This document shows positions 1-64,000 of a DNA stretch of 64,000 nucleotides, one piece after another; the stretch's first letter is position 1; the number at the start of each line of letters is the position of its first letter. A program made the translations under genes and the position numbers. This stretch comes from an uncultured Gemmatimonadales bacterium (GTDB lineage Bacteria > Gemmatimonadota > Gemmatimonadetes > Gemmatimonadales > GWC2-71-9). Under the pieces are notes generated by a model, which saw nothing but the letters and a program-made list of their open reading frames with translations, had not been told where the DNA came from and searched no databases. The stretch lies in contig CAVSQW010000008.1 in assembly GCA_963730185.1 (NCBI GenBank), positions 128,001 to 192,000 on the forward strand. Reading direction: 5' to 3'.

Positions 1-353
1 CGATGTTGGGGTGCGGCTCGATCCAACGGGCGATCGCGTCGTCGAGCGAGAGCCCGCCCGACTCGGCCAGCCGGAGCACGAGGGCGCCGGTCATGGTCTT
101 GGTGATGCTCGCGATCGCCATCAGGTGCTCGGGGCGGAGAGCCTCCGCGCCCGCCTGGCCCGCGGTGCCCGACCACTGGGTGCCGTCGGCCAGAACGATC
201 GAGGCGCTGACCCCGTAGTGGCTCGACCCGCCGGCCCACCGATCGAGCGCCGCTTGGAACGCCGCCGGCCCCGCCGGCGCCACCGGGGGAGGCAGCGAAC
301 AGCCGGGGGAAGCAAGCCACGCCGAGGAGGAGCAGGTGTTGGGCTCGGGGCAT
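1..353 (-). CDS. Serine hydrolase, beta-lactamase family (N-terminal part, runs off the window; apparent frameshift near 305)
   Basis: Manual minus-strand translation gives ...EHLMAIASITKTMTGALVLRLAESGGLSLDD with an SxxK motif. ATG at 353 encodes a signal-like MPRAQHLLLLGVAC that joins this frame only if one base of the G5 run at 305-309 is removed. Confidence 0.7.
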   Translation of the reverse strand, partial: MPRAQHLLLLGVACFPRLFAASPGGAGGAGGVPSGARSVGRRVEPLRGQRLDRSGRRHPVVGHRGPGGRGGSPPRAPDGDREHHQDHDRRPRAPAGRVGRALARRRDRPLDRAAPQH

Positions 354-418
354 GGTGAACGATAATCGCCGGCCAGGGGGCCGGGGGATCAGGCCGGTGT
401 GAGGACGCCCGGTGGGCG

Positions 419-2446
419 TCAGTGCCCGTGGAGCCAGTCCCACTGTGCGGCGGCGCCCGCCACGGCCCGGTCAACGTCCTCGTCCAGCAGCATCCGGCGC
501 GCGACCAGGTCCCGGGCGACTCGCCGAGCCCGGTCCAGGTAAGCCGCTCGGCTGGGGTAGAGTGCCGCGAGGGTCGGGCGGGGATCGCCGGTCGCTCGTC
601 GCTCGGCCTCGGTCCGGGGGAGCGGCAGATAGGTGCCGAGAATCCGCACCAGCTCACCGGTGTCGCCCGGCAAGCCCTTCCGGAGATTCCACGGTAGATA
701 GGTGGCGAGTGGTGCCTCGAGCTCCATCGTCCGGATCCCGCCCAGCTCGTTGCCCAGGCTGTCGACCTGCGGGACCAGCGCGGGGTAGGGCTGGCCTACG
801 CCCGGGGGTTCGCGGTCGATGATGCCCTCGCTCCAGCGGGGCCCGAAGTCCAGCCGGTCGGCATGGTGCACCACCGCCGGCCGGCCGAGATCGGGGATGG
901 CGGGTAGCGCCAGGCGCTCGATCGGCACCAGGGTGCCGCGATCGATCCGCGGATAGGCGGAAGGCGGCGGCTCGGTCCCGTCCTTGACCCAGCCCAGGAG
1001 GCTCCCCAACAGGGCCCGGAGCGGAAGCCGGTAGTCGAGCGGATTCCCCCGATAGGCCCGCGAATCCGGCATCCGGCTGGACTCCGGCGGCGGGAAGGGG
1101 GCGCCCACGTGCTGGCCCCCGGCCAGGTGGTAGATCCGCTCGGTGGCCGGCGGGTCGACGTCGCGGGTGCCGTCGACCGAGGTGTGGATCAGCGACGCCG
1201 CCCGGCCCCAGTACTCGTAGCCGGTGTTGACCTGGAACACCTTCGGAAGGTCGGCCGGGTCGAATTGGTGGGCGTAGAGGCCGTCGGTGACGCCGGTGAC
1301 CGGATCGGTCTGGGTGACGCTCGAGAAGGGGAAGACGTCGGTCGGGTAGAAGAAGGTGTCGTAGCGGTGCGCGTCGCGCGACGGCTGCGCGAACCGGTGG
1401 TTGAAGCTGCCTCGGCCCCCGCCCGCGACGTGGATCAGGAGACCGTCGAAGACCTTCCGGCCTCGCTCGTCGGTGTTGAATCCCTGATAGACGAAGTGAC
1501 GGAGCAGCCGGCCGGTCTGCGAGATGCCGTAGCCGACCGCGTACCGGGCGTGGAACGGACTGGCCGGATCGTACTTGGCGGCGCTCATGGCGTCGCGGAT
1601 GGCCGCGAGGCCCAGTCCCGAGACCCGGGGGTTCGAGCTCCGGTACACCAGCTCGTAGATCTTCCCGGGCTCGAATCCGCCCGGGCGATAGATCCAGCGA
1701 GGGTCGTCGACCGGCCGGCCGTCCAGCTCCCGCGCGAAGCGCCAGGTCTCGCGCGGCACCACCCGCCGAGGCGCGTACCGGCCGTCGCGCACCGTCAGCA
1801 CGTTGTCCGGCGAGGCCGGATCGAGAACGGGATAGGCGACGTGGCTCCCGTGAGCGAGCGACAGCGCTCGGACGGGACCCGGGATGACCCAATCGGCGCG
1901 AACCAGACCCGTGATCGTTTGGCCATCCGGCTCCCGGGCGATCGGCGCGTCCAGGCCGAACCGGTCGGGATCGTCGGGCGGGACGTCGTACTGCCAGCCG
2001 ACCCAGACCATGGTGAGGCCCTGTCGGAGGAGCCACCCGTCGCCGAAGTCTTCGGGCTTGGAGGGGTGGGCCGCCATCGCCGCGAAGTCGAGGATGAACG
2101 GTGCGTAGCGGAGGCCCCGGTTCGAGACCTCGAAGAAAGCGATGTTGTCCTTCGACGGATGCTTGGGACGGAGGGCGGCGAAGTCGGCCCACGCCTCCAC
2201 TCGGCCGGCGGTGTTCCGGGGAGCCAGGGCAAGGTCGACGATCCGGCCGTTGTAGCGATTGGCGGGGTCGAAGGCGAAGAGGATGCGGCCCTCGATCAGC
2301 TCGTACGGTCCGGCCGCGCCGAAGGCCCGTCCCCCGAGCACGTCGGTGCGGTGGTGGATCTCGACTCGGACGACCTCGGCCGAGGCGGGTCGGGAAGCCG
2401 CAGCCGCGGCGAACAGGGCGAGCGCCAACACGCAGGGACGCGACAT
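419..2446 (-). CDS. Secreted alpha/beta-hydrolase domain protein
   Basis: Signal peptide MSRPCVLALALFAAAAAS; nucleophile-like GISQTGR; motifs GGGRGSFNHRFAQP and EYWGR. Start trimmed from the 419..3145 ORF. Confidence 0.8.
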   Translation of the reverse strand: MSRPCVLALALFAAAAASRPASAEVVRVEIHHRTDVLGGRAFGAAGPYELIEGRILFAFDPANRYNGRIVDLALAPRNTAGRVEAWADFAALRPKHPSKDNIAFFEVSNRGLRYAPFILDFAAMAAHPSKPEDFGDGWLLRQGLTMVWVGWQYDVPPDDPDRFGLDAPIAREPDGQTITGLVRADWVIPGPVRALSLAHGSHVAYPVLDPASPDNVLTVRDGRYAPRRVVPRETWRFARELDGRPVDDPRWIYRPGGFEPGKIYELVYRSSNPRVSGLGLAAIRDAMSAAKYDPASPFHARYAVGYGISQTGRLLRHFVYQGFNTDERGRKVFDGLLIHVAGGGRGSFNHRFAQPSRDAHRYDTFFYPTDVFPFSSVTQTDPVTGVTDGLYAHQFDPADLPKVFQVNTGYEYWGRAASLIHTSVDGTRDVDPPATERIYHLAGGQHVGAPFPPPESSRMPDSRAYRGNPLDYRLPLRALLGSLLGWVKDGTEPPPSAYPRIDRGTLVPIERLALPAIPDLGRPAVVHHADRLDFGPRWSEGIIDREPPGVGQPYPALVPQVDSLGNELGGIRTMELEAPLATYLPWNLRKGLPGDTGELVRILGTYLPLPRTEAERRATGDPRPTLAALYPSRAAYLDRARRVARDLVARRMLLDEDVDRAVAGAAAQWDWLHGH

Positions 2447-2575
2447 GGACGGCTCCGGAGGGAATCCAGGGAAGATAGCCTCCGCCCGGGCGCCGAGCTC
2501 GAGTGGCGGATCTCGGGACGAAACCACGTTGAGTGAGGGGGACCGACGCAGCTTCACCCCAATCCGGAGGCCCGC

Positions 2576-3037
2576 ATGCCCGCCCGCTCCCTCGCTCGCC
2601 TGACCCTCATCTCGGCCGCCGGCTGCCTGATCGCCGCCGCCTCCCCCCCGACCCGGCATCCGGGGGGCGATCCTCCCGGCCTCTCCGTCCGCTTCGAAGA
2701 GACGCCGTTCGGGTGCCGGGTCAGCGCGAAAGCCACCAACGGCGGGAGCTACCGGCTGGCGATTTCCCGCGACAGCCAGGTCAAGAGCGGCGCCGGGCAG
2801 ATCCTCGGGGTTTGGCGGAAGCTCGGTAAGTCGGTCTGGGTGAACCCCCACGGGTCGGCCCAATGGACCTACGACCTGGCGTTCGGCTGCAACATGAACC
2901 GGACCTACCGCTTCCAGGTCAAGAAGTTCGATGCCAACGACAAGCAGCTGGGCGACTACTGGTACTACTTCCCGTCGACCACCGGCGTCAGCCACGAGAC
3001 CGCGTTCTCGCTCGGCGATCTCAACCGGTTCTTCTGA
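2576..3037 (+). CDS. Hypothetical exported protein (2 Cys in the mature part, aromatic-rich)
   Basis: Signal-like N-terminus, GGAGG upstream, coding-like codon usage. Confidence 0.7.
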   Translation: MPARSLARLTLISAAGCLIAAASPPTRHPGGDPPGLSVRFEETPFGCRVSAKATNGGSYRLAISRDSQVKSGAGQILGVWRKLGKSVWVNPHGSAQWTYDLAFGCNMNRTYRFQVKKFDANDKQLGDYWYYFPSTTGVSHETAFSLGDLNRFF

Positions 3038-3101
3038 GGTCCCCCGGAGTGGCAGGGGCTGATTCCGGATCGGAGCGCGGCGCCGGAGTGGCTGGGGCGG
3101 C

Positions 3102-3130
3102 TTGCCGCGGCCGGTCCGTTCCGCTAGGTT
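3102..3130 (+). promoter_or_regulatory. Sigma70-like promoter (TTGCCG-17bp-TAGGTT) 8 nt upstream of the poly-Cys leader ORF
   Basis: -35 at 3102-3107, -10 at 3125-3130, 17-bp spacer. Confidence 0.55.
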
Positions 3131-3138
3131 CGCTGGCG

Positions 3139-3234
3139 ATGTCATTCACGGTCTGTATGGCTTGCTGTTGTTGCTGTTGTCGCCCGATGTGTTCGGGGGA
3201 CGGCGGCGCCACTGGGGCTACGGATCGAGGATAG
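3139..3234 (+). CDS. Poly-cysteine leader peptide MSFTVCMACCCCCCRPMCSGDGGATGATDRG (31 aa), putative attenuator uORF
   Basis: Six consecutive Cys codons (3163-3180), 8 Cys in total, directly upstream of a terminator and a sulfur/cysteine operon. Confidence 0.75.
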   Translation: MSFTVCMACCCCCCRPMCSGDGGATGATDRG

Positions 3235-3280
3235 ACGCCTGACGCGGGCCCGACGCCCGCCAGCATCCGAACCCACTCAG

Positions 3281-3318
3281 CGGCCGCGAGTCCCCACGAC
3301 TCGCGGCCGTTTCGCTTT
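3281..3318 (+). terminator. Intrinsic terminator/attenuator hairpin in the operon leader
   Basis: Perfect 12-bp stem CGGCCGCGAGTC (3281-3292) / GACTCGCGGCCG (3298-3309), 5-nt loop, followed by TTTCGCTTT. Confidence 0.7.
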
Positions 3319-3340
3319 CCGGACCGTGAAGGAATCGCTG

Positions 3341-4327
3341 ATGTCGAAGTCCCGAGCCGACTTGCCGATCGCCGTCTACTACGAGCACCCGGACTGGTTC
3401 CGGCCCCTCTTTGCCGAGCTCCACCGCCGGGGGCTGGCCTGGACGCCGATCGACGCCGGATCCCATTGGTACGACCCCACTGATCCGGAGCCGCCCTACT
3501 CACTGGTGGTGAACCGGGCCAGCCCGTCCGCGTATCTCCGCGGTCACGTGCAGTCCACCTTCCATACGCTCGACTGGCTCCGCTACCTCGACCGGGTCGG
3601 CGTGCCCGTCGTGAACGGTGCCCTGGCCTATGCGGTCGAGATCTCCAAGGCCCACCAGCTGGAGATCCTGGCCGAGCTCGGGATTCCGGCGCCCCGGGCC
3701 CGCGTCATCAACGACCCCGCCCGGGCCGTCGCGGCGGCGACCGGCCTTCGCTACCCGGTGATCGTGAAGGCCAACATCGGCGGGAGCGGCGCCGGTATCA
3801 CCCGCTTCGACACCGAGGCCTCACTGGCCGCGGCCGCCGCCGGTCTCGATCTGGGGATCGATCGAACCGCCCTGGTCCAGGAGCTGGCGCCACTCGGCGG
3901 TGGTCGGATCACCCGGGTCGAGGTGCTGGGCGGAAGGCTCCTCTACGCCATCAACGTCTACCCCTCCGGCGAGACCTTCAATCTCTGCCCGGCCGATCTC
4001 TGCCAGACCACCGACGGCCGGGCCCTGGAACGGACCTTCTGCGCGGTCGACGCGCCTCGGAGCGGGATGCGCGTCGAGCCGGCCGACCCGCCGGCCGAGA
4101 TCGTCGCCTGGGTGGAGCGGATCGCCGAGCGGGTGGGGCTCGACGTCGGGGGGATCGAGTATCTGATCGACGAGCGTGACGGGTTGCCCTACGTCTACGA
4201 CATCAACGCTCTCTCCAACTTTGTGGCCGACGCGCCTCAGGTGATCGGGTTCGATCCGTTTTCCCGGCTGGTGGACTACCTCGAGGCGCGGGCCGGTCGC
4301 CGGGTGCCCGCGGGAGCGGTCGCCTGA
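3341..4327 (+). CDS. RimK-like ATP-grasp ligase
   Basis: YPVIVKANIGGSGAGI, LVQE, VGGIEY and YDINALSNF motifs. Alternative GTG start at 3326. Confidence 0.8.
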   Translation: MSKSRADLPIAVYYEHPDWFRPLFAELHRRGLAWTPIDAGSHWYDPTDPEPPYSLVVNRASPSAYLRGHVQSTFHTLDWLRYLDRVGVPVVNGALAYAVEISKAHQLEILAELGIPAPRARVINDPARAVAAATGLRYPVIVKANIGGSGAGITRFDTEASLAAAAAGLDLGIDRTALVQELAPLGGGRITRVEVLGGRLLYAINVYPSGETFNLCPADLCQTTDGRALERTFCAVDAPRSGMRVEPADPPAEIVAWVERIAERVGLDVGGIEYLIDERDGLPYVYDINALSNFVADAPQVIGFDPFSRLVDYLEARAGRRVPAGAVA

Positions 4328-5412
4328 TGCGATACGGCTATTGGCTTCCGGTCTTCGGCGGCTGGCTCCGGAACGTGCCGGGAGAGGGCATGGAGGCGAC
4401 CTGGGACTACGTGAGCCGGTTGGCGCGCCGGAGCGAGGAGATCGGGTTCGACCTCACCTTGATCGCCGAGCTCTTTCTCAACGACATCAAGGGGATCGAA
4501 GCGCCCTCGCTGGATGCCTGGTCGACGGCGGCCGGGCTCGCGGCCGTGACCCATCGGCTGGAGCTCCTGGTGGCGGTCCGGCCGACGTTTCATAACCCGG
4601 CCATCTTGGCCAAGCAGGCCGCGGCGATCGACCGGATGTCGGGGGGGCGGGTGGCGCTCAACGTGGTGTCGTCCTGGTGGTCGGACGAGGCCCGGCGCTA
4701 TGGGGTCCAGTTCGATCGGCACGACGACCGGTACGCCCGGACCGCCGAATGGCTGGCGGTGGTCGACGGCGTCTGGCGGGAGCCGTCGTTCGACTTTGCC
4801 GGATCGTACTACCAGGTGAGCGCGACGGTGCTCGAGCCCAAGCCGGTCAGGCGTCCCCGGCCACCGATCTACGCCGGCGGCGAATCCGAGGCGGCCAAGC
4901 GGCTCATCGCGGCGACCTGCGACGCCTACGTGATGCACGGCGATGCCCCCGGCGTGATCGGGCCCAAGGTGGCCGATCTGGCCGCCCGCCGGGCCCGGAC
5001 CGGCTTGCCTCCGCTCGAGTTCGGGATGGCGGCCTATGCCGTCGTCCGGCCGACCGAGCGGGAGGCCCGGCGCGAGTTGGAGCGAATCACCAACGTCGCG
5101 CCCGGGTCGGCCGGGTACGCGAACTATCAGGACTGGATCGCCAACACCCAGCTCGAGAGTCGGGTCTCCCTCGAGGACTATTCGGTCTCGAATCGGGGGC
5201 TTCGGGCCGGCTTGGTCGGAACCCCGGAGCAGGTGGCCGACCGGATCGTCGCCTTCGCGGAGGCCGGGGTGGGGTTGCTCCTGCTCCAGTCCAGTCCGCA
5301 GGCCGAAGAGATGGAGCGATTCGCCGAGCAGGTGATGCCGCTGGTGGCGGAGCGGTTGGGACCGACCGCGTCGGTCACCGGCCTGCTCGCAGCGCCCGAC
5401 GGCCGCGGATAG
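4327..5412 (+). CDS. LLM-class flavin-dependent monooxygenase (SfnG/SsuD-like)
   Basis: YWLPVFGG, GFDLTLIAE, LDAWSTAA, SGGRVALNVVS, RYARTAEW and IYAGGES motifs; start overlaps the upstream stop. Confidence 0.88.
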   Translation: MRYGYWLPVFGGWLRNVPGEGMEATWDYVSRLARRSEEIGFDLTLIAELFLNDIKGIEAPSLDAWSTAAGLAAVTHRLELLVAVRPTFHNPAILAKQAAAIDRMSGGRVALNVVSSWWSDEARRYGVQFDRHDDRYARTAEWLAVVDGVWREPSFDFAGSYYQVSATVLEPKPVRRPRPPIYAGGESEAAKRLIAATCDAYVMHGDAPGVIGPKVADLAARRARTGLPPLEFGMAAYAVVRPTEREARRELERITNVAPGSAGYANYQDWIANTQLESRVSLEDYSVSNRGLRAGLVGTPEQVADRIVAFAEAGVGLLLLQSSPQAEEMERFAEQVMPLVAERLGPTASVTGLLAAPDGRG

Positions 5413-5466
5413 TTTTTTGCACCTGCGCGTCCCCCTGTCGCGTCAACCGAAAAGCGAGTGACTCCG

Positions 5467-6546
5467 ATGCCAGAATCCCGAACCACCGCCGGCCGAGGCC
5501 GCCTCTACGACAGCATCGTCGAGACGATCGGCGACACCCCCTGCATCCGCGTCAACCGCCTGGCCCCGGACCAGGTGTCGATCTACGTCAAAGCCGAGTT
5601 CTTCAACCCGGGCGGGTCGGTCAAGGACCGCCTGGCGATCAGCATCATCGAGGAGGCGGAGCGCCGGGGCGATCTGACGCCCGGCCAGACGGTGGTGGAG
5701 GCGACCAGCGGTAACACCGGGATCGGGCTCGCGATGGTCTGCGCGGCGAAGGGCTACCCGCTGGTGGTGACCATGGCCGACAGCTTCTCCATCGAGCGCC
5801 GCCGGCTGATGCGGTTCCTCGGCGCCAGGGTGATCCTGACGCCCCGCGCGGCCAAAGGCTACGGCATGTACGTCAAGGCCAAGGAGCTGGCCGACGCAAA
5901 TGGCTGGTTCCTGGCCCGCCAGTTCGAGACGCCCGACAACGCCCTGATCCACGAGCACACGACGGCCCGCGAGATCCTGGCCGATTTCGACGGCCGGCGG
6001 CTCGACTACTTCGTGACCGGCTACGGGACCGGCGGCACCTTTACCGGCGTGGCCAAGGTGCTCCGGAAGGATCGCCCCAAGACCAGGATCGTGCTGAGCG
6101 AGCCGGCCAATGCCCAGCTGATCGGCAGCGGGGTCGCCCAGGCCCGGGCGGCCGGGCATGCCCCGGCCGGATCACACCCGGCGTGGGAGCCGCATCCGAT
6201 TCAGGGGTGGACGCCCGACTTCATTCCCTACGTGATGCAGGACGCACTCGACCGGAAACATTATGACGAGGTCGTGCCGATCGCGGGACCTGTGGGGATG
6301 GAGTGGTCGCGCAAGCTGGCCCGCCAGGAGGGGATCTTCACCGGGATCTCGGGCGGCTCGACCTTCGCGGCGGCGCGACAGGTCGCGGAGCGAGCCGAGC
6401 CCGGGTCGGTCGTGCTCTGTATGCTGCCCGACACCGGCGAGCGCTACCTGTCGTCACCGCTGTTCGAGGGCATTCCGGAGGGAATGACCGACGAGGAGCG
6501 GGCGTTGTCGCTCTCGACGCCGGGTTTTCACATGGACCCGGCTTAA
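5467..6546 (+). CDS. cysK: Cysteine synthase (O-acetylserine sulfhydrylase), PLP-dependent
   Basis: FNPGGSVKDR (PLP Lys), EATSGNTGIG, GYGTGGT, HPIQG and PDTGERYLS. Confidence 0.9.
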   Translation: MPESRTTAGRGRLYDSIVETIGDTPCIRVNRLAPDQVSIYVKAEFFNPGGSVKDRLAISIIEEAERRGDLTPGQTVVEATSGNTGIGLAMVCAAKGYPLVVTMADSFSIERRRLMRFLGARVILTPRAAKGYGMYVKAKELADANGWFLARQFETPDNALIHEHTTAREILADFDGRRLDYFVTGYGTGGTFTGVAKVLRKDRPKTRIVLSEPANAQLIGSGVAQARAAGHAPAGSHPAWEPHPIQGWTPDFIPYVMQDALDRKHYDEVVPIAGPVGMEWSRKLARQEGIFTGISGGSTFAAARQVAERAEPGSVVLCMLPDTGERYLSSPLFEGIPEGMTDEERALSLSTPGFHMDPA

Positions 6547-6691
6547 CCAAGTCGGCTCGGTCCAACCTCGAGATCCCGTCCCGCCGCCGTCGCCCAGCCT
6601 GAAACGCGTACTGGCGACGATCCCACCACTGGTCCCACCAGCGAGGCGTTGCGGTATCGCCACCTGACCCCTCGAAGGGGCCAGGTGGTGG

Positions 6692-7051
6692 TTACCGGCT
6701 GAATCCCGCGGCCGGCTCCAGGTAGGTGGGGCCCAAGCCCGCGAGCGCCGCCTTGATCTCGGCGTTGGGCGAGCCGTAGACGGAGCAGCCGGTCGGCTCC
6801 AGCACCGCCATGAACCGCTCGGCGTACCTCGCGCCGAAGGTGCCGATGTGGATCATCGCCGCCGCGGAGTCGGTGTAGCGCTCGTAGAGATGGCAGACCT
6901 TCCCATCCGGGCTCAGGTTCCACTCGTAGGCGATGGTGCCGGGCTCGTTCGCCTCGGTGGCGGCGACCATCTCCGCCATCAGGGCCCGGAAGGTGTCTCC
7001 CTGACCCTCCCGCACGTTGAGGTCCAGCCGCCAGGCCACGTTGCCGTTCAT
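6692..7051 (-). CDS. Antibiotic biosynthesis monooxygenase (ABM)/putative quinol monooxygenase
   Basis: EPGTIAYEW and LYERYTDSAA..H dimeric alpha-beta barrel pattern. Confidence 0.82.
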   Translation of the reverse strand: MNGNVAWRLDLNVREGQGDTFRALMAEMVAATEANEPGTIAYEWNLSPDGKVCHLYERYTDSAAAMIHIGTFGARYAERFMAVLEPTGCSVYGSPNAEIKAALAGLGPTYLEPAAGFSR

Positions 7052-7205
7052 GATGCTCTCGGGTCAGGGTCTCGGTGGGTACGGGGTCGGGGTATCCGGC
7101 CTCGGAGCGAGTGAAGGTACCACCCCGAGTCCGAAGAGCAACGGTCAGGCGGGGAGCCATTCCTCTACCTCGCTGGGAGTCGGGATCGGCGCTAGCTTCC
7201 GCACC

Positions 7206-8123
7206 ATGCCCAGACTCCATGGAAGCACCGGTCTGGCGGCCCTCGCGGCCGCCTCCCTCCTCCTCGCGGTAAGCGCCGTCCCGGACGCCTCCGCCCAAGA
7301 ACCGGCCCGGCCGCGCCCCGGCCAGCCGGTCATGCTGGTGACCGGCGCAACCAGCGGCCTGGGCCGCGAGGTGGCGCTCCGGCTCGCGGCCACAGGCGCC
7401 TTCGTGATCGTTCACGGCCGCGACTCGGCCCGCGGCGCCGAGGTGGTGTCCGAGATCGAGCAGGCGGGGAAGGGCGGGGCTCGGTTCTACGCGGCCGATT
7501 TCGCCACCAACGCGGGTGTTCGCCAGTTGGCCGACGACGTTCTTCGCGACTTCTCGCGGCTGGACGTCCTGGTGAACAACGCCGGCGTCGGCTCGGTGCC
7601 GGCCGACCGGGCCCTGACCGACAACGGGGTCGAGTACCGGATGCAGGTGAACTACCTCTCGGGGTTCCTGCTCACCCGCCTGCTCATGCCGAGGCTCCTG
7701 GCCAGCACTCCATCGCGGGTGGTCAACGTCTCGTCGCTCTCGGCCAGCCCGGTCGACTTCGACGACCCGATGATGGCCAATGGGTTCAGCCCGATGCGGG
7801 CCTACGGGCAGAGCAAGCTGTGCCAGGTAATGTTCACCTTCGACCTGGCGGCCGAGCTCGAAGGGAAGGGCGTCACCGTCAACGCCCTGCACCCGGCCAC
7901 CCTGATGCCGACCGGAATGGTGGCCAGGGCCGGATACAAGCCGCAATCGACCATCGACGAGGGCGCCAAGGCCGTGCTGCATCTGGTGCTCGACCCGGAC
8001 GTCGGTACGGGCCAGTTCTTCATCGGCCTCGAGCCGGGGAAGGCCAATGCCCAGGCCTACGACCCCGACGCCCGGGCTCGGCTCAAGGCCCTGAGCGAGC
8101 GGCTCGTCGCCGAGCGCGAGTGA
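7206..8123 (+). CDS. SDR family NAD(P)-dependent oxidoreductase with a signal-like N-terminus
   Basis: TGATSGLG, NNAG and YGQSK motifs. Confidence 0.88.
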   Translation: MPRLHGSTGLAALAAASLLLAVSAVPDASAQEPARPRPGQPVMLVTGATSGLGREVALRLAATGAFVIVHGRDSARGAEVVSEIEQAGKGGARFYAADFATNAGVRQLADDVLRDFSRLDVLVNNAGVGSVPADRALTDNGVEYRMQVNYLSGFLLTRLLMPRLLASTPSRVVNVSSLSASPVDFDDPMMANGFSPMRAYGQSKLCQVMFTFDLAAELEGKGVTVNALHPATLMPTGMVARAGYKPQSTIDEGAKAVLHLVLDPDVGTGQFFIGLEPGKANAQAYDPDARARLKALSERLVAERE

Positions 8124-8134
8124 TCCCGAACCGA

Positions 8135-9616
8135 ATGGCGTCCCACGGAGCGAGCCCTCACCTGACCACCGCGACTCGCGCGCTCGGCGGTTGGGCTCTG
8201 CTCTCCCTCTGGGCGGCGGCGGCGCTCCCGGCCCAGCGGCCCGCCTCGTTCTCGGCCGAGGTCCGCCAGTTCATCGTGGTGGACGAACCGGTGCTCGCGC
8301 TCCGGGGCGTCCGGGTGATCGATGGCACCGGCGCCCAGCCTCGGGACGGTCAGACCATCCTGCTCGAAAACGGCCGGATCCGCGCGGTCGGCGCCACCGG
8401 CCAGGTGACCATCCCCGCCGGTGCCCGGGTGCTCGACCTGGCCGGGCACACCGTCATTCCCGGTTTGGTGGGCGTGCACGACCACATGTTCTACACGACG
8501 CCGCAGGGCACCACGATCCAGATGCCCTTTTCGGCGCCGCGCCTCTATCTCGCCAGCGGAGTCACCACGGTCCGCACGGCCGGGAGCTTCTCGACCTACG
8601 CGGAGCTCAACCTCAAGGCGAGCATCGAGCGGGGTGATGTCCCCGGGCCGCGGATGCACATCACGGCGCCGTACCTGATCTCCCCCGGGCCGAACGCCGG
8701 CTTGAGCGCGATGGGCATGCAGGAGGTCGAGACCCCGGAGGCGGCCCGCCGGACCGTGGCCTACTGGGCGGCGGAAGGGGCGGAGTGGATCAAGGGGTAC
8801 ACTCAGTTGTCGCGGGCGGTCTTCAAGGCGGCGATCGAGGAGGCCCACGCCCACGGCATGAAGGCGACCGGCCACCTCTGCTCCATCAGCTTCACCGAAG
8901 CCGTCGAGCTCGGCATCGACAACATCGAGCACGGTTTCCGGACCAACTCGGACTACGACGCGGGGAAGCAGCCGGACGTCTGTCCCGCCAATCACTTCGC
9001 CCAGCTCGCCCAGCTCGACATGAAGGATCCCCGGATCGCGGAGACGTTCCGGGTGATGATCGCCCATGGGGTGGGGATGAACACCACCACGGTCAACGAG
9101 GAGCTGGCGCCGGGGCGGCCTGGCCCCGACGCCCGGACCCTCGCCGCGATGGCGCCGTGGATCGGCGAGCGCGAGCTCCAGCGCCGGGCCTGGCTCGACG
9201 CGGGGAAGAAGGAAGGCGAGACCTATCCCCACATGGGCGAGATCTATCCCAAGTCGCGGCAGTACGAGCTGGCGTTCGTGCGGGCCGGCGGTCTGCTGGC
9301 GGCCGGCGTCGATCCGGCGTTCGGGACGCTGCCCGGGTTCGGCGACCAGCGGAATCTGGAGCTCCTGGTCGAGGCCGGGTTCACGGTGCCGGAGGCGGTC
9401 CAGATCATCACCGCCAACGGGGCCAAGGTGCTCGGCGTCCTGGACCAGCGCGGCACCGTCGAGGCCGGCAAGCTCGCCGACCTGGTCGTGATCCCGGGTG
9501 ACCTGATGACCGACCCGACCGCGATCCGGCGGACCGTGACGGTATTCAAGGATGGCGTCGGCTACGATTCCGCCAAGCTGATCGCGGCGGTCAAGGGCCA
9601 AGTGGGGATCCAGTAG
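8135..9616 (+). CDS. Exported amidohydrolase family protein
   Basis: PGLVGVHDH, GVTTVR, IEHG and GKLADLVV motifs; signal peptide. Confidence 0.88.
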   Translation: MASHGASPHLTTATRALGGWALLSLWAAAALPAQRPASFSAEVRQFIVVDEPVLALRGVRVIDGTGAQPRDGQTILLENGRIRAVGATGQVTIPAGARVLDLAGHTVIPGLVGVHDHMFYTTPQGTTIQMPFSAPRLYLASGVTTVRTAGSFSTYAELNLKASIERGDVPGPRMHITAPYLISPGPNAGLSAMGMQEVETPEAARRTVAYWAAEGAEWIKGYTQLSRAVFKAAIEEAHAHGMKATGHLCSISFTEAVELGIDNIEHGFRTNSDYDAGKQPDVCPANHFAQLAQLDMKDPRIAETFRVMIAHGVGMNTTTVNEELAPGRPGPDARTLAAMAPWIGERELQRRAWLDAGKKEGETYPHMGEIYPKSRQYELAFVRAGGLLAAGVDPAFGTLPGFGDQRNLELLVEAGFTVPEAVQIITANGAKVLGVLDQRGTVEAGKLADLVVIPGDLMTDPTAIRRTVTVFKDGVGYDSAKLIAAVKGQVGIQ

Positions 9617-9670
9617 CGGATCCCGTGGGCAGGACGGCCGCGCCGCTCGACGCTGGGTGGCGGGCGGCGG

Positions 9671-11428
9671 CTACGGCTTGGGAACGACTCGCGGCTCGGC
9701 CACGATCGGAAGGGACACGAACGACGCCCGGGCCCCGCTCCGATAGACCGCTTGCCGGGCCACCACCGGCTCGGTCTCGAGCCCGAGATCGCCGCCGGTG
9801 TTGAAGTTGGGCACCAGGAGCGGAAACGCGGCCGACATCACCGAGAGCCGGAGCCGCTCGCCCGGCTTCACCGCCACGCAGGTTCCCCAGAGATCGAGGT
9901 CGTAGCGCTCCACCCGACCCGGGACGAGCGGATCGTTCCGGAAGTTGCCGTGCCGTTCCCGGGCCCGGACCCAGCCCTCCGTGAGCCGTTGCGAGTACCC
10001 GTCGGCGTGGACCAGCGAGAGCCGGGCGAGCCAGTCGGTGTCCCGGGCCGACGAGGCGGCGTTGAGGGTGGCGCGCACCGGGCCGCACACGGTCATCGTG
10101 GTCCGGGGCGACGGCATGGTGTAGACGAGCACGTCGCCGCGGGCCTCGACCGGTCGGTAGTCGTCGGGATTGCCCGAGTCCACGTTGCGCTCCCAGAGGA
10201 ACGGGGTCGGATTGGCGGGATCGTAGGCGTAGCGGTCGGCCGCGGTCGTGTCTCCGGGCCGGGGAACCGCGGACGAGAGTGTCCCGCGGCCGCTCCCATC
10301 TCGATCGAGGTAGTAGGGCACCATCCGAGTGCCGGGAAGGGGCCAGTCGTCGCCGCCGATCCAGCGATTGGCGCCCATCTCGAACACCCTGACCCGGGGC
10401 CAGCCGATCGGTTCGCGGGACCCCTCCCGGAGGTAGTGCTCGAACCAGGCGTTTGCCATCGCGTCCAGGTCCACCCGTGACGCCTCCCCGAAGTCGACGG
10501 CGCCGAGCCGGGTCTTCCGGGAGTCGGTGGCCACCCAGTGCCGCCACGGTCCGACCACCAGGTACTGGTGCTCCCGCGCGCCGGCGGCGCCGCGGGTCCG
10601 CATCGCCGCGAAGTTCTCCAGGCTCCCGCCTAACGTGCCGTCGTACCACCCGCTGACGTGCAGCATCGGGACCCGCGATTCCGGCAGCCGGTCCTGGTAG
10701 CTCCGGGCTTTCCAGTACTCGGCATCCTCGAGATGGTCCAGATATTCGCGCCAGATCGAGGAGCGGGCGCCGATGGCGAGGTCGGCATCCCGGATCGGCC
10801 GGGTGCGGTAGGCGGCCACCAGGTCGAACAGCGCGTACGGCAGGCTCCGGGTGGTCCGTCCCTCGACCACCATCGCCCATTCCAGCATGCCGAACGAGAG
10901 CCCGCCGTGCCGCTGGGGCCAGAAGCCGCCGGGATCCGGCGGGGTGACCGTCGGGATCATGGCCCGAAGGGCCGGGTTGTTGAGCGGGGCGGGGAGCACC
11001 TGGGTCCAGCCGGCGTACGATCCGCCCACGGTCCCGACCCGGCCGTTGGACCACGGTTGCCGGGCGATCCAGCTCTGGGTGTCGAACCCGTCCTGGACTT
11101 CCTGGACGAGGGGATCGAACCGGCCCTCCGAGTCGCCCCGGCCGCGGACATCCTGGATGACGTAGGCATATCCCTGTGCCACCCACCGGAGGCCGGTCGC
11201 GGCGTAGCCTTCGCTGGTGCGGACGTACGGGGTGCGCTCGAGGATGGCGGCGACCGGGGTCGTGCCGGCCGGACGGTAGACGTCGGCGACCAGGGTAACA
11301 CCGTCGCTCATCGTGACCCGGGCGGCGAACTCGCGGACGACCGGTGGGGGCTCCTGCCCGGTGACCGACGTCGTCACCACGGCAAGAAAGCCGACGGTGT
11401 GGAGGCAGTGTCGGACGATACAACCCAT
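9671..11428 (-). CDS. CocE/NonD family hydrolase
   Basis: RTPY, QDVRGRGDSEG, WSNGRVG, GGSYAG and GWYD motifs; C-terminal PepX-like domain. Confidence 0.9.
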   Translation of the reverse strand: MGCIVRHCLHTVGFLAVVTTSVTGQEPPPVVREFAARVTMSDGVTLVADVYRPAGTTPVAAILERTPYVRTSEGYAATGLRWVAQGYAYVIQDVRGRGDSEGRFDPLVQEVQDGFDTQSWIARQPWSNGRVGTVGGSYAGWTQVLPAPLNNPALRAMIPTVTPPDPGGFWPQRHGGLSFGMLEWAMVVEGRTTRSLPYALFDLVAAYRTRPIRDADLAIGARSSIWREYLDHLEDAEYWKARSYQDRLPESRVPMLHVSGWYDGTLGGSLENFAAMRTRGAAGAREHQYLVVGPWRHWVATDSRKTRLGAVDFGEASRVDLDAMANAWFEHYLREGSREPIGWPRVRVFEMGANRWIGGDDWPLPGTRMVPYYLDRDGSGRGTLSSAVPRPGDTTAADRYAYDPANPTPFLWERNVDSGNPDDYRPVEARGDVLVYTMPSPRTTMTVCGPVRATLNAASSARDTDWLARLSLVHADGYSQRLTEGWVRARERHGNFRNDPLVPGRVERYDLDLWGTCVAVKPGERLRLSVMSAAFPLLVPNFNTGGDLGLETEPVVARQAVYRSGARASFVSLPIVAEPRVVPKP

Positions 11429-11507
11429 CGGTGGCCTCCTGGGACGGGACCCGCCGACCGCGGGACTCGAACCGCTGCGCGCGGGATGGTCGAGCCAGGG
11501 CGACGAC

Positions 11508-12950
11508 CTACGCTCCGAAGAAGATGCCCGGGCGGCGGCCCGCCCAGGGCGCCGCCTCCTCCAGCTGCCGGCCGATCTGGAGCAACGTCGCCTCGTCGCC
11601 GAGCCGCCCCACGAAGTGCATCCCGATGGGAAGCCCATCCGCCGACTGATGGAGCGGCAGGCTGATGGCGGGCTGACCGGTGGCGTTGAACGGGGCGGTG
11701 AACGGCGCGAGGTCGAGGATGTGCTTGATCCACTCCGCCGCGCCCATCTCCGCCGTCGCGTCCATGACCCCCAGCTTCACCGGCGGCACCGCCATCGTCG
11801 GGGTGAGCCAGAGATCGTAATCGGAAAAGAACGCTCCCATCTGGCGGGCCAGGCCGTTGATCCGGGCGAACGCTCCCCCTAAGTCGAACGCCGTCATCCT
11901 CTTCCCGTACTCGTAGATCGCCAGCGTGGTGGCCTCGAGGTTCTCCCGGCTCGGCACCCGTCCGGTCAGCTGCTGGATCAGGCCGATGCCGTTGCCGAAA
12001 TAGGCCGCGGCCAAGTCGAGGAAGTTGAGGCCCGCCGCCTCATGGTCGAACGTGGGCGACGCCTCCTCCACGACATGGCCGAGGTCGGCGAGGAGCTTGG
12101 CGGTGCGCTCGACGCCGGCCCGGCAGTCGGGGTGCATCGGGGCGGCCCCGTCGGGGCTCCGGAGCGTGAACGCGATCCGAAGCGGCTTGGGCGCCTGCCC
12201 GATCAGCGTGGCGTACGGAGCCGGCGGCGGGGGGAGCATCAGCCGGGCGCCGACGTCGGGCCCGTGGGTGGCGTCGAGCACGGCGGCGGTGTCGCGGACG
12301 GTCCGGCTCACCACCAGCTCGACCCCCATGCCGAAGATCAGGTCGTCACTGTCGGGGCCCGACGGCATCCGGCCCCGCGACGGCTTGAGACCGACCAGGC
12401 CGCAGCACGACGCCGGGATCCGAATGGATCCGCCGCCGTCGTTGGCGTGCGCGAACGGCACCACTCCGGCCGACACCGCCGCCGCGCTCCCGCCCGACGA
12501 GCCTCCGGTGCTGTGAGCCGGATTCCAGGGATTGCGGCTCGGTCCCTTGGACACCGGCTCGGTGGACGCGTTGCAGCCGAACTCCGGCGTGTTGGTCCGC
12601 CCCAAGGTGACCAGGCCGGCCCGCTTGAAGCGGATCGCCAGCTCGGTGTCGTGGGGAAACATGAATCCGGCCGCGAACCGGCTCCCCATCTCGTGCGGGA
12701 CGTTGGCGTAGTGCATCCCGATGTCCTTGATCAGGAACGGCACCCCCGCAAAGGGGCCGTCCTTCGGCCCGCGGGCCAGGGCCTCGTCCGCCACCGCGTC
12801 CAACCGTCCGATCACCGCATTGAGCCTCGGATTGACCTCGTCGATCGCGGCTCGAGCGGTGGCGGCGAGCTCGGCGGGGGTCACCTCACCTCGCGAGACC
12901 AGACCGGCCAGGGCGACGCCATCGAGGGCGGTGTACTCGGAGGGCTTCAT
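11508..12950 (-). CDS. Amidase (amidase signature family)
   Basis: GVPFLIKD, GGSSGGSAAAV and DGGGSIRIPASCCG. Confidence 0.92.
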   Translation of the reverse strand: MKPSEYTALDGVALAGLVSRGEVTPAELAATARAAIDEVNPRLNAVIGRLDAVADEALARGPKDGPFAGVPFLIKDIGMHYANVPHEMGSRFAAGFMFPHDTELAIRFKRAGLVTLGRTNTPEFGCNASTEPVSKGPSRNPWNPAHSTGGSSGGSAAAVSAGVVPFAHANDGGGSIRIPASCCGLVGLKPSRGRMPSGPDSDDLIFGMGVELVVSRTVRDTAAVLDATHGPDVGARLMLPPPPAPYATLIGQAPKPLRIAFTLRSPDGAAPMHPDCRAGVERTAKLLADLGHVVEEASPTFDHEAAGLNFLDLAAAYFGNGIGLIQQLTGRVPSRENLEATTLAIYEYGKRMTAFDLGGAFARINGLARQMGAFFSDYDLWLTPTMAVPPVKLGVMDATAEMGAAEWIKHILDLAPFTAPFNATGQPAISLPLHQSADGLPIGMHFVGRLGDEATLLQIGRQLEEAAPWAGRRPGIFFGA

Positions 12951-13093
12951 CGGAATCTCTCGGCAGAGTGGAATGGAGCTATGGGGTCGCCCAGAGTGTA
13001 CGGCTCGCGCCGGATGGCCGCCAGCGGCCGGAGTTGCTCGGAGGACCCGAAGGGGAGAACTTCGCCGAGTCGATCAAAGGCCAGGGGTTCCGC

Positions 13094-13645
13094 GTGAACA
13101 AGATCCAGATCCAAGGGACGCATCACATCACCATCGTCGGCTCGACCCGACGGAGCGCCATCGATTTTTGGGAAGGCCTGCTGGGCATGCCGTTCGTCTT
13201 CGAGCAGCCCAACCTCGGCAACCCCGAGGAGAACCACCTCTACTTCGATCCCGGCGATGGCCGCCTGCTCACCGTCTTTACCAACGAGGCCAGGACCGAC
13301 GCGGGCCGCCGGGCGCCGCGCGAGGTCGGGTGCATCGACCACCTGGCGTTCAACGTCTCCCGCGCCACCTTCCTCCAGGCGCCGGCCCGCCTGCAAGAGC
13401 GCGGCGTGGAGTTCTACGAGCGCGACCGCGGCTTCATGAATTCGATCTACCTCAGAGATCCGAACGGGATGACGGTCGAGCTGGCCTGCTACAAGTTCGA
13501 GCCGCCGGCGGGCTTCAGCGCGGTGGACGTCCTGATGAAGGCCCACCGGCTCCGAACCGAGCGCCAGGACCATCACATCGACGAAGGGCACCTGGCCGAC
13601 GCGATCGCGGCCCTGATGGAGACGCGGGACCGACTCGAGCGCTGA
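13094..13645 (+). CDS. VOC/glyoxalase family protein
   Basis: GTHHITI, IDHLAF and SIYLRDPNG motifs; GTG start. Confidence 0.87.
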   Translation: MNKIQIQGTHHITIVGSTRRSAIDFWEGLLGMPFVFEQPNLGNPEENHLYFDPGDGRLLTVFTNEARTDAGRRAPREVGCIDHLAFNVSRATFLQAPARLQERGVEFYERDRGFMNSIYLRDPNGMTVELACYKFEPPAGFSAVDVLMKAHRLRTERQDHHIDEGHLADAIAALMETRDRLER

Positions 13646-13662
13646 CGCCCCCCCCGGGCGCT

Positions 13663-13734
13663 CCCATCGCCTATCGATGGGGCTTGACGGCCGAAGGGCC
13701 GAAGGTAATCTTCGTCCCATCGATAGACGATGGG
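13663..13734 (+). promoter_or_regulatory. padR promoter (TTGACG-16bp-TAATCT) flanked by two CCCATCG-N5-CGATGGG palindromes
   Basis: Palindromes at 13663-13681 and 13716-13734; -35 at 13684-13689, -10 at 13706-13711. Confidence 0.7.
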
Positions 13735-13741
13735 AAAGGCC

Positions 13742-14077
13742 ATGCCGCCTCGAAAGTCGCCCGACCTGCTCCCGGGCACGCTCGACCTCCTGGTTCTCAA
13801 AGCCGCCGCGGTCGGACGAATGCACGGCTACGGCATCGCTCAGCACCTCAAGGCCGTCACCGACGACGTGCTGGAGGTAGGCGAGAGCTCCCTCTATCCG
13901 GCCCTGCAGCGCCTGCTCCTGAATGGCTACCTCGAGTCGGAGTGGGGGCTCTCGGAGAACAACCGGCGAGCGCGCTACTACACGTTGACGGCCGCCGGGC
14001 GAAAGCACCTGGCGGCCGAGCGGGCGGAGTTCGAGCGGATGATGGTCGCGATCCAACGGGTGCTTGCCACCGGGTGA
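13742..14077 (+). CDS. PadR family transcriptional regulator (acidobacterial type)
   Basis: GTLDLLVLK, MHGYGIA, SLYPALQRL and WGLSENNRRARYY. Alternative start at 13730. Confidence 0.92.
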   Translation: MPPRKSPDLLPGTLDLLVLKAAAVGRMHGYGIAQHLKAVTDDVLEVGESSLYPALQRLLLNGYLESEWGLSENNRRARYYTLTAAGRKHLAAERAEFERMMVAIQRVLATG

Positions 14078-14084
14078 GGGTGCC

Positions 14085-16721
14085 ATGAGACTGCTGCGAC
14101 GGCTGGGCTGGTGGCTCCGGCGGCGGACCCGCGAGGCGGAGCTGGCCGAGGAGATGGCGCTGCACGAGGAGCTGAAGGAGCGGGAGCTGGCCGCGCGCGG
14201 GCTCGGGCCGGACCAGGTTCGGGCGGCCCGGCGGCGGGCAATGGGGAACGCCACCGCCATGGCGGAGGAGGCCCGGGGCATCTGGGTCTGGCCGTGGCTC
14301 GATCGGCTGGTCCAGGACCTTCGCTACGCCTTCCGGTCGGCCCGGAAGAATCCGACCTTCTCGCTGGGGGTGATCGGGATCACGGCGTTAGGGGTCGGCG
14401 CCACCACCACCATCTTCAGCGTGGTCGACGGCGTGGTCCTCCACCCGCTGCCCTATCCCGCCGCCGACCGTCTGGTCTTCTTCGACTGGGGGTCGCACTC
14501 ACCGCCCCGGTTCCGGGATTGGCAGCGGAGAATGCCGTTCATCGAGCGGTGGGCGGCCGCGTGGCCCGAGGAGCAGGATCTCGCGGGCGAAGGCCGGCCC
14601 GAGCGCCTCGGCACCGCCAAGATCTCGCCCGATTTCTTTGCGGTCTTCGGGGTCCGCCCCATCCTGGGCCGGGCGTTCACGGCCGGCGACTATGCCGAAC
14701 GCACGCCCGTGGTGATCCTGGGCGAGCGGCTCTGGCGGCGGCGCTTCGGCGCCGACTCGTCGATCGTCGGTCGGACCCTGGACTTGAGCGGCCGGCGTCT
14801 GACGGTGGTCGGGGTCGCCAGCGACCTGGGCGAGCTGCCGCGTGTCCTCCGGACCAGGACGGAGGTGTGGGAGCCGCTCACCTTCTCGCCCCAGCTGGCC
14901 GCGGACTTTCACTACTCCATCCTCTCCATCGTCGGGCGCCTGAAGCCGGGGGTGACCGTCGATCAGGCCCGGGCCGAGCTCCGGACCCTGGCGCCGCGCC
15001 TGGCTCGGGAGGATCCCCAGGTCAATGGCGAGGACGACGGGAAGCCCTTTCCGATTCCCATCGTGCCGCTTCAGAAGGCCATGGTCGCGGAGGTGGACCG
15101 GGCTCTGTTCACCCTCTTCGCCGCCGTCGGTCTGATGCTCCTGATCGCCTGCGCCAACGTCACCAACCTATACCTGGCGCGGAGCACCGACCGGAGCCGC
15201 GAGATGGCGGTCCGGGCGGCGCTCGGCGCCGGCCGCGGGCGCCTGACCCGGCAGCTGGTGACCGAGAGCGCTGCCCTGGGCCTCGTGGCCGGCGTGGTGG
15301 GGGCGGGGCTCGCGGTGCTCGGCGTGGCGGCTCTGGCTTCACGCTATCCCGGCGAGCTGCCCCGGGCGGGCGAGATCGCCGTGAACGGCCGAGTCCTCGT
15401 CTTCGCGATGGGCGTTTCCCTGCTCACCGGCCTGATCTTCGGCCTGGTGCCGTCGTTTGCCCTTCGGGAACGGCGGACCCACGAGGCGATCAAGGCGGGC
15501 GCCGCCGGGCAAGGCAGGCCGCGGAGCCGCCTCCGCGGAGGGCTGGTGATCGCCGAGATCGCGCTGGCGCTGGTGCTCCTGGTGGGGTCGGGGCTGCTCT
15601 TCCACTCGTTTCTCCAGATCGTCCGGGTCGATCCCGGCTTCGACCCCGCCGGGCTGGTGGTGGCCAAGCTGGCGCTGCGCCGGCCGATGACCATGGACAC
15701 GACGGTCCGCCGGCAGGACGCGGCCTGGCGGGTGACGTTCGCCAACACGATCGCGGACCGACTCCGCGCCATCCCCGGTGTAACCGACGCGACCTACGGG
15801 GTGGTGGCCCCGATGGCGCGCACCGGCACCGGTCGCTGCTGCTGGGGCGAGCGCGAGGTCAAGGCTGAAGACGGAACGGTGGTGCAAGGCCGGATTCTGC
15901 TCCATCCCGTGGGGCCGGGGTACTTCGAGACGATCCGGGCGCAGCTCGCGGGGCAGGGCTTCCTGGCCGGCGAGCGCTTCGGCCCGCCGGATCCGGTCGT
16001 GATCTCGGGCGAGCTGGCGACCCGACTCTATGGGGCGACCAATCCCATCGGCAAGAAGGTGATCACCGGGCACGACCAGTACGTGGTCCGGGGCGTGGTC
16101 ACCGGGCTCCACCAATGGGGGCTCGACCAGGAAACCGGGCTCGAGATCTTCGTGCCCTACGACGCCCTGGGCGGGGACTTCGACGCCCTTGACCTGACCG
16201 TGCGCACCACGGGAGACGGCGCCGCACTGGTGCCGGCGATCCGCCGCGCGGTCTGGGATCTCGAGCCGACCCTCCCGGCCGACGACATCCATCCGATGGC
16301 CGAGCTGATCGACACCTCGCTGGCCGGGCCGCGGTTCTACAGCACCTTGATGGGTGCGTTCGCGGGGTTGGCGCTGTTGCTGGCCGCCGCGGGGATCTAC
16401 GCCTCGATGCTGTACTCGGTCCGGCAGCGGACCCGGGAGCTCGGGATCCGGGTCGCGATGGGGGCCCAGACCGCGGACATCTCCCGGATGGTGGTGGGCG
16501 ACGCGAGCCGGCTCGCGCTCGTCGGGGTCGGGCTCGGCCTGGTGGGCGCGGTCGGGTTGGCGCGAGCGCTCGCCGCCTTCCTCTTCGGGATCGGGCCCGG
16601 CGATCCGCTCACCTTCGGCGGAGCGGCGGCGGCGCTCGCGGCGACCGTGCTGGTCGCGGCCTATCTCCCCGCCCGGCGGGCGGCGCGAGCCAACCCGTTG
16701 ACGGTGCTCCGGGCCGAGTGA
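14085..16721 (+). CDS. ADOP-type duplicated ABC permease (MacB/FtsX x2)
   Basis: QDLRYAFR, LLIACANVTNL, EMAVRAALGA and RTRELGIRVAMGA; ends LRAE; follows padR. Confidence 0.92.
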   Translation: MRLLRRLGWWLRRRTREAELAEEMALHEELKERELAARGLGPDQVRAARRRAMGNATAMAEEARGIWVWPWLDRLVQDLRYAFRSARKNPTFSLGVIGITALGVGATTTIFSVVDGVVLHPLPYPAADRLVFFDWGSHSPPRFRDWQRRMPFIERWAAAWPEEQDLAGEGRPERLGTAKISPDFFAVFGVRPILGRAFTAGDYAERTPVVILGERLWRRRFGADSSIVGRTLDLSGRRLTVVGVASDLGELPRVLRTRTEVWEPLTFSPQLAADFHYSILSIVGRLKPGVTVDQARAELRTLAPRLAREDPQVNGEDDGKPFPIPIVPLQKAMVAEVDRALFTLFAAVGLMLLIACANVTNLYLARSTDRSREMAVRAALGAGRGRLTRQLVTESAALGLVAGVVGAGLAVLGVAALASRYPGELPRAGEIAVNGRVLVFAMGVSLLTGLIFGLVPSFALRERRTHEAIKAGAAGQGRPRSRLRGGLVIAEIALALVLLVGSGLLFHSFLQIVRVDPGFDPAGLVVAKLALRRPMTMDTTVRRQDAAWRVTFANTIADRLRAIPGVTDATYGVVAPMARTGTGRCCWGEREVKAEDGTVVQGRILLHPVGPGYFETIRAQLAGQGFLAGERFGPPDPVVISGELATRLYGATNPIGKKVITGHDQYVVRGVVTGLHQWGLDQETGLEIFVPYDALGGDFDALDLTVRTTGDGAALVPAIRRAVWDLEPTLPADDIHPMAELIDTSLAGPRFYSTLMGAFAGLALLLAAAGIYASMLYSVRQRTRELGIRVAMGAQTADISRMVVGDASRLALVGVGLGLVGAVGLARALAAFLFGIGPGDPLTFGGAAAALAATVLVAAYLPARRAARANPLTVLRAE

Positions 16722-16750
16722 TCGGTGGTCCGGCGGCCGGGCCGGGCGCC

Positions 16751-17668
16751 TCAGTGGTGATGGTGCCGGTCGTCCTCGCCTAACGCGATCGCGCGCTCGC
16801 GGGCCAGCTGGGTCCGGAGGGTCGGCGTGGGCGCGGCGGCCGCGTCGAGGCGCGCCAGGGCCTCTCCCTCCGCGATTGCCCGGTCGGCGAGCGCCCGGGC
16901 CCGGGCTCGGTTCCCGGCCCGCTCGGCCGCCGCGAGCTGAGGTACCAGCCGGGCGAGCCGGCCGCGATGATCGGCCAGGGAATCGGCGAGGCCTCGCATT
17001 CTCGCCAGGTGCTCGACCAGCCGGGCGTAGGGGAGCCGGGCGCCGTACGACTCACCCAGGGCCAGGCCGAGCGCGCGGGTCCGATGGGCCCGGGCCGGGG
17101 TGGAGAGGTCGGCCGGGGTCGGGAGGGGGAGGCCGGTGACCCAATAGGGGAGGGCGACGTTGTCGTGGGCGAACGGGCCCTCCGGGTTGGGGATGGTCCA
17201 GACGTGCACCATCGCGATCTCCGGCGGTCTCGGATAGCCTCCCCGCGCCTTGCAGTCGTCCCCGCCGTCGGCCAGCACGTCGCCCTCGCCGGGGACGAAG
17301 GCGCAGGGCTGGTGGAGGTGCCAGGGCGTCGCCACCCCGCCGAGCTCGGTCGGCATCAGCGAGTCGGGGCCGATCCGCCGGCTGTAGGCCAGGCCCGCCT
17401 GCTTCCAGGTCCCCTGCACCGGCGCGAACATCACGAAGCTCGGCGAGTCGAGGTCGGGCGAGCCGCCGGCCACCCGCCAGCGGTGGAGCCAGTGCTGCCC
17501 CTGGAACGGGGTCAGGTCGGTGGCGCCCCGGAGGGCCAGCGGGCCGAAGCCCTCGCGCCGGGCCGCCCCGGTGTCGGCCAGCGCGGCGGCCGCTCGCCGC
17601 GCCTCGGCCACGACGCTGTCGGGCGACTGGAGGGCCGCGAGGAGCAAGAGCGGGGCGAACGGAATCAT
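16751..17668 (-). CDS. Hypothetical exported His-motif protein
   Basis: Signal peptide MIPFAPLLLLAAL; GQHW, WHLH, MVHVW and GPFAH motifs; C-terminal HHHH. Confidence 0.7.
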   Translation of the reverse strand: MIPFAPLLLLAALQSPDSVVAEARRAAAALADTGAARREGFGPLALRGATDLTPFQGQHWLHRWRVAGGSPDLDSPSFVMFAPVQGTWKQAGLAYSRRIGPDSLMPTELGGVATPWHLHQPCAFVPGEGDVLADGGDDCKARGGYPRPPEIAMVHVWTIPNPEGPFAHDNVALPYWVTGLPLPTPADLSTPARAHRTRALGLALGESYGARLPYARLVEHLARMRGLADSLADHRGRLARLVPQLAAAERAGNRARARALADRAIAEGEALARLDAAAAPTPTLRTQLARERAIALGEDDRHHHH

Positions 17669-17847
17669 GGCGTCCGGGCCAGGGCCTGTCTGGTCTCCCG
17701 GTCCAACAGCGGCCCGCGATCGCCTCGGGACCAGTCGGTGAGGATCCGCCGGGACGCCACGTCCAGGGCTGGCTCGGCCCGGGCGCTCGAGATCAGGAGC
17801 CCCGAGAGGGCGAGCCCCGCGCGGAGGGCCGTGGTGCGCTGAGACAA
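17665..17847 (-). CDS. Small hypothetical protein (60 aa, TTG start) coupled to the downstream gene
   Basis: GGAGA upstream of TTG, signal-like N-terminus, and its TGA overlaps the ATG at 17668 (ATGA). Confidence 0.35.
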   Translation of the reverse strand: MSQRTTALRAGLALSGLLISSARAEPALDVASRRILTDWSRGDRGPLLDRETRQALARTP

Positions 17848-18010
17848 GGGCGAGTCTCCCGGGAGGCGGTGTACCCCAAAGATGCCTCGGAGCGGGGCCT
17901 GGTTGCGAGTCCTGCGGCTGGGGCAGCCGGGCGGCCCGGCCCTCGCCGGCTCCGCCTCGACCGGGAGGCGAGCCGGCGGTAGGTTCCGGCATCCCCTCCA
18001 TGGAGATCGC

Positions 18011-19036
18011 ATGTCTCGCCTTGCGGCCCGATCGGCCGCGGTCACGATGGCCGTCCTCGGCCTGGTTGCGTGCCGCCCGAAGGAGGCTCCCCCCGCGGCG
18101 ACCCAGACCGAATGGACCGATCCCGCCTCGCACACCAGCGGCTTCGTCACGGTCAACGGCGTCCGGCTCAACTATCTCGACTGGGGCGGGACCGGGCCCT
18201 TCCTGATTCTGATCCACGGCTATGGCGACAACCCCCACGCCTTCGACGATCTGGCACCGGCCTTCACCGACCGGTTCCACGTGATCGGCTACGCCCGGCG
18301 CGGTCACGGGCGCTCGGAGTCCAAGGGGCCCTACGATGTCGCGACGCTGACGGAGGATCTCCGCCAGCTGATGGACAGCTTGAAGATTTCCAAGGCGGAC
18401 CTGGCCGGATGGTCGATGGGGGGCGACGAGGTGACGGCCATGGCGGGAACCCACCCCGACCGGGTCGGCAAGATCGTGTATCTGGATGCCGGGTACGATT
18501 GGGCCGACCCCGCCAACGTCGTCGCCTTCGACTCGATCCCGGCCGACCTCACTCCTCCGCCATCGGCGATGAAGTCGTACCAGTCGTACCGGGCCAGCCA
18601 CCTCGCCACCTGGTTCCCGGCCCTCGACGACCCCGGCCGGGTCGAGGCCTACATCCGCGACCTGGTGGACGTCCAGGCCGACGGCAGCGTCCTTCCCGCG
18701 ATGGACGACAGCGCCGGCGTCGCGCTCTATCACACCCTGCTCAACGACCGCCGCGACTACCCCAAGGTCAAGGCGCCGGCCCTCGCGATCTATGCCGAGA
18801 CCTTCTTCGACACCGTCCACGGCGATTCCGCCCAGCGGGTCAAGAACCTGGCCTGGGAGCGGAAGTTCTTCGCGCCCTTCCGCGAGGCGTCGATCGCCCG
18901 GATCCGGAAGGAGCTGCCGCAGGTCGAGGTGGTGCGGGTGCCGGGCACCCACGCCGACTTCCTCTTCGTGGCGCGCGACCAGGTCGTCGCCGCGATGCGA
19001 CGGTTCCTGGCGGACTCGGCCGAGGCCGGCCGATAG
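18011..19036 (+). CDS. Alpha/beta-fold hydrolase lipoprotein
   Basis: Lipobox LVAC; LIHG, RGHGRS and GWSMGG motifs. Confidence 0.88.
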   Translation: MSRLAARSAAVTMAVLGLVACRPKEAPPAATQTEWTDPASHTSGFVTVNGVRLNYLDWGGTGPFLILIHGYGDNPHAFDDLAPAFTDRFHVIGYARRGHGRSESKGPYDVATLTEDLRQLMDSLKISKADLAGWSMGGDEVTAMAGTHPDRVGKIVYLDAGYDWADPANVVAFDSIPADLTPPPSAMKSYQSYRASHLATWFPALDDPGRVEAYIRDLVDVQADGSVLPAMDDSAGVALYHTLLNDRRDYPKVKAPALAIYAETFFDTVHGDSAQRVKNLAWERKFFAPFREASIARIRKELPQVEVVRVPGTHADFLFVARDQVVAAMRRFLADSAEAGR

Positions 19037-19129
19037 GGGTCGGATCTCAGGGGTTGGCTTCCATTCAGCACGAGGAACGCGAAGAGCGGAGGATGGCCGC
19101 CCGGCGCTACACCGGGCCCGCCCGGCTGC

Positions 19130-19435
19130 CTAGCCCGGCGGCGCCTGGTCGGTCCGGGCCGCCTCGCGGAGCTGCACGATGGTCCGTTCCAGGAAGTCGA
19201 CCCGCTCTTGCGCCTCGGAGAGCGCCTCGCGTTGCTGCTGGAGCTCATCGACGAGGAGCATGAGGTCCTCGCGCAAGGAGCCGATGGCGTCCTGCGTGTC
19301 GCCGGCGCCGCCCTGCTCGTTCGGAAGGAGACCGGGGCGGGCCAGTAGCAGGCAGCGCGGGCTGCAGAAGCGATACTCTCCGAGCCGATGGCCCCCGAAG
19401 AGGATCGTTCTGTTGCAGCTGGCGCAGCGTGCCAT
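19130..19435 (-). CDS. Hypothetical protein with CxxC...CxxxC zinc-ribbon-like motif and coiled coil
   Basis: MARCASC...FCSPRC followed by a heptad-like EAQERVDFLER; GGAGG and a promoter upstream. Confidence 0.65.
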   Translation of the reverse strand: MARCASCNRTILFGGHRLGEYRFCSPRCLLLARPGLLPNEQGGAGDTQDAIGSLREDLMLLVDELQQQREALSEAQERVDFLERTIVQLREAARTDQAPPG

Positions 19436-19530
19436 CGTCGTTCCCGAGTGAGTAGCCGCCCGACGTCCCGATCCTCCAACCAAGGGGGCGCCCCACAGCT
19501 TACCAATCAATGGCGGAGCCGAGCAAGGCC

Positions 19531-19560
19531 AGTATCGGCGTCGGGCAAAGGCGTTGTCAA
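19531..19560 (-). promoter_or_regulatory. Sigma70-like promoter TTGACA-18bp-GATACT
   Basis: Perfect -35 on the minus strand at 19555-19560, upstream of the 19435 gene. Confidence 0.5.
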
Positions 19561-19639
19561 ACTCCGTTTGCGCCGGCTGGGCAGGTCTCCGTTCAGCCGT
19601 CCCCCAATCCGGTGCGGAGATCGCGACCTCCACGCCCGA

Positions 19640-20990
19640 TCAGGGGAAAGGCCGGGGCCGCGGCGCCGGCCAGGGCCACGGATCCAGGCCCCGATGTCCC
19701 GCGATCCCCCGGATTGCCGCCTCACGCACCTTCGGATCTTTGGACTCGAGCAGCTCGGTGAGCCGGTCGGACCGCTCACCCGAGTGGATCAACGCCCGCA
19801 CTTCGGCCCGCCGGGCGTCCGAATCCTGCTCCCGCGCGAGCGCCGTCCGCAGGGCGGGGATCGCCGCCTCGTCGCCGATCTGGGAGAGCGCCCAGGCGGC
19901 GGTGAGCCGGAGATGGTCGTCGTCGGCCTTGCAGCGCGTCGATCAGCCCGCGAGGGGCTTCCTTGAGATCGAGCTGACCCAGGGCCCAGGCGGCCGTGGC
20001 CCGAACCGCCGGGCTCTGATCCGATTCGAGCAGCTGCCCGAGGCCGCCGGCCACGGAGCGATCGCCGTGCTGGCCGAGGGCCCAGACCGCGGTCTCGCGA
20101 ACGTCCTCGTCGCGATCGGTGCGGGCGGCGGTCAGGAGAGCGCTGCTCTCCCCCCGCGATCGCGAGTTGCCCAGCGCCCAGGCGCTCATCTCCCGGACGC
20201 CGGCGTCCTGGTCCTTCGCGAGCGTCTCCGCCAGATCGGGCACCGCCTCGGTCGTTCCCAGCTGGCCCAGGGCCCAGGCCGCGGTCCGGCGGACCGAGGC
20301 GACCGGGTCGTCGTGGAGGATCCGGACCAGCGCGGGGATCGCCCGGGTCGAGTCCAGATGGCCGAGCGCCCCGGCGGCGGCTTCCCGCACCAGGGGCGAC
20401 CGGTCGGCGAGCGCGCCGGTGACGGGTCGAAGGGCCCGGCCGTCACCGATCCTGCCTAACGCCCAGACCACGTTGGCCCGGGCCTCGACCGCGGCGTCGC
20501 GCACCGCCTCGATCAGCGCCTCCACCGCCCGTCTCGGCTCCGCCAGCCCGAGGCCAAGCGCGGCCACGCTCCGCAGAGACGAGTCGGGCGACGCCAACCG
20601 CTCGACCAGGCCGGTCGCCGCCTCGTCGTCGCCGGTTCGGGCCACCAGCCGCACCGCCAATTCGCGCGCGCAGGGATCGGGCGTTGCCAGCGACTGAAGC
20701 AGGAACCGCACTTCGTCGGGCGTGAGCGATTCGCGGCGGCCATGGCGGTCGCGCCCCGACGTCAACCGGGGGAGCGGCGTTGCCGGGGCATCGCCCCAGC
20801 CACCCCAACCGTAGTTGCCCACCGCCTGAGCGGCGAGGCCGCAAACGGCCGGCGGAGCGCCCCGGGCGGCGGCGATCAGGTCCCGGACGTCGACCGACGA
20901 GGCCGGAGCGGGGCTGGGGTTCGGCGCCGACGGCGTCTCGACCGCCAGCAGGGCGAGGGTGGTTACGGTGAATCCGATGAGGCGCAGCAT
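19640..20990 (-). CDS. Exported HEAT-repeat protein (frameshift near 19931)
   Basis: Signal peptide and repeated VRxxAAWALG units. Repeats resume in another frame (KADDDHLRLTAAWALSQIGD...) and end PWPWPAPRPRPFP* at 19640. Confidence 0.82.
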
Positions 20991-21014
20991 GAGGGCTCCC
21001 GGTTCGAAACGTTG

Positions 21015-21030
21015 TGCTGAAATTTCAACA
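21015..21030. promoter_or_regulatory. Putative BlaI-family operator TGCTGA-AATT-TCAACA
   Basis: Matches the two palindromes upstream of the blaI-like gene; lies ~25 nt upstream of the HEAT gene start. Confidence 0.65.
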
Positions 21031-21102
21031 TATCGAGATGGTCCGGTTCGGCGTCGCGCGACCCGAGCGGGCTACGCGACGTCGGGAGGACCGGTCAGCA
21101 AA

Positions 21103-23121
21103 TCAGGGAAACGGCCTGGGCTCCGGACGGGGCCACGGCCAGGGGCCCGTCCCGCCGCCGGCCAAGGCGGCCACCGCGGTCCGGCGGACCTCGGGGTTCG
21201 CCGAGGTCAAGAGGGTCTGGAGGGCCTCGATCGCCCCGTCGCCCATCGCGCCCAGGGCCCGGACCAGGCCCTGCTGCACGTCCGGGTCGGTCTCCCGCTT
21301 GAACGCGGTCGCGATCGCGGGGGCGGCGTCGGGGTCGCCGATCTGGTAGAGAGCCCAGGCGGCCGAGAGGCGCACGTTGGGGTTCGAATCCGCGAGGACC
21401 TCGACCAGCTCGGTCGGGGCCTGGTCCGGCTCGCACGACCCGATCGACCAGGCCGCCCTCGAGCGCACCTCGGCGTCGCCGTTGCCGAGCGCCGCGCGCA
21501 GGGCCACCACGGACGCCGGGTCACCGATCTCCCCGGCCGCCCAGACCGCGGTCCTCACCACCTCGGGGCTCCGGCTGTTGACGATGATCCCGGAGAGCGC
21601 GGTGGTGACGGCCGAGCCGGGCCGGGCGCCGGCGAGGGCCCAGACCGCCATCTCCCGGACCGCCAGGTCGCTGTCCTTGGTGGCGGCTTCGATCAAGGCG
21701 CCTTCGGCCACGGGGGCCTCGGCGTACCGGGCCAGTCCCCACGCGGCGACCCGTCGGACCTTGGCGTCGGCATCGCCGTGCAGGGTGCGGGCGAGCGCCT
21801 CGGCCCGGTCGTCCAGCGGCCGCGGGTTACCGGACCCGTCGGTGGCCGGCAGCGTCCGATCGGCCGGCTGGGAGGCGTGCTCGGGCTGGGCCGGCGGCTC
21901 CGCTGCCCGCCGGTCTATCCGAGGCGCCACCGGCGCCGCGACGGATTGCCGGGTGGCGACGTCGGCCGAGTCGTGGAAGGTGGCGGGGGCTTCCACGACC
22001 GGGTTGGGACGGGGCGACCCGGCGGTCTTCGACACCCGGGCCACGGGCGCGGCCGCGCCGAGGAGGAGGGCCAGCCCGGCCACCGAGCCGACCAGCGAGG
22101 CCGTCTCCAGTTTGCCGGGGCCGCGCCGGCGGAGCTCCGGATTCAAAATGGCGAGCATCCGTCCCTCGAATTCCTTTCGGTGGGCCATCGCGAGCGCGGT
22201 CGCCGGAGTCCGGTGATCGCGGACGCAGGTCACGATGTCCAGCAAGTGCTCGGCGTAGTCGCTGGGACGGGCGCCGAAGACCAGGGCGAGATCGTCGCAG
22301 GCCCGCTCGCTCTCCGAGCGGAGCCGGCGGGCGGCGGTCCAGACCAGCGGGTGGAACCAGTAGAAGGCGCAGGCAATCCGGCTCAAGGTGTGACCGACCA
22401 AGTCGCGGCGGCGGACGTGGCCCAGCTCATGGATCAGGACGGCGCTCCGCCGGTCGGCGCTCCAACCCTCGCTGTCGGCCGGCAGCACCACCTTGGGCGA
22501 GAAGAACCCGGCCGCGAAGGGCATCCGAACCTCGTCGCTCTGGAGCAGGGCGGGTGCGGTGTCGAGGCCGAGCCGGTCGGCGATCTCGTACAGCGGGGTC
22601 TGCCAGGCGGGCTCCTCGAGGCGTCGGGCCCGGCGGACGATCCGGCGGACCGACCACGCGCCGTACCCCAGCCGGCCGATCAAGGCGATCGCGATCAGCG
22701 CCCAACCCGCGAGCAGCAGGCGGCCGAGATCCCACGAAGCGGCCGGGCCGGCGGGGACGGCCGCCGCCGAACCGGTCCAGGCGGCGGCGGTCGGCTCCGC
22801 CGGGAGGTTCGTCCGCCCCTCGGCCGGCGCCGGCAGGCGGGAGCCGACCGACGCCTCGCTGGTAACCGCGACCAGCCGCTCCGGCAGGATCCCGAGCTTC
22901 AGCGGACTCCAGGCCGCGAGGGCCGGCAACGCCAGCAACGCGGTCAGGGCCACCAGCCAGACGAGGTGACGGGAGCCGGCCGGGGCCCGCTGCATGATCC
23001 GGGTCGCGGCCAGCGCCGCCACCAGGAGGAAGGTGATCTTGAGCAACAGGGCCAGCGCGGCCAGCGCGCCCGGGAAGGCGGTGAACACGGGCGCCAGCGG
23101 CTCGATGAGTGGGGTGAGCAT
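21103..23121 (-). CDS. BlaR1-like M56 metallopeptidase with C-terminal HEAT repeats
   Basis: HELGH zinc motif, FHPLVW, ERACDD and YAEHLL; TM helices; HEAT repeats. Confidence 0.92.
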   Translation of the reverse strand: MLTPLIEPLAPVFTAFPGALAALALLLKITFLLVAALAATRIMQRAPAGSRHLVWLVALTALLALPALAAWSPLKLGILPERLVAVTSEASVGSRLPAPAEGRTNLPAEPTAAAWTGSAAAVPAGPAASWDLGRLLLAGWALIAIALIGRLGYGAWSVRRIVRRARRLEEPAWQTPLYEIADRLGLDTAPALLQSDEVRMPFAAGFFSPKVVLPADSEGWSADRRSAVLIHELGHVRRRDLVGHTLSRIACAFYWFHPLVWTAARRLRSESERACDDLALVFGARPSDYAEHLLDIVTCVRDHRTPATALAMAHRKEFEGRMLAILNPELRRRGPGKLETASLVGSVAGLALLLGAAAPVARVSKTAGSPRPNPVVEAPATFHDSADVATRQSVAAPVAPRIDRRAAEPPAQPEHASQPADRTLPATDGSGNPRPLDDRAEALARTLHGDADAKVRRVAAWGLARYAEAPVAEGALIEAATKDSDLAVREMAVWALAGARPGSAVTTALSGIIVNSRSPEVVRTAVWAAGEIGDPASVVALRAALGNGDAEVRSRAAWSIGSCEPDQAPTELVEVLADSNPNVRLSAAWALYQIGDPDAAPAIATAFKRETDPDVQQGLVRALGAMGDGAIEALQTLLTSANPEVRRTAVAALAGGGTGPWPWPRPEPRPFP

Positions 23122-23130
23122 GTCGGCCTC

Positions 23131-23526
23131 CTAGCGTCCGCTGAGGCGGGCGTCGCGGATCTTCTCGCGGAGCCGCGCCAGCTCGGCGTTGTCGACGTCG
23201 ACCTCGGACAGGCGGAGCAGGGCGGTGACGGCCTGCTCCGTGGACCCGGCGAAGTAGGTCTGGACCACGTGGGCCAGCACGTCGTCGCCGGCCTTGTCGG
23301 TCGGCTTGGCCGGGAAGTAGACGTAGCGCGGGCCGTCCTCCTTGTGAGCGATCAGCTGCTTCTCGCCCAGGATCCGGAGGATCGATCGGACCGCTGAGTA
23401 GGTCGGCGGATCGGGGAGCGCCGTCATGATCTCGGCCACGGTCGACTCACCCTGGCGGTGGAGGATCTCCATCACCTGCCGCTCGCGGCGGCTCAGGTCC
23501 TCGGTGGGGGGGCGGCGTTTGGTCAT
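23131..23526 (-). CDS. BlaI/MecI/CopY family repressor
   Basis: LSRRERQVMEIL, TYSAVRSILRIL and YFAGS; directly upstream of the M56 gene. Confidence 0.92.
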   Translation of the reverse strand: MTKRRPPTEDLSRRERQVMEILHRQGESTVAEIMTALPDPPTYSAVRSILRILGEKQLIAHKEDGPRYVYFPAKPTDKAGDDVLAHVVQTYFAGSTEQAVTALLRLSEVDVDNAELARLREKIRDARLSGR

Positions 23527-23565
23527 GGCGCGGTTCCTGGCTCCCGATCCGGTGAATCCAGCATG

Positions 23566-23616
23566 TGCTGAAATGTCAGCACTGCTGATAATTCAACACC
23601 GGGCCGGGATTGTCAA
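23566..23616 (-). promoter_or_regulatory. blaI-like promoter with tandem operators
   Basis: TGCTGA-AATG-TCAGCA (23566-23581), TGCTGA-TAAT-TCAACA (23583-23598) and minus-strand TTGACA at 23611-23616. Confidence 0.72.
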
Positions 23617-23636
23617 GACCCCGTGGGCCCCGCGCC

Positions 23637-25184
23637 TCAGGCCAGGGAGTAGAAGAAGTCGACGTACGACTGCACCGCGCCGTCGAGCCCGGCGACCTTG
23701 GGGTGGGACGACTCGATCACGTAGTACTCGTCCGGGGCATGGGCGCCGCCCCCGTGCCCGAGGCCGAACTGGCCGGCCGGCAGGTGGAGCGGCGCCCCGG
23801 TGAAGGTCACCCCGGGCCAGGAGCCGGCCAGCCGGGGCCAGAGGAGCGGGTCGACCCCCGACTTCCGGTAGGTCGCGGCCATGGCGGCGACCAGCTTCGA
23901 GTCGGGATCGGTCTGGGTGGGGTCGTACCCGCCGGACATGTTCACCTCGATGTCGCCGAACCCGTGTTTGGCGAGATGGGCTCTCAGGAGCTCGAGGGTG
24001 CCCTTGGCGGTCATGTCGGGGACGAGCCGCATGTCGATCTTGGCGACCGCGCGGTGGGGCAGGATGGTCTTGCCGCCGGGGCCGGTGTAGCCGCCGACCA
24101 GGCCCTCGATGTTGATGGTGGGCTGGGTGACGAGCCGGACCTGGGAATCGTGCCAGGACTCGTCGCCAAACCAGCGCTCCACGCCTAACGCCTTCTGGGC
24201 GTTGGCTTCGCTCTTCTTGAGGATCGAGGCCTCGAGGATCTGCCGCTGGCGGGCGCTGAGCGGCTTGACCTGGTCGAAGAATCCCTCGACGGCGGGGGTG
24301 TGTCCGTCGGTTTTGACGAGGGTGTTCAGCGCCTGCACCAGGTGCCAGACCGGGCTGTCGATCGAGGCCTCGTAGCTCGAATGGACGTCGAGCTTGGGGC
24401 CGCGGCCCCACCGCTCCCCGGTGGACACCAGCTCCAGCTCCACCACGCCCTTGGCGCCGAGGTTGAGCTCGACCGAGCCGTCGGGCGACTGGGAGCCGAG
24501 GGGGATGATGATGCCGACCGACTTCCGGAGGGCGGCCTCGACCTCGGGCTGGAAGACGATCTGGCGGAAGTTGGGCGAGCCGATCTCCTCTTCGCCCTCC
24601 ACGACCATGACGAGGTTGACGGGGAGCTTCTTGCCGGCGGCCTTGAAGGCGTGCATGGCCGCCAGGAAGGCGGTCTGCGGTCCCTTGGTGTTGGTCGCGC
24701 CCCGCCCGACGATCACCTTGCCGAACCCGGGCTTGTCGACCAGCCGTCCCTCGAGCGGCGGCGAGCTCCACTCCGATGGATCGTACTGCTTCACGTCGTA
24801 CATGAAGTAGACGGCCAGCGTGCTCGCGGCGCCGGCATCGAGGGTGGCGAAGACGCCGGGCTTGCCGGCGGTGGGGACCAGGGCGACGTGGTCGAAGCCG
24901 GCGTCCCGCGCCAGCTGAGCCATGTACTCGGCCCCCTGGGGGTAGTTCCGGTTCTCGGCGGCGATCGACGGCAGCGCGATCCAGTCCTGGAGCCGCTTGA
25001 CCGTGAGGTCGTGCCGCTTGGCGATCTGGGCGACGACCGCGTCCCGGTCGGGGCCCTGGAGCGCGAAGGCGGCCCGATCACCGAGGGCGAGGGCGGCCGC
25101 TCCGGCGGCGGCGCCCTGGAGGAAGGTCCGCCGCTCGATCTCGCGCGCGGCGGGGACGTGCGGCTCGTTCGGGTCCGGCTTCAC
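23637..25184 (-). CDS. Tat-exported M20/M25/M40 metallo-hydrolase (peptidase)
   Basis: ERRTFLQG Tat signal; YFMYDV, GRGATNTKG, EGEEEIGS and AHAPDEY; GTG start after GGAGG. Confidence 0.88.
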   Translation of the reverse strand: MKPDPNEPHVPAAREIERRTFLQGAAAGAAALALGDRAAFALQGPDRDAVVAQIAKRHDLTVKRLQDWIALPSIAAENRNYPQGAEYMAQLARDAGFDHVALVPTAGKPGVFATLDAGAASTLAVYFMYDVKQYDPSEWSSPPLEGRLVDKPGFGKVIVGRGATNTKGPQTAFLAAMHAFKAAGKKLPVNLVMVVEGEEEIGSPNFRQIVFQPEVEAALRKSVGIIIPLGSQSPDGSVELNLGAKGVVELELVSTGERWGRGPKLDVHSSYEASIDSPVWHLVQALNTLVKTDGHTPAVEGFFDQVKPLSARQRQILEASILKKSEANAQKALGVERWFGDESWHDSQVRLVTQPTINIEGLVGGYTGPGGKTILPHRAVAKIDMRLVPDMTAKGTLELLRAHLAKHGFGDIEVNMSGGYDPTQTDPDSKLVAAMAATYRKSGVDPLLWPRLAGSWPGVTFTGAPLHLPAGQFGLGHGGGAHAPDEYYVIESSHPKVAGLDGAVQSYVDFFYSLA

Positions 25185-25285
25185 GGGCGCCTCCGAGGAC
25201 TCTGGGTTGTGGGTCTGAGCGCAGTCCCGGCTCGGGCTGCTCACCAAAGGTACGGCCCGGCACACCAGCCTGGAAGCAGGCGCGT

Positions 25286-25660
25286 CTACCGGCGATCGGC
25301 CGGCGGCGCGAGCATCTCCTCGAGGGCGGCGAGTCGGAGCTGGATCTCACCCAGCGTGGCGGTCCGCATCCGGAGGAAGATGCCGACCGTGCCGAGCGTC
25401 GCGACCAAGAGGGCGACGACGCCCAGGACGACGACCAGCGGCAGGGCCGCGCCGGCCACGCTCAGCCAGGGGGCCGCGCCCACCGCGGCCAATCGAACGG
25501 TGTCCGCCACCGACAGACCGACGACCAGGCCCAAGACCAGGACCAGCCCAAGGGTGATCGTCCAGGCGGTGACGGTGATTCGCCGGAGGGTCCGGTCCCG
25601 CCGCTTGTCCGCGTCGATGGCGGCCCACACCTTGGTGGCTCCTTCGTGATGCTGGGTCAT
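25286..25660 (-). CDS. Small two-TM membrane protein, putative anti-sigma partner
   Basis: Overlaps the ECF stop (ATGA); two hydrophobic segments. Confidence 0.7.
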   Translation of the reverse strand: MTQHHEGATKVWAAIDADKRRDRTLRRITVTAWTITLGLVLVLGLVVGLSVADTVRLAAVGAAPWLSVAGAALPLVVVLGVVALLVATLGTVGIFLRMRTATLGEIQLRLAALEEMLAPPADRR

Positions 25661-26208
25661 GAACGTTCTCCCGTGAGGATCTCGCGTAGGTGTTGCTTGG
25701 CGTGATGGATTCGGGTCTTGACGGTGCCGACCGGACGGCCGACGACCAGCGCGATCTCGGCGAGGCTCAGGTCGTCCCGGTAGCGGAGCAGCAGGACCTC
25801 GCGATGGATCGGGGCGAGTCGGGCGAGCATCGAGTCGAGCCGGTCCAGGTCGGCGGAATCGTCGTCCTGGTCGGCCTCGATCGGCAGCTCCACCGCGGCG
25901 TCCGCGAGCAGCTCCTGCTCTCGCCGGCGCCGGCGGAGCCGATCGATGGCTCGGCGCCGGGTGGTGCTGAAGAGCCAGGTGCGGAAGGCCCGGGGATTGG
26001 CCAGCGTCGCGACGGCCCGGTAGACCGTCAGCCACACCTCCTGCTGCACGTCCTCGGCGTCGTCGCCCACCAGGCCGGTCAGATAGCGGAGGGTGCGGGG
26101 CCCGAACGCCTCGAACAGCCGGCCGAACGCGGCCTCGTCGCCCGCCTGGCACCGGAGCACCAGCAGAGAGAGGCCGAGGTCGTTGGGCGGCGTGGCGCCG
26201 GGGGTCAT
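25657..26208 (-). CDS. ECF RNA polymerase sigma factor
   Basis: QAGDEAAF, AEDVQQEVW, FRTWLF and EIA...GTVKTRIHHA. Confidence 0.92.
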   Translation of the reverse strand: MTPGATPPNDLGLSLLVLRCQAGDEAAFGRLFEAFGPRTLRYLTGLVGDDAEDVQQEVWLTVYRAVATLANPRAFRTWLFSTTRRRAIDRLRRRRREQELLADAAVELPIEADQDDDSADLDRLDSMLARLAPIHREVLLLRYRDDLSLAEIALVVGRPVGTVKTRIHHAKQHLREILTGERS

Positions 26209-26250
26209 GGTGGCTCCGCATGCGATGTCCCGAGGTCGTACCGAGCTAGT

Positions 26251-26276
26251 GACGACCGGGCGGGCCGAAAGGTTCA
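26251..26276 (-). promoter_or_regulatory. ECF-type autoregulatory promoter TGAACC-N16-CGTC
   Basis: Canonical ECF -35 AAC / -10 CGT arrangement upstream of the ECF gene. Confidence 0.65.
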
Positions 26277-26352
26277 CGGCCCCGGCCCGTCGGCTGGCGC
26301 CCGCTCGCCCGACGGTCCATTATTCCGGGGCAATACCTCTCGCGAGTCGCCC

Positions 26353-28731
26353 CTGCCAGCAGACTGGTTGTCCTCCCTCGTCACCGCCCTCGCCGACCGG
26401 TTCACTTTCGTTCGTGAGCTGGGCCAGGGAGGCATGGCGACGGTGTACCTCGCGGAAGACAGGAAGCTCAATCGGCCAGTGGCCGTCAAGTTGCTGCGGC
26501 CCGAGATCGCCGCCGCGCTCGGGGCCCGCCGGTTCCTGCAGGAGATCGAGATCGCCGCCCGGCTCTCCCACCCGCACATCCTGCCGCTGCACGACTCCGG
26601 GGAAGCCGGCGGGACGCTCTACTACGTGATGCCGTACGTCGAAGGGGAGACTTTGCGCCAGCGGCTCGATCGTGAAGGGCCCTTGCCCATCGAGGTCGCC
26701 TTGGCGATCACCGGCGAAGTGGCGAGCGCCCTCGACTATGCCCATGGTCGCGGGGTCGTGCACCGGGACATCAAGCCGGAGAACATCCTGCTTCAGACCG
26801 GCCAGGCCGTGGTGGGCGACTTCGGGGTGGCCCGGGCCATCGACGCCGCGGCGACCGACACCGCCCGCGGGCCGGCGATCACGGACGCGGGCGTGATGGT
26901 CGGCACCCCGCTCTACATGAGTCCCGAGCAGATCACCGGCGACCCGGTCGACGCCCGCTCCGACGTCTACGCGCTCGGCTGCGTGCTCTACGAGATGCTC
27001 GCGGGCGAGCCTCCCTACACCGGCCCGACCGCCGCGGCGGTCCTGGCTCGCCACACGCTGGCGCCGGCCCCGCCGGTGCGCGCCGTCCGGCCGGAGGTGT
27101 CCGAGGGTCTCGAGCGGGCGGTGACCCGAGCCCTTGCCAAGACCCCGGCCGACCGGTTCGCCTCGGCGAGCGAGTTTCGAGCGGCGCTCACCGAGCCGGC
27201 CGCCCCGCGACGACGGGCCGGACCCTGGCGACTCGGGCGCCTGGCCGGGGTCGCGGTGGGCGTCGCGGCGGTGCTGGCCGCGGGGTGGGGAATCTGGCGA
27301 GCCGTTCGGCCCCCCGGCCCGGAGGTGCCGCCGTCGCTGGCGGTGCTGCCGTTCCTGAGCCTGAGCGCGAGTCCCGACGACCAATACCTGGCCGATGCGT
27401 TCACCGATGAGGTCATCAACGCACTGGCCAGGGTCCCGGGTGTCCGGGTGCTGGGGCGGACCTCGACCTTCGCCCTCCAGGGCACCCGCCTCGACAGCAA
27501 GACGCTCGGGGCGCGGCTCGGCGCCAAGATGCTGCTGGAGAGCTCGGTGCAACGGGCGGGGCCCGACCTCCGGGTGGCGACCCAGCTGGTCGACGCGGCC
27601 AGCGGCGTCGCGGTGTGGTCCGACACCTATCGCCGCCAGGCGAAGGACCTGATCGGGGTCGAGGACGAGATCTCTCGCGCGATCGTGGGAGCCCTGCGAG
27701 TCCGGCTGGCTGGCAACGAGGGACCGTTGGTCCAGCGGGGCACGGGCAGCGCCGAGGCCTACGACCTCTACCTCAAGGGCCGTTACTTCGTGAACCGGCG
27801 TGGCACCGGACGGGCCACTCTGGTTCGGGCCATCGATTTCTACCGGCAGGCGTTGCGGGTCGATTCGACCTACGCCCGGGCCTGGGCGGGTCTGGCCGAG
27901 GCCTACGGGTTCCTGGCCGGGTTCGGTGACACGCCGCCGGCCGACGCCTTCGGGCAGGCCAAGGCGGCCGCGGTCCGCGCCGCGGCCCTGGACAGCAATC
28001 TCGCGCTAGCCCACACCTCCCTCGGCTTCATCGCCATCTTCCACGACTGGGACTGGGACGCCGCCGGACGGGAGCTCGACCGGGCGATCGCGCTCGACTC
28101 GACCGAGCCCACGACCCACCTGTATCGAGCCTGGTACCTCCGGTGCCAGGGTCGCCTGGAGGAAGCCGTGGCCGAGATGCGGACGGCCCAGCGCCTCGAT
28201 CCCCTGAACCGGATCTTCAACGCCCGGGTCGGGACCCTGCTCGAGACGGTGGGGCGATATCGGGAGGCCGAAGCCGAGCTCCGGCAGGCCATCGATCTCG
28301 ACCCCGACAACGACCAGGCGAAGTCCGACCTGGTCGTCACCTTGGTCCTGGAGGGGCGCTACCAAGAGGCCATCGACGCCTCGCCGGCCGACACGACCGA
28401 CGCCATTCCCTTCACCCTGAGCGGCGGCCTGGGGTACGCGTATGCCAGGGCCGGTCGGCGCGAGGATGCGCTTCGGATCCTGCACCGGCTGGAACGCCGC
28501 CGGGCCCGGGAACGCTACATCACGCCCGAAGCCATCGCGATGATCGACGTCGGCCTGGGAGACACCGCCCAGGCGCTCGACTGGCTCGAACAGGGATATC
28601 GCGAGCGATCGTTCTATCTCTGGGTGATCGGGGCCGACCCCGTCTTCTATCCGCTCCGGAGCGATCCGCGCTTTCAGAAGATCGTCGCCGAGGTCGGGAT
28701 TGCGCTGTCCCCGATCTTCCGCCCCACCTGA
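26353..28731 (+). CDS. Hanks-type Ser/Thr kinase with TM, TolB-like and TPR domains
   Basis: GQGGMATVY, VAVK, HRDIKPEN, DFG and GTPLYMSPE; LAVLPF; TPRs. The first ATG falls inside the G-loop, so the start is non-ATG (CTG 26353 or TTG 26368). Confidence 0.9.
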   Translation: MPADWLSSLVTALADRFTFVRELGQGGMATVYLAEDRKLNRPVAVKLLRPEIAAALGARRFLQEIEIAARLSHPHILPLHDSGEAGGTLYYVMPYVEGETLRQRLDREGPLPIEVALAITGEVASALDYAHGRGVVHRDIKPENILLQTGQAVVGDFGVARAIDAAATDTARGPAITDAGVMVGTPLYMSPEQITGDPVDARSDVYALGCVLYEMLAGEPPYTGPTAAAVLARHTLAPAPPVRAVRPEVSEGLERAVTRALAKTPADRFASASEFRAALTEPAAPRRRAGPWRLGRLAGVAVGVAAVLAAGWGIWRAVRPPGPEVPPSLAVLPFLSLSASPDDQYLADAFTDEVINALARVPGVRVLGRTSTFALQGTRLDSKTLGARLGAKMLLESSVQRAGPDLRVATQLVDAASGVAVWSDTYRRQAKDLIGVEDEISRAIVGALRVRLAGNEGPLVQRGTGSAEAYDLYLKGRYFVNRRGTGRATLVRAIDFYRQALRVDSTYARAWAGLAEAYGFLAGFGDTPPADAFGQAKAAAVRAAALDSNLALAHTSLGFIAIFHDWDWDAAGRELDRAIALDSTEPTTHLYRAWYLRCQGRLEEAVAEMRTAQRLDPLNRIFNARVGTLLETVGRYREAEAELRQAIDLDPDNDQAKSDLVVTLVLEGRYQEAIDASPADTTDAIPFTLSGGLGYAYARAGRREDALRILHRLERRRARERYITPEAIAMIDVGLGDTAQALDWLEQGYRERSFYLWVIGADPVFYPLRSDPRFQKIVAEVGIALSPIFRPT

Positions 28732-28741
28732 GCGGTCGAGC

Positions 28742-29242
28742 CTACCGAAACACCAATCCGACGTGCAGGCCGTACATTCCGGCGGGGTCCCGGTAGAGGG
28801 CGACGGTCTCGAGCAGGGTCGCCGTGACCTGGAGCGTGGCGCTCGGGGAGAGCGGCTTCTCGAAGCCCAGGACCGGGCCGCCCAGGAGGCCGATGAACGG
28901 ATCGTCGCCGCCCCGGTCGCCGCCGCCGAAGACGCCGGCCCGGAGCCCCGCGAGCGGACGGAGCGCGGGAGTGTTCCAGACCCTCTTGGCCTCGAGATAG
29001 AGCGATCCGTGGTTGGGGATCCCGGGGTAGGTCACGTAGCGGAAGCCGACACCCAGACCGAATCCGCCCCGGGAACGCCACTCGGGCTGGACCTCGAACC
29101 CGATCCCGACCGGTCTCCTTGGCGCCACCTCGGCCAGCGACGAGACCAGGCCGGCGCCGAACGTGACCCGGAACCCGGCCGGCTTGCCCTGGGCGTGGAC
29201 CGACCCGGCGACGCCGAACGCCAGGGTCGCCGCCAGCGCCAC
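28742..29242 (-). CDS. Hypothetical small outer-membrane beta-barrel-like protein
   Basis: Signal peptide, alternating beta-strand pattern, ends LHVGLVFR. Confidence 0.6.
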   Translation of the reverse strand: MALAATLAFGVAGSVHAQGKPAGFRVTFGAGLVSSLAEVAPRRPVGIGFEVQPEWRSRGGFGLGVGFRYVTYPGIPNHGSLYLEAKRVWNTPALRPLAGLRAGVFGGGDRGGDDPFIGLLGGPVLGFEKPLSPSATLQVTATLLETVALYRDPAGMYGLHVGLVFR

Positions 29243-29264
29243 CCGCGGAAGATCGTCCTCAATA

Positions 29265-30533
29265 TCAGGGCGCGGCCTCGCGGGCCCACGATCGGTCCCG
29301 GAATCGCCAGCCGAGCGCCAGCGGGATCGTGGCGACCAGCGCCACCGCGCCGCCCATGGTGGCGTAGCCCACCGCCGCGAACACCACGCCCGACAGGAGA
29401 CTCCCGACCGCCGACGCGCCCGTCAGCAGGGAGTCGTTGATCCCTTGCACCCGGGACCGTTCCACCTGGCTGAGCCGGTCCGACAGCAGGGTGGAGCCGC
29501 CGACGTAGCAGAGGTTCCAGCCCAGGCCGAGGAGCAGGAGCACCGCGGCCATCGGGAGGAGAGCGATCGACCAGATCGCCCCGATCCCGGCGACGATGAG
29601 GATCCCGGCCCCGGTGGCGATCAGCCGGGCGCGGCCCCAGCGATCGGCCAACCGGCCGGTCACCATCGAGAAGGCGTACATCCCGATCACGTGGCTCGAC
29701 ATCACGGCCGAGATGTGCCCGAGCGAGTGATGGTGGCCCTTCATGTGGAGCGAGCTGATCACCATCAGCATCGACATCACTCCCTGGGCCAGGAGCATCG
29801 AGAGCATGGCGACCTGCACCCAGCGGTCGCGGAGGATCTCGCCCACGCTGCGCGCGGGATGAGGCGCGGCGGTGGGCTCGGCCTCGACCCGAGCCCGTTC
29901 CATGGCGAGCGCCAGGTCGCGGGGCTCGGGTCGGAGCAGGGAGGTGACGACGACGGCCCCCAAGGCGAAGAAGACCAGACTGACCACATACGGACCCAAC
30001 AGCTCGGGAAGGGCCAGCGACTGGGCCCGTTGTGCCGCCGGGGAGACCAGGAGCGGTCCCAGGATCCCGCCCACCGTGCCCCCCATCACCACCGTCGCGA
30101 TGGCCCGTCCCCGCTCGGCTTGCGGGTGCACCTCGGCCGCCACGAACCGGCCCAGCTGCACCGCCGTGTTGGCGCCGCCCATCAGGATCAGGCCGCCGGT
30201 GAAGCTCCAGAAGCGGCCGGCCCGGATCGAGAGCGCGGCGATGGTGGCCCCGAGAATCCCGATGCTGAGGCCGATCGCCATGGTGCGGCGCCGGCCGATC
30301 AGGTCCATCAAGCGTCCCCAGAGGACGGCGCAGGCCGCCCCGCCGCTCCAGTAGAAGAACGCCGGCACCCCGGCCCAGCTCGGCCGGCCCGACAGCGCCG
30401 CCCCGACGATCGGCGTGACGGTGGAGGAGATGAGAAAGCCCGCCGACCCTAACGACTGGGTGGCGAAGAGGGTCCACTTGATCCGGTGGCGTTGGCTGGA
30501 CGAGGTCGCGGCCGTGAGGGGGGAAGGCCCCAT
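29265..30533 (-). CDS. MFS transporter
   Basis: GRLMDLIGRR and GRLADRWGRA MFS motif A; ~12 TM segments. Confidence 0.9.
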   Translation of the reverse strand: MGPSPLTAATSSSQRHRIKWTLFATQSLGSAGFLISSTVTPIVGAALSGRPSWAGVPAFFYWSGGAACAVLWGRLMDLIGRRRTMAIGLSIGILGATIAALSIRAGRFWSFTGGLILMGGANTAVQLGRFVAAEVHPQAERGRAIATVVMGGTVGGILGPLLVSPAAQRAQSLALPELLGPYVVSLVFFALGAVVVTSLLRPEPRDLALAMERARVEAEPTAAPHPARSVGEILRDRWVQVAMLSMLLAQGVMSMLMVISSLHMKGHHHSLGHISAVMSSHVIGMYAFSMVTGRLADRWGRARLIATGAGILIVAGIGAIWSIALLPMAAVLLLLGLGWNLCYVGGSTLLSDRLSQVERSRVQGINDSLLTGASAVGSLLSGVVFAAVGYATMGGAVALVATIPLALGWRFRDRSWAREAAP

Positions 30534-32197
30534 CAGCCACCTCCCGGCGGCGTGCCGCCAACCAGCACGAGGTCGAGCCGAGCCACGGTGCCGGCCCGGG
30601 TCCGCCGGTTCACGAACGGCAGGGTCGGGCGACTCACCCGGAAGTGGTCGAAGGTCCGGACCGTCCCGGGGTCGGGCGTGTCGCCGGTCTGGCGGACCAG
30701 CAGGAGATACGGGCGGGTCGTGACCTGGCTCGTGTCGGCCAGGCGGTCGAGGTAGCGCGGTGGCCGCCGGAGCCCGAAGTCCAACCCCGCGAACTGCTGG
30801 TCCCTCGGCACGATCACGGCGACGTCCGGATAGCGCTCGTTGATGTACTCCGCCGCCCGCCGGCCCCCGTCGTACCAGAGGAGGGTGGGGAAGATCCCCC
30901 GTTCCAGGTAGAGGTTCAGGGCGACGGCCGTGAGCACGGAGGCCAGCAGTAGCTTGACGGCCCGATCCCGGGCGGCCCGCCAGGCAAGTGGCACCGATGC
31001 CACCAGGGCGAGCGCGACCGCGGTCGGTCCGAGGGCTCCGTCCGGGCGAGCCAGGACGCCGAGGGTGGCGCCGACCGCCACCAACAGGGCGAGCAAGCCG
31101 ACCTGGACCCGGCTCAGGAGGGCGAATCTCCCCCCGCTCGTCCGGGCGTGCAGCTCCCCGGCGGTGACGATCGCGAGGAACGGGAAGACGATGTTGAGGT
31201 AGTAGGGCAACTGGAACTTCGACGCCGAGAAGACCAGGAACATCGCTGCCGCCCCGGAGATGGTGTACCACTCGACCGAGTCGCGCGGGCCCCGCCAGAG
31301 CAGCCGAGCCCGGCGACCCACGGCGAGCACCAGGGCGAACGACCAGGGCAGGAACGCCCAGAGCACGGTGTGGAAGTAGTAGAACGGGCTCCACTCCTCC
31401 TGGCGGATCGGCCCGGTGCCGAGGAACCGACCGAACTGGCTGTCCCAGAGGAAGAACCGGATGCCCGAGACCCCGGTCCGGCCGAAGACGACCTTCTCGG
31501 GGTGGCGGTCGAACTGGAAGTAGAGTGCGCCAAGCTCCGGGGTAATGCCGAGTACCGTGACGAGGGCCACCAGTGCCCAGCGGCCCCAGGCGATCCGGGG
31601 GCGGCCCCGGACGAGCCAATGACCGCCCAGCGCCCCCGCGATCGGGATGACCGTGAAGATCCCCTTGGTCATCACGGCCGCGGCGGCGAAAAGCCCGCCC
31701 GCCACCGCCGGACCGAGCCAGCGCTCGTCCTCGGCGACCCGAATCAGGTACCACGTGGCCGCCACCACGAAGCAGGTGAGATACGGCTCGGCCCGGACGT
31801 CGGCGCTGGAAAGGACGATGTGCTGGGCCGTGAGGAGGATGGTGGCGGACCAGAGTCCGATCGTCCGGCTGGTGTATCGAGCGGCCAACCGGTAGGTGTA
31901 GTAGCCGGCGGCGACGATCGCGAGAAAGGCCGGAAGCCGGTAGGCCCACACCGTGACGCCGAAGAGACGGAACGAGGCGGCCGTGAGCCAGAACGGGAGG
32001 TGCGGCTTGTCGAGCCAGTCGAGACCCCAGGCGTACAAGCCGACGTAGTCGCCGCGGCGGACCATGGCGGCGGCCACGCTCGCGTAGAGCGTTGGATCGT
32101 CGTCCATCAGGGGTAGATCGATGGCGACCAGATTCACCAGGACGGCCAGGGCCAGCGCCAACCAGGTGAGCCGCCGATCGCGAAGGGCCGAATTCAT
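30533..32197 (-). CDS. ArnT/PMT-like GT-C glycosyltransferase
   Basis: DDxxxYA, DKPHLPFW, MTKG, FLPWS and KFQLPYY; multi-TM. Confidence 0.87.
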   Translation of the reverse strand: MNSALRDRRLTWLALALAVLVNLVAIDLPLMDDDPTLYASVAAAMVRRGDYVGLYAWGLDWLDKPHLPFWLTAASFRLFGVTVWAYRLPAFLAIVAAGYYTYRLAARYTSRTIGLWSATILLTAQHIVLSSADVRAEPYLTCFVVAATWYLIRVAEDERWLGPAVAGGLFAAAAVMTKGIFTVIPIAGALGGHWLVRGRPRIAWGRWALVALVTVLGITPELGALYFQFDRHPEKVVFGRTGVSGIRFFLWDSQFGRFLGTGPIRQEEWSPFYYFHTVLWAFLPWSFALVLAVGRRARLLWRGPRDSVEWYTISGAAAMFLVFSASKFQLPYYLNIVFPFLAIVTAGELHARTSGGRFALLSRVQVGLLALLVAVGATLGVLARPDGALGPTAVALALVASVPLAWRAARDRAVKLLLASVLTAVALNLYLERGIFPTLLWYDGGRRAAEYINERYPDVAVIVPRDQQFAGLDFGLRRPPRYLDRLADTSQVTTRPYLLLVRQTGDTPDPGTVRTFDHFRVSRPTLPFVNRRTRAGTVARLDLVLVGGTPPGGG

Positions 32198-32312
32198 CGG
32201 GCGGATTGTACAGCGGAAGGTAGGTCCGGACCACTCGCCGGGCTGCTGGACCCGGCCGTGGGGGCGGGGCGGGGTGTTGTCCGACGTCGGTCGGCCGGTC
32301 CAGATTCCGGCC

Positions 32313-33347
32313 ATGCTGAACCACGACGAGGTCGCCGAGTTCCTGGCCGCCGAATTTCCCGCGCTGCGGGTCGTCGCCCGATGGGCCGATCCGGAGCTCC
32401 GGCTTCCTCCGGCCCGGGCCCGGATCTTCGTACCCGACCTGCACCTCCTCGCCGAGTCCGATGCGGCCCAGTATCCCACCACCCGCTTCAAGCTCCGGAA
32501 CGAGCTCCGCCGGTTCCTGGCCGCCTTGGTCCGTTTCAAGAACGACCACCCGGGTGAGCTCGAGGTGCTCCATCTTGGCGACCTGTTCGACCTCTGGCGC
32601 GCGCGAGGCCCCGGCACCGTGAAGGAAAAGGTCGACGCCATCGTCGCCGACTACCGAGACGAGGTGGCCGCGCTCTTCCGGGGTCCGCCGGTCGGCGTCC
32701 GAGCCGGGCTGGTGGCGGGCAACCACGACTACGATCTCCACTACCTGGCCGAGTGGAACGCGCTCCGGTTCGCCTTTCTGAACGACAGCCCGGCAGGCCA
32801 GCCCGATGCGCTGGCGCTGCACGGTGACCAGTTCGATTTCGTCGAGCGGATCGTCCCGCATCCGCTTCGAGCCGCGATGGTGAGGTTGTTCCGCCAGACG
32901 GCGTCGGCCGGACACGAGCTGGACCAGGAGCAGGCGGCCGACGTGCTGGCCTTGAACGACCAGCTTCCCCGCGGCGACCAGGTCGCCGGGACCGGTCTCA
33001 CGGACCTGGCGCCCCCCGATGGCCTGGCGGCGGGCTCCACCAACGTGATCCACTGGAGCCCGCAGGTGGGACGGATCGGCCGGTTCTTCGAGCCGGCCCG
33101 TCAGCTGGCCGTGGCGCTCAAGGGCCGCGGCCGGGACATCCGGCTGGTGATCTGCGGCCACTCACACCACGCCCGGATCGTGGTCGGCGATCGCGGCGAC
33201 GGCGTGACGATGGCGCTGGTGGACTGCGGCGCCTGGCTCGGCCAGTGCCGGTTTGGCCCGGGCTCTCCCTGGCGGCCGAGCGCCCAGCTGGGCGTGTTGG
33301 TCGGGAACGACGCCCGGATCTACCAGTTGGGGGCGGGTAGTGACTAG
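32313..33347 (+). CDS. Calcineurin-like metallophosphoesterase
   Basis: DLH, GDLFD, GNHD, HGD and GHSH motifs. Confidence 0.85.
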   Translation: MLNHDEVAEFLAAEFPALRVVARWADPELRLPPARARIFVPDLHLLAESDAAQYPTTRFKLRNELRRFLAALVRFKNDHPGELEVLHLGDLFDLWRARGPGTVKEKVDAIVADYRDEVAALFRGPPVGVRAGLVAGNHDYDLHYLAEWNALRFAFLNDSPAGQPDALALHGDQFDFVERIVPHPLRAAMVRLFRQTASAGHELDQEQAADVLALNDQLPRGDQVAGTGLTDLAPPDGLAAGSTNVIHWSPQVGRIGRFFEPARQLAVALKGRGRDIRLVICGHSHHARIVVGDRGDGVTMALVDCGAWLGQCRFGPGSPWRPSAQLGVLVGNDARIYQLGAGSD

Positions 33348-33459
33348 GGAGTTGTGACTCGTGACTGGGGAGGGAGTGGTGATTGTGACTGGGGAGGGAG
33401 TGGTGGCCCCCACTCACGACTCCCTCCCTAGTCACCATTCACAACTCCCAAGTCACTAC
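33337..33459. repeat. Long imperfect inverted repeat with an internal direct repeat between convergent genes
   Basis: 46-nt arms 33337-33382 and 33414-33459 (41/46 complementary); GTGACTGGGGAGGGAGTGGTG repeated at 33361 and 33385. Confidence 0.85.
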
Positions 33460-34304
33460 TCGTCGCCGTCCCCGCCCACCGGGCGTTCCCGACGATCCCA
33501 AACACGATCCACAGGGCGACGACGGTCAGGATCCCCGACTCTCCGATCCAGAGCGCGGACGAGGCGCCGGTGGTGGCTCGGTCGAACACGTCTTGGATCA
33601 CGACGTTCCAGGCGGCGTGGGCGACGACGCAGGGCCAGACGCTTCCGCTCGCCATTCGCCAGCGGGCCATCAGCAGTCCCACCGGGGTGATCGCGGCGAA
33701 GAAGAGCAGCGCGGAGAGGAGCGGGTAGGGTCCGACCGCGTAGCCGCCCCAGAGGATCAGAGGCACGTGCCAGAAGCACCAGATCCACGAGCTGGTGAGA
33801 TAAGGAGCGGGCGCCCCGGCTTCGACCAGCCGGGGCACCAGGTAGCCGCGCCACCCGAGCTCTTCGCCGAAGGCGGAGATCCCGCTGAAGAGCGTGCCGA
33901 TCGTGAGGGCCAGCGGAATCGACAGGGCCAGTCGGAGCGCCGGACTCGAGACGCCGCGCCAGCCACCCCTCCACCGGGGGACTGAAGCCGGCCAGGCCCG
34001 TGGTCCACGCGACCCCGTAGACGGCCAGGCCGATGGCCACCGGCAGGAGCCACGCGGCCAGCGACGCCTTGGTGCCGGTACGTCCACCCCACCGGAACGA
34101 TACGTCGCCGAACCCTTCCCGCCCCACCAGCCTCGCGACGATCGATGAGAGCGCCGGCACGTACATGAGCGGGAGGACCAGCCGGCCGGCCGGTCCCATG
34201 AGCCCGCCGTGGGTGATGATCCAGCCCTCGAGCGCGGCGGAGAGGATCACCACCAGGCTGAGGTAGATGACGAGGCCGCGTCGGGCTTGGGCTCGCGTTC
34301 GCAT
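33428..34304 (-). CDS. CPBP (CAAX/Abi) intramembrane protease (frameshift near 33955)
   Basis: N-terminal TMs in one frame; EELGWRGYL, FWH and HAAWN in the next frame. Confidence 0.82.
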
Positions 34305-34378
34305 GGGCGCGCCGGGGTCGAGGTCGAAGTCGTCAAACGATCCGTTCGAGACTGAAACGATCGACCCCAGCGATCGGC

Positions 34379-34762
34379 CTATCGGCCCGGCTCGACACCC
34401 TTCGAGGTGGCCGGCCGCGGCGAGGGCTTGAGCAGGCGTTCACCCAGGAGGTAGACCAGCCCGTGGTGGACGGCGGAGACGAAAGCCAGACTCCACCCGA
34501 GGGCGGCCTGGCCGGCGGCGTACCAGGCCCAGGCTGCCAGGCCGGAGACGGCCAACTCCTGCCCCAACCGGAGGGGCTCGGCCAGCCGCCCGGCGCTCCG
34601 AAAGTCGACCAGTCCCCAGAAGCCGAAGCCGAACAGCGGCACCCCGATCGCCAGCAGGCCGCGGCTCCACCCCCGCAGCCCGGCGTGCCACCCCCACCAG
34701 CCGAAGGCGATCACGATCCCGAGCTCCATCAGAGCCCGGAGCGCCAGGTTGAATCGCCGCAC
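34379..34762 (-). CDS. YrdB/DUF2568 family membrane protein
   Basis: NLALRALMELG..FGWWG...FWG pattern; 4 TM. Alternative ATG at 34804. Confidence 0.72.
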   Translation of the reverse strand: MRRFNLALRALMELGIVIAFGWWGWHAGLRGWSRGLLAIGVPLFGFGFWGLVDFRSAGRLAEPLRLGQELAVSGLAAWAWYAAGQAALGWSLAFVSAVHHGLVYLLGERLLKPSPRPATSKGVEPGR

Positions 34763-34933
34763 GGCGCGTCCTTCCCCGGTGGTGAACGAAGCCTGTCGGA
34801 TCATGGACCAGTCGTCGCCGGGCGGCAACCCCGCCGTGGGCCAACGAATCGGCCTTCGCGGTCGTCGAGCAAGGCCCGCTCTCCCGGAGCCGGCAGGCTT
34901 GCGATCCGTGGTAGACCGGCGACACATTGCGAA

Positions 34934-35611
34934 ATGGACGTTCGCTGGTCCCAACCCGGTGTGCTGGTCGTGGCTCTTGTCGCGGGCGCGTGCAGCCACC
35001 GCGGCGCGACGCTCACCCCGCCCACCACCGGCGACGATTTCACGCAGTACGTGATTGGACGGTTCGGCGCCGTCCCGATCGCCGCCTGCCCACCCAGCCC
35101 GCTTCATCTCGGCGCCACCGACTCGGTGCGGACCGAGCACCTCTTCCTGACCCTCAATCTCCCGGTAGGGTTCGAGCAGGGGCCCCGCCGGTTGAACGTC
35201 TCGCGCGTCGCGGCCGCCGGCGGCGTCCTCGAGGGAGAGCAGTGGCTCCCGGGCCTCACCATCGAGGCCGTCTTCTGGAATCGGTGGACCCGCTACGAAG
35301 GCAGGCCGGGCGCGGACGTCGACGCGCCGATGACGCTGGTGCAGCTGGTCAAGCGCCGGGGCTATCCCCGGTTCGCCGCCGCGGCTCCCTGGGAATTCGC
35401 GCAGGGCAAGGAATGCCTGCTTCGGTTCGCGGGCCGGACGGCTCGGGTCTTCCAGTTCGAGCTGGTGCGGCGGGGCATCCGGCCGGTCTGGGGCGTGGAG
35501 GCCTACTGGCTGGGCCGCCCGGCCGACGGCTACCTCGGTTTCTTCGGCCTGGCCCCGAGCGAGGCGGCGGCGGCCGAGCTGATGGCGATCATCGCGGCGA
35601 TCGATCCCTGA
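34934..35611 (+). CDS. Hypothetical lipoprotein
   Basis: Lipobox-like VAGAC after a hydrophobic stretch. Confidence 0.6.
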   Translation: MDVRWSQPGVLVVALVAGACSHRGATLTPPTTGDDFTQYVIGRFGAVPIAACPPSPLHLGATDSVRTEHLFLTLNLPVGFEQGPRRLNVSRVAAAGGVLEGEQWLPGLTIEAVFWNRWTRYEGRPGADVDAPMTLVQLVKRRGYPRFAAAAPWEFAQGKECLLRFAGRTARVFQFELVRRGIRPVWGVEAYWLGRPADGYLGFFGLAPSEAAAAELMAIIAAIDP

Positions 35612-35620
35612 AGCGGCGGG

Positions 35621-37039
35621 TCAGGATCCGCCCCGAAGCCGGGCGGGGAGGAAGGCCGAGGGCCGGGCCGGACGCCCGTCCTGGATGACCCACGCGATCC
35701 GCCGCGTGTTGCGAATGTCGGCCAGCGGATCGGCGTCCAGCGCCACCAGGTCGGCCCGCTTTCCCACCTCGATCGTCCCCAGCTCCGAGATCAGTCCCAG
35801 CGCCATCGCGCCGTTCCGGGTGGCGGCCCGGAGCACCTCCGCGTTGGAGAGACCGGCCCGGGCCAGGAGCTCGAGCTCGCGGTGGTACATCCAGGGATTC
35901 GCGGCGTCGGTGCCGGCGGTCAGGGGCACCCCGGCGTCGTGGAGGCGCCGGGCCAGCTCCAGCATCAGCGGGAACGCCCGCTGGGCCCGGACGTAGTCGC
36001 TGTCGGCCCAGCCCCGGAGCCCGCGGCCGGCATCCCGCGTCTTGGCGAGGATCGCCGGCGGGACGAACCGGTCCGATTCGGCCGGATAGAAGGCCGAGTC
36101 GGCCGACCAGGCCGTGCTCTCGAAGGCCACCAGGGTCGGGTCGATCGAGACGTGGTGCGCCGTCAAGGCGCCGATCATCTCCCGGATCTCGGGGCCGTCG
36201 AAGTCGGCCTCGAGAAACCAGTCGAACATGAACTGGCCCCCGCGAATGCTCTTCACGAACGCGGCCCGGCGCCCGGGGGGCAGCAAGGCCTCGTTGTTGA
36301 CGATGATGTGGGTGATCCCGTCGATCCCGTCGTTGGCCGCGTCCGTCCACGAGGTGCGCCAGAGATGGCCGATCACCCGGAGCCCCAGGCGATGGGCCTC
36401 GTCGATCGCGGCGCGCACCTGAGCGGAATCGAGCCCCGAGTACACCTTGATCAGGTCGACCCCGGCCTCGGCTTGCCGCCGCACCGCCGCGCGGACCTCC
36501 GCCTCCGTCGTGACCGCATCCATCGCGGTGTTGGGGCCGGGCCGATCGAGCGGTGCGCCGGCCGTCACGATCCGGGGCCCGGTCAGCTCGCCCCACCGAA
36601 CCCGGTTCCGGAGCGACACCGTCTTGTCTGTCGGACCGGCCGGATTTCGCACGGTGGTGATTCCGAAGGCCAGCTGGCTCCGGGTCAGCTCCCGGGTCGA
36701 CGCCTCGTCGTAGGGAAAGCGGAGCACCGGCGTGGGGCCGCTCGAGTCCACCTCCCAGGCGGCGATCGCCAGGTGCCCGTGCATCTCGATGAAGCCGGGC
36801 ACGAGGTAGCGGCCGGTGAGGTCCACGACCCGGGCGCCACGGGGCACCACGAGAGCCGAGTCGGGCGTCACGGCCGTGATCCACCCGTTCCGGATCACCA
36901 CCGACGTCCGAGCCGCCGCCGGCCGCTCCGTGCCGTCGATCACGGTGGCGTTCCGGAGCACGGTGATCCGGCTCTGAGCGGAGAGGCCGGCGGCGAGCGT
37001 GCCCGACAGGGCCGCCGCTGCGGCCACACGGGTGAGCAT
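35621..37039 (-). CDS. Exported amidohydrolase family protein
   Basis: PGFIEMHGH, GITTVR, AGTD and GKRADLV. Confidence 0.88.
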   Translation of the reverse strand: MLTRVAAAAALSGTLAAGLSAQSRITVLRNATVIDGTERPAAARTSVVIRNGWITAVTPDSALVVPRGARVVDLTGRYLVPGFIEMHGHLAIAAWEVDSSGPTPVLRFPYDEASTRELTRSQLAFGITTVRNPAGPTDKTVSLRNRVRWGELTGPRIVTAGAPLDRPGPNTAMDAVTTEAEVRAAVRRQAEAGVDLIKVYSGLDSAQVRAAIDEAHRLGLRVIGHLWRTSWTDAANDGIDGITHIIVNNEALLPPGRRAAFVKSIRGGQFMFDWFLEADFDGPEIREMIGALTAHHVSIDPTLVAFESTAWSADSAFYPAESDRFVPPAILAKTRDAGRGLRGWADSDYVRAQRAFPLMLELARRLHDAGVPLTAGTDAANPWMYHRELELLARAGLSNAEVLRAATRNGAMALGLISELGTIEVGKRADLVALDADPLADIRNTRRIAWVIQDGRPARPSAFLPARLRGGS

Positions 37040-37611
37040 GAGGCGATCCGGGGTGAAGGTCGGGAAGGTAGTCCCTCGCACCCTGGGAAACTTACGTCCG
37101 GATGCCGGCTACGGCGCAGGGCCTTGCCGATCATCGCCCGCGCCGCCCCCGCTTCGGGGTCGAACTCGCCGATCCACCGGTGAGCGATCCGTCCCCGCCG
37201 GTCCAGCAGGAAGGTCTCCGGTACCCCCATCGTGCGGAGGGTGCGCTCGATCCGCTTCGACGGATCCCGGAGGATCGTGAAGCCGATGTCGTGTTCGGTA
37301 ACGAACGCCCGGACGGCCTCGTCCCGTCCCGGGTCGTCGACGCTCACCCCGAGCACCGTGAGCCCGCTGTCGGCGTAGTCCCGGGCCACGCGGGCCAGGG
37401 CCGGCATCTCGCGCCGGCAGGGAATGCACCAGGTGGCCCAGACGTTGAGCAGCACTACCCGCCCGGCCAGTCCCGCCAGGCGGACGGAATCGCCGTCGAG
37501 CGCCCGGGCCGAGTAGGCCGGCGCCGGGTCGCCGGTGACGAGGGGCCGGAACGCGTCGGGCCGGCCGCAGGCCGCGGCGCCTGCCAGGGCGAGGAGCGCC
37601 AGCCGTCTCAC
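36940..37611 (-). CDS. TlpA family thiol-disulfide reductase lipoprotein
   Basis: NVWATWCIPCRREMP, GVPETF and lipobox AAAC; GTGA overlap with the upstream gene. True stop is probably TAG at 37109 if one base is missing near 37115. Confidence 0.88.
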   Translation of the reverse strand: MRRLALLALAGAAACGRPDAFRPLVTGDPAPAYSARALDGDSVRLAGLAGRVVLLNVWATWCIPCRREMPALARVARDYADSGLTVLGVSVDDPGRDEAVRAFVTEHDIGFTILRDPSKRIERTLRTMGVPETFLLDRRGRIAHRWIGEFDPEAGAARAMIGKALRRSRHPDVSFPGCEGLPSRPSPRIASCSPVWPQRRPCRARSPPASPLRAGSPCSGTPP

Positions 37612-38927
37612 GAGCCGCCGTCCGCCGCCAGGGTGGCCCGCCGGACCATGACCCGGGCCTCCCCCACCGCCTGGAGGCCCATCGGCGCGTTCTTGGGCCG
37701 CGCGGCCGCCGCCTCCGCGGCGGCCTTGGCGCTCGCGGCGTTCTCCTCCGACCAGGCCACCGTCACCTCTCGGCCCGCGATCGCCAGCACCGGAAAGCTG
37801 GCCGCGCGGCCGGGGTCGCTCAGAGGCAGGGCGGGGCCAAAGGTCTCGCCGCCGTCGGCGGAGACCCGGAGCACGATCCGGGGCGTCTCGACGGTGCCGT
37901 CGTCCCATGCGACCGCGACGGTGCCGGCCGGGCCGAGCGCCATTTGGACGTGGGCCGGCCGGGAGTATTGGGCCAGGCCGAGCGCCACGGGCGGGCCGAA
38001 GCTGGCGCCGCCGTCGTCGGAGCGGGCGTAGGCCACCCCGGCCCGGCCCTCCTTGCCGGTCCACCACGCCACGTGCAGCCGGTCGGCCGAGTCCACCTGG
38101 ATCGACGGGCCGGCGTGGGGACAGCCGGGGTAGACCCAGTCGTCGGCGTGGACCCGGACCGGCGCCCGCCAGGTGGCGCCGTGGTCGTCGGACCGGGCCA
38201 CCACGATGTCGCGCACGCTGCCGGGAAAGACCATCCGCCAGGCCACGTAGACCGCGCCCCCCGCCGAGGTGGCCAGCGCGGTCCGGCAGCAGGGGCAGGC
38301 CTCGCCGGTGGCGACCGGGCGGTTGGCCTCCCAGGTCTCCCCGCCGTCGGTGGAGCGGGTTATGTACGCGGCCGAGGCCCCGTCGCGGCTGTCCAGCCAG
38401 GCCAGGTAGAGCGAGCCGTCGGCCGCGGCGTGAAGGGCGTGGAAGTTGTGCGTCCCGAACTCGGCGTCGTCGGTGACCGTGGCGGGCGCCGTCCAGGTGG
38501 CGCCCCGGTCGGTCGACCGGGTAAAGCGGAGGGCCGCGAGCGGGAACCGCCGTCCGGGCACCAGCTTGGGCACGACGTAGATGGCGTTGAGGGTGCCGTC
38601 CGGCCCGTAGGCCAGCTTGGGGGGCGACTCGCCGTGAGCCTCGATCGGGCCCAGCGGGTCGCGGAGCTCGGCCGGCGGCCGGTTGCCGACCGAGACGTAG
38701 AGCCGCGCCTCGGTGCCGCTGTCCGGGGCCGAGACCCAGGCCACCGCCCGGGTCAGGTCGGGCGACACCGCGAACATCGGCGCCACCCCGACCGCGGTCG
38801 CGGTGATCGGCTCGGCCTCGCCCAACAGGGTCACCGCGGGGCCGTCGGCGCCCCGCGGGTGGCAGGCGGCGATCGTGCCGATCGCCGCCAGGACGACGAG
38901 AGCCGGAAGACGTCGGAGCCGGCTCAT
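37608..38927 (-). CDS. BNR/Asp-box (sialidase-like beta-propeller) lipoprotein
   Basis: Five S-x-D-x-G-x-T/S-W/F Asp boxes, ACPCC and GCPHAGP motifs, lipobox IAAC. Confidence 0.85.
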   Translation of the reverse strand: MSRLRRLPALVVLAAIGTIAACHPRGADGPAVTLLGEAEPITATAVGVAPMFAVSPDLTRAVAWVSAPDSGTEARLYVSVGNRPPAELRDPLGPIEAHGESPPKLAYGPDGTLNAIYVVPKLVPGRRFPLAALRFTRSTDRGATWTAPATVTDDAEFGTHNFHALHAAADGSLYLAWLDSRDGASAAYITRSTDGGETWEANRPVATGEACPCCRTALATSAGGAVYVAWRMVFPGSVRDIVVARSDDHGATWRAPVRVHADDWVYPGCPHAGPSIQVDSADRLHVAWWTGKEGRAGVAYARSDDGGASFGPPVALGLAQYSRPAHVQMALGPAGTVAVAWDDGTVETPRIVLRVSADGGETFGPALPLSDPGRAASFPVLAIAGREVTVAWSEENAASAKAAAEAAAARPKNAPMGLQAVGEARVMVRRATLAADGGS

Positions 38928-41248
38928 CGGAGGTCGTACTGCGCGGTGAGGTAGAACCGCCGCGGCATGCCGGGCGCGAACTCCTCGCCCCGGGCCACCG
39001 TGTAGCTGCTGAGCTCCGAGTACCGTCGATCGGTCAGGTTCATCAGCCGGGCGGAGAGCGCGAACCCGTGGGTGAGCGGCGCGGTCGCCCGGAGGTTGAC
39101 GAGCGTGTGGCCCGGATACTGGTGGGTGTCGGCCTGGTCTTCCCAGTAGCTCCCCAGCCGCTGGAGCTCCGCCGAGAACCGCGAGCCGGCCCACCCGCGC
39201 GGGGTCGCCGTCAGCGCCACGTTGGCGATGTGCCGGGGCGCGCTCGGGATCTCGTTCCCGCTCAGATCCACGCTGGCGTTGGTCTGCCAGTCGGCGAACC
39301 GATGCCGGGCGTAGGAGTAGGCCACGTCGAGGCGGAGGTCGTCCACGAACTGGATGCCGAGGCTGGTCTCGATCCCGCGATGGGTAGTCCGCCCGGCGTT
39401 CATGGCCTCGGTGTGACCGTCGGGGAAGGTGTAGCTGAGGATGTCGTCGGTCTTGATCATGTCGTAGACCGAGACGTCGTAGTCCACCCGGCCCGCGATC
39501 CGGCCCCGGACGCCCGCCTCGTAGCTGTTCACCTTGACCGGCGCCAGGCCTACGGTGTTCACCGCGCTCCCCTGGCGGAAGAGCTGGCTCTGCGACGGGG
39601 CCCGGAAGCCGTTCCGGTAGGAGACGAACAGGTTGAGCTCGGGCGCGGCCTCGTACGTCATCCCGATCTTCGGGCTGAGGTGGCGGTAGGTCACCGTGGT
39701 GTCGCCGGGACGCCGCCAGCGGCCGGTGGCCAGCGGCGCGAGGTTGCTGGTGTAGTCGTACCCGGTCAGATCCAGCCGGGCGCCGGCCTCGAGGTGCCAG
39801 CGCGAGGTCGGGCTCACCTGCACTTGGGCGTAGGGCGAGACCCCGTGGAAGGTCACGTCGTAATCGTAGAGCAGGTCGCCCGCGGTGTAGGACGTGAAGA
39901 TCTTGCCGTCACGGGTCGCCGAGATCTGCCGCTCCACCCGCCCGCCCGGGCTGTAATCGACGTCGGTACCCACGATCAGCTGGGTCCGGGCCGCCGGGAA
40001 GTCGCGCCGGTACTTGAGCAGCACGCCGAGCGACGTGTTCTGGTCGGTGTAGTCGGTCGGATCGTAGGTCAGCGACCAGTTCGGGATCAGCCGCATCCAG
40101 TCGTAGCGGAAGTACGGCGTCGCCTCGAACGACGAGGTGGCGCCGGCCCGCGAGTAGGCCATCGAGTAGCGGAAGGCCCGGACCTGGCGGAGCGAGATCG
40201 GGGTGTAGTTGATGGTCGGGTTGGCGAGGTAGTCGGCCTCGGAGATGGCCGACGTGCCGGCCGTGTTCTGCTCGATCCGCGAGAAGGTGGCCACGCTCTT
40301 CAAGCGGCCGTTCGAGCCGACCCCCTGGTCCCAGCGGACGGTGCCGCTCTGCCGGTTGTAGTCGGTCGCGTCGCGCCACCCGCCGGTGCGGGTCAGGTTG
40401 AGATCGGCCCGGAGACCGGTGGCGCCCCAGGTGTTGCTGGCGGTGGCCAGGACCCGCCCCCACCGGTAGGCGCCCAGGTCGAGCGAGAGCTCCGCGTCGG
40501 GCCGGGCCGAGGGCGCCCGGGTCGAGACGTTCACCACCCCGCCGACCGCGTCGCTCCCGTAGAGCGCGCTGGCCGGTCCCTTGCTCACCTCGATCCGGTC
40601 GGCCTGCGGGATGTTGATCTCGTAGAGCGCGTTGTGATTGAAGAATCCGGTCGACCGGGTGGGAATCCCGTCTTCCAGGTAGAGGTAGACCGGATCGGTC
40701 GTCATCGGCTGGCGGATGGCCATCATGTGACCCTCGCCGCCGGTGACCGGCACGTACACGCCGGCCACCCGGTTCATGATCTCTTGCGGGTGGGCCGGCT
40801 GGGTGGCGCGGAGCAGGGCGCCCGGCACCACCGCGATCGCTGCCGGGATGTCGACCTTCTTCTCCTCCTCCCGGCTCGCGCTCACCACGATGTCGGCCAT
40901 CCGGAGAGCGGCCGCCGACAGCACGACGTCGGCCCGGACGGTGCCGCCCGCGGCCACCGTGACCGTCCAGCGGGCCGGCTGGTACCCGAGGCGCCGGGCC
41001 AACAACGACGCGGGGCCCGCCGGAACGCCGTTCAGGAAGAACTCGCCCTTGGCGTCGGAGAGCGCGGTCCGGCCGGTGCCCTCCACCACGACGGTCGCGC
41101 CGGCCAGCGGCTCGCCGGAACCGCCGACTGTGATCTTCCCTTCGATTCGGCCGGTGGTCTGCGCCGCCGCGGGAACGGTCAGCATCAGGGCCACGAGCCA
41201 GGTACGGACGAGTCGCGCGAGCGACCCGGCCTTCGGTAACGAAGTCAT
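38924..41248 (-). CDS. TonB-dependent receptor with N-terminal carboxypeptidase-regulatory-like domain
   Basis: IVVSASR TonB box, RIEVSKGPASALYGSDAVGGVVN plug, NLTDRRY..PGMPR..YLTAQYDL C-terminus. Confidence 0.92.
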   Translation of the reverse strand: MTSLPKAGSLARLVRTWLVALMLTVPAAAQTTGRIEGKITVGGSGEPLAGATVVVEGTGRTALSDAKGEFFLNGVPAGPASLLARRLGYQPARWTVTVAAGGTVRADVVLSAAALRMADIVVSASREEEKKVDIPAAIAVVPGALLRATQPAHPQEIMNRVAGVYVPVTGGEGHMMAIRQPMTTDPVYLYLEDGIPTRSTGFFNHNALYEINIPQADRIEVSKGPASALYGSDAVGGVVNVSTRAPSARPDAELSLDLGAYRWGRVLATASNTWGATGLRADLNLTRTGGWRDATDYNRQSGTVRWDQGVGSNGRLKSVATFSRIEQNTAGTSAISEADYLANPTINYTPISLRQVRAFRYSMAYSRAGATSSFEATPYFRYDWMRLIPNWSLTYDPTDYTDQNTSLGVLLKYRRDFPAARTQLIVGTDVDYSPGGRVERQISATRDGKIFTSYTAGDLLYDYDVTFHGVSPYAQVQVSPTSRWHLEAGARLDLTGYDYTSNLAPLATGRWRRPGDTTVTYRHLSPKIGMTYEAAPELNLFVSYRNGFRAPSQSQLFRQGSAVNTVGLAPVKVNSYEAGVRGRIAGRVDYDVSVYDMIKTDDILSYTFPDGHTEAMNAGRTTHRGIETSLGIQFVDDLRLDVAYSYARHRFADWQTNASVDLSGNEIPSAPRHIANVALTATPRGWAGSRFSAELQRLGSYWEDQADTHQYPGHTLVNLRATAPLTHGFALSARLMNLTDRRYSELSSYTVARGEEFAPGMPRRFYLTAQYDLR

Positions 41249-41345
41249 CGCCTTCTCTCCCCGGAAGAATGGACGCATGACCCGAGGACCCGACGGCAGG
41301 TCGGGCGCTCAGGGCAGTTGAGGCGAGGGCCGTGGCCCTCGGCCG

Positions 41346-41708
41346 CTACGACTGGAGTGCGGCGGGAGGGGCGGTGGCGAAGGGGAGGCGACGGTCGACC
41401 CGGAGACCGGCCGGTGTGGTGACCGGCTCGACCTGTCGGGATTCGAGGGCCGTCCGGTCGGCGGTGACCGCTCCGATCGGCGGCACGGCCGCCAACGGCA
41501 CGCTGTGGCACGAGCCGAGGCAGTGACAGGAGCAGTCCGGACCGGGTGAGCGGTCCGACGGCACGCCGTGCTCGTGGCCGGCCATGCCATGGGCGGACGC
41601 CGGCATGGCCATGTCGCACCGCTGCAGCACGCCATGGGTGGCGAATGCGAACGGAAGCCACAGCCCCAGCAGGGCCATGAAGACGCGGTGCGACCGGCTC
41701 ACGGGCAT
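41346..41708 (-). CDS. DUF2946/CruR-like Cys/His-rich upstream ORF
   Basis: N-terminal hydrophobic segment, HGMAGHEH, CSCHCLGSCH, and LPFATAPP near the C-terminus; directly upstream of the TBDT. Confidence 0.72.
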   Translation of the reverse strand: MPVSRSHRVFMALLGLWLPFAFATHGVLQRCDMAMPASAHGMAGHEHGVPSDRSPGPDCSCHCLGSCHSVPLAAVPPIGAVTADRTALESRQVEPVTTPAGLRVDRRLPFATAPPAALQS

Positions 41709-41749
41709 GAACGGCAATTTAAGGACGGTGAGCCTTCTAGGGGACCCCA

Positions 41750-42445
41750 CTAGCCCACCGCGCCGAAGAGCCGGCCCACCAGCGCGGTCGCGCCCATGGC
41801 AACGGCGCCCCAGAAGGTGACTCGGGCGGCGCCGACCATGACCGAAGCCCCACCCAACCGGCCCGCGACGCCGCCCAGGACCGCCAGGAGGACCAGCGAG
41901 CTGCCCATGACGACGGCACTGAGGCTGGCGGCGTGCCACGTGCCGGCGAGGATGAGGGGTGGCGCGGCGCCGAGCGCAAAGGCGGCGGCCGACGAGAGCG
42001 CCGCCTGGAGTGGGCGCGCCCGAGTCGCCGCGTTCTGGCCGAGCTCGTCCCGGGCATGGGCCCCGAGCGCATCGTGGCCGGCGAGCTGGCGGGCGACCTG
42101 GTCCGCCAACTCCGGGCTGAGGCCCCGAGCCACGTAGATGCCGGCCAGCTCCCGGTGCTCCGCCTCGGGCGAGGCGGCGAGCTCCTGCCGCTCCCGGTTC
42201 AGGTCGGCCCGTTCCGTGTCGGACTGCGAGCTGACCGAGACGTATTCGCCGGCGGCCATCGACAGGGCGCCGGCCACCAGCCCGGCCAGGGCGGCCACCA
42301 GCACCGCCCCCGGAGCCGGGTTGGCCGAGGCCACGCCCACCACCAAGCTGCTGGTGGAGATCAACCCGTCGTTGGCGCCGAGCACGGCGGCCCGGAGCCA
42401 GCCGACGTGCTCCGTGTAGTGCCGTTCAGCGGGGGGCATGGCCAC
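41750..42445 (-). CDS. VIT1/CCC1 family Fe/Mn transporter
   Basis: WLRAAVLGANDGL, SMAAGEYVSVSSQ and HARDELG. Confidence 0.93.
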   Translation of the reverse strand: MAMPPAERHYTEHVGWLRAAVLGANDGLISTSSLVVGVASANPAPGAVLVAALAGLVAGALSMAAGEYVSVSSQSDTERADLNRERQELAASPEAEHRELAGIYVARGLSPELADQVARQLAGHDALGAHARDELGQNAATRARPLQAALSSAAAFALGAAPPLILAGTWHAASLSAVVMGSSLVLLAVLGGVAGRLGGASVMVGAARVTFWGAVAMGATALVGRLFGAVG

Positions 42446-42457
42446 TCGCGTCAGGGG

Positions 42458-44424
<1,967 letters not shown>

Positions 44425-44477
44425 GGGGTCCCTCGTTTCGTGAGGCGCGGGTGGCCGCGGCCGAATGGGCCGGTCGG

Positions 44478-45332
44478 TCAGTCCGCGCGAAAGTGAACCG
44501 GGTCACGCAAACTCTGCAGCTCCCGGTAGAAATACAGGGCCGTCGGTTGCTTCCGCCGGAGGGGAAGCTTCCGGAGAAACTCGAGCTCCTCTTCGGTCGC
44601 GGTGCCGGAGAGGTCCGGATCGGCGAGGAACTGCCGAAACCCGGGCTGGTCGGCCACCGGCTTCGAGGGCCGTTCGACGATCTCGAACCGGCGCACCGGC
44701 TCGTCGGCGGCGCGATGGTCGAGCACGACGTCGAGCGCGAAGGTCGCGAGGTCGACGTCCCAGGACGCGATCAGCGGATCGAGGAACGAGACGCAGCTGT
44801 CCTTGGAGAGGTCGAAGACGTCGGCGTCGAGAAACTCGAGCGCGCTGACCCGGACCTCTTCGTAGCTCCGCCGGGCCACCTTGGCGATGCGGCGGATCCC
44901 GGCCGGATGCTCGAGCTCCCGGTGGGCCACGTCCTTGACCACGTCCACCAGCTTCTGGGTCACCAGCCGTTCCAGCTCGCCGAACGACTGCTGCTCGAAG
45001 ATTGCTCGGATCTCGGGCTCCTTGGCCGGGTTGCACTTTGCCAGCACGAGGGCCCGCACCTCTTCGAACAGCGGCGGGAGGCCGCCTTCGACGTAGCGCT
45101 TCAGGTGCTTGGCGCGCTCGAGCCGGGCCAGCCGGGCCAGCTCCCCCAGCGGCAGCTTCAGGAACCTGTCCATCTTCTCGTAGATGTCGGTCCGTTCCGG
45201 GTCGGGCGGATGCTTCTTGCGGCGGAGGAGTTGGGACACGTACGACTCGGTGACCCGAGCGGCTCGCGCCAGCTCCCGCTGTTCCAAACCCAGGTCGTCG
45301 AGCCGCTGGCGGATCGCGAACGACACATCCAC
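44478..45332 (-). CDS. XRE-family HTH domain protein
   Basis: N-terminal QRELARAARVTESYVSQL HTH; GTG start after GGAGG. Confidence 0.82.
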   Translation of the reverse strand: MDVSFAIRQRLDDLGLEQRELARAARVTESYVSQLLRRKKHPPDPERTDIYEKMDRFLKLPLGELARLARLERAKHLKRYVEGGLPPLFEEVRALVLAKCNPAKEPEIRAIFEQQSFGELERLVTQKLVDVVKDVAHRELEHPAGIRRIAKVARRSYEEVRVSALEFLDADVFDLSKDSCVSFLDPLIASWDVDLATFALDVVLDHRAADEPVRRFEIVERPSKPVADQPGFRQFLADPDLSGTATEEELEFLRKLPLRRKQPTALYFYRELQSLRDPVHFRAD

Positions 45333-45546
45333 GGTCCATCGCCTCCCTGGTTGAATACTAAAGGTAAGTACGCACCACATGATCAATCCAACTGAACAAT
45401 AATAGTTAAGTGGAGACGTCCCAACAAGTCCGTCCGTGTCTCATCCCTATTTCCATCCGACGATCGATGGCGTCCGGCGCCTGCTGGCGCGACTATTGGT
45501 CATCGGATCGTCGCTAACCCGGGGGAGTACAGTGAGAGTCCATGCC

Positions 45547-46017
45547 ATGCCTCGTCCCCAGCGCGCGAGCCCGCTTCCCGATCCATTGCTGAATCATTTT
45601 CACCGGATCCATGCGTCGGAAGCGCGACTGGCCCTGGAGCTGGACGTTCTGTTCCGGCGGACCCGCTGGCTCCCCTTGCGGCTGGCGCTGTCGGACCAAC
45701 GGAAGGAAACCAAGCGCCACGTCGATCGGATTGCCGCGCTGCTGCCCGCCGGGAGCGATGGGATCGGGCTGGACCGGGTGGTGGCGCCCGTGGTCGGGCC
45801 CGACTCGGACCGGTGGGCGCCGCTGTCGGCTGCGGCGGTCGTCGCCGACCTCCTTCAGGCCGCCCGCGCGGCCCTGAGTCTCTATGGAGCGGCCCTCGCC
45901 GCCGCCACCGAGCGGGGCCTGGAGCACGTGGTCCGTCTTCTGACCAGCTCGTTGACTGAAGAGACCGAGACGGAGCAGCGGTTGGCCGCCCTGGCGGCCG
46001 AGGTCCCGCCCGAATAG
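45547..46017 (+). CDS. DUF892/YciF ferritin-like protein, divergent
   Basis: ET..H..RI and L..SL.EE..T..RL..LA pattern; several metal ligands appear lost. Confidence 0.6.
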   Translation: MPRPQRASPLPDPLLNHFHRIHASEARLALELDVLFRRTRWLPLRLALSDQRKETKRHVDRIAALLPAGSDGIGLDRVVAPVVGPDSDRWAPLSAAAVVADLLQAARAALSLYGAALAAATERGLEHVVRLLTSSLTEETETEQRLAALAAEVPPE

Positions 46018-46335
46018 GCGAACGGCCCGAACGATCCGTTCCTTTCTTTGCGGAGCGTTCGCTCTCCGCCGTCCATCCGACCTCCCCGGTCGGTGGGCGG
46101 CGGGGCCGTCGCCTTGTCGGTGGTCACCGGACCATCCATCCATCGAGCGATACCTGCTCGCCGATGGCGAGGCTACGGTTAGGGTCCTTCACCGGCGATA
46201 CCCAGATCGGAGTCCTGACCATGACCAGCACCTCCATCACCCGAGCCTGAACCAGCGCTTGGTGGATACCCTGACGCTGCGCGATCTCTATCAGATGCAC
46301 CACACCCAGGAGTCATCCTGGAGGAGGCCCGGACC

Positions 46336-46458
46336 ATGGCCCGTGACACCGCGGCCTGCAGCGACCTCGTCGCCAACGACCTGATCGTGCCTGATCTCAC
46401 CCGGCTTGACGAGCGGCCGATCTGGTTCCTGATCGAACTCATCCAGGGGGCCGCATGA
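46336..46458 (+). CDS. Small hypothetical protein (40 aa)
   Basis: Strong GGAGGAGG SD; MARDTAACSDLVANDLIVPDLTRLDERPIWFLIELIQGAA; ATGA overlap with the next ORF. Confidence 0.45.
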   Translation: MARDTAACSDLVANDLIVPDLTRLDERPIWFLIELIQGAA

Positions 46459-46676
46459 GCGCCAAGAAGAGGCTGGACGCCCAGCCGAGCCGGCACGCGG
46501 ACGGGGCGACGACTCGCGCCGAGACCCCGGAGCTCGAGGGTCGAATCCCGCTGCCCGAGGAGATCACCGGACGCGCTAGCGGAAGCGGCGAGGATCTGGT
46601 GGCCCTGTTCGACGACCAATCCGCCGCCCACGTCGCCGACGGCTTCCGGGGCGGTAGCGGGGATGTTCCCCGCTGA
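46455..46676 (+). CDS. Small hydrophilic hypothetical protein (73 aa)
   Basis: Translationally coupled to the upstream sORF. Confidence 0.45.
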   Translation: MSAKKRLDAQPSRHADGATTRAETPELEGRIPLPEEITGRASGSGEDLVALFDDQSAAHVADGFRGGSGDVPR

Positions 46677-46849
46677 CGAAGGGTACACCGCGTCATGAAG
46701 GATCCTTCCTGCCGACGTTACGTTGGCTTATATAGCGCTGTCGTATATCCTCATAGTGAGGGGCGACGAAGGCCGGTGTACGGACATCGACCCGAAACGC
46801 AGCCAGGGTTCCGGGCGCCATCGGGCTCCGCAGACGGCCGAGGGCGAGT

Positions 46850-47530
46850 ATGGCGACACCTCGAGCGAAGTCTCCGGCGGATCGGAATCATCCGGTGTCG
46901 ATCGTGCTGATCGAAGACAACCGGCTGGTCAGGGAGGGGCTGGCTCGGTTGCTCCGTGATCAAGGGGATTTCGAGATCCTCGCCTGCGCGGCCGATCCGG
47001 AAGAGGCCTTGCAGAAAACCCGCGAGGCCAAGCCCCAGGTGGTACTGCTGGACGTCGCCCTCGACGACCGCGAGGGTTTCGACGTCCTGGCCGCGATCCA
47101 CCGACAGGCGCCCGAGGCGAAAGTCATCGTCATGGGGCTCTCTTCCTTCGCCGGGCATGTGGCGGACTTGGTGCGGGCCGGCGCGGCCGGCTTTCTGATG
47201 AAGGACGCGTCGCTTGAGGCGTTCCTGAGCACCGTCCGCGCGGTCGTCGACGGCACCGCCGTGTTGCCGTCCGAGCTGACCGGAACGTTGTTCACCGAAA
47301 TCGCCAACCAAGTCGAGCAACGGGACTCGGCGAGCGCGCTCGACGGGGTGCGGCTCACCCCGCGGGAACGCGAGGTCGTCGACATGATCGGCGCCGGTCT
47401 CAGCAACCAGGAAATCGCCAGCCGCCTTGGCATCGCGATCCACACCGTCAAGAGTCACGTCCACAACGTCCTCGAGAAGCTGTCGCTGCGGAGCCGGCTC
47501 GAAGTGGCTGCCTTCACCCGCCGGACGTAG
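46850..47530 (+). CDS. NarL/LuxR family response regulator
   Basis: IEDN, VLLD and GFLMKD receiver motifs; LTPREREV..GLSNQEIA..TVKSHV HTH. Confidence 0.93.
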   Translation: MATPRAKSPADRNHPVSIVLIEDNRLVREGLARLLRDQGDFEILACAADPEEALQKTREAKPQVVLLDVALDDREGFDVLAAIHRQAPEAKVIVMGLSSFAGHVADLVRAGAAGFLMKDASLEAFLSTVRAVVDGTAVLPSELTGTLFTEIANQVEQRDSASALDGVRLTPREREVVDMIGAGLSNQEIASRLGIAIHTVKSHVHNVLEKLSLRSRLEVAAFTRRT

Positions 47531-47591
47531 CTCGCCCAGGGCTGAGTCGATTCTCACTGGCTGGCGATCCGGCTCGTCCGAGCGAGGTGGC

Positions 47592-47637
47592 GGTCGCTCG
47601 GAGGAGCGATTGTCGTCGCCCGGGATCGGGATAGACT
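47592..47637 (+). promoter_or_regulatory. Palindromic site TCGCTC-N4-GAGCGA abutting promoter TTGTCG-16bp-TAGACT
   Basis: Near-identical copy at 51356-51377. Confidence 0.5.
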
Positions 47638-47696
47638 TGGGGCGAGGCCGGGAAAGACCTCGGTCAGCGGAGCCGGACATCCGGCGGGAGACGATT

Positions 47697-47912
47697 ATGC
47701 GTGCTTTGATCATCGGTGGCGTTGCCGTGGCCTGTATCGGAGCCTTCGTGTTCATTCGCGGCGCGAGCTTCACGTCCCACCGCAATGTTCTTCAAGTTGG
47801 AGACGTCAAGGTCACCGCCACCGAGCAACGGGCGATTCCGGCCTGGGCCGGCGTCCTGGGGTTCGTGGTGGGCGCTGGCATGGTGGTGGTTGGCATCCGG
47901 CGTCGGGCCTGA
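47697..47912 (+). CDS. Small two-TM membrane protein (DUF3185-like)
   Basis: GGAG SD; TM-FTSHRNVLQVGDVKVTA-TM-RRR layout. Confidence 0.72.
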   Translation: MRALIIGGVAVACIGAFVFIRGASFTSHRNVLQVGDVKVTATEQRAIPAWAGVLGFVVGAGMVVVGIRRRA

Positions 47913-47919
47913 GCCCGCC

Positions 47920-49992
47920 TCATCGCCCGAGGGGCCATCGGCGTTGGACGCCGATGCTGAGCGCCGACCGGCGATCGGTGAGCCCCGTCGCCAGATCGAT
48001 CCGGAGCACGCCCAGCTGCCCGTCGGCGAGCCCAAAGCGAAGACCCGCCCCTCCGTCGAGATAGAACCGGTCGCCGACCGTCTGGTCCGCCGGCCCGATG
48101 ACCTCGGCCCCGTCGAGGAACAGCCCGGCGGCCACCACCAGCGGTCCGAGGCGGGAGACCGGGTGGTCACCGGCGATTCCCCCATGGATGATCGCCCGAC
48201 CGGCGTTCCGGCCCGCGAGGAGTCCGCCGCTGGCGGCCGGATGGGCTCGGAGGGGAATGGCCCAGGCGAGGTTCGAGCCGGCGATCGGCCAGGTCCCGAG
48301 CGGGGCATCGGGACTGGCCCAGTCGGCGCCGAGCCGAGCGGACCAGGCGGGGCGACCCAAGCCGAGTCCGGAGGCCCAGCTTCCACCGGCGGCGGCGCGG
48401 GTATAGGAAGGGTGGCTGTTCAGGGCGACAGCCCGTTCACTCGTCGCGGTCAGCGTGAGGCGATCGCCTCGGGCGTGGAGCTCGGCCCCGAGCGAGATCG
48501 CCAGGTAGCTGCGATCCGCCGACCATCGGTCGAGTCGCAGAGCGGCCGACGGACGGACCCCGGCGGCCACCCAGCCGCCGAAGCCGACCACCGTCGAGCG
48601 CCGGGTCTCTTCGTGGGTCGTGAGGTTCGCGCGATCCAGCGTGAAGCGAAAACGCTCCCAGCCGCTCTCGAGCCGGACGACGCCCGGGAACCCAAGGTCC
48701 GCGGGCATGTCCAGTCGGAAGACCGCCCGCTGCCGGGCCGACTCCCACCGCCAGCTCGCGCTCAAGAGCTCGCCGGCTCCGGTCGGCGTGGCGACGTCGA
48801 GCCCCACCTCGTGCTGTGCTAGGGCCCGGACCACTCCCGTGAGTGCCAGCCGCCACGCCGGCCCGACGGTCGGTCGCTCGTCGACCGCCGCTCGGACCTC
48901 GACGAGGCCGCCCTGAACCGCCCGGTACTCCACTCCCGATCCGCGGAGCGCCGGGATCTCGGCCAGCCGTCGCCGGGCGAGGGCCAGCCGGGAAGGCGAC
49001 AGCACCGTGCCGTGCGGGACCGAGATCGCCGCGGCGAGGGTCCGGAACCGGATCTTCCGCGTGCCGTCGATTCGGAGGAGGTCCACCGTTGGGCGGTCGA
49101 TCCGGTTCCAGGCTTCGAGCGCGCCGTCCAGATCGCCGGTCAGGTACCGGCTGCTGGCCAGAAGCTGCCAGCCGAGTCCGTCTTCCGGCGCGAGCGCGAC
49201 GTACTCGCGGGCCAACTGGATCGCCTCGGCGTAGCGCCGCTGCTTGAACCGGATACCGGCCAGCTCGCGGGTCACCAACGGCTCGGCGGGGCAGGCCCGA
49301 CCGGCTGCTCGGAGCAGCTGCGCGGCCTCGTCCAGCTGACCGGCGGCGGCGGTGTCGAGCGCCTGATCGAGCCAGGGTGGACAGGGTATCACCTCGGCCG
49401 GAGCGGGGTCCGGGCGGGTAACGGGTTGGGTGGCGGCGGCCGCCGGTTCCGGCCGGACCGCCAGCGCCCACCGATGGGCTCCGGTCCACCGGGTGAGGAA
49501 CCTGGCCTCGGTGGTGGTGGTGAACGGGGCGCCGGCCGGGTCATGGAAGACGACGTGGTCGTCGCTCCAACGGACCAGGACGACGTAGTGGTATCGGGCT
49601 CGGCCGACCTGAATCAGGGCGATGACGGGAACGCCGTCCCGGAGGGTGGCTTGCACCACCTCCGACGTGCCGGTGAGCACCCGGGCATCCCAGCCGCGCG
49701 TGCGGGCCGCCGCCGCGAGGTCGGTGGTACGGATGCCGCCCTCGTCCGGCCGGACCAGGGCGGCGAACTCCTGGGCGTACACGCCGCGCCGCCCCCACCA
49801 CCGCTCGACCATCGCCAGGGCGGCGCCCCCGCAGAGCAGGACCGATTGGGGAAGGTACGGCACGTCGAGCACGGCCGGGGTCGAGCCCGGGTGGGGACTT
49901 CCCGACGCCAACGACTGGGCCGGCAGCGAGGTGCTGCCGAGCCCAGCCGCCAGGCACAGACCCGTCGTGAGCAGCCGGCCGATGGGACGCAC
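47920..49992 (-). CDS. C39-like cysteine peptidase-TPR-POTRA-Omp85 beta-barrel fusion
   Basis: Signal peptide; VPYLPQ..LCG, HYVVL and HDPA triad; TPRs; POTRA-like segment; LRAH and GAGLRF..RIDLA Omp85-like C-terminus. Confidence 0.8.
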   Translation of the reverse strand: MRPIGRLLTTGLCLAAGLGSTSLPAQSLASGSPHPGSTPAVLDVPYLPQSVLLCGGAALAMVERWWGRRGVYAQEFAALVRPDEGGIRTTDLAAAARTRGWDARVLTGTSEVVQATLRDGVPVIALIQVGRARYHYVVLVRWSDDHVVFHDPAGAPFTTTTEARFLTRWTGAHRWALAVRPEPAAAATQPVTRPDPAPAEVIPCPPWLDQALDTAAAGQLDEAAQLLRAAGRACPAEPLVTRELAGIRFKQRRYAEAIQLAREYVALAPEDGLGWQLLASSRYLTGDLDGALEAWNRIDRPTVDLLRIDGTRKIRFRTLAAAISVPHGTVLSPSRLALARRRLAEIPALRGSGVEYRAVQGGLVEVRAAVDERPTVGPAWRLALTGVVRALAQHEVGLDVATPTGAGELLSASWRWESARQRAVFRLDMPADLGFPGVVRLESGWERFRFTLDRANLTTHEETRRSTVVGFGGWVAAGVRPSAALRLDRWSADRSYLAISLGAELHARGDRLTLTATSERAVALNSHPSYTRAAAGGSWASGLGLGRPAWSARLGADWASPDAPLGTWPIAGSNLAWAIPLRAHPAASGGLLAGRNAGRAIIHGGIAGDHPVSRLGPLVVAAGLFLDGAEVIGPADQTVGDRFYLDGGAGLRFGLADGQLGVLRIDLATGLTDRRSALSIGVQRRWPLGR

Positions 49993-50016
49993 CGGTTGGC
50001 CCCGGCGGGGGGCTTG

Positions 50017-50388
50017 CTACTTGACCAGCAGGATGATGATCAGCAGGGCGATGATGAGGGCCGTCGCGCTGATCACGATCTTCTCGTCGCCGCCCGCGAG
50101 GACGGGGTCACCCACGCCGGTCTGTTGGGCCAGCTGGTCGAGCGAGGCCTCGTCGAGGGTGCCGACCCGGGCCGACAGCTCGGCCGGGTTGACCCCCATG
50201 CGGGCGGCCGCGGCCTGGGCCTGATCCGTCGCGAGGAACTGACGAACCGCGTCCCGATTTCCCACAGGACGCGCCGCGACGGCGGCGTCGAGGTCCGCAC
50301 CGGAAACCGCGCTCCTACTCTGGGCGAGCAGGGGAGCGGTGAGGCCGAGCGTGACGACGGCCAGGGACAGCGTGATCTGTTTCAGCAT
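50017..50388 (-). CDS. PA2779-like exported protein with GG motif and C-terminal TM anchor
   Basis: Signal peptide; MGVNPAELSARVGTL..L.QLA helical core; LAGG followed by a hydrophobic tail. Confidence 0.8.
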   Translation of the reverse strand: MLKQITLSLAVVTLGLTAPLLAQSRSAVSGADLDAAVAARPVGNRDAVRQFLATDQAQAAAARMGVNPAELSARVGTLDEASLDQLAQQTGVGDPVLAGGDEKIVISATALIIALLIIILLVK

Positions 50389-50650
50389 GCGGACTCCTCA
50401 AGAGTGCGGGGTGCGAACCCCAGCTACAGTCAGAGTGAGAACTGTACCGGGGATGGGGGGCGTCGCCAATCGATCATTCGGCCGGATTTCGGTGTAGCTC
50501 GAAAGGACCAGTCCCTGCTGGTCCGGGACCCGCCGGAGCGAGTCGGGAGTGGCTCGCATGATCGATGGCGCCGACCCGCGAGCGGCCCTAGGCTTCCCGG
50601 GGCGGCCACCACGTCGGGGCTCGCCATACCAAACCGGGGTCGGAGGTCGT

Positions 50651-51316
50651 ATGCAAAGGATCCAAAGCTGGGTTCGGGCTGGTCTCGTCGTCACCGTCAT
50701 CGGGGCCGTCGGGCTCGCCGGCTGTGCCACCAAGATGCAGACGGGCGCGGTCGTCGGCACCGCCGGGGGCGCCGTTGTCGGCGGTGTGATCGGCAAGGTG
50801 GCGGGGTCCACGGCGAAGGGCGCCATCATCGGGGCCGTGGTGGGCGGCGCCGCCGGCGCCATCATCGGGTCGCAGATGGACAAGCAGGCCCGGGAGCTCG
50901 AGCAGAACATCGAGGGCGCCACGGTGGAGCGCGTCGGCGAAGGTATCCAGGTGACCTTTGCCTCGGGCTTGCTCTACGATTTCGATTCGGATGCCATTCG
51001 TCCCGAGGCTGGCGTCAACCTGCGCGCGCTGGCCGCCAGTCTGGACCGGTATCCCAACACGGATCTGGTGATCATCGGTCACACCGACCAGCTCGGTTCG
51101 TCGGCCTACAACCAGAGCCTCTCGGAACGGCGGGCCACCTCGGCGGCCAGCTACCTCATGGCCCAGGGGGTCAACGGGGGCCGGATCATCACCCGCGGCC
51201 TCGGTGAATCCGAGCCCAAGGCCAGCAACGAGACCGAGGCCGGGCGGCAGGCGAACCGGCGGGTGGAGGTGGCGATCTATGCCAGCAGGGCCTATCGACA
51301 GAGCCTAACGAAGTGA
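50651..51316 (+). CDS. OmpA family lipoprotein with glycine zipper (YiaD-like)
   Basis: Lipobox LAGC; Gly zipper; GHTD, NQSLSERRA and NRRVEV. Confidence 0.93.
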   Translation: MQRIQSWVRAGLVVTVIGAVGLAGCATKMQTGAVVGTAGGAVVGGVIGKVAGSTAKGAIIGAVVGGAAGAIIGSQMDKQARELEQNIEGATVERVGEGIQVTFASGLLYDFDSDAIRPEAGVNLRALAASLDRYPNTDLVIIGHTDQLGSSAYNQSLSERRATSAASYLMAQGVNGGRIITRGLGESEPKASNETEAGRQANRRVEVAIYASRAYRQSLTK

Positions 51317-51355
51317 CCTGGCGGGGGACCAACCGGCGGGGCCGGGCCGCTCGAA

Positions 51356-51377
51356 GGTCGCTCGAACGAGCGATTGT
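51356..51377 (+). promoter_or_regulatory. Palindromic site TCGCTC-N4-GAGCGA
   Basis: 20/22 identical to 47592-47613, at a similar distance from the start codon. Confidence 0.5.
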
Positions 51378-51463
51378 GGAGCGCCGTCCGGCAGCCGAGC
51401 TTTGCCTCAGACGCCGACCAGTCTTCGAGGTAGTCCGGCGGTTCCTCTAGTGGGGGGTGCGAC

Positions 51464-51820
51464 ATGAAGATCTCCAATAGCGTGACGTGGCTGATCGCGT
51501 CCGCCGTGATGGCCGGGCCGCTCTCGGCGCAGGGCCGCCCGGGTGAGGCGATCTCCCGGACGACGGACCCCGTCCCGGTGGCGGCCCAGGGTGCCCTCGA
51601 TCGGCCGGCCACGCTCGGTCGAGACCGGCCGGCCCTCCAGTCGGAGCTCGATCGGACGCCCGACCAGCCCGGCTCGGCTGACCGGGAGGGTGAGTTCGAG
51701 CCAGATCCGGGGTGGAGCACGGTCCCCGAGCCCGCCACCATGGTGCTGCTGGCTACGGGCCTCGGCCTTCTCGCCGCCGTCCCGATCGGTCGGCGGCTCC
51801 GGGCCCGCCGGCAGGGCTGA
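51464..51820 (+). CDS. Small PEP-CTERM protein
   Basis: Signal peptide; VPEPATMVLLATGL-TM-RRLR tail. Confidence 0.85.
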   Translation: MKISNSVTWLIASAVMAGPLSAQGRPGEAISRTTDPVPVAAQGALDRPATLGRDRPALQSELDRTPDQPGSADREGEFEPDPGWSTVPEPATMVLLATGLGLLAAVPIGRRLRARRQG

Positions 51821-51920
51821 ACGGCGGCCAGCAGGATGACCGGATGCAGGCGGACGCCTGGTCCGGCGAACAGCAGATACGAGCGGGGTTGGCTGACCCG
51901 CCTACGAAGGAGACGGATCA

Positions 51921-52289
51921 ATGTCGGAGAATCGCGGAGTCGCGCAGAGCGAGCCATCCACTGAGGCCGACCAGGGTGGGGTGCCGGACGTCGATGGGCG
52001 CCCGGTGCGGGCGGCGACGATGGGACGCCGGCTGGTCGATGCGGTCGATCGGGGACGGGAAGGGGTGGCGAAGCAGATCGACGGTGCGGCCCTTCGGGCC
52101 GGGCAGGTTTCCGGGGTGGCGGATCGCACCGCCGACCGGCTGGGGTCCGCGGCCAAGTACGTCCGGGACCATGACACGCGCGACCTGATGGATCAGCTGG
52201 TGGGCCTGGTGCGGTCCCATCCCGGCAAATCCCTTCTGGCGGTCGCCGCGCTCGGTTTCGTGACCGGCCGGGTGTTGCGCCGAACCTGA
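51921..52289 (+). CDS. DUF883/ElaB-YqjD-like tail-anchored protein
   Basis: VRSHPGKSLLAVAALGFVTGRVLRR C-terminus. Confidence 0.72.
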   Translation: MSENRGVAQSEPSTEADQGGVPDVDGRPVRAATMGRRLVDAVDRGREGVAKQIDGAALRAGQVSGVADRTADRLGSAAKYVRDHDTRDLMDQLVGLVRSHPGKSLLAVAALGFVTGRVLRRT

Positions 52290-52303
52290 CCGCGGAGTCG
52301 GCG

Positions 52304-52768
52304 ATGCCCCCCGGCGAACGCCCGGTCGCGGAAGTCCTGACCGGCATCGCCGGGAACCTCCAGGCCATCGCGCGGGGGGAAGCTGCGCTGGCCATTGCCC
52401 AGGCCTTCGAGCGGGCCCGGCGGGCATCGCTCGCCCTCGGCTTGCTCGGCGTCGGGGTGGTCTTGGTGGTCGTGGCCTTCGGCGCGGCGCTGGTCGGGGT
52501 CGTGGCCCTGCTCTCCGAGACCATGGCGTTCTGGCAAGCGACGAGCCTGGTCGGCCTGGTCGCCCTCGGCTTCGGCGGAGCGGTCATCATCGGGGGCCTG
52601 GCCCGACTTCGTCGTTCCCGAGAGACGGCCTCCGCCCTCACCACCCTGGAACCGACGGCCGGCCATGGAAACGAACTCCCGCACCATCGAGCAGGCGCTC
52701 TTCGCGGAACGGGAAGCCCTGGGGCACAACGTCGCGGAGCTCGAGCAGCGGACCCAAGCCGCGGTTAG
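52304..52768 (+). CDS. Holin-like/DUF1469 (YqjE-like) membrane protein
   Basis: R.EAALA lead-in with two TM helices; typical position after the DUF883-like gene. Confidence 0.65.
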   Translation: MPPGERPVAEVLTGIAGNLQAIARGEAALAIAQAFERARRASLALGLLGVGVVLVVVAFGAALVGVVALLSETMAFWQATSLVGLVALGFGGAVIIGGLARLRRSRETASALTTLEPTAGHGNELPHHRAGALRGTGSPGAQRRGARAADPSRG

Positions 52769-53111
52769 CTGGCGGGCCCACTTCGACCGATCGCCCGGCC
52801 TGATGCTCGGTCTGGCGTTCGGCGGGGGCGTGTTGGTGGCCCTGCTGGCGCGTGGCAGGGTGCCGCCGCCCGGTCCCGAGGCCGACTCCGGGGCTCCCCG
52901 GCGGAATGGGAAGGCGGCGAGGGCCGCGAGTGGGCTGCTGGGCGCCCTCGTCGCCGCCGGAGCGAGGCGCGCCGTTCGGTATCTGGATGAGCGAGCGGGG
53001 ACCCGGCCGGTCCCGGTCGAGTCACCATCCCCGATCAAGGGCCCGCCTCGCTCGGAAATCGATCGGACGAGCGATACCGCGGGGGACTTCGCCCCGCGAG
53101 CTTTCGACTGA
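52665..53111 (+). CDS. DUF3618/YqjK-like membrane protein
   Basis: IEQ..ERE.LG.NV.EL..R, WR.HF..PGLMLGLAFGGG. Confidence 0.65.
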   Translation: METNSRTIEQALFAEREALGHNVAELEQRTQAAVSWRAHFDRSPGLMLGLAFGGGVLVALLARGRVPPPGPEADSGAPRRNGKAARAASGLLGALVAAGARRAVRYLDERAGTRPVPVESPSPIKGPPRSEIDRTSDTAGDFAPRAFD

Positions 53112-53169
53112 AGGTGGGTGAATGCCCGCCCGAAGGTTAGGTCGGTCTCTCGTCATCCGGGTGTTGCCA

Positions 53170-53562
53170 ATGAAGATCTCCTCGATCGCAATCTGGCTCA
53201 TGGCCTCCGCCGCGATCATGCTGCCTCCCGCGGCGCACGCCAGCCAGGCCGCCGGCGTGCGGACGCCGGACCGTGTCGCCGACCGTCCGGCCGACGCGGG
53301 CGCTTTGCCGTCGAGCGTGTTCCTCTCGGTGATCCGGGGCCAGCTGGACCGGCCGGTCACCCCGGGCTGGGAGCAATCATCCAACCAGGCGCCGCCCGAT
53401 GAGGCGACCGCCCGGAGCGGCTCGGATCGCGGGACCGGCGAGCTCGAGGCGGGGGCAGGGTGGACGACCGCGCCAGAGCCGGCGACCATGGTGCTCCTGG
53501 CCACGGGGTTGTTGCTGCTCGCGGCGGTCCCGGTCGCGCGACGGCTCCGGGTCAGGATCTGA
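53170..53562 (+). CDS. Small PEP-CTERM protein (paralog of 51464)
   Basis: MKISS signal; APEPATMVLLATGL-TM-RRLR tail. Confidence 0.85.
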   Translation: MKISSIAIWLMASAAIMLPPAAHASQAAGVRTPDRVADRPADAGALPSSVFLSVIRGQLDRPVTPGWEQSSNQAPPDEATARSGSDRGTGELEAGAGWTTAPEPATMVLLATGLLLLAAVPVARRLRVRI

Positions 53563-53884
53563 TCCGGCCTGGCGATGCGGCACCCCGGTGGGTTCGTCCT
53601 CCCCGGGTCGGATCGGCCGGCGACCGGACCCGGCTCATCGTCCGATCCTGGCCCCCGGCGACGAGCAGGGCGGCCAGTCGGCCCGTCAGGGCCGCCCCGG
53701 TGGACCCGGCGCTCCGCGGACGCCAATCGATCTGAGCGGGGATCCGGATGACCCCTGGGGGTCTCGAGGGCCGGCTGTCGGACGATGACGGCGAGACGGT
53801 ATCCGCCGTCGGGTCTAGACCAGGTGGCGCCCGTTGGAGCGATGGTGAATAGCCCGAAAATCATCTACGCTTGAGCAGAGGACG

Positions 53885-54316
53885 ATGTCCGGGCTGCTCA
53901 ACCATCCGAAGGATGTTCTCGTGCCGACGCTACGACCGCTCAACCGTCCGCATCCCGCCCGCCGCAACGTCGGCGCGCTTGGCCTGGCGACGAAGACCCT
54001 GGCTGCCTTGAGCCTGTTCCTGTTGGCCGCGTGTCCTGGGACCAAGCCGATCAAGGAGTTGCTCGACGACCCTTCCCGTTTCAATGGCGAGACGGTTCGG
54101 ATCGCGGGCGAGGTGACCCAGTCGGTCGGGGCGCTGGGAGTCGGGGTCTATCAGGTCAACGACGGGACCGGCACCCTCACGGTCGTGAGTCAGGCCGGGA
54201 AGGGCACCCCACGCACCGGGGCCCAGATCGGGGTAGAGGGCACCTTCCGATCCGCCTTCACCCTCGGGTCGACGACCGTCGCCGTCCTGATGGAACAGAA
54301 GCGGAAGAGTCCATGA
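53885..54316 (+). CDS. OB-fold lipoprotein
   Basis: LAAC lipobox; IKELLDDP.RF.G..V...G.V and DGTG motifs. Start uncertain. Confidence 0.72.
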   Translation: MSGLLNHPKDVLVPTLRPLNRPHPARRNVGALGLATKTLAALSLFLLAACPGTKPIKELLDDPSRFNGETVRIAGEVTQSVGALGVGVYQVNDGTGTLTVVSQAGKGTPRTGAQIGVEGTFRSAFTLGSTTVAVLMEQKRKSP

Positions 54317-54705
54317 ACAGGCGTCGACTGTTACTCGCGGGGCTCGCGACGACCGCCCTCCTCGCCTGCGGCAAAGGCGGGTCACAATCGGCCGCCGACA
54401 GCACTAGGAGTCTCGGGCTGGCCCAGCCCGACAGTACGTACCCTCTCAACGACCGGCCCGCCCCCGCGACGCCAGCCCGATCCCCCGCGACGCCAGCTCC
54501 ATCCCCCGCGACGCCAGCCCGTCCCACCTCGTCCCAGCCGAACTCGGGCTCAGGCTCGATGCTGGCCACGGGTGTCGGGGCCGTGGCCGGTAGTGCCGCC
54601 GGGGCCGTGGTCGCGGCGGTGACCGCGAATCGCGATGTGGTGATCGCGGTCGGCACGCCGATGGTCGTCACCCTGAACGGGCCGCTGACGGTCCAGGCCC
54701 GATAG
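54313..54705 (+). CDS. Pro-rich lipoprotein with glycine-zipper tail, possibly internally deleted
   Basis: LLAC lipobox; PATP repeats; GAVAGSAAGAVVA. Confidence 0.6.
   Translation: MNRRRLLLAGLATTALLACGKGGSQSAADSTRSLGLAQPDSTYPLNDRPAPATPARSPATPAPSPATPARPTSSQPNSGSGSMLATGVGAVAGSAAGAVVAAVTANRDVVIAVGTPMVVTLNGPLTVQAR
54461..54523 (+). repeat. Coding tandem repeat, 3 x 21 bp
   Basis: CCCCCGCGACGCCAGC core x3, encoding PATPARS/PATPAPS/PATPARP. Confidence 0.85.
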
Positions 54706-54716
54706 GAAGGCACTCC

Positions 54717-54977
54717 ATGGATATCATCACCCTGATCATCGTCGGCCTGGTGGCCGGGCTTCTGGCCAGTCTCGCCGTCGGTGGCGTCGGCTACGGCATC
54801 CTGGGCGACATCGTGATCGGCATCTGCGGCGCCTTTCTGGGCAGCTGGCTGTTCGCCACGTTGGGGGTGCGGGTTCCCTTCGGCGGGATCGGCGGCACGA
54901 TCTTCGTGGCCTTCATCGGCGCCGTCGTGCTGCTCCTGATCCTCGGGCTGTTCCGAAGAGGGCGACGCTCCCAATGA
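54717..54977 (+). CDS. GlsB/YeaQ/YmgE stress membrane protein
   Basis: GLVAGLLA..G.GILGDIVIGICGAFLG..AFIGAVVLL. Confidence 0.92.
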   Translation: MDIITLIIVGLVAGLLASLAVGGVGYGILGDIVIGICGAFLGSWLFATLGVRVPFGGIGGTIFVAFIGAVVLLLILGLFRRGRRSQ

Positions 54978-55252
54978 TGCCCCCCGAGCCTCGGCGGTCC
55001 CGAGGCGATGCCGGCAGGGCTGTCACGGCCCTAGGAGCGCGCCCGATGTCTGACTCGAACGGCCACCGCCGGTGGCCCGTGATCCTGCAACCACTGAGCG
55101 TGCCCACGGTGCTCAAGGGCACTATGTTCGGTAGGGTCGAGACCGGAGACTTGACCGATGCTGAGCTCAGAGGGTTGGCCCGGGCCTGGGAGGCCGACCT
55201 GCTCGTCTATGCCGCCCAGTGCCGCGCCTTCCGCGCGGCGAGTTCCCGATGA
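54974..55252 (+). CDS. Hypothetical protein
   Basis: ATGA-coupled ORF filling the gap; no recognisable motif. Confidence 0.3.
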   Translation: MMPPEPRRSRGDAGRAVTALGARPMSDSNGHRRWPVILQPLSVPTVLKGTMFGRVETGDLTDAELRGLARAWEADLLVYAAQCRAFRAASSR

Positions 55253-55344
55253 GCGCGCCCCCGTTCGAGCGCGCCGCGTTCAGTCAGGCGGGCCCGCGGA
55301 GGCAACCCTTAGGGGCGCGGCCGCGCCGTGACCCGGAGGGCAAT

Positions 55345-56088
55345 ATGAGGCTCCCCAGGTATGAGCCCGGCAGTGGGGATGACCCCAGTATCCAGGCTGT
55401 GGTCGCCCGGGCGGTCGAGCTGGTTCCCGACGGCGCCAGGATCGGGCTCGGATCGGGGCGGGCCGCCTCCGAGTTCATCGTCAGGTTGGGCGCCCGCCGG
55501 GCCGAGGGACTGCGGGTTTCAGGGGTGCCGACGTCGGAGGCCGCGGCGGAGCTGGCCCGGCGAGTCGGCATTCCTCTGATCCCGCTGGGCGCGGGGTCGC
55601 CGCTGGATCTGACGGTGGATGGCGCGGACGAGGTGGCGCCTAACCTGGACCTCGTGAAGGGCCGCGGCGGCGCGATGGTTCGGGAGCGGATCGTGGCCGC
55701 CGGGTCCGCTCGCCAGGTGATCATCGTCGGGGAGGACAAGTTGGTCCGGACCCTCGGCGAGCGGGTCCCGGTGCCGGTGGCGGTGATCCCCCTGGCCGAA
55801 GCCGTGGCCCTCCTCGAGCTGGTTGCGCTCGGCGTCACGCCCACTACCCGAAGGGGCGCCGGTGGCCGGCGGCCGTTCCTGACTGACGGTGGCAACCTCA
55901 TCATCGACTGCGCCCTCGCGGAGCCGCTCCGGGACGCCGCGGCCGCCCGGGACCTCGAGCGCGCGATGCGGAGGATCGTCGGCGTGGTGGACACCGGACT
56001 CTTTCTCGGCACGGCCGATGAGGTCCTGGTAGGACATCCCGACGGGCGGGTGGACACGCTGGCGCGGGGGGAGTCCGGGCAGCGGTGA
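55345..56088 (+). CDS. rpiA: Ribose-5-phosphate isomerase A
   Basis: GLGSG, DGADEV, KGRGGA..RE and TDGGNLIID. Confidence 0.92.
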
Positions 56089-57746
56089 CGATCAGTCCGC
56101 TCGCGGGCCATCCGCCGCCGCCGGCGCTGCTGCTCGATGTCTCGAAGCTGATTACCGCCTACTACACCGAGCAGCCCGACGTCGCCGTCGCGGCGCAACG
56201 GGTGTTCTTCGGCACGTCCGGCCACCGGGGCTCGGCGTTCGAGCGATCCTTCAATGAAGGACACGTGGTCGCCATCACCGAGGCGATCTGCCGCTACCGC
56301 CGGGGGCAGGGCATCGACGGGCCCCTGTTCCTCGGCCTCGATACCCACGCCCTCTCCGTGCCGGCGGGCGCCACCGCCCTCGAGGTGCTGGCGGCGAACG
56401 GGGTCGACGTCATGGTCGCCGACGGCAGCGATTACACCCCGACCCCCGTCGTGTCGCACGCCATCCTCGGCCACAACCAGGGGCGCGCGAGCGGGCTCGC
56501 CGACGGCATCGTGATCACGCCCTCTCACAACCCGCCCGGCCACGGTGGCTTCAAGTACAACCCTCCCCACGGCGGGCCGGCCGATACCGCCGTCACCCGT
56601 TGGATCGAGGCCCAGGCCAACGCGCTCTTGGAGGGCGACCTCCGGGGCGTGAAGCGGGTACCGTACGACCAGGCCCTCCGCGCCGCCACGACCCATCGGC
56701 ACGACTACCTCACCGCCTACGTGAGCGATCTCGGCAACGTGATCGACATGGAGGCGATTCGCAGCGCTGGGATTCGCCTGGGCGTGGACCCTCTCGGTGG
56801 GGCGGGGGTGGACTACTGGGCCCCCATTGCCGAGCGGTACGGGCTCAACCTGACGGTGGTGAGCGAGGTCGTGGACCAGACCTTCCGGTTCATGACGGTG
56901 GATTGGGACGGGCAGATCCGGATGGATCCTTCGTCGGCGTACGCGATGCAGCGCTTGATCGGGCTCAAGGATCGCTATGACGTCGCGTTCGGGTGTGACA
57001 CCGACCACGACCGGCACGGCATCGTCACCCCGAGCGCCGGCTTGTTGCCCTCCAATCACTATCTCGCGGTTGCGATCCAGCATCTCTTCCAGGATCGGGC
57101 CGGTTGGCGCCGCGAGGCTGCCGTGGGCAAGACGGTGGTGAGCACCGCCTTGATCGATCGGGTGAGCGCGCGGCTGGGGCGCCGCCTCTACGAGGTCCCG
57201 GTTGGCTTCAAGTGGTTCGTCGCCGGCCTGGGCGACGGCTCCCTGGGCTTCGGCGGCGAAGAGAGCGCGGGGGCGTCGTTCCTGCGTCGCGACGGGACGG
57301 TGTGGACCACGGACAAGGACGGAATCGTCGCCGCGCTGCTGGCGGCCGAGGTCACGGTGCGTGCCGGCCGGGACCCCGGAGAGCTCTACGGCGAGCTGAC
57401 CCGCGAGCTGGGCGAGCCGGTCGCCGATCGGGTCGAGGCGCCGGCCACGCCGGAACAAAAACGCAGACTCGCGGCGCTCTCGGCCCACGAGGTGCGGTGC
57501 GCCCAGCTGGCCGGCGACCAGGTCGAAAGCATCATCACGGAGGCTCCGGGCAACCGGGCGCCGATCGGTGGGGTGAAGGTCACCACCGCCAACGGCTGGT
57601 TCGCCGCGCGGCCCTCGGGCACCGAGAGCATCTACAAGATCTACGCCGAGAGCTTCCAGGGCCGAGACCACCTGGTTCGGATCGTGGCCGAGGCGCAGGC
57701 GATCGTCGACGCCGCCTTGGGAGCGACCGCCGAGGGGGAGAGATGA
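56085..57746 (+). CDS. pgm: Phosphoglucomutase
   Basis: [20 protein letters not shown] and GEESAG. Confidence 0.95.
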
Positions 57747-59182
57747 GCCCATCGTCGCGGACGGGCGCACGCGGGGTCGAGGTCGCCGGTCGCCGGGCGT
57801 CGGATGCGCTGGTCTTGTTTGGGGTGACGGGTGACCTGGCCCACAAGATGATCTTTCCCGCCCTCTACGCGATGGTTGCCCGGGGCGTCCTCCAGGTTCC
57901 GGTGGTCGGTGTCGCCTCCACGCCGTGGACCGTGGCCCAGCTCCGCCGGCGGGCGACCGACAGCATTCGGGAATCGAGCTCGAAAGTGGACCCCCGCGCT
58001 CTCCGCCGTCTGTTGGGGCTGCTCCGATACGTGCGAGGGGACTACCAGGATGCCGAAACCTACGCGACGCTGAAGACTGTCTTGGGGTCGGCCCGGCGTC
58101 CCGCTCACTATCTCGCCATACCCCCGGCGCTGTTCGCCACGGTCATCCAGGGGCTGGGCGCTGCCGGTCTGGCGGACCAGGCGCGGGTCATCGTCGAAAA
58201 GCCGTTTGGCCGCGATCTCGCCTCGGCGCGACGACTCAATGCCGTCGCTCGGACGGTCTTTCCCGAGGATGCGATCTTCCGGATCGATCACTATCTGGGC
58301 AAGGAGGCGATCCTGAACATTCTGTACTTCCGGTTCGCCAACTCGTTCCTGGAGCCGATCTGGAACCGCAACTACATCGCCAGCGTCCAAGTGACCCTGG
58401 CCGAGCGGTTCGGAGTGAACGGCCGGGGCGCCTTCTACGAGACGGCCGGCTGCCTCCGCGACGTGATCCAGAACCATATCTTCCAGGTGGTCGCCCTCTT
58501 GGCCATGGAGCCGCCGACCTACCGCGGCTTCGGATCGGTGCATCGCGAGAAGGCCAAAGTCTTCGAAGCGATGCGACCGCTGACGGCGGCGGACGTGGTG
58601 CGCGGGCAATACGCGGGGTACCGGAAGGAGCCGCACGTGGCCCCCCGGTCCGATGTCGAGACCTATTGCGCCGTGCGACTCTTCATCGATTCCTGGCGCT
58701 GGGACGGGGTTCCCTGGTATCTGCGATCCGGCAAGTGCCTCCCGGTGACGGCCGCCGAGGTGCTGGTCGAGCTCAAGGCGCCGCCGGCGCGGCTGTTCGC
58801 CGACTCGGTCCCGCACGCGGGCCCGGCCAACTACTTCCGCTTCCGGCTCTCCCCCACGGCGGTGATCGCGCTGGCCGCCCGGGTCAAGCACCCCGGCAAG
58901 GAGTTCGTCGGCGACCAGCGCGAGCTTTCCCTGGTCGAAGAGCTGGCGGGCTCCGAATCGCCCTACGAGCGCCTCCTGGGCGACGCGTTGCTCGGCGACG
59001 GGGCGCTCTTCACCCGAGAAGACGCGGTGGAAGCGGCCTGGGCGGTGGTCGATCCCGTGCTCGGGGCGCATGCCCGGGCGCGTCCCTATCGGCGGGGGAC
59101 GTGGGGACCCCGACCAGCGGACGGGCTGATCGCGGCGCCCGGGCGCTGGTACGATCCCACAGCCGACGGAGCGATCGCGTGA
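57743..59182 (+). CDS. zwf: Glucose-6-phosphate 1-dehydrogenase
   Basis: GVTGDLA, EKPFG and RIDHYLGKE. Confidence 0.95.
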
Positions 59183-59871
59183 GCCGGGCGACCGACGTCG
59201 TGTTTCTCCTCGACTGCGACAATACCCTGCTCGACAACGATCGCGTCCAGGACGATCTGCGGGCCCACCTGGTCCGGGAGTTCGGGTCCGCGAGCGCCGA
59301 CCAGTACTGGATGATCTTCGAAGCGCTGCGACGCGAGCTCGGCTACGCGGACTACCTGGGCGCGCTGCAGCGCTATCGACTTGAGGTCGTGAACGACACC
59401 CGGTTGCTCCAGATGTCGTCCTTCCTGGTCGACTACCCCTTTGCCAGCCGATTGTATCCCGGCGTGCTCGACGTCATCCAGCGGCTTGGGACCCAGGGCC
59501 TCACGGCCATCTTGTCGGACGGCGACGTCGTGTTTCAGCCTCGCAAGATCCAGCGCTCCGGGCTCTGGGCGGCGGTCGATGGTCGGGTCCTGATCTATAT
59601 TCACAAGGAGCGGATGCTCGACGCCGTGGCCGAGCGCTATCCGGCTCGTCACTACGTGATGATCGACGACAAGCTGCGGTTGCTCGCGATGATCAAGCAG
59701 CACTGGGGGAACCGCGTGACGACGGTGTTCCCGCGACAGGGGCACTACGCTCACGATCCCGCCAACCTCCGCGCCTATCCGGCGGCCGATGTCACGATCG
59801 AGCGGATCGGCGACCTGATGACTCGCGACCTTCCCGGCCGGGGTGGCCGGCTCGCCGCCGGCGGCCCCTGA
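59179..59871 (+). CDS. HAD family hydrolase
   Basis: DCDNTL motif I, LSDGD and MIDDK. Confidence 0.87.
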   Translation: MSRATDVVFLLDCDNTLLDNDRVQDDLRAHLVREFGSASADQYWMIFEALRRELGYADYLGALQRYRLEVVNDTRLLQMSSFLVDYPFASRLYPGVLDVIQRLGTQGLTAILSDGDVVFQPRKIQRSGLWAAVDGRVLIYIHKERMLDAVAERYPARHYVMIDDKLRLLAMIKQHWGNRVTTVFPRQGHYAHDPANLRAYPAADVTIERIGDLMTRDLPGRGGRLAAGGP

Positions 59872-59898
59872 CCGACCCGTTCACCCGAGGAGAACACC

Positions 59899-60228
59899 AT
59901 GCTGGTTCAGATCAATACCGACCACACCGTCAAAGGTCGCGAGGCCATGGCCGAAGGGGTCCGGGGCGTCGTGGAGAACGCCCTGAGCCGCTACCATGAT
60001 CGCATCACCCGAGTCGAGGTCCACCTCAGCGACCAGAACGGCGCCAAGAACGGCCAGGACGACCAGCGCTGCTTGATGGAGGCCCGCCTCGAGGGCCGTC
60101 AGCCCATTGCGGTGACGCACGACGCCCCGACCGTGAACCTGGCGGTGGCTGGCGCGGCCGAGAATCTGGCCCGTCGGATCGAGTCGATCCTGGGACGGGC
60201 CGACCAGTCTCGATCCTCGCGAGGCTGA
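59899..60228 (+). CDS. HPF/RaiA family ribosome-associated protein
   Basis: QINTD, ITRVEVHLSD and CLMEAR. Confidence 0.88.
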   Translation: MLVQINTDHTVKGREAMAEGVRGVVENALSRYHDRITRVEVHLSDQNGAKNGQDDQRCLMEARLEGRQPIAVTHDAPTVNLAVAGAAENLARRIESILGRADQSRSSRG

Positions 60229-60265
60229 CGGCGGCCCCGGCTCCTCGTCGGGCTGGGCGACCACG

Positions 60266-61471
60266 ATGACGCGACCCGAGACGCCGTCCGACCCGGCCCG
60301 TTCGGTCCTGGCGATCAACGGGGGCTCCTCGAGCATCCGGTTCGCGGTGTACTCGGTCGGCCCCCGGCCGCGCCGCCTGCTCGATGGCAAGATCGATCGG
60401 ATCGGCCTCGGTGGCACGACCTTCGAGGTCGGCCCGTCGAGCGTCGTGTCTCGGGCGCCCCCTCGGCTGGGCGTCGGCACCCACCGAAGGGTGGTGGACG
60501 CTCTCCTCGACTGGCTGGAGCGGGAGCCCATCTTCGCCTCGATCGTGGCGGCAGGACACCGGGTGGTCCATGGGATGCACCACGTGAAGCCGGCCCGGGT
60601 GACCCGGCGCCTCCTCGCCGAGCTCCGCCGCATCACGCCCTACGATCCCGAGCACCTCCGCCGCGAAATCCGGATCATCGAGGCACTTGCGAAGCGGCAT
60701 CCCACGCTGCCGCAGGTGGCGTGCTTCGACACCGCCTTTCACCGGACCATGCCCCGAGTGGCCAGAATGCTGCCGATTCCGCGGCGCTATGCGGTCCGGG
60801 GCGTCGAGCGCTACGGCTTCCACGGCCTGTCCTATGCCTATTTGATGGAGGAGCTCGGCCGCCTCGATCCGGCGGCGGCCAAGGGTCGGGTCATTCTCGC
60901 CCATCTGGGCAACGGCGCGAGCCTGGCGGCCGTGCGGCAGGGAGCCAGTATCGACACCAGTATGGGCTTCACCCCAGCCGGTGGCCTGGTGATGAGCACC
61001 CGCACCGGCGACCTGGACCCCGGCGTCGGCTACTACCTGGCCCGCACCGAACGGATGACGGCGGCGGGCTTCCAGCGGATGGCGACCCGTGAGGCCGGCC
61101 TGCTGGGGGTGTCCGGGACCAGCTCCGATCTGCGTGACCTGCTCGACCGGGAAACCCGGGACGCCCGGGCGGCGGACGCCGTCGCCCTGTTCTGCTACCA
61201 GGCAAAGAAGTGGATCGGGGCCTTCGCGGCGGCCCTCGGCGGGGTCGACACTCTCGTTTTCGCGGGCGGCATTGGCGAGAACGCGCCGTCGGTCCGCGCC
61301 CGGATCTGCGAGGGCCTGGCCTTTCTGGGCCTGGGGCTCGACCGGCGGCGCAATGGAGCGAATTCGGCGGTGATCTCCAAGCCGACCAGCCGGGTCGGGG
61401 TGCGGGTGATCCGGACCGACGAAGAGCTGATGATCGCGAGGGCGGTGGGTCAGGCGCTGGGGCTGGGGTAG
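60266..61471 (+). CDS. ackA: Acetate/propionate kinase
   Basis: INGGSSS, GHRVVHG, FDTAFH, YGFHGLS, HLGNGAS and GGIGEN. Confidence 0.93.
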   Translation: MTRPETPSDPARSVLAINGGSSSIRFAVYSVGPRPRRLLDGKIDRIGLGGTTFEVGPSSVVSRAPPRLGVGTHRRVVDALLDWLEREPIFASIVAAGHRVVHGMHHVKPARVTRRLLAELRRITPYDPEHLRREIRIIEALAKRHPTLPQVACFDTAFHRTMPRVARMLPIPRRYAVRGVERYGFHGLSYAYLMEELGRLDPAAAKGRVILAHLGNGASLAAVRQGASIDTSMGFTPAGGLVMSTRTGDLDPGVGYYLARTERMTAAGFQRMATREAGLLGVSGTSSDLRDLLDRETRDARAADAVALFCYQAKKWIGAFAAALGGVDTLVFAGGIGENAPSVRARICEGLAFLGLGLDRRRNGANSAVISKPTSRVGVRVIRTDEELMIARAVGQALGLG

Positions 61472-61617
61472 CTCACTCTTCATCCCTTCGAGCGATGGAG
61501 CCCGGCGGTGCGGCCGGGTAACCTTCCGTGCGGTCCCGCGTCGCCGGTGGCTCCGATGGACGGAGCCCACCGCGACGAGGAGTCACGAACGGCATTCGGC
61601 CGAGGAGGGACGATACC

Positions 61618-61779
61618 ATGCTCGATTCAGTCAGGAGCTTAAAGGGCTACCGGATGGAGGCCCTCGACGGGGTCATCGGAAGCGTCAACGAATTGTTCTC
61701 CGACGACCAGTATCGACACTACGGTCATCACGGCTACTGGGCCGACGAGCCGGCGCCGGTGGCGCCGCCGGTCTGGTGA
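61618..61779 (+). pseudogene. PRC-barrel protein remnant (internal deletion)
   Basis: PRC-barrel N-terminus L.GY...A.DG.IG.V joined directly to a typical C-terminal RHYG..GYW; only 53 aa; GGAGG SD. Confidence 0.6.
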
Positions 61780-61810
61780 GGTACCCGGCCCGGCCCGGGG
61801 GATCGTCCCG

Positions 61811-64000
61811 ATGACGGCCGCGACCCTGGCGCCGGACCTGGTCCGGCGGATCGATGCCTACTGGCGCGCCGCAAACTATCTGTCGGTGGGCCAGCTCTAC
61901 CTCTACGCCAATCCGCTCCTCCGGGAGCCGCTCACGCTGGCCCACGTCAAGCCGCTGGTGGTCGGGCATTGGGGGACGACGCCGGGCCAGAACTTCATCT
62001 ACGTCCACCTGAATCGGGTCATTACGCAGCATGACCTGGACATGATCTATGTGGCCGGTCCCGGTCACGGCGGCGCGGCAATCGTCGGCAACGTGTACTT
62101 GGAGGGCACCTGGAGTGAGGTGTATCCCGACATCACCCAGGACGAGGCCGGGCTCAAGAAGCTGTTCCATCAGTTCTCCTTCCCGGGCGGGATTTCCAGC
62201 CATGTGGCGCCCACGACCCCGGGGTCGATCCACGAAGGGGGCGAGCTCGGGTACTCGCTCAGCCATGCCTTCGGAGCGGCGTTCGACAACCCCGATCTGA
62301 TCGTTGCCTGCGTGGTCGGCGATGGGGAGGCGGAAACCGGTCCGCTCGCGACGGCCTGGCATTCCAACAAGTTCCTGAACCCGATCAGCGACGGCGCCGT
62401 GCTGCCGATCCTGCACCTCAACGGATACAAGATCAGCAACCCGACGATTCTGGCTCGGCTGGAGCCCGGGGAGCTGGCGGAGTTCTTCCGCGGCTCCGGC
62501 TGGGAGCCCCTGTTCGTCGACGGCGACGAACCGGAACCGATGCACCAGGGCATGGCCGCGGCTCTGGAGACCGCCATCGCGAGCATTCGACGGATTCAGG
62601 CCAAGGCGCGAACCGAGCACGACACGACCCGGGCCCGCTGGCCGATGATCGTCCTCCGCTCGCCCAAGGGCTGGACCGGGCCGAAAGTCGTGGACGGCCT
62701 GCCGATCGAGGGCACCTTCCGGTCGCACCAGGTCCCGCTCCTGGTGGATGCCGGTCATCCTGATCATGTGGCGCTGCTCGAGCAGTGGATGAAGAGCTAC
62801 CGGCCGGACGAGCTGTTCGACGAGCGCGGCCGGTTGCTGCCGGAGCTGGCCGAGCTGGCGCCGAAGGGCCACCGGCGGATGGGCGCCAACCCCCACGCCA
62901 ATGGCGGTCTCCTCCTCCGCGACCTGCGGATGCCGGACTTCCGGGTTCACGCGGTGGCGGTGCCGTCGCCCGGGGCCGTCGACGCGTCCGATACCCGGGT
63001 GCTGGGGCGATTTCTGCGAGACGTGGATACCCTCAACCAGGACCGGCGCCACTTTCGGATCTTCGGACCCGATGAGACGCTCTCGAATCTGCTTGGGGCG
63101 GTCTTCGAAACCACCAATCGCCAGTGGGACGCTCGCACCGCCCCCAACGACGAGTTTCTCGCCCCGGCCGGCCGGGTGCTCGACTCGATGCTCAGCGAGC
63201 ATCAGTGTCAGGGGTGGCTGGAGGGGTACCTGCTGACCGGGCGGCACGGCATCTTCAACTGCTATGAGGCCTTCGTCCGGATCGTCGATTCGATGTTCAG
63301 CCAGCACGCCAAATGGCTCAAGGTCACGGCGGAGCTCCCCTGGCGGCGGCGGATTGCGTCGCTCAACTACCTGCTCGCCTCCCACGTCTGGCAGCAGGAT
63401 CACAACGGGTTCACGCACCAGGACCCCGGCTTCCTCGACCACGTGGTCAACAAGAAGGCCGATATCGTGCGGGTGTATCTCCCGCCCGACGCCAATTGTC
63501 TGCTTTCGGTCGTGGATCACTGCCTCCGGAGCCGGCACTACGTCAACGTGGTGGTGGCCGGCAAGCATGCGCTTCCCCAATGGCTGACCATGGACGCCGC
63601 CGTGGTACACTGCACGGAAGGCATCGGGATCTGGCCCTGGGCCAGCAACGACCGGGGCGCCGAACCGGACGTGGTGATGGCCTGTTGCGGCGACACGCCC
63701 ACGCTGGAGACGCTCGCCGCCGTGTCGATCCTGCGGCGCCACCTGCCCGACCTGAAGATCCGGGTGATCAACGTGGTCGATCTCATGCGTCTCCAGCCCA
63801 GCACGGAGCACCCCCACGGGCTGACCGATACGGACTACGACGCCCTCTTCACCGTGGACCGGCCGATCGTCTTCGCGTTTCACGGCTACCCCTGGCTGAT
63901 CCACCGGCTCACCTACCAGCGGGCCAACCGCCACCTTCACGTCCGGGGGTACAAGGAAGAGGGCACCATCACCACGCCCTTCGACATGCGGGTGCAGAAC
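61811..64000 (+). CDS. xfp: Xylulose-5-P/fructose-6-P phosphoketolase (3' end outside the window)
   Basis: [43 protein letters not shown] and [12 protein letters not shown]. Confidence 0.96.

Follow-up and report, generated by a model that had tools for sequence, protein, structure and literature searches.

We describe a two-gene module in an uncultured Gemmatimonadales bacterium whose larger product almost certainly joins a C39-family peptidase domain, a TPR domain, a POTRA domain and an Omp85-fold barrel in one polypeptide. The module was found in a 64,000-nucleotide stretch of contig CAVSQW010000008.1 (the window), and it apparently represents both a new subfamily derived from Omp85 and a version, with a barrel fused on, of the catalogued, unstudied PA2778/PA2779 gene pair. 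Its features, in window coordinates, are as follows.

47920..49992, minus strand: large gene, 690 aa, encoding signal peptide, C39, TPR, POTRA, helix and Omp85-fold barrel
47944..48810, minus strand: barrel, residues 395-683, modelled with the 15 strands beta-2 to beta-16
48241..48252, minus strand: LRAH of loop 6, putative equivalent of the Omp85 (V/I)RG(F/Y) motif
48814..48858, minus strand: conserved hydrophobic helix, residues 379-393, predicted to fill the slot of Omp85 strand beta-1
48877..49089, minus strand: single POTRA domain, residues 302-372 (BamA entry 9ccg_A, E 1.8e-4; structure model; hhalign)
49105..49374, minus strand: TPR domain, residues 207-296, main predicted partner-binding surface
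49450..49875, minus strand: C39-family peptidase domain, residues 40-181, with Q49, C54, H135 and D151
50017..50388, minus strand: small partner gene, PA2779/DUF6627 family, 123 aa (NF033919; ESM Atlas)
50020..50088, minus strand: 23-residue hydrophobic tail after Gly-Gly, predicted membrane helix
50089..50100, minus strand: L-A-G-G, partner residues 97-100, likely cleavage site (after G100)
50269..50316, minus strand: partner docking helix, residues 25-40, predicted to lie on TPR-POTRA
50323..50388, minus strand: partner signal peptide, residues 1-22 (assigned by eye)

Both reading frames of the two-gene unit proposed in the initial annotation are present (50388..50017 and 49992..47920), with the small gene upstream, a gap of 24 nt between the two and a GAGGAG 5 nt 5′ of the partner ATG. 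The motifs on which that proposal rested were all located: Q49, C54, H135 (in HYVV) and H150-D151-P152 in the peptidase domain; VDLLRIDG (303-310), ARRRLAE (339-345) and VDERP (370-374) in the POTRA segment; LRAH (581-584), GAGLRF (648-653) and RIDLA (664-668) in the barrel; and, in the small protein, LAGG (97-100) with a hydrophobic tail behind it. Alternative reading frames over the region were ruled out, since the minus-strand frame is conserved in homologues. A promoter and terminator scan gave no signal above chance, and neither protein matched anything in the plasmid collection.

Pfam matches and residue conservation confirm the C39-like domain. Two C39 families score above gathering (PF03412, 35.2 versus 22 bits; PF13529, 37.7 versus 24 bits), with E-values of 4e-9 for C39_2 and 1e-8 for C39, and the TPRs were matched too; profile matches include 8hf4, 6mpz and 4ry2. 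Among 127 aligned rows covering the domain, the catalytic Gln, Cys and His are kept in 126 and the Asp in all. The domain shares its fold and its Cys-His-Asp plus Gln with the PCAT/AMS transporters ComA, LahT and PCAT1, and its His-to-Asp spacing of 16 equals the one given for LahT in the accessible part of that study (PMC6363468). Unlike those transporters, the large protein has no ABC domain, and both proteins of the pair carry signal peptides, so that a cut would be made outside the cytoplasm. In the TPR region, C204 and C234 are conserved and likely form a disulfide.

The traits of the PA2778 family, C39 plus TPR beside a PA2779 gene, are present here in the same small-then-large gene order, with C39 and TPR at residues 42-296. 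The NCBIfam PA2778 model (NF033920) covers exactly these residues at 67.2 bits, below its cut-off of 150. A PA2778 protein reaching full score, by comparison, has about 305 aa, begins like a lipoprotein (LLGC) and lacks a barrel, whereas the large protein has an additional POTRA and barrel and no lipobox; among 49 large proteins the lipobox pattern occurs in 2, both times at the catalytic Cys. Partners of the PA2779 family likewise consist of a signal peptide, a helical core, GG and a hydrophobic tail, but the partner of that full-score example continues for about 15 residues beyond its hydrophobic run, unlike the one in the window. Literature searches on DUF6627, NF033920, NF033919 and PF20332 returned nothing, and the passing mentions of PA2778/PA2779 that were accessible to us assign no function to the pair; one of them lists PA2778 as a possible T6SS toxin, with no test in the accessible text (10.1101/733030). 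A possible connection between PA2779 and the AlgU regulon was set aside, as none of the 10 papers listed mentions it.

The POTRA-like segment and Omp85-like barrel claimed for the C-terminal half are borne out by AlphaFold, Foldseek, VIA, ESM Atlas and hhalign. The AlphaFold model of the 690-aa protein (145 sequences; pLDDT 93.1, pTM 0.89) contains the anticipated C39 fold, POTRA and Omp85-fold barrel; the 16 strands expected of it are modelled as 15 strands and a helix. Foldseek returned TamA and BamA as best matches (TamA, E 1.2e-14), and VIA aligned 350 residues to Pseudomonas aeruginosa TamA with a Z of 26.5 and an rmsd of 4.4. In ESM Atlas, Omp85 clusters match the C-terminal half at 0.97, and hhalign recognizes residues 302-683 as POTRA plus Omp85 fold (97%, E 7e-11). 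A Pfam scan of the same protein detected neither POTRA nor Omp85. Among 32 homologues scanned with Pfam, Omp85 reached E <0.003 in four (one above cut-off) and one passed the POTRA cut-off; the POTRA family PF07244 was matched in homologue P0230 at E 9e-8. PF01103 finds six other genes of the same genome and misses this barrel. Because the barrel falls below Pfam detection, databases label such proteins merely C39 peptidases.

The loop-6 motif of Omp85 proteins is (V/I)RG(F/Y). Its putative counterpart here, LRAH, occupies the loop-6 position, where its R582 is invariant in 145 of 145 rows, but in the hhalign alignment it is offset from the canonical VRGY by a few residues. The large protein shares with TamA and BamA the POTRA-plus-barrel fold, a possible loop-6 Arg motif and an alignable beta-2/beta-3 turn motif, and differs from them in having one POTRA, C39 and TPR domains in front, a predicted helix for beta-1 and only 15-18% identity. 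PlpD/FplA and metallo-Omp85 proteins also carry an enzyme before a single POTRA and an Omp85 barrel, and carry it in the periplasm, according to the accessible parts of PMC11116518 and PMC4104836; in the large protein the enzyme is a cysteine peptidase with TPR rather than a lipase or PF00149, and a dedicated partner gene is added. The earlier statement that no C39-Omp85 class was known agrees with the catalogue of ten Omp85 subfamilies, the accessible part of which holds no C39 subfamily (PMC4104836). Searches for C39 peptidases with Omp85 or POTRA, or for a Gemmatimonad Omp85 peptidase, yielded unrelated papers only, in a literature set that leaves out most subscription journals.

In the strand numbering of Omp85 barrels, eleven strands precede loop 6. 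The model has ten before loop 6 and five after, and residues 379-393, between the POTRA and the first strand, are modelled as a helix with pLDDT of about 91-95, which very probably stands in place of strand beta-1. Alignment with hhalign maps this segment onto beta-1 of 29 canonical Omp85 proteins from the same genome and relatives, and the turn next to it onto the canonical beta-2/beta-3 turn. Its hydrophobic moment is helical (0.27-0.30 at 100 degrees, 0.16-0.22 at 170), whereas that of canonical beta-1 is strand-like (0.16 and 0.56, respectively); periodicity by itself is an imperfect guide, with strands b5 and b13 also giving ratios <1. Of 145 rows, 129 share a spacing of 36 residues at the segment, which, judged by eye, looks alike in forms lacking the protease or the partner. 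In a covariation analysis of 370 rows, R389-I680, which joins the helix to the last strand, takes 24th place overall (z 5.6); a large part, though not all, of the higher pairs join neighbouring strands, so we regard this as modest support for a helix at the seam. Omp85 proteins are defined, in the accessible part of PMC11116518, by a 16-stranded barrel in which beta-1 pairs with beta-16, a pairing not seen in our model. The same source describes strand 1 of BamA as binding the substrate beta-signal and shows that PlpD keeps strand 1, which the large protein is predicted to lack. Fifteen modelled strands weaken the case for a canonical family member and leave intact that for a protein that appears, by its predicted fold, to be Omp85-derived. 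No description of a "15-stranded" Omp85 was found in our literature search, and the gate-helix arrangement is apparently undescribed, within a coverage that is thin for subscription journals.

Homologues of the large protein account for 453 of 8,000 scored candidates. A search with the C-terminal 390 residues alone gave C39 in 96 of the 96 listed 50%-cluster representatives of at least 600 aa; this linkage of barrel and C39, together with the 453 homologues, argues that the architecture is no chance fusion. Close homologues come from 57 GTDB loci, 55 of them titled Gemmatimonadota and the others "bacterium" and a 3.5-kb "Polyangiaceae" contig, while only one of ten distant homologues looked up was organism-labelled (Vicinamibacterales). 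At the 57 loci the partner lies directly upstream in 52 by tblastn and in 2 more as short variants, and in the remaining 3 the sequence ends within 220 nt of the protease domain. Across 301 genomes of the phylum, at set thresholds, the large gene was found in 22, the partner in 25 and both in 21, the twenty-second large-gene genome (G157) having a weaker partner upstream. Given this sparse occurrence and the six other Omp85 matches in the genome, the large protein is accessory. Over all 186 loci, a set that was not de-duplicated, the partner is directly upstream in 160, which upholds the conserved pairing with a PA2779-like gene. Of the 26 others, 9 have no upstream DNA, one has a divergent partner (L195), one a probable broken one (L225) and 15 none; these 15 comprise 12 of one distant clade plus L132, L140 and L190, and 3 of them have <500 nt upstream. 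A few loci (L009, L015 and L049/G043) contain frameshifts. No third conserved gene was found, the best neighbours at the 57 loci being a LuxR regulator in 16 and an OmpA-family lipoprotein in 11.

The protease is not always retained. At 16 loci the partner is followed by a TPR-POTRA gene without C39 (with a barrel match in 14), and the 57-271 nt between partner stop and TPR start leave no room for a protease domain. None of five such genomes matched the C39 domain of the window, used as a single-protein query (two of the genomes are <85% complete). A separate search for shorter forms, confined to lengths of 30-238 residues and hence below the 300 aa of unfused forms, returned fragments. The Gly-Gly motif is kept at 141 of 144 protease loci versus 5 of 16 protease-less loci, and in those five the preceding Leu-Ala is lost; the three exceptions among protease loci have Ser-Gly-Glu instead. 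Of the 119 rows whose barrel is sufficiently long, 67 were retained for a tree; it implies two changes in protease presence and eight in GG, and a test of independent pairs found one to two pairs (p = 1); with two independent protease changes, significance is out of reach. Decay of GG after loss of the protease thus fits release from constraint, as a sequence pattern that is not statistically supported.

How the partner meets the large protein was approached by modelling. The complex model scores 0.62 versus 0.00 for the best of three controls, a mark that 116 of 157 solved complexes attained, as did 2 of 215 mismatched pairs, and that applies roughly here, where our own alignments were used. 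The runs share at least 72% of contacts, with partner pLDDT of at least 58, and place partner residues 25-40 and 70-80 against TPR residues 208-284 and POTRA residues 309-310 and 350-372; A36, invariant in 49 of 49 aligned partners, falls within the modelled interface. On this model, docking on the TPR is probable, and it is predicted to involve TPR-POTRA rather than the protease; neither the GG site nor the tail was placed with confidence, and no confident active-site contact was named. If the partner docks on the POTRA, its residue 80 would lie just beneath the barrel, with some 20 residues left before the tail. Inter-protein covariation over 160 paired loci failed its positive control (mean z 0.4 for 25 predicted TPR-partner contacts). 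A docking-helix score is suggestive of a retained docking helix: the shuffled range is exceeded by four stand-alone partners whose genomes bear a barrel, and the partners of four barrel-less genomes score within it, a weak comparison in which three of the four are one family. The score is also clade-limited (median -1.8 for held-out protease loci, against a shuffled 95th percentile of 0.2). The initial annotation had offered, as one option, a protease displayed on the cell surface as in type Vd secretion, by analogy with the enzyme fused to POTRA and barrel in PlpD. We consider this highly improbable: the PlpD patatin domain has been shown to be periplasmic, as the accessible text of PMC11116518 states, and the C39 domain is tied to a TPR-POTRA arm predicted to bind an exported partner.

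The partner itself scores above the cut-off of the NCBIfam PA2779 model (NF033919; 40.4 versus 40 bits), which matches all 49 aligned partners at E up to 0.1, and it scores 0.93-0.94 to DUF6627 clusters in ESM Atlas. Q23 is invariant in these 49, as is AGG, and Leu occupies -4 in 122 of 141 GG partners. PCAT substrates resemble the partner in having a hydrophobic -4, Ala at -3 and Gly-Gly; Leu -4 with Ala -3 is found in the LahT substrate, from which the partner differs at -7 and -12 (PMC6363468, accessible part). The double-glycine leader described there, Leu(-12)-X3-Glu(-8)-Leu(-7) before GG, is not seen among the 141 partners, where LIVMF residues have a frequency of 0.09 at -12 and 0.04 at -7, as would fit docking on the TPR in place of the leader groove. 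Conservation of the catalytic residues, the LahT-like spacing and the tracking of GG with the protease all support cleavage, and we think the partner is probably cut at GG, the reaction that the initial annotation had favoured and that the distribution of the motif across loci speaks for. A rather unlikely alternative is that the partner acts uncut, serving the barrel as cofactor, plug or assembly factor, while the protease works on other periplasmic substrates. The lack of a confident active-site contact in the complex model would suit such a role, as would the catalytic Cys kept in the distant clade with no partner upstream; retention of GG at protease loci and its decay elsewhere speak against it, as does partner-less L140, which has lost both the catalytic Gln and Cys.

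What becomes of the two halves after a cut depends on the tail. It measures 20-30 residues after GG, most often 23 (73 of 146), is enriched at fixed positions in Ile, Val and Thr, and is modelled by AlphaFold as a plain helix. Over 160 partners, positions 106-120 are strongly conserved, more so than the helical core, and the median Kyte-Doolittle 19-window hydrophobicity is 3.15 (minimum 2.61). The last four residues contain no K/R in 104 of 160 tails and two K/R in none. Two PEP-CTERM-like proteins encoded nearby differ from the partner, whose tail has no basic cluster. We rejected the idea that the tail start supplies the missing beta-1 in trans; it is helical from residue 103 (with low confidence there), and the tail is kept in genomes without the barrel. 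In the GlyGly-CTERM/rhombosortase and PEP-CTERM/exosortase systems, a motif is followed by a C-terminal membrane helix and a basic cluster, and a dedicated protease is encoded nearby. The pair resembles these systems in its motif, membrane helix and dedicated protease and departs from them in lacking the basic cluster, in having a soluble papain-like rather than an intramembrane protease, and in having one short substrate type.

The initial annotation proposed that cleavage releases the partner from the inner membrane. By this account, the partner stays there and the barrel-tethered protease frees its 78-residue helical domain as the product, which may pass through the barrel or stay on it. 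The tail is by hydrophobicity a typical membrane anchor, predicted docking runs through the partner's N-terminal domain, LRAH is retained, as it would be in an Omp85 protein that transports, and the unfused pair works with a lipoprotein protease. Yet barrel and partner persist without the protease, when there would be nothing to free; conservation is lower in the N-terminal domain than in the tail; the tail has no basic retention cluster; and a cut site 3-4 residues from the membrane segment sits poorly with docking just under the outer membrane, given the width of the periplasm. The release is doubtful, and we hold this account to be possible but on balance unlikely. Still less likely is a regulated bridge, in which the uncut partner ties the inner to the outer membrane, the cut at GG unties them and protease-less pairs are permanent ties. 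This would account for the protease-less pairs and the retained docking helix and would suit the envelope- or stress-type neighbours often found (the OmpA-family lipoprotein and LuxR regulator above), but the combined reach of the two proteins appears short for the periplasm, and the gate helix and position-specific conservation of the tail are left unexplained.

Our preferred reading, which we advance tentatively and at somewhat under even odds, is that the arm captures the partner just below the outer membrane, which takes up the tail, and that the helical domain is trimmed away by the protease. The large protein would be a barrel of the outer membrane, with a TPR-POTRA arm in the periplasm that grips the first helix of the partner, and would place the partner's hydrophobic tail at the helix-lined seam, into the outer membrane. 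The C39 domain would then cut after Leu-Ala-Gly-Gly, making the 23-residue membrane peptide the likely product and the helical domain a leader, which protease-less forms would leave attached. We infer a periplasmic protease, the tail as product and its arrival in the outer membrane. The tail as product is supported by its conservation above the helical core, by the lack of a basic cluster and by the C39 transporters, whose product is the part after GG (PMC6363468, accessible part); the persistence of partner and barrel without C39 speaks for a role of the barrel beyond tethering a protease.

Several points count against capture and outer-membrane insertion. Sec would be expected to leave so hydrophobic a tail in the inner membrane, and we know of no route by which such a tail gets out. 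If it does not leave, the inner-membrane release or the bridge would hold instead. The plain helix modelled for the tail also counts against it. In four genomes a partner without GG occurs where matches to the barrel protein are limited to generic TPR or Omp85 hits, which shows that the tail can be kept in the absence of this barrel; the fifteen loci without a partner upstream weigh against capture, as do the unfused PA2778-type lipoproteins that stand beside similar partners without any barrel.

The predicted gate helix and the protease-less pairs make the module more than a domain fusion. For the PA2778/PA2779 pair, found in Pseudomonas aeruginosa, it adds a predicted docking surface, a candidate cleavage site and natural protease-less controls, and a natural family with a helix in the gate slot would be a test of the purpose of the gate and of the substrate range of Omp85 proteins. 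It is conceivable, though unlikely, that a 15-stranded Omp85 barrel with a membrane helix in place of its gate strand serves as a dedicated outer-membrane insertase for alpha-helical peptides, combining capture of a Sec-exported precursor by its leader, insertion of the C-terminal helix and Gly-Gly clipping; if true, the module would be a periplasmic mirror image of the bacteriocin processing transporter.

At window positions 45436-54977, the module formed by the partner gene and the large C39-TPR-barrel gene is surrounded by small genes of envelope and stress type. Its neighbors there encode a DUF892 ferritin-like protein, a LuxR response regulator, a YiaD-like OmpA lipoprotein, a holin-X family membrane protein, and a transglycosylase-associated protein. 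Immediately upstream are groES/groEL and a VIT1 gene. Further genes in the window are the following:

44478-45386, minus strand, 302-aa protein with an XRE-type helix-turn-helix at its N-terminus, directly upstream of groES
47697-47912, plus strand, 71-aa membrane protein with two helices, converging on the large gene
51464-51820, plus strand, 118-aa PEP-CTERM-like protein (Pfam, 21.2 bits versus a cut-off of 20.7)
53122-53562, plus strand, 146-aa PEP-CTERM-like protein (Pfam, 18.7 bits versus the same cut-off)

The long C-terminal region of the XRE-type protein belongs to no family. A Pfam search with the 71-aa protein returned no significant match, and this protein was present in 8 of 57 related loci. 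The passenger regions of both PEP-CTERM-like proteins are very small and of low complexity.

A distant clade of C39-TPR-barrel proteins on metagenome contigs (loci L181-L196; ~29% identity to the protein P0269) shows LRGH as its loop 6 motif, its beta-1 slot is helix-like, and no partner gene was found upstream. The upstream partner is also absent from two loci encoding close homologues:

L140:1335-3542, catalytic Gln and Cys lost
L132:1567-3774, catalytic Gln and Cys kept

Partner genes lacking the GG were observed at L108, L109, and L112 (genomes G185, G220, and G103, all without a barrel match), with an EVE-like gene on one side and a gene resembling membrane dipeptidases on the other, names that we assigned by reading the sequence. 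At L130, L131, and L138, Leu-Ser-Gly-Glu replaces Leu-Ala-Gly-Gly in the partner, and the adjoining C39 domain is intact; these partners may represent natural variation in specificity, or they may stay uncut.

A second copy of the partner gene, carrying both LAGG and the tail (L063:1501-1875, corresponding to G000:C8:120290-120658), lies ~7 kb ahead of the window, with no protease gene within 1.5 kb to each side. Since further partner copies stand alone in G188, G237, and G259, a single barrel protein may have several substrates.
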